32,000 nucleotides of DNA from Pyrobaculum calidifontis JCM 11548 (GTDB lineage Archaea > Thermoproteota > Thermoprotei > Thermoproteales > Thermoproteaceae). Position 1 is the stretch's first letter; every line of letters starts with the position of its first letter. A program made the position numbers and the translations under genes. Positions 1 through 32,000 of the stretch are shown one piece after another. Where the stretch lies: NCBI RefSeq assembly GCF_000015805.1, contig NC_009073.1, positions 30,001 to 62,000 of the forward strand, given 5' to 3'. The notes under the pieces are model-generated. The model searched no databases, was not told the origin of the DNA, and saw nothing but the letters and a program-made list of their open reading frames with translations.

Positions 1-1899
1 TTAGTTGTAATATTCTACTTGATGAATACATCACAGACTCCCACGGTGCCTACGCCGACACCGACAACTACTGCAACGGTGACCCCAAGCCCGACCACCT
101 CCACTACGCTGACGGCCACGCCCACTGAGACGCCGAAGCCCACAGCCACTGCTACTACGACGACGGCACCCAAGCCCAGCGCCGCGCCCGTGTATATCCC
201 ACGCCTCGAGGTAGAGCTGTCGGCGCCCCAGGCGGTGAACACCACGAAGTTGCCCACGGCGGTGAATTACACCGTGACGTTGAGAAACGTTGGAAACGGC
301 ACGGCGGTGGTGTACGTCTTTGGAAAATACGTGGAAGTCAAGCCGGGCGAGGTGGTTAAGTTAAACGCCACAGCCACGGCACAGGCGGCGGGCATACTCA
401 AAATAGCAGTCGAAGTAAACGGCACAGAGTACGCAAGGGAGGTCTACATCTACTACTACACACCGATCTTGGCGGCAGAACCCGCCTACGTCGAAGTGAG
501 AAAGTTACCCACAAACGTCACCCTAAGCGTGGTGGTAAAAAACGTGGGCAACTGGACCGGGAGGCTCGGCCCCATAGAGATACCGCCCGGAGGCACAGCC
601 GCAATAAATATAACAGCGGCGGTCAACGCCACAGGCACCTACTCTCTGCAAATAGGCGGCGTAGAGGTGCCCATAACCGTCGTGTACAAGGCGCCGAGCT
701 TTGAAATAAAGACGGGCGGCCCCACGGAGACGGAGGCCCTCCCCGGGGAGAAGTACCCCGCCTGGCTGTGGATAAAAAACGTGGGCAACGCCACAGCCAA
801 ACTCTCCATAGACGGCGAAGAAAGAGAGCTAGGGCCAGGCGACGCTGTCAATATCACAAAGTGGATACAAGTAGACAAGGTAGGCATCTACAAAGCTGTG
901 TTTAAGGTGGAGGGCGACTTAAACACGACGGCCGTGCACCAGCTGTCCGCCAAGATAGTGGCCGTGAAAGTGGAGATGGTGTTGTGGAAGCCCGAGCTCA
1001 GGAGGGGCTGGCCGCCGCCCAACGGGGAGGATAGAACGTCACTGTTGCTTGAATCCAAGACTGCCGAAGTGCAGTGGGGGTACATAATAACTTCAAACGC
1101 CAGCAAGCGAACTGTCGTAGTATATGTTGAGGACGTTCAAGGCCGCGACTATTTCACAATACCGCCCAAAGGCTCCGTAGGCAGAAATCTAACTGCCACA
1201 GTCCAAGCGCCGGGGAGCATAGCCGTCTGGGTAATCGTGAACGGCACTAAGTACACATACGTCATAAGTACACAACTTGTCCCGCCTAAGGTCACTATAA
1301 GAGATGTCTCAAAAATAGAGTTTAGAGACTCCAGAGAAATTCTTGGTCTAGGGATAAAGTGTAGCGGAATACCGATAGTGGGTACAATACAGCGTACAAT
1401 AGACATAGTGGAAGTTTCTGGAGTGTTGGCTTATACCACAGACGGCAAGACCATAGAGGGTACTGTAAAGATCAGAAGCGTCGACGTATACACAGGTAGC
1501 TACAGAGGTATCATCACTGGCACAAGCGGACGAGTAGACATCGATGTGGACTTCATGGGAGGACACCACGTAATTACTACAAAGTTCCGGACGTCTCCGT
1601 TTGAAATAACTGAGGTCCTAATAGACGGTGTCCCCGGGAAATGCGATATACCAACTCAGCTGATACCTAGCATATTCCTCAGCGGAAAACCCGCGGCTGA
1701 CAATGAATTGGCGACGCAGTACGCCTTTAGGCTAGTGTCTGCTTTTAAGAAGGGGGACAGCGACGTGCCTCAGCGGGTCGAGTGGAATGGAGAATACGTA
1801 GAGGTAGTAGACAAGGGAGGCAACGTGCTGAGGGTCTACTTTGGACAGGGAGAAGTGGTCATAGAGGGGCCCCTCTCGGCCAGGCTGGTGATATCTTAG
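1..1899 (+). CDS. Extracellular Thr/Pro-linker glycoprotein with three CARDB/Ig-like modules; 5' end probably lies outside the window
   Basis: The frame is open from nt 1, and codons 1-18 give LVVIFY, which looks like the end of a hydrophobic segment. The listed TTG(19)/ATG(22) may therefore be internal. A Thr/Pro-rich linker (TPTVPTPTPTTTATVTPSPTTSTT...) spans about nt 30-190. The motif NVGNxT recurs three times about 80-88 aa apart (TLRNVGNGTAVV, VVKNVGNWTGRL, WIKNVGNATAKL), as in CARDB-type beta-sandwich domains. I count about 15 N-x-S/T sequons by eye. Confidence 0.7.
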   Translation, partial: LVVIFYLMNTSQTPTVPTPTPTTTATVTPSPTTSTTLTATPTETPKPTATATTTTAPKPSAAPVYIPRLEVELSAPQAVNTTKLPTAVNYTVTLRNVGNGTAVVYVFGKYVEVKPGEVVKLNATATAQAAGILKIAVEVNGTEYAREVYIYYYTPILAAEPAYVEVRKLPTNVTLSVVVKNVGNWTGRLGPIEIPPGGTAAINITAAVNATGTYSLQIGGVEVPITVVYKAPSFEIKTGGPTETEALPGEKYPAWLWIKNVGNATAKLSIDGEERELGPGDAVNITKWIQVDKVGIYKAVFKVEGDLNTTAVHQLSAKIVAVKVEMVLWKPELRRGWPPPNGEDRTSLLLESKTAEVQWGYIITSNASKRTVVVYVEDVQGRDYFTIPPKGSVGRNLTATVQAPGSIAVWVIVNGTKYTYVISTQLVPPKVTIRDVSKIEFRDSREILGLGIKCSGIPIVGTIQRTIDIVEVSGVLAYTTDGKTIEGTVKIRSVDVYTGSYRGIITGTSGRVDIDVDFMGGHHVITTKFRTSPFEITEVLIDGVPGKCDIPTQLIPSIFLSGKPAADNELATQYAFRLVSAFKKGDSDVPQRVEWNGEYVEVVDKGGNVLRVYFGQGEVVIEGPLSARLVIS

Positions 1900-1907
1900 C
1901 AGGAGAG

Positions 1908-1921
1908 AAAATTTTAAAAAG
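1908..1921 (+). promoter_or_regulatory. TATA-like box for the giant surface-protein gene
   Basis: The sequence aaaattttaaaaag sits in the 31-bp spacer, about 27 nt upstream of ATG 1940. Confidence 0.4.
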
Positions 1922-1930
1922 ACGACCAAT

Positions 1931-4900
1931 TTGTGGTTCATGCATAACCAAGTAAAGTTAGTACTAGCACTCCTAATAATAACCGCCCTGGGAATAATGG
2001 CATACGCCCAGTATGGGCCTGGCCAAGCACTGCCCTCAGCCTTCAATGTGGTGATGCAAATAAATGATGCTAGGGCGGCTGCGGCCCTCGGATATCCGTT
2101 GTGCGCTCCTTGGGAAAAGGGCTTGGCTCACTACCCTCCCTATAAATTCGCAGCGGGTAAAAACTTCACCCTAATAATACGTGAGGTAGCCCAAAACCCC
2201 GTCTACCCGCCGCAGTTCCAGGACTACAGAGTTTCCTCAGTTGCCAATGAGACAGGCTTCGTTACGTTTAACATAAACGTGCCAGCTGGCGTAGATGTAA
2301 CAAAGAGATCTAAGTGGTATGTGGCAATAATAGTCGAATGGCCTAGAAAAGGCTATTACTTCTTCGTCTACGGCCGGGTGCTTGATGGTGCAACTCTGGT
2401 AGATGTTATAGGCAACCTCAGCGGGAGACCCGATAAGACGGGCTTCGACACATACGTAACGCCAGGGGGTGTACTACGTGTATACCATGGCGATAACAGA
2501 TATGGCGTCTTGTCCTCCAGCTATATCCACACATTCTATGTTGGCATTAACACCTTAGGGAACCCCTATGACCTCACCTTCACAAGACAAGTAACAATAA
2601 ATGGTACCACCATAACGCTTGAGGACTCGATAGGACCGGCTTCTGGCCCAACAAACTATGTAAAAAGTATAGATGGAAAAATTACGGCAGTATTCGGACC
2701 TTTCACATATTTAGCAACATACGTTGTATCACTGGGGAAAGCTGGCACAAGTCCAGAAACATACCTGGTAACAATAGCCCCAGGTAAAGTAGCTTACAAT
2801 CACTATGTTTACATAACAATTGAGGGAATGCGCGGGCTAGTGATTCAGAGTAAAAATGATGCATTCGTAGAGCCCCTAGGTTTCGTAGCGTTCACTTTGA
2901 ATAGGACAGCTGGGCCTGGTACCGGCGAACCCGTGCCGCTGTCCTGCGGTTTGGTAGTGTGGAACATGACCCTCTACACAGTCACAGTCACTGGCCTCCT
3001 AGACCTCAAGGGTAACCCCATATTCAACCCAGAGAACTTTAGGTACAAGATCCAGATGAAGGTAGGCGACAGCTGGGTGACATTTAGCAGAGCACAAGCA
3101 TCGTGGAAGCTCACCCTAGGCGATGCCAAGGCCGTATTAAACGAGGTCTGCGGTACCATTAGCTCCTTCAGCGATATCATGAACTGCTATAGGTCGTTGG
3201 GACCCGACGGCTTTAGAAGCGCAGTTCTACGCCTATATGAACCAGTCACGCTTGCAAGACTAGGGGGGCTGCTCAAGTTGACAAACACAAATGCCGAAAT
3301 ATCTACCCAAGACTTAATCTCCAAGCTTGTAGTAGAGTACTCATACACGGCGGGCAACGACAGCGTTAAGGCAATAGTCCTCGAGGCGGCGTTGCTAGAG
3401 CCGGCCAATTTCCAGGGCGTGTTAAACGTGTCTGTGCTCCCCATTCAGATAAGGCTATGGAGGTGGGGCAACGACTCTCTGCCTCTGGCATCGAGAGAGT
3501 TCTACTACACCGATCCACTCGACTTGGCATCGCTGAGGTTTGTAGTTACTGGCGACACAATGTACCTAGACAGAATGGCGTACGACGGAGCTGTAACCTA
3601 TGACCCGTGGCTGGGCCAGGTGATATGGGCACTTCCGCCATACCAAGTGGTGCCCGGTCTAGTGGGCAACGTTAAAGCCCACTTGCTCTCGCTATTCAAC
3701 ACAAGCGGCTATCTCCCACTGCCCACCCTAGTCGCCAATCTCACAAACGTAGGCGGCAGAGTGACACTCGAGTACTACAACTACTCAGACGCTCTTGCAA
3801 ATGGAGACTTCTTCGCCAAGTTTGGAATAGGCTTAGTACAGAAGTACGGATACAAGTTTAGGATTTACAGCGGGCAAGTTCTCGTCGGTACAGCCAACCT
3901 AGAGGCCTATTACCCAGTGATAGACAAGTACGGCTTATTGATACACGCAAGGGCAGGCGACGCATTACAGGAGAAATATGGCGATGACGAACGCAAAGAC
4001 ATGTATGCCCTGCAAATATTGCAACCTGGCCGCTTCTACGATAGAGAGCATGTGTTACACATCGCAATCGTCAGGGTGTTCCAGAATATCTTGCTCAAGG
4101 ACGCTTGTGGCAACCCGGTGTACGGTGTTGGCGCCGGCTTGTCTGGAGCTAGCCTATCGCTGGTAATAACAGTGGGCGGGAGAAACTACACCATTGCCAA
4201 GTTGCCGCTTGGTAGCGAGGTGCCAGTTGACTTGTTCATACCCATCGACGAGTGGGGCAATCCGCAGATCGACCTCACCGGCGGGTATGTACAAGCCTAC
4301 GCCGTATTGAACTACTACGGCTACACACTATACCCCGTGGATAATATAACAAAGATACCGTCGTCGCAGCCCACGTGGTTCAACATACCCATCAAATTCG
4401 GCGTTGTCAAAAAGCCAGTCCTCTACTTGCCCATAGCGCCATTGCAGTTCAGAGTGTGGAGTCAGGCGGTTTCTGTGGACTACGACCCGTTGAAGGAGCC
4501 ACTGATGGGCTTCGTCGTTAGAGTATTCAGCACAGCCACGGGCGACGAGATTGCCCGCAGTATCTCAAATAAGGACGGCTACGCCTATGAGCCAAATGTG
4601 CCCATAGGCGTGCCGTTTAGAGTGCAAGTCCGCACAATAGTACCTACAAGCGACAAGAGGTGGAGCTACACCTACGACCAGATTACAAGAAAGAACGACT
4701 ATGCCTCATACGCCAAGGCGCTTGGCTTCACGCCGGCTGACAATGTCTATACGCTGGGCACAAGAGGCGCGATTGACAGCGGCTTAGTGGTCTACTCCAA
4801 GACGATGGCGTTGACGGCTGAGAATGCTACTCGGTATATCTGTGCCAAGAACGCCATAGACTTGCCCGTGGAGGTGTTCGACTTGGTGGTGAGAGTGTTT

Positions 4901-7900
4901 GACAAGACCGGCAAGTACTTGCTGAGGAGCCAGCCCGTCTTCCTAGGCCCGTACCCACAGGCCACGAGACCCGTCTTGTTGAACGTGACGCTGTTGCTTG
5001 CCGACGATTATAGCCCATACGCCTACGCCTCGATCTGGAGAGACTTCGGCAACGGCGACTTCAAGATCTTAACCGACTTCCGCGCCATAGGCATCACTGG
5101 TATGCGCTCCATCTACTTGAACTTGGCCAGCAAGTATTTGGACGCGGCTAAGAAGGCGCTTGGATGCCCGCAGTATACCACTGCCAACTACTCCGCCGCG
5201 ATTAACGCGTACGCCCTTGCGGCCATGGCTGGATACGTCGCCAACGCCTCGACCGACAGATACGCAGCGGTCTATCTCTTGACGTCGCAGCAGCCCAAGG
5301 ACATTATCAACCTCTGTGACATGAAGCCGTCGCAGGCTGGTACCGCGGAGATAGCCAGGCTCTTCATGAAGGGCCAGAGGTTTAGGTTCGTGGTGTGGTA
5401 CATGGGCCAGAAGGTCTTCGACGACTATGTCACAATAACTGGTCCACTGGTCGACATAAAGGCCGACGTATACCCAGTGAACGTCACCACCTACACCAAG
5501 AGCATGAGGCTACCCGTTGACACCTTCGTGGGCTTCACAATCACAGACGTCTACCTAGGGCTAGCCCTCAATAAGACCGACGGCATGTTCGCCAACAAGT
5601 CGCTAGTGCCGCAGTTAATTGCGCCGTTTGATACAATGTACAAGACTTACAACCTCTACTACTTGATAAGGGACGAGTTAGCCAAGGGCACGGCCACGTT
5701 GTACAATGACAATGTTACAGCGTTTGTTACTCCGCCAGCTTCCGTATATTATGGTGCCTACAAGCCTGCACAGTTTGGCGGCGACTTCGTATACCTGCCC
5801 AACCTGGCAATTCTGAGAAACGCCACCGCGCCCAAGTACCTGTCTACTGTGCTTAACAGTTACATCTCCACCACTATACCAATACGCCAGTTGAACACCA
5901 TACCGGCTGGTAGCGGCACTGTCACCATACCGGCTGGCGGCTCCGCGAGCATCACCATTGTTGGCGCAAAGATAGTGCCAGATCCGAATAACAACGCGAC
6001 GTACTTCAAGGTGACTTCGTACAATGGCACTGAAAATAGCAATATCGTTCAGCCACAGTTAATAATAACTGCAGAGTTAGCGATAGTAGGTGGTTCGTAT
6101 GTAAAGAACTATGTAGCTACCGTCGATGCCAACTACACAATTGACTTGACGGCTATAGCAAAGTGTGGTAATATAGTGGTTGCGCTCGGTGGGGGCGATT
6201 TAACATTGCAAATTACTGTGAGTGCTGGCTCATGCCCCGCTACCATCACCTATGCCGCCACTAACGCCAGCTACACGTGGAAGGCGTTAACATCTTCTGC
6301 GGCGCCTTCGACCGAGTATGTGGTGAGCTTTGACAGGTGGTTCCTAGTGCCGTACGACTGGCTGTTTGCACAGTACAATGTGCTATACCATGCAACCAAC
6401 GTAGTGGAGCGCAACGACGTGCTACAAGTGTTGGCATATCCGGGCGCTACACAGATATGCGCACAACCCGCTGGACAAGTAGCAGCGGGCGAGGACGATG
6501 AGTATAAGTACAAGTTGACACTGACAGGCGTTAATGTGGCAAACTACCGCACGCTGGCTGTGGAGTTGCCTTGGAAGGCTGGTGGCGGCGGCAAGGCCTT
6601 GGTGAATATCACTGCGTACTTCGCCAATGGCACTAAGATTGACAGTATTGTGTACAACTTGACTGACATGCTGAAAGACGCGAGGGGCACAAGGGTTAAG
6701 GTGTTGTTGCCGTTGAACTTCGGCAAAGTTGGCGCAAAGGCCTACGACATAGCTGTAAGCAAGGCCACCGTCCGCTTTGACATTACGTTCATGATGTACG
6801 ACCCGAAGACTGGTCCATACAGCGTCTGCGCAGTGAAGCTGGTGCCTCTCGCCGCCAACTACACCAGCGTCTCCGAGTATGAGTGCACTGTGCCAACTGC
6901 ACCGGGCGTGCCGGAGCGCATAGACCCAGCCACTGTGGTATATGCCATTGATCCGATGCTGTCGAGCGCCAACGGTTTTGATGAAACGTTCGATGCCTAC
7001 GGCGGCTTTGGCACGCCGATTACCTATGTGGTGAAGTCTGGCGAGGTTGCTCTACTGCCGTCGTGGTACTACAAGACCGCTGTGGGTGGCTCCCGCATTG
7101 CTAGAGTCTGGATAATTGCGGCTAGCGACGACCCGAGCAAGGGCCCGGCGCTTGGCACTAAGTACTACAGCTACACTGTGAAAGACGACAAGGTGACGAT
7201 CAACGTGTACAAGTTTGAGAAGTACTTAGTGGTGAACTTCGTGCCCAACGTCTGCCCGGCCGGCTATGTGAGTCAGACGTTCTTAGACGAGTTCGACGGC
7301 TCTGGCCGCATCACTGGCCTAGGCTTTGGCACAGGCGGCACCAGCGCTCTGGTGTTGAGCAACTACACGCGTGTACAGATGTGGAACTCCACTGCCATGT
7401 GGCTAGCCGGCGGCGTGTTTAAGCTGCCCACCGTCGCGCTCGACGCCTTGACTGTGCAGAACAACGCCAAGTTCCCAATCGTCGTTGACTCGCTGAACGT
7501 GAAATACCGCGACTACAAGTACAGCATACCCATGGCGCCTGTCCGCGTCAACGCCAGCGAGACTAGGACCGTGTTGCTGAACAGCTACGGCTTCGGCAGA
7601 ACCTACATGTTCAACATAAGCGACGTGTGGGCGTTTAAGCTTGTACAGCCCAACTACGAGTACGGTCTCAACGTCTACCATGCCGGGTTGCTAGACGCGT
7701 TGAAGCACTTTGGCATATCCACTGACAAGCCGCTGTCAGCCTACTTGAAGCCGCTGACCTCTGCCTACTATGTGCAGAACGTGCTGTACGCCAGCCACGC
7801 CGAGACCTCCGACTGGACGTTCGGCATATTAAACGGCAAGATCACTGAGATCACGAGAGGTACTTGGGGCGACTTGAGGACAGACGCCAGCGACTACGAC

Positions 7901-9925
7901 TACAAGTACGTCTTCAACTACCCGACTCTGCCGCTTAAGGAGATACGCGACTGGAACGACAGGCCGCTTGCCAACCAGACTGTGGCTCTATTTGACGGAA
8001 GCGGCGCCTTATACGCCGTCGTGTACACCGGCGCTAACGGCCAGTTGATCTACCCGTTGCCCGCCATCGCCAGCCCAGTGGTGCGCGTGGCTTGGTACAA
8101 TGGCTACCTTGTAACGCTGATTAAGGGCTTGCCGGAGTTTACCATATGGATCTACGACCAGACCATTAGCCGCGACGTCACTGAGTTAGGCGACGCCCGC
8201 GTTGTTGACAAAATTAGGACGTACGTCTATCCGGTGACTGTGTCTGTGTACGACGAGGCTGGGAGGCCGTTGAACAACATGTGGGTGCGGGTGATAGACG
8301 CTGGCACCTCTGGCAACCTAGTTACATCGCTGAACAGTACTGCCTCCGATGGCGGTGCGCAGATTGTTGACTTGAGAATTTCGAAGTACGCCAGTGGCGT
8401 GATGTCGCAGATACCTGCCACGTCGTATTACTACTACGTGTATGACCAGAGCGGCGCCTTGGTGGCGGCTGGCAAGTTTGACATAGAGCGTGGCGCATCT
8501 GTTCCATCGACTGGTTACAACGTCCAGGGCAAAGTGATTACGTACTCGCAGGTGCCTGTGAAGAACTCGGCGACTCGCGGCTACATAGTTGTAAAGGGCG
8601 TGCAGTTTGTCAACGGCACAGTCAAGGACGTCGTGTATCCGTTCACAGTGTCTGGCGGTGTGATGACTATAAGTGGCAAGTTGCCGCTGAGCTACTCGTA
8701 CCCGGTGGAGATCTACGTAACTCACGTGACACTTGGCGGCCAGGAGGTGCCTGTGAAGGGCGGAAGGTTCCTCGTGTATAGGGGCACTACCACCGACCTC
8801 GCCGCTGGCCTAGACTTCGCAGAGCTTGGCCTGACTGGCGTGGTGTCGATCTCCGCCGTTGATACAACCGGCGCGCCGAGGTCCGACTGGACTGTGCAAG
8901 TGCTCTACGGCAACATAACTGCGGCGGAGGGCAAGGGCTCTGTCAACGTCGTCCTGCCGCGCACCGACGTGCTAGGCCAGCCGTACACGGTGAGAGTGGT
9001 GACTAATGTCATTACGCCGGAGGGCAAGGCTCTTGTGAAGGAGCAGGCGCTTGAGGTAACGCAGAAGGCCCTCGCTGTGCAGATACCCATATCCACTGTC
9101 CGCGTTGTGGTGCAGGCGGTGGATGGCTTTGGGAACGTTAGACAAGACTGGCCAGTTGTGCTCGAGAATGTTGCCTCTGGCATGGGCCAAGTATCTGCAG
9201 AGGTGGTGGAGGGTCAGCGCTATGTGGCTAGAGCCACTGGCTTAGGCTTTACTAACACTACCGCCTTCACGGCGAGGGGTCCGCAGATGGTTGTCGCAAT
9301 TAAGATACCCACTGCCAAGATCACTGCCCAGGCGAAGGACGGCTTTGGTAAAGTGAGGAGCGATTGGCCAGTCGAAATTGTTGGCGTGGCGGCTGGGCAG
9401 GGCACTGTTGGGCCAGTGGAGGTGCTTGCTGGGCAGTACACTGTGAAGACGTCTGTCTTCGGCAAAGACTTTACGCAGACTGTCACACTGCAGCCTGGGC
9501 AGTCGCAGACAGTTGTTGTGCAAGTGCCCACGGCCGTGTTGAGCGTCACTGCTGTGGACGACGATAGGAAGCCAATTGATAGATATGTGACCGCTGTTCA
9601 GATCAGTGGCCCAGTGTCGCAGAGCTTCTCCACGTCGCCTAAGAACCTCGAGGTGCTTGCTGGGCAGTACACGGTGACAGTCTCTGCCTTGAACAAGCAG
9701 GCCTCGACGCAAGTGACACTACAGCCTGGCCAGACTGCGAATGTAGAAGTTGTTGTGCCGGGCACTGCTGGGCTAGACTTCTTGGGCACGAGGATTCCGC
9801 TTCCAACGCTGGTGCTCTACGCGCTGTTGCTGTTGGTGATCGTGGTGATTCTGGCGATTATAATCATTGAGTACAACAACTGGAGGAGGAGACGCTTAAT
9901 GCAGATTTTGGCCCCGCCGAAGTAA
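1931..9925 (+). CDS. Giant membrane-anchored surface glycoprotein (2,664-codon ORF); candidate S-layer/cell-envelope protein
   Basis: This is a single uninterrupted ORF. The N-terminus has a signal-peptide-like segment ([19 protein letters not shown]). The likely true start is ATG 1940, about 27 nt downstream of the TATA-like box at 1908-1921. I count about 40 N-x-S/T sequons by hand. The C-terminal part has tandem beta-sandwich repeats, then a hydrophobic helix ([25 protein letters not shown], about nt 9800-9874) followed by NNWRRRR. Confidence 0.85.
8825..9763 (+). repeat. Four tandem 73-88 aa coding repeats (carboxypeptidase-regulatory-like / Ig-like beta-sandwich) at the C-terminus of the giant protein
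   Basis: Repeat units start at nt 8825, 9089, 9311 and 9530. Shared motifs are (A/Q)(V/K)D..G..R.DW(P/T)V, (L/V)AGQYTV and TLQPGQ(S/T)..V.V.VP. The similarity also shows at DNA level: gtgcttgctgggcagtacac occurs at about 9421 and 9654, and cagcctgg(g/c)cag at about 9491 and 9723. Confidence 0.75.
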
Positions 9926-9930
9926 AACCC

Positions 9931-9940
9931 CTCTTTTTCC
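9931..9940 (+). terminator. Oligo-T archaeal terminator candidate after the giant gene
   Basis: The sequence ctctttttcc lies immediately after the stop codon at 9923-9925. Confidence 0.3.
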
Positions 9941-9983
9941 CATATTACCACCCACCTTTTTAACCCCCTCTCTCATTTTACTC

Positions 9984-10568
9984 ATGCTTGGACAGCTCTT
10001 GGTCTCACACGCCCGTCTCTCCATGGTTCACAAGCTCCGGGGCCTCGCACTTCCCGAGCCGCCTGAGGCCCTCCTAGGCCTTAAGTACGGTGTGTTTGTC
10101 ACTGTGGAGGGGATTGTGAGGTCCGGCGGCTACGAGAGGCGGGAGGTGCGGGGCTCGCTTGGCACTGTCTTCCCAATGCAAGACTTGGGGCACGACGTCG
10201 CCCGCATAGCGGCTAGGCTCGCCGTATCTATCCCACGCTTCACCGAGTTCGACCTGCGCCGCTCTGTCGTCGAGGTAACTCTCGTAGAGGGCCTCTCGGA
10301 GTGGGACGGCGACCTGTCTAACTTCGCCTGGGGTCGGGAAGGCGTGTATGTGGAGGCTGGGGAGCGGCGCTTTGTCGTCCTCCCCCAGACTATCATTGAG
10401 CGGAGGCTGTTCGGCGAGGCGCTCCTCCGCTACGTGGAGTCCATGGGCGGGGCGGGGGGCACCCTTTACAAGTTCTCTACCAGAATTTTCTACGAGGTTA
10501 GGCCCGAGGGGGAGGTAATTGAGCGAGAGCTGTGGAAGTCGCGTGTAATAAAGCAATTTGTGCGTTAA
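9984..10568 (+). CDS. AMMECR1-like protein
   Basis: The pattern YGVFVTVEG...VRGSLGT...PRF...VEVTLVE...GVYVE.G.RR.VVLPQ matches the AMMECR1 core (GVFVTL...LRGCIG...DPRF...). Ser replaces the usually conserved Cys. A TATA-like cctttttaacc lies about 25 nt upstream of the ATG. Confidence 0.6.
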
Positions 10569-10596
10569 CTTTATATTGGTGGGCCTTGTCGTTCCT

Positions 10597-11397
10597 ATGT
10601 ATATTGAGTTGTTCGTAGTGTCTGGGCAGAGCGGCGATCTTGAGGGGGCTCTTAAGAAGGCTGTAGAGGAGATTAGGGGGAAGGTGCAGAGGCCTGATAA
10701 AGTGAGGCTTGCCACTGTGAAAATTAGGCCGGACGCTGTGGACCAAGTGTTGAAGCTTCTCGGCGAACCGCCCGATAAGGTTCCTCCGCATTACCGCTCG
10801 TTGGTGAATATGTTGAAGAAGTACGGCGTGTCGAAGTTCCCAGCTGTGGTCATAGACGGCGTCAAGGTGGGCGAGGGTGACGTCTCTGTTGACGAGGTCC
10901 TCCGCGTGGTCCAGGAGAGGGCGAGGGCCGAGTTCCCAGAGCTCGCAGGCGTCGAGCTGGCCCCGCCGAGGCCGGCCGCCGCCGAGGCGCCCAAGCCTCT
11001 GCCGCCGGTAGAGGCAAAGCCCGTCGAGGCTCCCCCGCCTGCGAGGCCGCAGCCAAGCGAGGTCGTGCCCGTAGCGCCGCCTCCTCCACCGCCCCCGCCG
11101 CCGCCACCTCCGTCACCTCCACCTCCGCCAGTTGTTCCGGCTGAGGTGCCTAGGCCAGAGCCGCCTAGGCCTGTCGAGCTTCCGCCGCCGTCGAGGCCGC
11201 CTGTTGCCGAGGTATCGCCTGTGATGCCTGCTCGCGGGAGGGTCACGGCGGTTGTAAAAGTTGTCTTGGGCCGCCCGGACAACTGCTCTGAGTGTGCCTA
11301 CTATGGCCCAGTGACGGGCAGATGCTTCCTCTTCGGATTCGCCGTCGTCGACCCGTCGCGGCCGCCGTGTAAACAGTATGCTAGAGGTGGAGGTTAA
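10597..11397 (+). CDS. Poly-proline protein with a thioredoxin-fold-like N-domain and a C-terminal 4-Cys motif (function unknown)
   Basis: ATG 10597 lies about 22 nt downstream of ctttatatt (10569-10577), so the listed 10558 start is probably too long. A Pro-rich segment spans about nt 10960-11235 and includes P12-S-P5. The C-terminus reads CSECAYYGPVTGRCFLFGFAVVDPSRPPC. The gene overlaps the next gene by 20 nt. Confidence 0.6.
   Translation: MYIELFVVSGQSGDLEGALKKAVEEIRGKVQRPDKVRLATVKIRPDAVDQVLKLLGEPPDKVPPHYRSLVNMLKKYGVSKFPAVVIDGVKVGEGDVSVDEVLRVVQERARAEFPELAGVELAPPRPAAAEAPKPLPPVEAKPVEAPPPARPQPSEVVPVAPPPPPPPPPPPPSPPPPPVVPAEVPRPEPPRPVELPPPSRPPVAEVSPVMPARGRVTAVVKVVLGRPDNCSECAYYGPVTGRCFLFGFAVVDPSRPPCKQYARGGG
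11077..11130 (+). repeat. Homopolymeric proline-codon run (PPPPPPPPPPPPSPPPPP)
   Basis: I read it directly as ccg cct cct cca ccg ccc ccg ccg ccg cca cct ccg tca cct cca cct ccg cca. Confidence 0.9.
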
Positions 11398-11908
11398 GTA
11401 CCGCGCCCGCCTTGGCGAAGTTAGGGGAAGGGTTTTGGCTTTGGGCTTTTCTCCTTGGGGCGTCTCTGAGGAGGTGGACACATACTTCCAGCACCCTTGT
11501 AGAGACTTCGCCGCCACGGACGAGGCCCTCCGGGTCAGAGTGTCGGGGCGCTCTGCTGTTTTGACATATAAGGGGCCTAGAGTAGGCGCCGGCGCCAAGA
11601 CCCGCGTTGAAGTTTCCACGTCAGCGGAGCCCTCAGTTGTCGAGCTGTTGGAGAAGCTTGGCTTTGCAAAAGTGGCCGTGGTTAAGAAGCGGCGAGAGTA
11701 CTACGAGGGGCTTGGGGTCTTGGTCTCTCTGGACGAGGTGGAGGGGCTGGGGGAGTTCGTGGAGATTGAGAAGGTGGTTGCCAGAGAGGAGGACATACTG
11801 GGCGCGGTGGAGGAGCTGAGGCGCATAGCCTCCCTCCTAGGCCTCGTGGAAGAGGTCAAAGAGACATACCTAGAGCTGGTGTTGAAGCACACTGCGAATA
11901 GGCAGTAG
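11378..11908 (+). CDS. CYTH-domain protein (triphosphate tunnel metalloenzyme / class IV adenylyl-cyclase-like)
   Basis: The N-terminal MLEVEVKYR carries the ExExK signature of CYTH/CyaB-ThTPase enzymes. The size (176 aa) and alternating beta-strand pattern fit. Confidence 0.7.
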   Translation: MLEVEVKYRARLGEVRGRVLALGFSPWGVSEEVDTYFQHPCRDFAATDEALRVRVSGRSAVLTYKGPRVGAGAKTRVEVSTSAEPSVVELLEKLGFAKVAVVKKRREYYEGLGVLVSLDEVEGLGEFVEIEKVVAREEDILGAVEELRRIASLLGLVEEVKETYLELVLKHTANRQ

Positions 11909-12119
11909 CTCGTTGTTTCTACGTCGCCAGGCCGTAACGCTAATGGCTCAAGCCGCTTTGCCAAGACCCCGAGCCGCGCACGGCTTATGCCCCACTATTC
12001 GCGGTATCACTCTCCGCGTTTCGTACATAGATGTGCTTTCAATCCTAGAATATTCAAGCGCCTCATTTAGCTCCACGCTCAGTTCGATCTCTGCCGCTCG
12101 CCAAAGCAGGTAAGTTGAC

Positions 12120-12929
12120 TTATAATTGTAACGGCGTCAGCTCTCTCCTTGTCTCTATTAACCACACCCCGAGCTCTCGCGCCTTTTCTACTGCCTTAGG
12201 CGCCGCGAGTTGGCAGTACAAAACTTTGGCCACCCGCCCCGGGAACTTGTCGGGCCACCTTCTCACAGCCTCCTCGACCCTGGCCACGACTCTTTCTACG
12301 TCGTTGGGGCCGCATCTCACCTTGGCTTCTCCCAAGACTGCCACATCCCCGGCGGCGCAGTAGACGTCGAATTCGTATTCTTCGTCCAAGAGGAGGCGTT
12401 GGGCGGAGCACACAATGCCCCTCTGTTTTAAAAACCACTCTACAAACTCCCTAGCCATCTCCTCGACGGAGATTGCCAAAGACTCAAACTGCTCCTTAGT
12501 AGCCATCCTATTCTCCAGCCGCCTTATATCCTCTTTAGTCGCAAAGCGTTCCAAGTCCTCCTTTGTGGCCATTCTGGTCTCCAAGGCCTTAAGGTCGTCC
12601 TTAGTCGCCATTCTCTCTTCCAAGCGTTTGATGTCCTCCTTGGTTGCAAATCTTTCTAAGTCCTCTTTAGTGGCAAAGCGCTGTAAATCCTCCTTTGTCG
12701 CCATTTTCGCCTCTAGGGCCTTGATGTCGTCTTTTGTGGCTACGTTGAGCGGTATTGTGATCATAGCCGCCAGCTCGGCGGCAAGCCTAGCCCTAGCCCT
12801 CGGGCTCCTCAGCAGGGTCTCCACAAGCTCCTCAGCCCCACTATCGCCAATAGCCTCTAGCAGAACCCCTCTGAGAAACTCCCTATCCTCCTCCGCCAGC
12901 CGCTTGAGAAGTCTCTTAAACTCCTCCAC
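12120..12929 (-). CDS. Coiled-coil 'ATKEDL'-repeat protein with a C-terminal PD-(D/E)xK nuclease-like domain
   Basis: There are eight ATK(E/D)(D/Q) units in alternating 9- and 13-aa spacing between aa 63 and 151. The C-terminus reads EFDVYCAAGDVAVLGEAKVRCG, a D...E-x-K arrangement typical of the restriction-endonuclease fold. From memory the architecture resembles DUF3782 plus PDDEXK_10 (formerly DUF1626); I have not verified this. Confidence 0.7.
   Translation of the reverse strand: MEEFKRLLKRLAEEDREFLRGVLLEAIGDSGAEELVETLLRSPRARARLAAELAAMITIPLNVATKDDIKALEAKMATKEDLQRFATKEDLERFATKEDIKRLEERMATKDDLKALETRMATKEDLERFATKEDIRRLENRMATKEQFESLAISVEEMAREFVEWFLKQRGIVCSAQRLLLDEEYEFDVYCAAGDVAVLGEAKVRCGPNDVERVVARVEEAVRRWPDKFPGRVAKVLYCQLAAPKAVEKARELGVWLIETRRELTPLQL
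12477..12743 (-). repeat. Tandem in-frame coding repeats (27- and 39-nt units) encoding ATKEDLxRF / ATKEDIKRLExRM
   Basis: On the + strand the region shows repeated ...tcctc(c/t)tt(a/t)gt(g/c)gc(c/a)a... units. The translation gives MATKEDLQRFATKEDLERFATKEDIKRLEERMATKDDLKALETRMATKEDLERFATKEDIRRLENRMATKEQ. Confidence 0.8.
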
Positions 12930-12957
12930 AACACTTACGAGAGCTATAAAAATAACT

Positions 12958-14709
12958 TTAGGTGGTTGGTACTTTCTTTTGGCGTTGGTACATTTCCACG
13001 AGCTCTTTTGTGGTTGTGGCGTCTTCTGGCCTTTTGTCTGTCCTGTAGCGGCCGGTGAATCGTGGGAATCTAATGGCGAGCCCCACGCCGGGCTTCACCG
13101 CGCCTATACAACACGTGTGGAGGGGTGAGAGGGTGATCTCTGCGCCTATCACCTCTATCACCACCTGGGGCACGAACCAGACGTCTGGCTGCATTTTGGA
13201 GACTACTCTTGGATGTCTGTGGGGTATTTTGAGGGGCTGGAGCATGTCGTACATCCTGCGGAGGTCTGCGTCTGTGAATCCGCTACCGACTTTGCACACT
13301 GTGTAAAACATGTCGGTTGAGGGGTCGTAGGCCGCCAGCAGAAACGCCCCGTAGAGGCCTGCCCTTTTTCCTCTGCCGTGGAAAGCGCCCACTACCACTA
13401 GGTCTACTGTGTCTATCATTTCGCTTCTGTAGTCTCTCTTGTACTTAATCCAGTTCCAGCCCCTGGCCCCCATCTCGTATGTGGAAGTGGGGGATTTGCA
13501 GATGAGGCCCTCTGTGCCCAGGGAGACGGCCTCGTGGAAGAACAAGTCCACATCCTCCGCGCCGTCGAACATTCCCCACTTGGCTATGTAGACGTCTCCC
13601 CCCTCCTCTACTACCTCGGATAGGCGTAGCCTCCTGTAGATGAGGGGCTGGGTGGTTAAATCCTCCCCGTCTACGTACAAGAGGTCGAAGAGGTAGAGGA
13701 CTGCGGGGTAGGCCTCCATTGCCTCAGCCACGTCGTGTTTCCGCTTCCGGTGCATAAGCTCTTGGAATGGCAACATCTCCCCGGTGTCTGGGTCCACTGC
13801 CACAATTTCGCCCTCCAGTATGGCCTCCCTCGCCTTGACCGCCTCTTTCACGGCCTTGGCCACGTCGGGGTATGCGTGGGTAATGTCCTCAAGCCTCCTG
13901 CTGAATATTTTCACCGAGCCCTCTCTTAGGTGTATCTGGGCCCTCTCCCCGTCGTATTTGTACTCGCAGATGGCCGTGCCGCCTAGCTTCGCCAAGATCT
14001 CCGACGCCGAGGAGAGGCGCTGGGCTAGCATGGGGAGAACAGGGACCCCCGGCGTGATTTTTATCTCCTCCAGCGGCCTCCCCTCTGCCACATGTCTCGC
14101 CAGGCGGCCTAGGTCGGGGTAGACGTGGTAAGCTCTCTCAAGCCCCTCCTTAGACACGCCGAAGGCCTCGGAGAGGGCCTCTATGAGAGTCATGTCGGCT
14201 ACTCCCAGCCTGAGCTTCCCAACTACAAATCGGGCGATGTACTTGGCCTCCTCGGGCGAGGCGCGGGAGAAGAGCGAGGAGAGGAGAGACACCTTCAAGT
14301 CCTGGGCCCCCTCTCCCGCGGCCTTGGCCACCTTGAGCAAGGTGTCGTAAACCTCGGCCACCTCCAGCGGCTTCTGCTGGGCGAAGGCCAGGAGAGTGGG
14401 CCTCTTGCCCGCCGCCAGGGCTCTCCTCGCGACTTCGCCCACGTCTCCGCTCTTCTTGTACCACCCCTCGAGCTCCGCGGCCGAGAGGCCGGTGGCCTTT
14501 GAGATGGCGCGGATGCAGAGCTTCTCGGCCACACCCAGCTCTACCCCCTCCCAGGGGGGTCTCAAATCGCCCAGGATGAAGTATACAATTTTATCGATCT
14601 CCTCCGGTTTGGCCTTTTTAAAGAGCGAGGTGAGTAGCTTCACCATGGTGGTCCGCTGCGTCGTGCTCTCCACGGCAGCTAAGACCTTGGCCAACTCGCC
14701 GAATTGCAT
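12958..14709 (-). CDS. lig: ATP-dependent DNA ligase
   Basis: The protein is 583 aa. The adenylation motif I appears as [13 protein letters not shown]. The layout is the typical archaeal Lig1 arrangement (N-terminal DNA-binding domain, nucleotidyltransferase, OB fold). Confidence 0.95.
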
Positions 14710-14747
14710 GTGGAAAATGGCGCCCCTCTTAATAAGATTGCCGCCCC

Positions 14748-15254
14748 CTAGCCGCCGTACACTTTTTCAAGGGTCCACCTGAGCACTCTCAGAATCTCCC
14801 TCTTTCTCTCCTCTGTCCTATAGTTGTAGATAGTCATCGCCGTGGCCTCGCCCTCTTGCTCCTCTAGCTCGTACCTCAGCGCTTCCTCCTGCCTCAGAGC
14901 CCCCTGCCTAACCTCTCTCGCGTCTTCCTCTCTGTACTTCTGCAGGAATTTGTCCAAGTAGAAGCGTTTGAAGAGGCCGTCCACTTTTACCGGCTCTTTG
15001 AACTTTATCCTGAGCTTGTCTCTGTACACTTCGACTGTGGCGTAGACTTCGCCGCTCCTCCCCTTCACCTCCTCCACCGCCTCCGGTCTCTCTGTCTCCT
15101 GCCGCGCGGCTTGCGCCGCCGTGGAGAAGGACTTCTCGCCTATGGCCTTGTCGATGACCTCGAGGAGGGAGGTGTAGAACTTCAACTCCTCTTGGAGCTT
15201 GGCGATTTTCTCCTCTATGACCTTTCTCACCTCTAGCAACTTCTGCACTTCCAC
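14748..15254 (-). CDS. Hypothetical coiled-coil/charged protein
   Basis: The ORF is open to 15317, but codons 13-19 of that version are themselves the A/T-rich TATA element. GTG at 15254 (VEVQKLLEV...) lies about 24 nt downstream of TATAAAAA on the minus strand and is the more likely start. I recognise no family. Confidence 0.5.
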
Positions 15255-15264
15255 GCCTCTTGCA

Positions 15265-15283
15265 ACATATATATTTTTATAGC
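15265..15283. promoter_or_regulatory. Back-to-back TATA elements serving divergent leaderless genes
   Basis: The sequence is acatatatatttttatagc. The atatatat half is centred about 24 nt from GTG 15295 (+). The tttttata half (TATAAAAA on the minus strand) is centred about 24 nt from GTG 15254 (-). Confidence 0.45.
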
Positions 15284-15294
15284 TTTGGAGCACT

Positions 15295-16209
15295 GTGTTA
15301 GTGGCCTCTGTCGGCAACCTGAACTTCGACGTGTATTTAAAGGTGGGCGAACTGCCCGGCGTAGACGAAAACGTGGAGGCCTTTGACCTCTACACCGGGG
15401 GCGGGGGCTCCGCGGCCAACTTCGCCGTGGCCGTGGCGAGGCTGGGACTTGGGGCTAGGTTCATCGGCGCAGTGGGGGAGGACCCGCTGGGGGAGATGGC
15501 TCTCCGCGAGCTCAGAGAGGAGGGAGTAGACATCTCCCACGTGAAGAGGGTGCCCAGCGCCAGGTCCGGCGTCGTGGTGGTGCTAGTGCACTTAGACGGG
15601 TCTAAGCGCATGTTGTCCTACAGGGGGGCCAACCTCGGCCTCTCGCCGAGCGACCTCACTGTGGAGAAATTCGCCGGGGTTAGACACATCCACTTGGCTA
15701 CTGGCAGAGTAGAGATAATTGCCCGGGCTAGGGAAATAGCCAGGGAGGTGGGGGCCACCGTGTCCATAGACGGAGGGACGGCCTTGGCTAAGAAGGGGCT
15801 TGACGTGGTCAAATCCGTGGCCGAGGGAGTAGACGTGATTTTTATGAACAGGGCAGAGGCCCGGCTGTTGACCGGCTCCTCGGACAAGAGCGCCGTCAAG
15901 AAGCTCGCCGAGGAGCTAAAGGCGAGGGAGCTGGTGGTAACGCTGGGCCCAGAGGGCGCCGTTGCCTACGACGGAGCTAGGCTTTTGCAAGTCGACGCGT
16001 TTAGAGTAGACGCCGTGGACACCACGGGCGCTGGCGACGCCTTTGCCGCCGCCTACATCGCCATGTTTCTACAGGGGAGAGACATCTACGAGAGACTGCT
16101 CTTTGCCAACGCCGCGGCCGCCATCAAGGTGACGAGGCCAGGCGCCCGCTCCTCACCGCGCCGCTGGGAGGTGGTGGCGTTTTTAGAATCGCTTGGCTAC
16201 AAGATTTAA
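15295..16209 (+). CDS. PfkB-family carbohydrate/nucleoside kinase (ribokinase-like)
   Basis: The N-terminus has the GGGGSAANFAVAVARLG di-Gly motif. The C-terminus has the DTTGAGDAFAAAYI ATP/anion-hole motif. Confidence 0.9.
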   Translation: MLVASVGNLNFDVYLKVGELPGVDENVEAFDLYTGGGGSAANFAVAVARLGLGARFIGAVGEDPLGEMALRELREEGVDISHVKRVPSARSGVVVVLVHLDGSKRMLSYRGANLGLSPSDLTVEKFAGVRHIHLATGRVEIIARAREIAREVGATVSIDGGTALAKKGLDVVKSVAEGVDVIFMNRAEARLLTGSSDKSAVKKLAEELKARELVVTLGPEGAVAYDGARLLQVDAFRVDAVDTTGAGDAFAAAYIAMFLQGRDIYERLLFANAAAAIKVTRPGARSSPRRWEVVAFLESLGYKI

Positions 16210-16231
16210 ATATACAAGAGTAGTTTAAACA

Positions 16232-16564
16232 GTGCAGAGGACTTTGTGCCTAGGTCCCCGCTGCGTCTACGGCCCCAACAGCTCCTCGCTCTTCAGATGC
16301 GGAAAAAAGGCGTTGAAACCTACAGTAAAGGGGAACAAAATCGTATTCTGGTGTACCTGGCTAAACGACGAGTGCATTGGCGCAAAATGTCAATACGCCT
16401 ACTGTGAGGCAAGGGCCATGACCCCAGAGGGGTATTGCACCTACAAGGCCGGAGGAGAGGAGGAGCCCAAGAAGGACATCTTGGCCGAGGTAAAGAAGAT
16501 AGAGAAGGAGGTAGAAAGAATACAAGTTCATCTGAAGAGACGGGGCCTTGGAGATTACTTATAG
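16232..16564 (+). CDS. Small Cys-rich protein (8 Cys) with a charged C-terminal helix
   Basis: Cys residues fall at positions 6, 11, 23, 41, 48, 53, 58 and 69, followed by KKDILAEVKKIEKEVERIQVHLKRR. The GTG start is about 22 nt downstream of tttaaatata. Confidence 0.5.
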   Translation: MQRTLCLGPRCVYGPNSSSLFRCGKKALKPTVKGNKIVFWCTWLNDECIGAKCQYAYCEARAMTPEGYCTYKAGGEEEPKKDILAEVKKIEKEVERIQVHLKRRGLGDYL

Positions 16565-16654
16565 GTGCGCTATCGACAAAAGAGGCTCGGAGTTTTCGCC
16601 TTTTTGCGTTTCTTAGTGTGGTTTAACTGAGGCTAAGATATATATGGTAACTGC

Positions 16655-17338
16655 GTGGCGCATTTCGTGAAAGGTGTTGTACTAGCTGCGGGTCTTGGCA
16701 CAAGGCTTAGGCCGCTTACATATTTTGTGCCTAAGGCCCTCGTCTCGGTGGGGGGCAAGCCCCTCGTGGACTATGTGTTGGAGTGGCTTAGGCTAAACGG
16801 GGTTAAGGACGTGGCTGTGGTGGGGTACTATATGCAAGACGTGTTGGCGCGGTACTTAGCCGAGAGACACCCCGACATAGCTTTTATAAGGTCTAGAAGA
16901 TTGCTGGGGACGGCTGGCCAGCTCTACTACGTCATGGAGTGGGTTGGGGGAGACGACGCCGTGGTGGTAAACACCGACGTGTTGACCAACCTAGAACTGA
17001 GTGCTCCCTTCTCTCTTCACAAGTCCTCTGGGGCTAAGTTGACGATTGTGGCGTATAGGCTGAGGCAACAGATGCGCTTTGGCGCCCTCCACGTAGAGGG
17101 GGAGAGGCTGGCGGCGTGGAGAGAGAAGCCTGTCTCTGAGTACGTAACAGCCGCCGGGATTTATATAATATCCGGCGTCAAGCTAGGCGAGGAATACTTA
17201 GACATGGACGCCCTAGCCCAGTCCCTCATCCCCCACGTGGCTGTGTATGTGGCAAAGGAGGCGCAGTTCGTTGACGTGGGGACCCTTGAGGACTTGAGAA
17301 AAGCCGCCGCCTTGCCCCTATCTCCGCTTAAGCCCTAA
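16655..17338 (+). CDS. Sugar-phosphate nucleotidyltransferase (NTP_transferase family)
   Basis: The N-terminal VVLAAGLGTRLRPLTYFVPKALV is the G-x-G-T-R-x-x-P-L-T signature. A TATA-like aagatatatatgg lies about 20 nt upstream of the GTG. Confidence 0.85.
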   Translation: MAHFVKGVVLAAGLGTRLRPLTYFVPKALVSVGGKPLVDYVLEWLRLNGVKDVAVVGYYMQDVLARYLAERHPDIAFIRSRRLLGTAGQLYYVMEWVGGDDAVVVNTDVLTNLELSAPFSLHKSSGAKLTIVAYRLRQQMRFGALHVEGERLAAWREKPVSEYVTAAGIYIISGVKLGEEYLDMDALAQSLIPHVAVYVAKEAQFVDVGTLEDLRKAAALPLSPLKP

Positions 17339-17382
17339 TGCGCAGTCCGTAACAAATATATATTTTCCAATAGTTGGGGGGC

Positions 17383-18105
17383 ATGAGCGTTTGTCCGGCG
17401 CTTAGGCGTGTAGAAGGCGGCTTTGTGTGTAGCTATAACAACAAGCCCATAGACCCCTTCAGCTGGTATTGTATAGGCAACTACACCGAGTGCCCCATCT
17501 TTATTAGGTTTTCTCGCGAAGTCACCAAGCCCGCGGCTCCTCCAGAGGCGGCGCCCAAGCCGCTGGCCGATGTGCTCCCCCTAGCCGCCGAGCGGCCCAG
17601 TGGAGAATTTGAAAGAGCCATAAAGCCTGTCATTGACAACGTGATTTTGAAATTCGACGACCTCGTCAAAAAACTAGACGGCGCGTGGAAGGAGTACGAG
17701 GAAAACGTGGTGAACATCAGGAGGCAGTGGGAGGTGGAGAAGATGTCTCTGCTCAGGTCGCAGGAACTCCTCAGTAGGACAATCGCGGAGTACGAGAAGA
17801 GGTTGGCGGAGCTCGAGCTAAAGAGGGACTTCCTACCCCCAGAGGCCTACGACCAGCTGAGGAGAGACCTCGAGGAGAAGTTGGCCTCTCTCCGCGCCCT
17901 CCTCGACGAGGTGAAAGCCAAGTACGACGCCCTAGAGGAGAGCCTAGGCGTCCACTTCAGGCGGGTTCTCTCCACTTCGACAAGCGCAGAGGTCATATCG
18001 CTTAAGCTGTCTCTCTCCAAGCTGGAGGAGCTTCTGCAAGAGGGGAAGATAAGCAGAGAAACCTATGAAAGACTTAAGAAGGAGCTTGAGGAGTTGATGA
18101 AATGA
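17383..18105 (+). CDS. Cys4 N-domain plus long coiled coil plus C-terminal SHOCT-like motif protein
   Basis: ATG 17383 lies about 23 nt downstream of aaatatatatttt. The N-terminus reads MSVCPALRRVEGGFVCSYNNKPIDPFSWYCIGNYTECPIF. A Pro/Ala linker and heptad-like charged helices follow. The C-terminus LQEGKISRETYERLKKELEELMK resembles the SHOCT motif. Confidence 0.6.
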   Translation: MSVCPALRRVEGGFVCSYNNKPIDPFSWYCIGNYTECPIFIRFSREVTKPAAPPEAAPKPLADVLPLAAERPSGEFERAIKPVIDNVILKFDDLVKKLDGAWKEYEENVVNIRRQWEVEKMSLLRSQELLSRTIAEYEKRLAELELKRDFLPPEAYDQLRRDLEEKLASLRALLDEVKAKYDALEESLGVHFRRVLSTSTSAEVISLKLSLSKLEELLQEGKISRETYERLKKELEELMK

Positions 18106-18638
18106 GCCTCGACGTCGCATACCTAGCCCTAGGCGAGTTGGAGAACTTGTTGAAGCAGTACGACGAGAAGCTCAAGGCCATTGAAGAGGCGTGGAGGGCG
18201 TTCGTGGACTCTGCCACAAAGGCCAAGGCCAGTTGGGACGCCGACTTGCCCAAGGTCAAAATACGCGTCGACCAGCTCCGCAACGTGGTAGACAGCTTAA
18301 AGAAGGAGATGGAAGTCCTCTTGGCCAAGAAGGAGCTGGGCTTAATCTCGGAAAGGGACTACGCAACCCTCTCCGAGGAGTTGCAGAAGAAGATAGACGA
18401 GCTGGAGAAGCGGCTAGGGGAGTTCACAGAGAAAATCGCCGAGGTCGAGGGCAGAGTGAGATACCTCTGGGCCAGGGCCTTGACGCGGGAGTATTTAAGC
18501 AAATTTGACCTGGTGGAACTTGAAAAGAGGATAGAGGATGCAAAGGCCGCGGGGAAAATCGACGATGAGACTTACGCAAAGATGAAGCAAGAGCTCGCCG
18601 TGATGAAAAGTGCTTGGGAGTTTCTAAACCTCCTCTAA
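18102..18638 (+). CDS. Coiled-coil protein with two SHOCT-like motifs
   Basis: The ATGA overlap with the upstream gene suggests translational coupling. The motifs are KKELGLISERDYATLSEELQKKIDEL and AKAAGKIDDETYAKMKQELAVMKSA. Confidence 0.6.
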   Translation: MSLDVAYLALGELENLLKQYDEKLKAIEEAWRAFVDSATKAKASWDADLPKVKIRVDQLRNVVDSLKKEMEVLLAKKELGLISERDYATLSEELQKKIDELEKRLGEFTEKIAEVEGRVRYLWARALTREYLSKFDLVELEKRIEDAKAAGKIDDETYAKMKQELAVMKSAWEFLNLL

Positions 18639-18997
18639 CAAGGCGTGACGTAGGCCACGCCGTCGCGCACTTCCACAAGCTCTACACACGAGCCGGCAGA
18701 CACGGTGCAACCGCCCACGCATACGGCCCTCCAGTACTCTCCCCCTATCTTCACCACGCCCCTAGGCCCCAAATCCTCCACGGCTACCCCCCTCCCGCCC
18801 ACGTAGGCAAACCCCCTAGGCCTCTCTTTGACCACCTTAGCCCCCACGTAGGCGGCCAAGGCGGCAAAGGGCGCCGCCACCGCTGCGGCGGCCCACAACG
18901 GAATTACGCCGAGGGCGTACAGCGCCAGAGCAACCACCGCGGGAGCCGCCAATAGCAGGAGGTCGTCCAACAAGGCAAGTAATAGGAGCAATCGCAT
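18635..18997 (-). CDS. NfeD-like membrane protein (short form)
   Basis: The likely start is ATG 18997 (MRLLLLLALLDD...). Two hydrophobic helices are followed by a C-terminal OB-like segment, GRGVAVEDLGPRGVVKIGGEYWRAVC...VELVEVRDGVAYVTP, typical of the NfeD C-domain. The longer ORF to 19144 overlaps the divergent Clp1 gene. Confidence 0.6.
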   Translation of the reverse strand: MRLLLLLALLDDLLLLAAPAVVALALYALGVIPLWAAAAVAAPFAALAAYVGAKVVKERPRGFAYVGGRGVAVEDLGPRGVVKIGGEYWRAVCVGGCTVSAGSCVELVEVRDGVAYVTPC

Positions 18998-19024
18998 ATA
19001 TACCCAAGCCCCCGTGCTTATATG
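18994..19024. promoter_or_regulatory. Interleaved divergent TATA boxes in a 24-bp intergenic gap
   Basis: The box catatatac (18995-19003) is centred about 23 nt upstream of ATG 19022 (+). The box cttatatg (19017-19024, read on the minus strand) is centred about 23 nt upstream of ATG 18997 (-). Each box overlaps the partner gene's start codon. Confidence 0.4.
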
Positions 19025-20083
19025 TTTACCATCGAAGTGCCCCCAGGCCACGCGGCGCTTGTAAAAGGCCCCGCAGAGGTCCTCTGCGCGGGCAAATGCG
19101 CCGTGTTCGGAGGCCACTTCGAGAGCTTCACAGTACCTCCCCACAAGCGGTACCCAGTGGAGGGCCCCGCCACGCTCAAGTTAAAAGGCGGCGAAGTCGC
19201 GCTAGTGGCCGAGCCGGCCATTCCGCCCGACTGGGCCCTCGAGGCGGTGGATGTGGTGGCCCTCGTGGGGCCCACAGACGCTGGGAAGAGTAGCTTGGCC
19301 ACATTCCTCCTCAACGTGCACGTGGCCAGGGGGAAGAGGGTGTGCGTAGTAGACGCAGACGTGGGCCAGTCCGACATAGGGCCCCCAGGCTTTGTGGCAT
19401 ATAGTTGCACCTCGGCGCAAGTTCCACACATCTCAGAGCTCAGCCCCTTAAACGCCTACTACGTAGGCGCCGCGAATCTACAGGGGCTTGAAGACCTCCT
19501 CGTGGCGGGGGTAGTGTGGGCGTTGAAGGAGGCCATGTCCACGTACCCCCACCTCGTCTTAATAAACACCCCTGGGTGGACCACTGGGAGGGGCTTGCAG
19601 TTGCTCAAGGCTTTGGCCGACGCCACAGCCGCCGAGGTTGTAAACATAGGCGAGAGGGTATTGCCCGGCGCCGTGGTGTCACGGCCGAAGTACGCCCTGC
19701 CCCGCGGCCCCCAAGAGAGGAAAGAGCTACGCGTCTACTCCTACAGACGCCACGTATCGCTGAGGGGAAAGGTCGCCGTAGAGCTCGACAAGCTTAGAAA
19801 CTGCGCGTGGGACAAAGGCCTGACCTGCCTCTGGGGCAGATACGTGGCCGCCGACGTGGAAGAGCCGGAGAAAAAAGGCAGGGAATACGCAGTGCCCTCG
19901 CACTACCTACGCCACATATTCGCCGCCTTGTACAAGGGCAAGAAGCTTGTGGGCTACGGCGTAGTAGAGAAGTTTGAGCCCAAGCCAACCCTTTACGCAT
20001 CGACGGAGGACTTCGACGAGGTTTGGATAGGCAAAATTAGGATAGACCCCCACACCCTAGAGGAGCTCGACCCACTCCCCTGA
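19022..20083 (+). CDS. Clp1/Grc3-family polynucleotide 5'-hydroxyl kinase
   Basis: The P-loop reads VALVGPTDAGKSSLATFLLN and is followed by VCVVDADVGQSDIGPPGFV. This matches the Clp1 Walker A plus the D-x-D-x-G-Q 'clasp' region. Confidence 0.8.
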   Translation: MFTIEVPPGHAALVKGPAEVLCAGKCAVFGGHFESFTVPPHKRYPVEGPATLKLKGGEVALVAEPAIPPDWALEAVDVVALVGPTDAGKSSLATFLLNVHVARGKRVCVVDADVGQSDIGPPGFVAYSCTSAQVPHISELSPLNAYYVGAANLQGLEDLLVAGVVWALKEAMSTYPHLVLINTPGWTTGRGLQLLKALADATAAEVVNIGERVLPGAVVSRPKYALPRGPQERKELRVYSYRRHVSLRGKVAVELDKLRNCAWDKGLTCLWGRYVAADVEEPEKKGREYAVPSHYLRHIFAALYKGKKLVGYGVVEKFEPKPTLYASTEDFDEVWIGKIRIDPHTLEELDPLP

Positions 20084-20107
20084 ACGCTTAAATAACGCCG
20101 GCCACTT

Positions 20108-21001
20108 GTGTACATGAGCAAGCCCGCCTCCGCAGTGCCGCTCTTCTTAGCCACGGCGTATCTCACAGCCCTCGTCCTCGACGTCGCCGCTCTAGAACTT
20201 GTCACCCCGGCGGCCAGCTCGCCCACGGGGCTCGCCGTGTGGGGGATTACAAGAATGTGGAGCGTGGCACTCGCAGTAGTCGTTGCTCTGTGGGCCGAGG
20301 GGAGGCTGAGAGAGCTGAAGGAGATAGTCGGCCTCTCGGGGAGGGTCCTCTTGCCCTATTTCTTCGCTCCCCTCGTCGTCTACGGGGCCTTGGGGATATA
20401 CATCGCGCTGGCGGCCCCCCTAGGCCTCTTCCAATTCCAGGCGTACATAGACGCAATAGCCAACGCGATTAGGCAATACCCAGTCCAAGACGCCGAGGCC
20501 TTGGCTAGAATCGTTGCGTATGCCCAAATCGCTGGGGCCTACATAGCCGCGGTTACAATAAACGCCGTAGTGGCGCTGGGAGAGGAAATAGGTTGGAGGG
20601 GCTACCTCTTCCGCAGACTAGGCGGCGAGGCCAATTTGCGCAACGTAGTGATAATAGGCGTGGTTTGGGGGCTGTGGCACGCGTCGGCCATACTGCTCCT
20701 AGGCTACAACTACTACTACAATAGGTGGCTGGGAGTGCCCCTCTTCACCGCGTTTACCACCGCCCTCACCTACCCCCTCCTCCTCTTCGCCAAGAACAGC
20801 GTCCTTCCCGCCGCGTCGCTACACGGCGCGGTGAATGCCCTCTGGCCCCTTACAGTGGCCGCGAGCTATCTGCCCCCAGAGGCTAGAGAGCTGTACCTCG
20901 GTATCGGCGCCCTGGGCATAGCCGCTTGGGCTCTCACCTCACTAGCCCTATACGCCGCCTACGCCAAAATACGCTCAGCCAAGCAAAACGTGCCGACTTA
21001 G
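20108..21001 (+). CDS. CPBP-family (CAAX/Abi) intramembrane glutamic protease
   Basis: The protein is polytopic. Motif 1 is GEEIGWRGYLF (EExxxR), motif 2 is WGLWH, and motif 3 is SLHGAVNAL (HxxxN). The start could be ATG 20114. Confidence 0.8.
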   Translation: MYMSKPASAVPLFLATAYLTALVLDVAALELVTPAASSPTGLAVWGITRMWSVALAVVVALWAEGRLRELKEIVGLSGRVLLPYFFAPLVVYGALGIYIALAAPLGLFQFQAYIDAIANAIRQYPVQDAEALARIVAYAQIAGAYIAAVTINAVVALGEEIGWRGYLFRRLGGEANLRNVVIIGVVWGLWHASAILLLGYNYYYNRWLGVPLFTAFTTALTYPLLLFAKNSVLPAASLHGAVNALWPLTVAASYLPPEARELYLGIGALGIAAWALTSLALYAAYAKIRSAKQNVPT

Positions 21002-21028
21002 CTTATAACTGCACACCCATTTTGGCCC

Positions 21029-21628
21029 ATGGACGCACTTCAACACCTCGTCGACTTTATCAAGAGGAAAAAACCCGACGAAGACCCAGTGGCGTATCTC
21101 TATAGACTGGTCGAGGAGACCCTAGACCCCAGCGAGCGCGTCGACTTCTACGTAGAGTCCTCCGAACACTTCTGGCGTGAGGGGCTCGAGCTAGTGGAAA
21201 AAGGCGAGTTGAGACAGGGAAGCGAGAAAATTTGGAACTCAGTGGTCCAATTAGTCAAAGCGGCCGCCGAAAAGAAGGGCCTTAAACACCACACCCACAG
21301 ACTCGTGTGGGCCACCGTTAGGAAAATAGCCATGGAACACGACCCCGAGACTATCACCCTCTTCGCTGCAATAGAACAACTCCACATAAACTTCTACGAA
21401 GGGCACTTAGACAAATGGGACGTGGAAAAGCTCACAGAAGCCGCGGCCAAGCTCAGAAAGGTGCTATTCGCGTACTCAATGCAAATAAGGCAGGACATGC
21501 GCAGTAAGATAATTCGCAGTACATCCTCACATCTTTTATTCCTCAACCCCCTCTCTACACCACGGAGATGTATCCTTAACTCGAACCGCATACGCCCCCT
21601 ACTTTCTCTACTGTATCTTGTAATATAA
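21029..21628 (+). CDS. PaREP1-family protein (possibly HEPN-like helical domain)
   Basis: The stretch ...FWREGLELVEKGELRQGSEKIWNSVVQLVKAAAEKKGLKHHTHRLVWATVRKIAMEH...LHINFYEGH resembles the Pyrobaculum PaREP1 family as I remember it. RKIAMEH fits an Rx4-6H pattern. The last ~50 aa are low-complexity and atypical. Confidence 0.6.
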   Translation: MDALQHLVDFIKRKKPDEDPVAYLYRLVEETLDPSERVDFYVESSEHFWREGLELVEKGELRQGSEKIWNSVVQLVKAAAEKKGLKHHTHRLVWATVRKIAMEHDPETITLFAAIEQLHINFYEGHLDKWDVEKLTEAAAKLRKVLFAYSMQIRQDMRSKIIRSTSSHLLFLNPLSTPRRCILNSNRIRPLLSLLYLVI

Positions 21629-21650
21629 AGACGTGGTGCCCCGGCCGGGA

Positions 21651-21667
21651 CTCTCAGGGGCTCCCCT
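21651..21667 (-). other. tRNA-Glu intron 3 (T-loop, 17 nt)
   Basis: The central helix is TTCA/TGAG (one G-U pair), the bulges are AA|A and AG|T, and the inner hairpin is GGGG-AG-CCCC. Excision restores TTCAAAT. Confidence 0.7.
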
Positions 21668-21691
21668 TTTGAACCCGGGTCATGGGCTCGA

Positions 21692-21709
21692 TTGGCCTGT
21701 AGCGTACAT
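21692..21709 (-). other. tRNA-Glu intron 2 (anticodon loop, non-canonical position between nt 34 and 35, 18 nt)
   Basis: The central helix is GGCC/GGCC, the bulges are TT|A and AA|T, and the inner helix is TGTA/TACA with loop CGC. Excision gives the loop CTTTCGA (anticodon TTC). A canonical 37/38 cut would give only 2 of 4 central base pairs. Confidence 0.7.
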
Positions 21710-21722
21710 AAGGCCCACATCC

Positions 21723-21738
21723 CTAGTCGGGCCTCCCT
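21723..21738 (-). other. tRNA-Glu intron 1 (D-loop, 16 nt)
   Basis: The central helix is GGTC/GACT, the bulges are AA|A and AG|G, and the inner hairpin is GGG-AGG-CCC. Excision leaves D-stem GTCT/GGAT and an 11-nt D-loop. Confidence 0.7.
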
Positions 21739-21782
21739 TTGACCGGGCTAGACTACCGGGGCTACATCTCCTGTACATCCCG

Positions 21783-21797
21783 CTTTATAAGTTTTTA
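21783..21797 (-). promoter_or_regulatory. TATA box (with upstream A-run) for tRNA-Glu
   Basis: The minus strand reads AAAAACTTATAAAGC, with the TATA centre about 25 nt upstream of tRNA position 1 (21762). Confidence 0.5.
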
Positions 21798-21853
21798 GCC
21801 GTGTGCGGCCGCTCGTCACTTCATACGTTCGCTCTTTGTTAACCGTTGCTAAA

Positions 21854-21861
21854 CTTATAAA
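21854..21861 (+). promoter_or_regulatory. TATA box for tRNA-Arg
   Basis: The sequence cttataaa is centred about 25 nt upstream of tRNA position 1 (21883). Confidence 0.5.
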
Positions 21862-21882
21862 CAACGAGTTCAAACATCGGTA

Positions 21883-21976
21883 GGGCCCGTAGCTCAGCCT
21901 GGATAGAGCGGCGGCCTGCGGAGCCGTAGGTCGTGGGTTCAGGCAAAGCCGCCCAAAAATCCCATCGGGCCCGCCA
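21883..21976 (+). tRNA. tRNA-Arg(GCG) with one BHB intron in the T-loop; CCA encoded
   Basis: The sequence reads GGGCCCG TA GCTC AGCCTGGATA GAGC G GCGGC CTGCGGA GCCGT AGGTC GTGGG TTC [AGGCAAAGCCGCCCAA] AAAT CCCAT CGGGCCC G CCA. The result is a 7-bp acceptor stem, anticodon GCG and T-loop TTCAAAT after excision. Confidence 0.9.
21941..21956 (+). other. tRNA-Arg T-loop intron (16 nt)
   Basis: The central helix is GGGT/GCCC (one G-U pair), the bulges are TC|A and AA|A, and the inner hairpin is GGC-AAA-GCC. The boundary can slide by 1 nt because of the flanking As. Confidence 0.7.
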
Positions 21977-22089
21977 GCGTCATTCTCTCAAATTGTACGT
22001 GGCCGACGTCGGCTTGTGTCAAGTTAGTTCTTCTAGTATATAAAGAGGAGTGTAAAGTACATTATTTAAGCAGATTGAATGTAGGACTC

Positions 22090-22194
22090 ATGTCGGAGGA
22101 GAGTAAGGAGAAGAAAGAGCATGAAAAGAAAGGTTTGAAAGTTGTGAAGAGGTACGAGACTTACATCACTGTTGTAAAGATGGAGGTTCTTTGA
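22090..22194 (+). CDS. Possible 34-aa Lys/Glu-rich micro-protein (MSEESKEKKEHEKKGLKVVKRYETYITVVKMEVL)
   Basis: The ATG lies about 24 nt downstream of the TATA-like attatttaag (22061-22070). The ORF sits in a low-GC patch. Its 3' end overlaps the convergent 103-aa ORF by 29 nt. Confidence 0.25.
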   Translation: MSEESKEKKEHEKKGLKVVKRYETYITVVKMEVL

Positions 22195-22477
22195 CGCATA
22201 GGAGTTTTAACAGGCCTTTTGTCAAGGTTTGGTATACCAAGCATTTTTCTTCCTGGCCTGTGCATTTTGTGGTACAAGTTATTTGGTAGCCTTCTATGTG
22301 GCATTCCATTTCAAATGGCTCGCCTGTGGCGTCTATGTACCGGGCCCCAATTCCATATGCCAGAGCCGCGAGCATGAGGTCTATGGGTCTTGCCCCGCGT
22401 ATGTCGATTTCTCTGTCTCCCACTACCACCTTGTCTCCTGTGAATTGTACCTTCAGCGTATGGCCCCTCTTGTGCAT
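22166..22477 (-). CDS. Small Cys-containing protein, weakly OsmC-like
   Basis: The stretches PIDLMLAALAYGIGARYI and ...EEKCLVYQTLTKG loosely resemble the OsmC/Ohr core (ELLLAALAAC ... CPV..TL). The ORF overlaps the upstream gene by 25 nt. It is visibly lower in G+C than its neighbours. Confidence 0.4.
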   Translation of the reverse strand: MHKRGHTLKVQFTGDKVVVGDREIDIRGARPIDLMLAALAYGIGARYIDATGEPFEMECHIEGYQITCTTKCTGQEEKCLVYQTLTKGLLKLLCVKEPPSLQQ

Positions 22478-23346
22478 ACCAGCGCGCAGGCGCTACAGCC
22501 CGTGCAAGTGGGGAGTATCTGTGGGTGGCCTGCCGGCGACGGCGTAATGGCGGGGCAGGCGGTTTTTAGGCATTCTCCGCATCGGTCGCAGAGCGCTGGG
22601 TCCACTGTGTATTTGCTGACCTTGGGGCTGTAGCCCACTGCCCGCCTTTCGAAGAGTTGGCAGGGGTCTCCCTCCTCGTTTAGTGCCACTACGTAGCCCC
22701 CCATCTTCACGACGGTCTCCGCCAGCTCGTCTCTTTGCTTGACTATGGCTATGACGGGGCCCGCCCTGTAGCCTCCCATTAAGACGCCCAGCGCTATTGC
22801 CCCGGCCTTGAGCGGGGGCAGATGCACGTCTACGACTTCTGCTACCTCTCTTGGGAGGTGCCATGTCGGCGTAACCATGTAGTCGGGCCCCGCGGGGGCT
22901 GTGGGCTTTAGTCTCACGTCGGAGATTACTATCGGCACGTCGTCTCTCATCTTCAAGAGGGTGTAGAGGCAGGACATTAGGGGGAGGAGCGGGTGGCCCA
23001 CTTTCGCCTCTTCGCCGCCTCTGGCCCACCTCCAGGGCCTCATGTAGTGCTTGTTGAATGTGGACACTCGGCGCGTTGTCGTCGGCGGGTCGGGGCCCTC
23101 GTAGCCCACAAGCGCGAGCTCTGCCTCGGACACGGCCACGGCCTCTTTTATGTCTCTGTGGCAGGGGAGGCCGGGCGGGCAAGGCTTTATGAGTAGAGCG
23201 CCCCAGACGGCCCCCTCGGCGGCTTTTAGCGCATTGGGGCTGGGCTCTGCGTGGACTAGGGCGCGTCTAAAGGTCATGGACAAGCCAACTCCAATGGCCA
23301 ACTTCTCGTCGTCGTCCCAGGGCCCCTCCACTATGAACTCCACCAC
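22453..23346 (-). CDS. Uncharacterised protein with a C-terminal 2x[4Fe-4S] ferredoxin domain
   Basis: The C-terminus reads CDRCGECLKTACP ... CTGCSACALVCTRGAI, two CxxCxxC(xxx)C(P) clusters. I do not recognise the ~230-aa N-terminal domain. Confidence 0.7.
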   Translation of the reverse strand: MVEFIVEGPWDDDEKLAIGVGLSMTFRRALVHAEPSPNALKAAEGAVWGALLIKPCPPGLPCHRDIKEAVAVSEAELALVGYEGPDPPTTTRRVSTFNKHYMRPWRWARGGEEAKVGHPLLPLMSCLYTLLKMRDDVPIVISDVRLKPTAPAGPDYMVTPTWHLPREVAEVVDVHLPPLKAGAIALGVLMGGYRAGPVIAIVKQRDELAETVVKMGGYVVALNEEGDPCQLFERRAVGYSPKVSKYTVDPALCDRCGECLKTACPAITPSPAGHPQILPTCTGCSACALVCTRGAIR

Positions 23347-23349
23347 GGC

Positions 23350-23769
23350 CTACTTAATCCTTAGCTTTATCAATAGTTTCTTCGTTGCCTCCTTCTCTGC
23401 GGGGAAGTGGTCGAGGGGCTTTGGGCCATTTACCTTTACCCATAGGCACTTCTCTGAGAGGTATATTTCGCCCGTCTTGAGGTTTAGGACGAGCGGGTAT
23501 ATTCTACAGGCGAGAGGCTTCTTCTCGTGGATAGTGCACTTGCCCTTGTAGAAGGGGCACCACCCTCTGATAATCCACTTGTACAACTTGACGCCGTTGT
23601 AGGAGCCTATTGGCTCAAACTCCAGCTTGACGCCTATCTTCTCTGCCTCGCGTTTGAGCACCTCTATCTCCTCCTCCAGCACCACTGGCATATCTTCGTA
23701 TGCCTCAAATTTGCAACAGTCGGCGGGGCACCCAATGGGGCATGTAAACACGTGGGGCTGTAGCCTCAT
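23350..23769 (-). CDS. YkgJ-family (UPF0153) Zn/Fe-chelating cysteine-cluster protein
   Basis: The N-terminus has CPIGCPADCC and the centre has WCPFYKGKCTIHEKKPLACRIYP. These are the hallmark Cys clusters of the YkgJ/FliB-like family. Confidence 0.7.
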   Translation of the reverse strand: MRLQPHVFTCPIGCPADCCKFEAYEDMPVVLEEEIEVLKREAEKIGVKLEFEPIGSYNGVKLYKWIIRGWCPFYKGKCTIHEKKPLACRIYPLVLNLKTGEIYLSEKCLWVKVNGPKPLDHFPAEKEATKKLLIKLRIK

Positions 23770-23947
23770 GGTTAAATACTTTGTATAATGTATTTTCGAC
23801 GTTATCTCATAGACTTAGAAATAACTATCCTTGTACTTTTGTAAACTAAATTGCCTCTAACACCTCTTGAATAAATTTTAAATATGGCCCTATCTCTTTT
23901 CAAATTATTAAAGAGAGGCATACGAATAATTAAAGAAAGAATTAAAT

Positions 23948-24016
23948 ATGTGCCACAAGTCTTCGCACATGAAGAAGGAGAAGAAGGAGGAGAAGAAAGA
24001 GGAGAAAAAGAAGTAA
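23948..24016 (+). CDS. Possible 22-aa Lys/Glu-rich micro-ORF (MCHKSSHMKKEKKEEKKEEKKK)
   Basis: An ATG-initiated ORF lies inside the A/T-rich spacer upstream of rpl14e. Its composition echoes the micro-ORF at 22090. There is no other support. Confidence 0.15.
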   Translation: MCHKSSHMKKEKKEEKKEEKKK

Positions 24017-24061
24017 CCCCCTTTTGTTAAGATTTAAAACCCCACCCTTTTTCCCCTTTCG

Positions 24062-24373
24062 ATGGTCAAGGTTATAGATGTGGGCAGGGTCGTAGTCAAA
24101 GTGTTGGGCAGAGAGGCTGGCAGAAAGGCGGTGGTAGTGGACATAGTCGACGAGAATTACGTGGTAATTACCGGCCCCAAGTCGCTGAGCGGCGTAAGGC
24201 GCAGGAGAGTGAACATAAACCACATCGAGCCCACAGACAAGAAGATTGAGATTAAGAAGGGCGCCTCTGACGAGGAGGTGCTTAAGGCGTTAGAGGCGGC
24301 AGGGCTTGTGGAGTACATGAAGGAGAGAGTAAAGCCGAAGCTGTTTGAAATTACTCCAGCCGACGTCAAGTGA
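24062..24373 (+). CDS. rpl14e: 50S ribosomal protein L14e (eL14)
   Basis: The KOW-like N-terminus reads [35 protein letters not shown] and is followed by [18 protein letters not shown]-like atttaaaa lies about 25 nt upstream. Confidence 0.9.
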
Positions 24374-25371
24374 AGTGCGGCAGTAGGGAGGTTTTTGTAA
24401 AACTGGAGGAGGGGACGAATCCGCAGTGGGGCAAACCGCCGTCGAGTAGAAGCGCAGAGGAGCACATACGGTACTCTTTTCTCATTTTAGACAAGCCCAG
24501 GGGGCCGACTAGCCACGAGGTTGCGGCGTGGGTGAAGAAGATTTTGGGAGTGGAGAGGGCTGGGCACTCGGGCACTCTGGACCCGAAGGTGTCCGGTGTC
24601 CTTCCAGTGGCCGTGGCTGAGGGGACTAAGGTGCTTATGGCTTTGTCTAGGGCGGACAAGGTCTACATAGCCGTGGCCAAGTTCCACGGCGATGTAGACG
24701 TAGAAAATCTGCGGAGGGTGTTGCAGGAGCTTCAGGGGGAGATCTACCAGAAGCCCCCGCTCCGCTCCGCGGTGAAGAGGCAACTTAGAACGCGCCGGGT
24801 TTACTCCCTGGAGCTTTTGGAGCTTGACGGGAGGTACGCAGTGCTGAAAATGCACGTGGAGGCCGGCACCTATGCTAGAAAGCTTATCCACGACTTGGGG
24901 GAAATCTTGGGGGTTGGGGCAAATATGAGGGAGCTCCGCCGCGTGGCGGTCTCGTGTTTTACAGAGGACGAGGCCGTGACTCTGCAGGACTTGGCAGACG
25001 CGTACTACATTTGGAAGAAGTACGGCGATGATACATATCTCAGGAGGGTGTTGCTCCCAATAGAGGAGATAGCGAGACCTCTGCCCAAGATCTGGGTCCG
25101 CGACAGCGCCGTTGACGCCCTCTGCAACGGCGCCCCCCTCGCTGCACCCGGCGTGGCCAAGTTTGAACACCCGTTTAGCCGCGGCGACTTAGTGGCCTAT
25201 TTTACGCTTAAGGGCGAGCTCATAGGCATTGGAAGAGCGCTTGTCGACAGTGAGGAGGTTAAGAAAATGGAGAAGGGGCTTGTGGCGCGGACCGACCGGG
25301 TGGTCATGCCCCGCGGCACCTATCCGCCCATGTGGAGGCGAGGCGGTAAAAGCTTTAAAAGTGGCACCTAG
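24370..25371 (+). CDS. cbf5: tRNA/rRNA pseudouridine synthase Cbf5 (TruB family, H/ACA RNP catalytic subunit)
   Basis: The stretch [14 protein letters not shown]...[16 protein letters not shown] contains the catalytic Asp in GTLDP. A C-terminal PUA-like segment reads [27 protein letters not shown] overlap links it to rpl14e. Confidence 0.9.
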
Positions 25372-25379
25372 ATAGGGTT

Positions 25380-25673
25380 GTGGGGGATCGTCCTCCAATA
25401 CGTCGCATGGTGATAGACGCGGCGATACCTACCAAGGGTGTGACAATAGTGGACGTCGCCAGAGAGCTCTATAAAGTGGAGGGCGTGAAGGCGGTTAGAA
25501 TTACCGTAGACGATGTGGATGTAGACGTGTTGGGGCTCGCAATAGTGGTCGAGGGGGAGAACATAGACTACAGAGAGGTGGAAGAGGCTCTTGAGAGAGT
25601 CGGCGGCGTTGTCCATTCTATCGATGAGGTAGTAGTCGGCGAGTATATACCGCAGGCCGGTGCGACCACGTGA
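25380..25673 (+). CDS. DUF211 (COG1888) family protein
   Basis: The stretch RRMVIDAAIPTKGVTIVDVARELYKVEGVKAVRITVDDVDVDVLGLAIVVEGENIDYREVEEALERVGGVVHSIDEVVVG matches the DUF211 pattern as I recall it. GTG 25380 is about 24 nt downstream of ctttaaaa. Confidence 0.65.
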   Translation: MGDRPPIRRMVIDAAIPTKGVTIVDVARELYKVEGVKAVRITVDDVDVDVLGLAIVVEGENIDYREVEEALERVGGVVHSIDEVVVGEYIPQAGATT

Positions 25674-26164
25674 GATACTTAGTCCTAGGCGTAGTGGACG
25701 GCCTAATTACTGCGGGCACTCTCTCTGCCACGCTAATTTTTAGGGGAGGCGGCATAGGCCTAGACCTCTTGGTGTCGCTGGCTGTGGTAGTGGCTTCGAT
25801 AAACGCGCTTACGGTCTTCGTAGCGGAGTTTGTTCAACAGATGCAAGAGGTCAAAGAGGTCGCCTACAAGGTCTCTCTGAGGGAGGAGTGGCTTAGGTGG
25901 TCTCTTTTGCACACCCGTGCGCTGTACGCCACGGCCAAGTCGTCCGCGTTCGCCTTCGTCTCCTCTCTGGCTGGGGCGCTGGCCGTCTTAGCGCCCGCTG
26001 CCGTCTTTCCGCCAGCGGCCCCCCTCGCCCTTGCCCTGGCTGTGTTGGTCGTGGGCGCTTTTCTAGCGGAGTCGTGGGGAGACTTCGCCTGGGTGGTGGG
26101 GATGATCGCCTTGGCGGTGGCTGTGGGAGTGGCAGTGGGGCTCGCCTTCCCAGTAATTGCTTAA
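25670..26164 (+). CDS. VIT1/CCC1-like small integral membrane protein
   Basis: The N-terminus LVLGVVDGLITAGTLSA resembles the VIT-family G.nDGl motif. Hydrophobic helices follow. The GTGA overlap with DUF211 fits a frequent pairing (COG1888/COG1814, from memory). Confidence 0.5.
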   Translation: MRYLVLGVVDGLITAGTLSATLIFRGGGIGLDLLVSLAVVVASINALTVFVAEFVQQMQEVKEVAYKVSLREEWLRWSLLHTRALYATAKSSAFAFVSSLAGALAVLAPAAVFPPAAPLALALAVLVVGAFLAESWGDFAWVVGMIALAVAVGVAVGLAFPVIA

Positions 26165-26185
26165 ATACTGGCCCTAGGTAGAGCC

Positions 26186-26644
26186 GTGGCTACGCTTCCA
26201 GTAGAATACCTCCGCACAACTAGGCTCTTTAGGGAGAAGGCCGGCGATGTCGAAATCATATCCTTCGAGGTGCCTACCCACAAGTACTTCTCCAGGGGCG
26301 AGGTGCCCTACCTCGCCACCGCGCTTGACGTAGATTTGAGGAAGCTTGAGAACATGATTTCAGACATGAAGTACGGCCGCGTGGCGGTGGAGAAGCTCTG
26401 GGCGTATAGGCTCGACGGCGACATGATCAGAGAGAGTAAGAAGGTGTTGTTGCCCGACTTGGCGAGCAACCCCGTAGACGGAGAGGTGGAGGAATACGAG
26501 GACTTCAAGGTGTTGAAGATACACGTGGGCTCTCTAAGGGAGCTGGTACGAATCTACGTCAGACAGCGGCCCTCGTTTAAAGAAGTAGTGGTGTACAGAA
26601 GGCCGCCTCACCCGGCTCTGGTGAGATACGTGGCGTACTTATGA
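26186..26644 (+). CDS. Hypothetical protein
   Basis: This is a 152-aa ORF with normal composition. An ATGA overlap links it to the downstream oxidoreductase. I recognise no motif. Confidence 0.5.
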   Translation: MATLPVEYLRTTRLFREKAGDVEIISFEVPTHKYFSRGEVPYLATALDVDLRKLENMISDMKYGRVAVEKLWAYRLDGDMIRESKKVLLPDLASNPVDGEVEEYEDFKVLKIHVGSLRELVRIYVRQRPSFKEVVVYRRPPHPALVRYVAYL

Positions 26645-27573
26645 GAGTCGCTGTGGTGGGAATAGGGGGTTGGGGGAAGAACCACCTCAGAGTCGTAGCA
26701 CAGCTCAGGGGCGAGGGGCTTGTCGACACCGTATACGCCGTGGACATAGACGAGACCAGGCTACGGTGGGCCGAGAAAGTCTACGGCGCACAGGCTGTAA
26801 GAGGTGTGGAGAAGGCCGCCGACCTCGACGTAGACGCCGCCATAGTGGCAACTCCCACGACGCTGCACGCGCGCCACGCCGCACTCTTTCTCTCAAGGGG
26901 CGTGCCCACGCTGGTGGAAAAGCCATTCACTGCGACGTTAGGCGAGGCCTACGAGCTACTGGACTTGGGCAAGAGGACCTTAGTCACCACGGGGTACCTC
27001 CTCAGATTTCACCAGGGAGTTCGCTACGTCAAGGCGAATTTGTCTAAGCTGGGCCGCTTCCTCTCTGCGTATGGGAAAAGGACGTCTCGTTGGCCAATAA
27101 GGCCAGGCGACGTCGGCGTAATAAAAGACCTAGCAATCCACGACATAGACCTCGTGACGTACATCACGGGGGAGAGGGCGAGGGCGGTATACGCCGCGGG
27201 GGGCTCCACGAGGGGGCAATACGAGGACCACGCCCAGATATTTGGACAATACGGCGGCTCCTCGGCGATATTTGAGGCCAACTGGCTTACGCCGTACAAG
27301 TTTAGGCGGATTGAACTGACGGGGGATCAGGGCATATTTGTAATAGACTTTGTCACAGACGAGGTCTACTTCTACGGCGAAGACGGCGTATATAGGCCCA
27401 GGCTTGAGGTCGCCGAGCCCCTCCTACTGCAAGACAGAGAATTTCTGCTGGCAGCCTCTGGCAAAGGCGGAGAGGTCGTCGCAGTAGAGGACATCGTCTA
27501 TACATTGAAATTGTGCGAGGCGGCCGTTGTCTCTATTAAGACAGGCAAGTTAGTGGGCTTAGACGAAGTATAG
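26641..27573 (+). CDS. Gfo/Idh/MocA-family NAD(P)-dependent oxidoreductase
   Basis: The N-terminal Rossmann motif reads MRVAVVGIGGWGKNHL. The stretch VEKPFT fits the EKP motif of the family. Confidence 0.85.
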   Translation: MRVAVVGIGGWGKNHLRVVAQLRGEGLVDTVYAVDIDETRLRWAEKVYGAQAVRGVEKAADLDVDAAIVATPTTLHARHAALFLSRGVPTLVEKPFTATLGEAYELLDLGKRTLVTTGYLLRFHQGVRYVKANLSKLGRFLSAYGKRTSRWPIRPGDVGVIKDLAIHDIDLVTYITGERARAVYAAGGSTRGQYEDHAQIFGQYGGSSAIFEANWLTPYKFRRIELTGDQGIFVIDFVTDEVYFYGEDGVYRPRLEVAEPLLLQDREFLLAASGKGGEVVAVEDIVYTLKLCEAAVVSIKTGKLVGLDEV

Positions 27574-27839
27574 GGTAGAGGGCTTTTAAGGGGCCGGGTG
27601 GTTGGGTAGCGGAAAAGCGGCGACCTAGGGCCAAGCCGCCAAGGCCATTGCCCAAGCCACAACCGCCTATACCGCGAAAGAGTTATAGACAGGAGAGTGG
27701 AGGCGAGGCACAAGAGACGTGTCATACATATATCACCGACGAGGGCTCAAGACCGTTGGACTTAAGGCGGAACGGCTGTAGACGAAAGTTTAGGCGGCGC
27801 CAGTCTCTACGTATACTGGCGTTATTTTACACGTGGCGG

Positions 27840-27845
27840 TTTTTT
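27840..27845 (+). terminator. T6 run, possible archaeal terminator of an unannotated transcript
   Basis: The sequence ggcggttttttaac follows the hairpin gccagt-ctctacgtat-actggc (about 27799-27820). Confidence 0.25.
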
Positions 27846-27864
27846 AACAAGTGGGGCAGAGTGC

Positions 27865-28407
27865 ATGAAGGGAGAGGATTTTTCACTGTACGACGTGGAG
27901 AGGGCGGAGCTTGGGGAAGAGTTCAAGTTGGCCCTATCTAGGGCGTCTGATGGCGCCAACGTGTTTATTGTGGGGCCGGCGGGTAGTGGGAAGACCCTAA
28001 TGCTTAGGAAGCTGGGGCTCTACCTCTCGAGGGCGGGGCGGCGTGGAGTATATGTAAAACTCGAGTGGGTGAAGTATGGTTGGGGTCTCTCTGACTACGT
28101 GAGCCGATACGGCGCAAGGAGTAGAGAGCTCACGGGTCTCGACGGAGGCGTTGACGCCGACTTGATACTGCTCGACGACGGGGAACTGGTGTGGGGATAC
28201 GGCTCCGCGTACAAGAACCTGCTGAGAGACTTAAGAGGCCGCCAGATTGTTGCGGCTTTTAGGGAAATTGATATGGACGCCGCGGCTCTCTTGTTCGGCG
28301 ACGGTTTTGTGATATATCTAAAGGGAGAGCCTGCAGAGGCCCCTGTGGCGAAGTCACCGTTTGGGTTCGCCTTTCTGAACAAGTCTGCGGAAATTATTGT
28401 AATATAG
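27865..28407 (+). CDS. Small P-loop NTPase (AAA-like), function unknown
   Basis: Walker A reads VFIVGPAGSGKTLMLRKLG. The Walker B-like stretch reads DLILLDDGE. Confidence 0.65.
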   Translation: MKGEDFSLYDVERAELGEEFKLALSRASDGANVFIVGPAGSGKTLMLRKLGLYLSRAGRRGVYVKLEWVKYGWGLSDYVSRYGARSRELTGLDGGVDADLILLDDGELVWGYGSAYKNLLRDLRGRQIVAAFREIDMDAAALLFGDGFVIYLKGEPAEAPVAKSPFGFAFLNKSAEIIVI

Positions 28408-28972
28408 GGTAGAGGGCCAAGAGGTTGTTTACCCCGTGTAGCAAGGTTGCGAAGAGGAAGCCGCCACCTCTGAACGCGTGTGTTAAGACGAGGCCGTAGG
28501 CGAAGTACAACGGGATTAGTGCTGGAAAGCCGTGTGCCGCGGCGAATGCAAGCGCGCTTCCCACATACGCCACGGCTAGCCCCGCCCTCTTCTCTAGTTC
28601 TTGGAAAAGGATGCCTCTAAACAGCGCCTCCTCCGCCGCTGGGGCTAAGACAATGGCCGAAAGCGTGAGGTATATTTTCCACTTGTCGCATGTGGAAAGC
28701 ATTGACACTATGAGATTGGTCACGTCGTACTGGCTGAGGAGAGGTGCTAGTGCGTACTGTAGCGCCCACAAAGCGGCCATGGAAAACGCCGCCACTGCCA
28801 CATGCCTTAAATTTCTCGCCACGTACGGCCTTGCGTAGTAGGCCAGCGGCGTCATTACTAGATACGCAACAGTTATCGCGGCGGCGAGGCCGCACTTGGG
28901 CGTATACATGGCCGCGACGCCTCCCGCCATTAGCGCCAAGGGAGGCAACAGCGCCACTACAGCCGTGCGCAT
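28394..28972 (-). CDS. CPBP-family (CAAX/Abi) intramembrane protease, second copy
   Basis: Motifs read AAEEALFRGILF (EExxxR), AFAAAHG and LLHGVNNLLAL (HxxxN). The 3' end overlaps the P-loop gene by 14 nt. Confidence 0.75.
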   Translation of the reverse strand: MRTAVVALLPPLALMAGGVAAMYTPKCGLAAAITVAYLVMTPLAYYARPYVARNLRHVAVAAFSMAALWALQYALAPLLSQYDVTNLIVSMLSTCDKWKIYLTLSAIVLAPAAEEALFRGILFQELEKRAGLAVAYVGSALAFAAAHGFPALIPLYFAYGLVLTHAFRGGGFLFATLLHGVNNLLALYPILQ

Positions 28973-28998
28973 ATGTTTAAGTACGGCTTAATTAAAAT
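28971..28998. promoter_or_regulatory. A/T-rich divergent promoter region
   Basis: The sequence atatgtttaagtacggcttaattaaaat lies between ATG 28972 (-) and GTG 28999 (+). The spacing to the two starts is only approximate. Confidence 0.3.
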
Positions 28999-29469
28999 GT
29001 GGAAATCGCCGTGGCGGCGTCGACAATAGGCAAGAGGCGGTTTTTCATCGACATAACTCACTGGGACAGTGTAGATAGGTTTCACAAGCCCTTCCTGGTA
29101 AACCCAGGACACCCGGCCGGGCTCTCTGTAGCAGTGTTTGACCTATCTAGGTACATAAACGAGGTGGCGCAGATATATAAAGAGGCCTCAGAGGCCCTCG
29201 CATCGGCCAGGAGGGAGTTTGTAAAATCGGCGTCTAGGGCGTGGCCGCTGAGATTCCTCCTGCCCGCGAGAATTGAGCCGCCGGCGCTGGGCCCCGAGTG
29301 GGAGATAAAGACGCATGTGGAAAACGTCATTGGTAAAAAATTCGGCGGGTGGGGAGAGGTGTTGGTGGGCCGCGTAGCGGTGGAGGTGAGAGACCGTGCG
29401 GTGTACATAGGCGGAGTGCCCTCAATAGGCCACACCTACCTCAGGATGCTCGGCGCCCTCAGTATATAG
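28999..29469 (+). CDS. Hypothetical protein
   Basis: This is a 156-aa ORF with no recognisable motif. Its 3' end overlaps the convergent CinA-like gene by 11 nt. Confidence 0.45.
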   Translation: MEIAVAASTIGKRRFFIDITHWDSVDRFHKPFLVNPGHPAGLSVAVFDLSRYINEVAQIYKEASEALASARREFVKSASRAWPLRFLLPARIEPPALGPEWEIKTHVENVIGKKFGGWGEVLVGRVAVEVRDRAVYIGGVPSIGHTYLRMLGALSI

Positions 29470-30247
29470 CCGCGTTGCTGAACTTCGACTTAATCAACTC
29501 GACCAGTTTTTTCAAGGCCGCATCTACGGCGCCTTCGGCTTCTTGGGGAGTGGGGGCGCTTGCATATATGTGGATTTGGAGGAGGGGGGCGTCTACTTCG
29601 AGTCCCTTGGGGTGGCTTTTGACGTATACCCTGGGGTTTTGCCGCATGACCTCGCGTATTATAGGCGCGACGTCGGCCTCTGGGACCCCCCTCACTGTCA
29701 CAACTCGCTCGGAGAAATGCGCCGGGGGCCCCCTCGACTTAAGCAAGGGCTCTACATAGCCCTCGAAAATGGCCTCCATCTCCCTCGGCACGCCGGGCAG
29801 AAGGACCACGATCTTGCCCCCCGTCTCGTATAAAATGCCAGGCGCCGTGCCCACTGGGTTGGGGAGGGGGACTGCGCCTGGGGGCATCATGGCCATCTTT
29901 ACCCTCTCCTCAGTCATGGGGTACCCGCGGCTGGCGTACTTCTCCCTGACCATCTTAAGCGCCTCCTCGTTGACCACCGGCTCTGCCCCCAGGGCCTTAC
30001 AAAAGGCGAGATTCGTTATATCGTCAGGAGTGGGGCCCAACCCGCCCGTGGATATGACCACGTCAGCCTTAGCCATCGCCTCTCTAAAAGCCTCGACTAT
30101 GTCCTCCTCCACGTCTGGAACTACCACAATCCTTCTAACGCTGTAGCCCAAATACGTAAGCTTTGACGCCAGCCACGCGGCATTAGTGTTAACCACGCGC
30201 CCAATCAACAGCTCGTTGCCAACAGTAATTATGTAGGCCGTAGGCAC
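29459..30247 (-). CDS. CinA-like / MoCF-biosynthesis (molybdopterin-binding) domain protein
   Basis: The N-terminus reads AYIITVGNELLIGRVVNTNAAWLASKL. The stretch ADVVISTGGLGPTPDDIT is the MoaB/MogA/CinA signature. Confidence 0.8.
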   Translation of the reverse strand: MPTAYIITVGNELLIGRVVNTNAAWLASKLTYLGYSVRRIVVVPDVEEDIVEAFREAMAKADVVISTGGLGPTPDDITNLAFCKALGAEPVVNEEALKMVREKYASRGYPMTEERVKMAMMPPGAVPLPNPVGTAPGILYETGGKIVVLLPGVPREMEAIFEGYVEPLLKSRGPPAHFSERVVTVRGVPEADVAPIIREVMRQNPRVYVKSHPKGLEVDAPLLQIHIYASAPTPQEAEGAVDAALKKLVELIKSKFSNAAIY

Positions 30248-30255
30248 GTCTACAC

Positions 30256-31113
30256 CTACCTCCCCGTTTTTATCTCTTCCCAGACCACGAGCAAGATACC
30301 CACCAACGTCGCCGCAATACCCACCGCCTGTAGAGGCAAGGCGCCGACGGGGGTCTCCACATAGCCCGCAGGAGTCTCACCCAGTAGAAGAGCCGCAAGT
30401 AGAGTGGCGCCGACGGGCTCCCCCAAGACGCTTGTGGCAACAGTAATCGCCCTGTACTTCCCCAGGAGGTAGTTAAACACAGTATGCCCAGCCATCATGG
30501 GAATTGACGCTATTAGGAGAAACATTGCGAATACCTGCCAGCTGTAATTAAAGAGGTTGGACCCCAGGACTGCTCCGGCCAGTAGGCTAACTGCCGCGGC
30601 GCTTCCATACGCCACTGCCACATATCCCCAGGTATTAACCGCGCTACGCACCACCCTGCCGAGGGCTAGATACCCGGCGAAAGACACTGCGCCTAAAATG
30701 GCCAGCGCATTCCCCAGAAGCCCCCCTGGCGCAAACGTGGTCAACAAGGCCCCGGCGGTTGCCACAAGGACCCCGGCCACGGCCCACTTCCCCACGCGCT
30801 CCCTAAGCGCCCTGGTAAACAAGAGCATTACCACCGGGTGTATATTTACCAGCGTCGTGCTGGCGGCCACCGTGGTTAAAAAGAGCGACGGTATCCAGCT
30901 CAAGAAGTGCACTGCCAGCAAGACGCCAGACGCAACAGAATATGCCAGCTCTCTCCCCCTGGGCAGACCCCTCGCCGCGGCGAAAGGCGCCACAATGAGA
31001 GTGGCCAGCGCCAGTCTCCAAAACGCTATGGCCACTGGGTCCGCCGGCGTGAGTCTAATTAGGATAGAGGCGGAGGCCACCGCCAAGACGCCGATTGGCA
31101 GAAGCCAGAGCAT
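30256..31113 (-). CDS. EamA/DMT-superfamily transporter
   Basis: About 10 hydrophobic helices form two EamA-like halves. The likely start is ATG 31113 (MLWLLPIGVLAV...), 24 nt from the centre of the shared TATA. The longer ORF to 31293 runs through the divergent bcp gene. Confidence 0.75.
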   Translation of the reverse strand: MLWLLPIGVLAVASASILIRLTPADPVAIAFWRLALATLIVAPFAAARGLPRGRELAYSVASGVLLAVHFLSWIPSLFLTTVAASTTLVNIHPVVMLLFTRALRERVGKWAVAGVLVATAGALLTTFAPGGLLGNALAILGAVSFAGYLALGRVVRSAVNTWGYVAVAYGSAAAVSLLAGAVLGSNLFNYSWQVFAMFLLIASIPMMAGHTVFNYLLGKYRAITVATSVLGEPVGATLLAALLLGETPAGYVETPVGALPLQAVGIAATLVGILLVVWEEIKTGR

Positions 31114-31131
31114 TGAGATAAGAGCCGCACA

Positions 31132-31141
31132 CCTTATATAC
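31132..31141. promoter_or_regulatory. Single near-palindromic TATA element shared by divergent leaderless genes
   Basis: The sequence ccttatatac is centred at about 31137, which is 24 nt from ATG 31113 (-) and 23 nt from ATG 31160 (+). Confidence 0.5.
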
Positions 31142-31159
31142 ACACATCCGTGTTTACAC

Positions 31160-31570
31160 ATGAGGTTCCCAGACGTGGAACTGGAGGCCCACACCGGCGA
31201 AAAAGTGTCACCGGCGAGAGTGGAAAAGGCCGTAGTATACTTCTTCCCCAAGGCGTTTACACAGGGATGCACCAGAGAGACAATACGGTTCAACGAGCTC
31301 TACGACAAGTTCAAAGCCAAGGGCTTTGAAGTATTTGGAGTGTCCACAGACAGCGTGGAGACCCTGAGAAAATTCGCAGAAAAGTATGGGGTCAGATTTA
31401 AGCTACTAAGCGACAGAGGAGGCGCGCTGGCCTCTCAGCTGGGCATACTGAGGCCGACTGGCACAGCCGAGAGAGTGACCTACATTCTCGTCAAAGGAGA
31501 AATAATCCACGTGTTAAAGGGCCTGCGTAGCGCGGACGAGCACGCAGACAAGGCCCTCTCGTTGATATGA
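31160..31570 (+). CDS. bcp: Peroxiredoxin, Bcp/PrxQ type (AhpC/TSA family)
   Basis: The stretch VVYFFPKAFTQGCTRE contains the P-x-x-x-T-x-x-C peroxidatic-Cys motif. The part of the ORF upstream of 31160 is antisense to the transporter and has implausible composition. Confidence 0.85.
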   Translation: MRFPDVELEAHTGEKVSPARVEKAVVYFFPKAFTQGCTRETIRFNELYDKFKAKGFEVFGVSTDSVETLRKFAEKYGVRFKLLSDRGGALASQLGILRPTGTAERVTYILVKGEIIHVLKGLRSADEHADKALSLI

Positions 31571-31818
31571 AGGTCTACGAGGTGAAAGGCCCCTGCCCCG
31601 AGCTTAGCATTGTGCTTGCGAGAATAGCGGCTGAGGCCGCCGAGGGGGAAGAGGTGAAGATTGTGAGCAAGTGGCGCTACGTGTTAAACGACGTAGAAAA
31701 ATCGGCCAAGATCATAGGGCTTGAGGTAGTGAGCGCCCGCGCCTTAGGCGACGTGGTGGAGGTTGTGGTTAAAAAGTCAGCACGAGGTCGGCCTCTTTTG
31801 CAAGAGCTAGAAAGGTGA
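31567..31818 (+). CDS. TusA/SirA-like small sulfur-carrier-fold protein
   Basis: The stretch EVKGPCPELSIVLARIAAEAAEGEEVKIV resembles the TusA N-terminal G-x-x-CP-x-P helix, here with CPEL rather than CPxP. The size is 83 aa. An ATGA overlap links it to bcp. Confidence 0.5.
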   Translation: MKVYEVKGPCPELSIVLARIAAEAAEGEEVKIVSKWRYVLNDVEKSAKIIGLEVVSARALGDVVEVVVKKSARGRPLLQELER

Positions 31819-31999
31819 GAGACCCCGCGACCTCCACCCCCTCCAGCGGCTCTACGCCAAGCATCTTCAACACCGGCTCGTCGACATAGACCTTAACCCC
31901 CAGAGAGAGGCACTGCCTCGCCAGCTCCTTCACGCTGGCAGCCCCCAGTCTCTTAAGCCTGCGCTTAATGAGCCACATGGCCAAGGCCGGGAGGCCCAA
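31769..31999 (-). CDS. DsrE/DsrF-like family protein, 5' end outside the window (partial)
   Basis: The C-terminal VKVYVDEPVLKMLGVEPLEGVEVAGSLTFLALAKEADLVLTF fits the DsrE-family C-terminus. The frame is open to the window edge. Confidence 0.5.
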   Translation of the reverse strand: MGLPALAMWLIKRRLKRLGAASVKELARQCLSLGVKVYVDEPVLKMLGVEPLEGVEVAGSLTFLALAKEADLVLTF

Positions 32000-32000
32000 C

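Follow-up and report, generated by a model that had tools for sequence, protein, structure and literature searches.

The closest described system is PySLP (HC235_06945, A0A7L4PAH2) of Pyrobaculum arsenaticum, reported in a preprint for which peer review is pending (Caspy et al., bioRxiv, August 2026, doi 10.64898/2026.08.21.746120). Cryo-EM, cryo-ET and mass spectrometry show that this 290-kDa "colossal" S-layer protein, with 19 Ig-like domains, forms a hexagonal S-layer and is the most abundant and largest protein of the envelope by mass spectrometry. A single chain provides the canopy, a pillar of Ig domains and the membrane anchor, reaching up to 37 nm above the membrane. PySLP fully explains both the 5.75 Å cryo-EM map and the 18 Å in situ average, although at 5.75 Å the map does not resolve side chains, disulfides or glycans (Caspy et al.). 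By cryo-ET, P. oguniense has a 37-nm hexagonal layer, as in P. arsenaticum.

The S-layer glycoprotein csg of H. volcanii is lipid-anchored after processing. Among crenarchaea, S. acidocaldarius SlaA/SlaB (PDB 7ZCX, 8QOX) form an S-layer with a canopy ~30 nm above the membrane. Sulfolobales S-layers are multi-component, and HHpred detects similarity between PySLP-like proteins and SlaB (Caspy et al.). [quoted passage not shown]

Here, we describe a locus in a 32,000-nt stretch of the P. calidifontis JCM 11548 genome (the window). On the evidence of its sequence, the giant gene ORF2 is the P. calidifontis S-layer protein (SLP) and the PySLP orthologue, with all sequence-level PySLP hallmarks that we examined present. 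Its product (2,661 aa, 290 kDa, pI 8.5) is identical at 2661/2661 positions (100%) to the P. calidifontis JCM 11548 protein A3MS57/ABO07474.1, and aligns end to end with PySLP at 69% identity (1857/2686) and 2% gaps. The P. oguniense orthologue (locus L001) is a similarly distant relative, with 70% identity to ORF2. There are 35 homologues, the full-length ones coming from every Pyrobaculum species and measuring ~2,630-2,850 aa. ORF2 has the following parts:

1940..9925, + strand: ORF2, S-layer protein and PySLP orthologue (sequence identity)
1940..2008, + strand: signal peptide, residues 1-23, then Q24 (hydropathy; 65% identity to that of PySLP)
2009..7426, + strand: canopy (lattice-forming) region, residues 24-1829 (alignment to PySLP)
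5861..6307, + strand: crown segment, residues 1308-1456, equivalent to PySLP 1312-1461 (alignment; crown as defined in the preprint)
7427..9760, + strand: pillar region, residues 1830-2607, tandem Ig-like/CnaB-like beta-sandwich modules (AlphaFold2, Foldseek, repeats)
9770..9799, + strand: membrane-proximal beta-hairpin, residues 2611-2620, containing Phe2614 (model, alignment)
9800..9925, + strand: TM helix (L2621-I2643) and basic cytoplasmic tail ending in Lys, then TAA (hydropathy, model)

A preliminary description of this DNA had counted 2,664 codons from TTG 1931, 31 bp after a smaller gene, ORF1. Both ORFs exist on the + strand and the giant one is real, but its start, length and gap required correction. 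Since the deposited protein and all homologues begin MHNQ/MHNP, the true start is almost certainly ATG 1940, giving 2,661 aa and a 40-bp gap. In the cross-species alignment, ATGCATAAC is the block that is conserved. Hydropathy bears out the signal peptide that had been proposed, with a signal-peptide-like N-terminus of 23 residues, the length predicted for PySLP (Caspy et al.). It likewise upholds the single C-terminal TM anchor, there being one strong C-terminal hydrophobic segment, L2621-I2643, which is predicted to be helical.

Region by region, the canopy is 59-78% identical to that of PySLP. All 14 cysteines of ORF2 fall within it, matching the 14 of PySLP one-to-one and conserved across the genus. 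The crown is the most divergent part of ORF2 (49% identity to PySLP), and by simple count its net charge is 0, versus +6 in PySLP. Functions suggested for the crown (anion or DNA binding, for example) may not carry over to the neutral crown of ORF2. In the pillar, the C-terminal beta-sandwich repeats noted earlier were recovered as four modules (residues 2304-2607, nt 8849-9760; 72-87 aa each) that are sequence repeats; Smith-Waterman z-scores between pairs of them reach 19 relative to shuffles. Pfam matches to the pillar (CarboxypepD_reg and Fn3-like) were all sub-threshold. Modelled by AlphaFold2 (pLDDT 80.4), residues 1830-2661 are largely beta-strand, followed by the hairpin (strands at DSSP 782-785 and 788-791) and then the TM helix. 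[quoted passage not shown] The hairpin segment is almost invariant in the genus alignment and, by that alignment, is the counterpart of the hairpin and Phe ring conserved in PySLP, with its Phe one position off (GLDFLG in ORF2, GLDLFG in PySLP). The tail is identical in 20/20 aligned homologues, where the TM helix is invariant too.

ORF2 and PySLP therefore have in common a near-equal length (2,661 and 2,667 aa, respectively), signal peptide, 14 Cys, crown, Ig-like pillar, Phe hairpin, TM helix and RRRR...PPK tail, as well as their gene neighbourhood. The other systems are more distant. In Sulfolobus, canopy (SlaA) and stalk/anchor (SlaB) are separate proteins, the stalk is a coiled coil and the symmetry is p3, whereas ORF2 combines the three jobs in one chain, its stalk is an Ig array and its orthologue has p6 symmetry. 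H. volcanii csg (PDB 7PTR/7PTP) is likewise an archaeal S-layer glycoprotein that is rich in Ig-like domains and attached to the membrane at its C-terminus, but has six Ig-like domains rather than 19, is about one third of the size and lacks the long pillar. The preprint assigns TTX_1887, which we set beside ORF2 by description, to the same family, and reports that homologues from Thermoproteus lack the crown domain (Caspy et al.).

The suggestion that one giant Thermoproteales glycoprotein unites canopy, stalk and anchor agrees exactly with what the preprint shows by experiment for the 69%-identical orthologue. The system is not, however, undescribed as had been thought, having been described for PySLP in 2026 and proposed for TTX_1887 in 2011 on the same argument as was made for ORF2. 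Residual novelty is low, and limited to the small conserved partner gene ORF1. The statement that ~2,300 aa of ORF2 belong to no nameable family holds for the curated HMM libraries, as Pfam and NCBIfam profile searches gave no above-threshold match for ORF1 or ORF2. It does not hold against the solved orthologue, by analogy with which this stretch would consist of divergent Ig-like domains (19 in all) and no new fold class. Both proteins are sequon-dense, as claimed, with 40 N-x-S/T sequons in ORF2 against 16.5 ± 3.9 in composition-preserving shuffles (z ~6) and 16 in ORF1 against 3.6 ± 1.7.

Throughout the Thermoproteaceae, the SLP gene is preceded by a conserved 'membrane-associated Ig-like protein', which in P. 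calidifontis is ORF1. The frame of ORF1 is open from base 1 to TAG 1897-1899 with no stop upstream. Full-length homologues start MDTKPWLLLALAAALVVIFYL... (family length ~640-646 aa), placing ~14 codons beyond the window edge. Its features are:

1..1899, + strand: ORF1, conserved upstream partner of the SLP gene, 5' end outside the window (translation, homologues)
1..21, + strand: end portion of an N-terminal hydrophobic helix (translation)
22..198, + strand: Thr/Pro-rich linker, residues 8-66, 80% T/P/S/A (sequence)
199..1284, + strand: four predicted beta-sandwich modules, residues ~67-428 (AlphaFold2)
1288..1896, + strand: family-specific C-terminal beta-rich domain with helices, residues ~430-632 (AlphaFold2)

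The hydrophobic helix may either anchor the protein or be a signal peptide that is cleaved off. The Thr/Pro linker and the three NVGNxT motifs reported earlier are present, the motifs lying at residues 96, 181 and 260 on three of the four modules. The AlphaFold2 model (pLDDT 82.9 overall, ~90 outside the linker) predicts the NVGNxT-bearing modules to be beta-sandwiches, resembling CARDB/DUF7490-type Ig-like modules. A few family members come near the threshold for these (best 22.2 bits against a cut-off of 22.7), but none exceeds the curated threshold and P. calidifontis ORF1 has no match. The C-terminal ~200-residue domain gave no match. The family itself is small, with only ~24 representatives among 1.84 billion proteins.

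Two sequence elements bear on how the pair might be transcribed:

1905..1921, + strand: conserved A/T-rich element GAGAAAATTTTAAAAAG, within the 40 bp between ORF1 and ORF2 (sequence)
9932..9938, + strand: T-rich tract TCTTTTT, 7 nt past the stop, putative archaeal oligo-T terminator (sequence)

The TTTTAAAA core of the first (1912-1919) is centred ~24 nt upstream of ATG 1940, and GAAAAnTTTTTAAA is common to six loci with ORF1 abutting the SLP gene, ending ~20 nt before the ATG. We infer that the spacer element is the archaeal TATA box for a leaderless or near-leaderless SLP transcript. The SLP gene thus appears to have a strong promoter of its own in the 40-bp spacer, and the TCTTTTT tract is a possible oligo-T terminator. 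Together, these signals suggest that ORF1 and the SLP gene are probably co-located rather than strictly co-transcribed.

A gap of just 35-44 bp separates ORF1 from the SLP gene downstream of it at loci L001-L004, L006, L010 and L012-L015, and probably L011. These include lineages with only 32-43% SLP identity, indicating that the pairing is old. At L005, a 1,119-aa gene stands between the two. Such strong conservation of the gene pair makes an accessory role for ORF1 plausible. We propose that ORF1 would occupy the membrane-canopy space as a sub-stoichiometric S-layer-associated factor, acting in assembly, spacing or tethering. For the locus as a whole, we are highly confident that the best explanation is ORF2 as S-layer protein by orthology, with ORF1 as such a factor.

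Tentatively, ORF1 could instead be functionally unlinked to the S-layer, an independent surface protein (adhesin, binding or sensing) kept in position by genome inertia or shared regulation. ORF1 is unrelated to the SLP by sequence or profile, no match to a family or solved structure points to a function for ORF1, and Foldseek matches its model only to generic tandem Ig arrays. Moreover, housekeeping genes in the region (replicative-type DNA ligase, PfkB kinase) are equally syntenic, so conserved order at the SLP locus need not mean shared function. Nevertheless, adjacency with a fixed short spacer has far outlasted the gene-order conservation typical of these genomes, persisting at 32% SLP identity, and the ORF1 family is as narrow in phyletic range as the close PySLP family. 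It is quite unlikely that the two genes encode a genuine two-component S-layer in the manner of SlaA/SlaB, in which ORF1 would be either a stoichiometric subunit or the lattice's outer cap, even though the pair is tight and ancient, both proteins are sequon-rich and extracytoplasmic, and Sulfolobales offer a multi-component precedent. The PySLP lattice model alone accounts for all densities of the cryo-EM map (Caspy et al.), and the N-terminal helix and flexible Thr/Pro linker of ORF1 would place it at or near the membrane, not atop a 37-nm canopy. Both points disfavour a cap, and a lattice role is similarly unlikely; the promoter-like element of the SLP gene's own and the separation at L005 also argue against a two-component layer. 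Finally, ORF2 is known from sequence while the experiments come from other species, and it diverges most in its outer surface and crown, but that it serves as a giant adhesin or some other surface protein outside the lattice, with another protein forming the S-layer, is highly improbable given the conserved structural hallmarks, full-length identity and few gaps, the 37-nm layer of P. oguniense, and a neighbourhood that is the same in 6/6 loci holding the complete SLP gene and both flanks.

With ORF2 as S-layer protein, a mechanism can be carried over from the structure shown for P. arsenaticum to P. calidifontis; lattice formation, abundance and glycosylation would all transfer from an orthologue in another species. 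The precursor would be exported by Sec, lose its signal peptide and be N-glycosylated at many of the 40 sequons. One C-terminal TM helix with its basic cytoplasmic tail would hold it in the cytoplasmic membrane, the Phe-bearing hairpin sitting just above. The tandem Ig-like modules (residues ~1830-2607) of six chains would form a hollow pillar, and the N-terminal ~1,800 residues, comprising divergent Ig-like domains that contain disulfides and a central crown, would form a hexagonal canopy ~37 nm above the membrane. Trimeric contacts between adjacent hexamers would keep the lattice together.

Downstream of ORF2 are four conserved neighbours and one lineage-specific gene:

9984..10568, + strand: AMMECR1-domain gene (Pfam PF01871, E = 1.9e-12)
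10558..11397, + strand: conserved neighbour of 279 aa (translation, synteny)
11378..11908, + strand: CYTH / class IV adenylate cyclase (CyaB) gene (Pfam PF01928, E = 3e-34)
12120..12929, - strand: lineage-specific 269-aa gene between CYTH and DNA ligase
12958..14709, - strand: ATP-dependent DNA ligase, inverted (Pfam, NCBIfam)

AMMECR1, CYTH/CyaB and the ligase are also listed around the SLP gene by Caspy et al. The AMMECR1 gene is syntenic in 8/8 loci extending that far, and the CYTH gene scores 126.6 bits against TIGR00318 cyaB (cut-off 57.95). The 279-aa neighbour, in which a poly-Pro linker follows an N-terminal domain and a 4-Cys motif lies at the C-terminus, has no Pfam or NCBIfam match and is probably the protein to which the preprint assigns a 'thioredoxin-like fold'. 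In 7/7 other Pyrobaculum loci the DNA ligase is on the + strand directly after CYTH, whereas at the P. calidifontis locus it is inverted and the extra gene is inserted, a difference from the PySLP locus. A second TATA-like sequence, TTTTTAA (9957-9963), lies ~24 nt upstream of the ATG (9984) of the gene following ORF2.

Two plus-strand ORFs occupy the first 10 kb of the window:

Window 1-1899, + strand: ORF1, the small upstream partner gene
Window 1940-9925, + strand: ORF2, the giant S-layer protein (SLP) gene

ORF2 is by far the largest ORF within the 32-kb window. It is readable from a TTG at 1931 (2,664 codons), and the preliminary description had reported it at that length, with a gap of 31 bp to ORF1. 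Both ORFs exist, but start, length and gap need correcting. The true start is almost certainly the ATG at 1940, giving 2,661 aa and a 40 bp gap, because the deposited protein and all homologues start MHNQ or MHNP, because ATGCATAAC is a conserved block in a spacer alignment of seven species, and because a conserved GAAAAnTTTTTAAA element ends ~20 nt upstream. The product (289,964 Da, or 290 kDa; pI 8.5) is identical over 2661/2661 residues to P. calidifontis JCM 11548 A3MS57/ABO07474.1 (cluster look-up and alignment). P. calidifontis is used to study the pili, biofilms and N-glycans of archaea, and its ORF1 and ORF2 proteins are both still deposited as 'hypothetical'.

Orthology allows a confident annotation of ORF2 as the P. 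calidifontis S-layer gene. Its orthologue is PySLP, the S-layer protein of P. arsenaticum (A0A7L4PAH2, HC235_06945; 2,667 aa, 292 kDa), which was identified through mass spectrometry of envelopes, a single-particle cryo-EM map at 5.75 Å and an in situ subtomogram average at 18 Å (Caspy et al., bioRxiv 2026, doi 10.64898/2026.08.21.746120). In P. arsenaticum it is the dominant envelope protein, and its hexagonal lattice stands ~37 nm off the membrane; cryo-ET of P. oguniense shows a matching layer (same source). BLASTP aligns ORF2 to A0A7L4PAH2 with 1857/2686 identical positions (69%) and 2% gaps, covering residues 1-2661, and a cluster look-up finds A0A7L4PAH2 in the P. arsenaticum hit cluster (P0037). 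The preliminary reading of ORF2 as an S-layer canopy, stalk and anchor in one polypeptide is supported in its core.

ORF2 has 35 homologues among the 5.8 billion proteins searched. Full-length homologues (~2,630-2,850 aa, 58-87% identity) occur in every Pyrobaculum species, in addition to one distant match at 43% and one exact match. A metagenomic protein of 2,853 aa (P0033) is 43% identical overall, with its last ~75 residues almost identical to the P. calidifontis SLP; it could be the product of chimeric assembly, or its C-terminus could be recombinant. Pfam and NCBIfam scans returned nothing above threshold for ORF1 or ORF2, in line with the earlier remark that no family could be named. Sub-threshold matches to CarboxypepD_reg, Fn3-like, CARDB, DUF7490 and 'New_glue' correspond to generic beta-sandwiches or to the low-complexity Thr/Pro linker. 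ORF2 also gave no significant match to PDB sequences, a set that evidently lacked the PySLP coordinates.

The hallmarks that we checked on ORF2 are those described for PySLP in the preprint (doi 10.64898/2026.08.21.746120). Its length and mass fall within the ~2,650-2,700 aa (~290 kDa) expected of the PySLP family. The protein begins with a 23-residue signal peptide followed by Q, with a hydrophobic core and an A-x-A site. This segment is 65% identical to residues 1-23 of PySLP, whose signal peptide is also 23 residues long (doi 10.64898/2026.08.21.746120). Fourteen cysteines (residues 55-1772) align one-to-one with the 14 of PySLP (residues 54-1778), all of them in the lattice-forming region, and their alignment columns are kept in 17-20 of 20 homologous sequences. 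The crown, a central segment at residues 1308-1456 (window 5861-6307), aligns to PySLP residues 1312-1461 with a single gap and keeps both of its cysteines, yet is the most divergent segment.

The pillar, the C-terminal Ig-like stalk, is also recognisable in ORF2. In PySLP it consists of canonical Ig-like domains in tandem, Ig7-Ig14 (doi 10.64898/2026.08.21.746120). For ORF2 residues 1830-2661, an AlphaFold2 model from an alignment of 20 sequences (pLDDT 80.4) predicts consecutive beta modules, and four sequence repeats of 72-87 aa lie at residues 2304-2607 (z up to 19). These repeats were detected by Smith-Waterman comparison against shuffles; a self-BLAST of the C-terminus gave no off-diagonal match. 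Together, model and repeats agree with the C-terminal beta-sandwich stack recognised in the preliminary description. Of the profile and structure searches proposed there, Pfam and NCBIfam gave nothing above threshold, and Foldseek matched the pillar model to tandem Ig/CnaB arrays, including 7ptp, the S-layer glycoprotein csg of Haloferax volcanii, and 8qox_B, the SlaB of Sulfolobus (E = 3.4e-6). The latter echoes the preprint's HHpred link between PySLP-like proteins and SlaB (doi 10.64898/2026.08.21.746120).

[quoted passage not shown] A C-terminal transmembrane helix follows at L2621-I2643, according to hydropathy and as a helix in the model, and then a basic tail ending in Lys that is identical in 20/20 aligned homologues. 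The signal-peptide-like N-terminus and this one strong C-terminal hydrophobic segment agree with the signal peptide and single anchor first described. The impression of sequon-dense proteins also held: ORF2 carries 40 N-x-S/T sequons against 16.5 +/- 3.9 in shuffles, and ORF1 carries 16 against 3.6 +/- 1.7.

By orthology, ORF2 would be exported, glycosylated and held in the membrane by its C-terminal helix. Six chains would build a hollow pillar of Ig domains, as in the P. arsenaticum structure, and the N-terminal ~1,800 residues of each would make up the crown and the canopy, a hexagonal layer ~37 nm from the membrane. Neighbouring hexamers would be joined through trimeric contacts. This differs from the SlaA/SlaB arrangement, in which a separate canopy protein is combined with a C-terminally anchored, coiled-coil stalk protein. 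A two-component S-layer of that type does not fit this locus, as canopy, stalk and anchor all reside in the single ORF2 chain.

The locus cannot be called an undescribed structural system, as was first proposed, since the preprint of August 2026 already covers family, architecture, taxonomic spread and neighbourhood, and the idea itself goes back to 2011. In that year, an S-layer role was proposed for Thermoproteus tenax TTX_1887 because it was the largest protein, with glycosylation sites, a signal sequence and a C-terminal transmembrane helix (PMC3189178). The question of what builds the tall Thermoproteales S-layer has been answered by the preprint, to which ORF2 adds a confirmed orthologue and no discovery.

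The crown is one point of difference from the published description. The preprint describes it as Pyrobaculum-specific with a positively charged surface, and proposes binding of ions/anions or DNA (doi 10.64898/2026.08.21.746120). By a crude count of K+R-D-E, with no surface calculation, the net charge of the crown is +6 in P. arsenaticum and 0 in P. calidifontis, and the two crowns share 49% identity. Across 20 Pyrobaculum SLPs the value spans -5 to +6, with P. arsenaticum at the positive extreme. Judged by residue composition, positive crown charge is not a genus-wide feature; consequently, the proposed anion- or DNA-binding role may not be general.

The remaining interest of the locus lies in the uncharacterised ORF1 family and in a divergently transcribed, ~1,150-aa HExxH surface protein outside the window. 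The ORF1 frame runs uninterrupted from base 1 to a TAG at 1897-1899 and lacks an upstream stop. Its full-length homologues are ~640-646 aa long and carry an N-terminal hydrophobic helix, such as MDTKPWLLLALAAALVVIFYL in P0044 (90% identical), which indicates that the window starts ~14 codons into the gene. The deposited P. calidifontis protein (P0045) has 541 aa and begins MTLRNVGNGT, with the helix and the Thr/Pro linker open in frame upstream; its start appears to lie ~105 codons too late relative to the family consensus of ~640-646 aa. The Thr/Pro linker and three NVGNxT motifs noted in the preliminary description are present, the linker at residues 8-66 (80% T/P/S/A).

An AlphaFold2 model of ORF1 built from 25 family members (mean pLDDT 82.9) is confident outside the linker. 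Four beta-sandwich modules span residues ~67-428 of the model, and a larger, beta-rich C-terminal domain that also has helices spans residues ~430-632. For the NVGNxT modules, this model is the only support for a beta-sandwich fold. Foldseek searches of PDB and BFVD returned only generic tandem Ig arrays. Rank 39 against BFVD was a weak match to A0A140F3L3, an uncharacterised protein from Pyrobaculum filamentous virus 1 (E = 4.5e-5, TM about 0.15), a resemblance that most likely reflects generic Ig-like similarity. Among 1.84 billion representative proteins, a profile search recovered only about 24 true members of the family. Weaker matches cover a single Ig-like module, the C-terminal domain is found in nothing else, and the profile has no significant PDB sequence match and no curated family match.

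Several identities for ORF1 can be set aside. CARDB (PF07705) fails for the NVGNxT modules, as the window ORF1 has no match and the best family member reaches 22.2 bits against a Pfam gathering cut-off of 22.7. The JGI label 'FlaG/FlaF' carried by some homologues finds no FlaF/FlaG or type IV pilin match in Pfam or NCBIfam among 25 members, nor any FlaF/FlaG match among PDB sequences, and the N-termini MDTKPWLLLALAAALVVIFYL and MNKTAIGLIALGFALIVAYLAL show by eye no obvious class III signal motif. Duplication from SLP modules is contradicted by an hhalign probability of 1.5%. A SlaB-like stalk is argued against by the N-terminal position of the hydrophobic helix and by a model without a long coiled coil.

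The position of ORF1 is conserved. Of the six genome loci that extend far enough upstream, five (L001-L004, L006) have ORF1 immediately before the SLP gene; in the sixth (L005), a 1,119-aa gene separates the two. The pair also occurs in the closest relative (L014, L015) and in metagenomic contigs with SLP identities of 43% (L010) and ~32% (L012, L013), with gaps of 35-44 bp. The synteny comparison suggested at the outset therefore shows the pair kept down to ~32% SLP identity, with L005 as the only exception. Compared with the rest of the neighbourhood, the pairing is far older and far tighter. This supports a functional link, and ORF1 is the clear choice for study next.

A lattice or cap subunit is argued against by the N-terminal helix with its flexible linker, by the SLP gene's own promoter-like box, and by the preprint, in which PySLP alone accounts for all lattice density (doi 10.64898/2026.08.21.746120). 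The preprint lists the ORF1 gene among the neighbours and gives it no role (same source). ORF1 may instead be a sub-stoichiometric, S-layer-associated factor in the space beneath the canopy, a reading we hold only tentatively. A surface protein unrelated to the S-layer is comparably probable. We speculate that the ORF1 family could be a dedicated accessory factor of colossal S-layers, serving as tether, spacer or assembly factor in the 37-nm space and forming an obligatory two-gene module with the SLP across Thermoproteaceae, possibly together with the ~1,150-aa HExxH protein.

In relatives (L001-L004, L005, L006, L010, L011 and L014), this conserved gene of ~1,120-1,180 aa is divergent from ORF1 and lies at a position just left of the window edge. 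Examples are:

L005 6502-9861, - strand: HExxH gene
L010 2145-5678, - strand: HExxH gene
L014 366-3887, - strand: HExxH gene

Only 31 bp separate the start codons of the HExxH gene and ORF1 in L014. The protein is rich in sequons, starts with a signal peptide and carries an HExxH motif (HEVAH/HEVGH) near residue 95 as well as a C-terminal hydrophobic segment; it has no Pfam match. These features suggest that it may be a surface-anchored metalloprotease of the same envelope gene cluster. [quoted passage not shown]

In agreement with that list, the window contains ORF1, AMMECR1, a 279-aa gene, CYTH/CyaB and the ligase. Finding these five neighbours supports membership of ORF2 in the PySLP family, albeit with the ligase inverted and one gene inserted:

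Window 10558-11397, + strand: conserved 279-aa neighbour, whose N-terminal domain is joined by a long poly-proline linker (PPPPPPPPPPPPSPPPPP) to a C-terminal 4-Cys motif (CSECAYYGPVTGRC...PPC)
Window 12120-12929, - strand: lineage-specific 269-aa gene, inserted between CYTH and the ligase
Within window 12120-14709, - strand: ATP-dependent DNA ligase, inverted relative to 7/7 other Pyrobaculum loci

For the 279-aa neighbour, only the first ~140-150 residues aligned in the single best HSP with L001, L004 and L008. The seven other Pyrobaculum loci all have the ligase directly after CYTH, on the SLP strand. The inversion breaks this linkage and argues against a strict SLP-ligase operon; together with the inserted gene, it means that the 'potential operon' is not intact in P. 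calidifontis. No clear inverted repeats flank the inversion. The 269-aa protein has tandem MATKEDL/RFATKEDI-type repeats, corresponding to a DNA repeat family at window 12463-12740, and no Pfam or NCBIfam match.

The SLP gene has a conserved promoter-like box of its own upstream of the ATG and a T-rich tract after its stop. The AMMECR1 gene is preceded by a second TATA-like box, again at a distance of ~24 nt. Judged from sequence only, this arrangement suggests separate transcription units. A scan for sigma-70 promoters and intrinsic terminators was set aside as not applicable to archaea.

Two further features lie downstream:

Window 21029-21628, + strand: PaREP1/PaREP8-family gene (Pfam E = 8e-16)
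Window 21883-21973, + strand: tRNA, 91 nt (Rfam 52.8 bits)

PaREP1/PaREP8 is one of the Pyrobaculum-specific repeated gene families, and in L012 a PaREP1 gene adjoins the ORF1 homologue. The tRNA was missed by ARAGORN in bacterial mode, and its extra length suggests an intron-containing archaeal tRNA.
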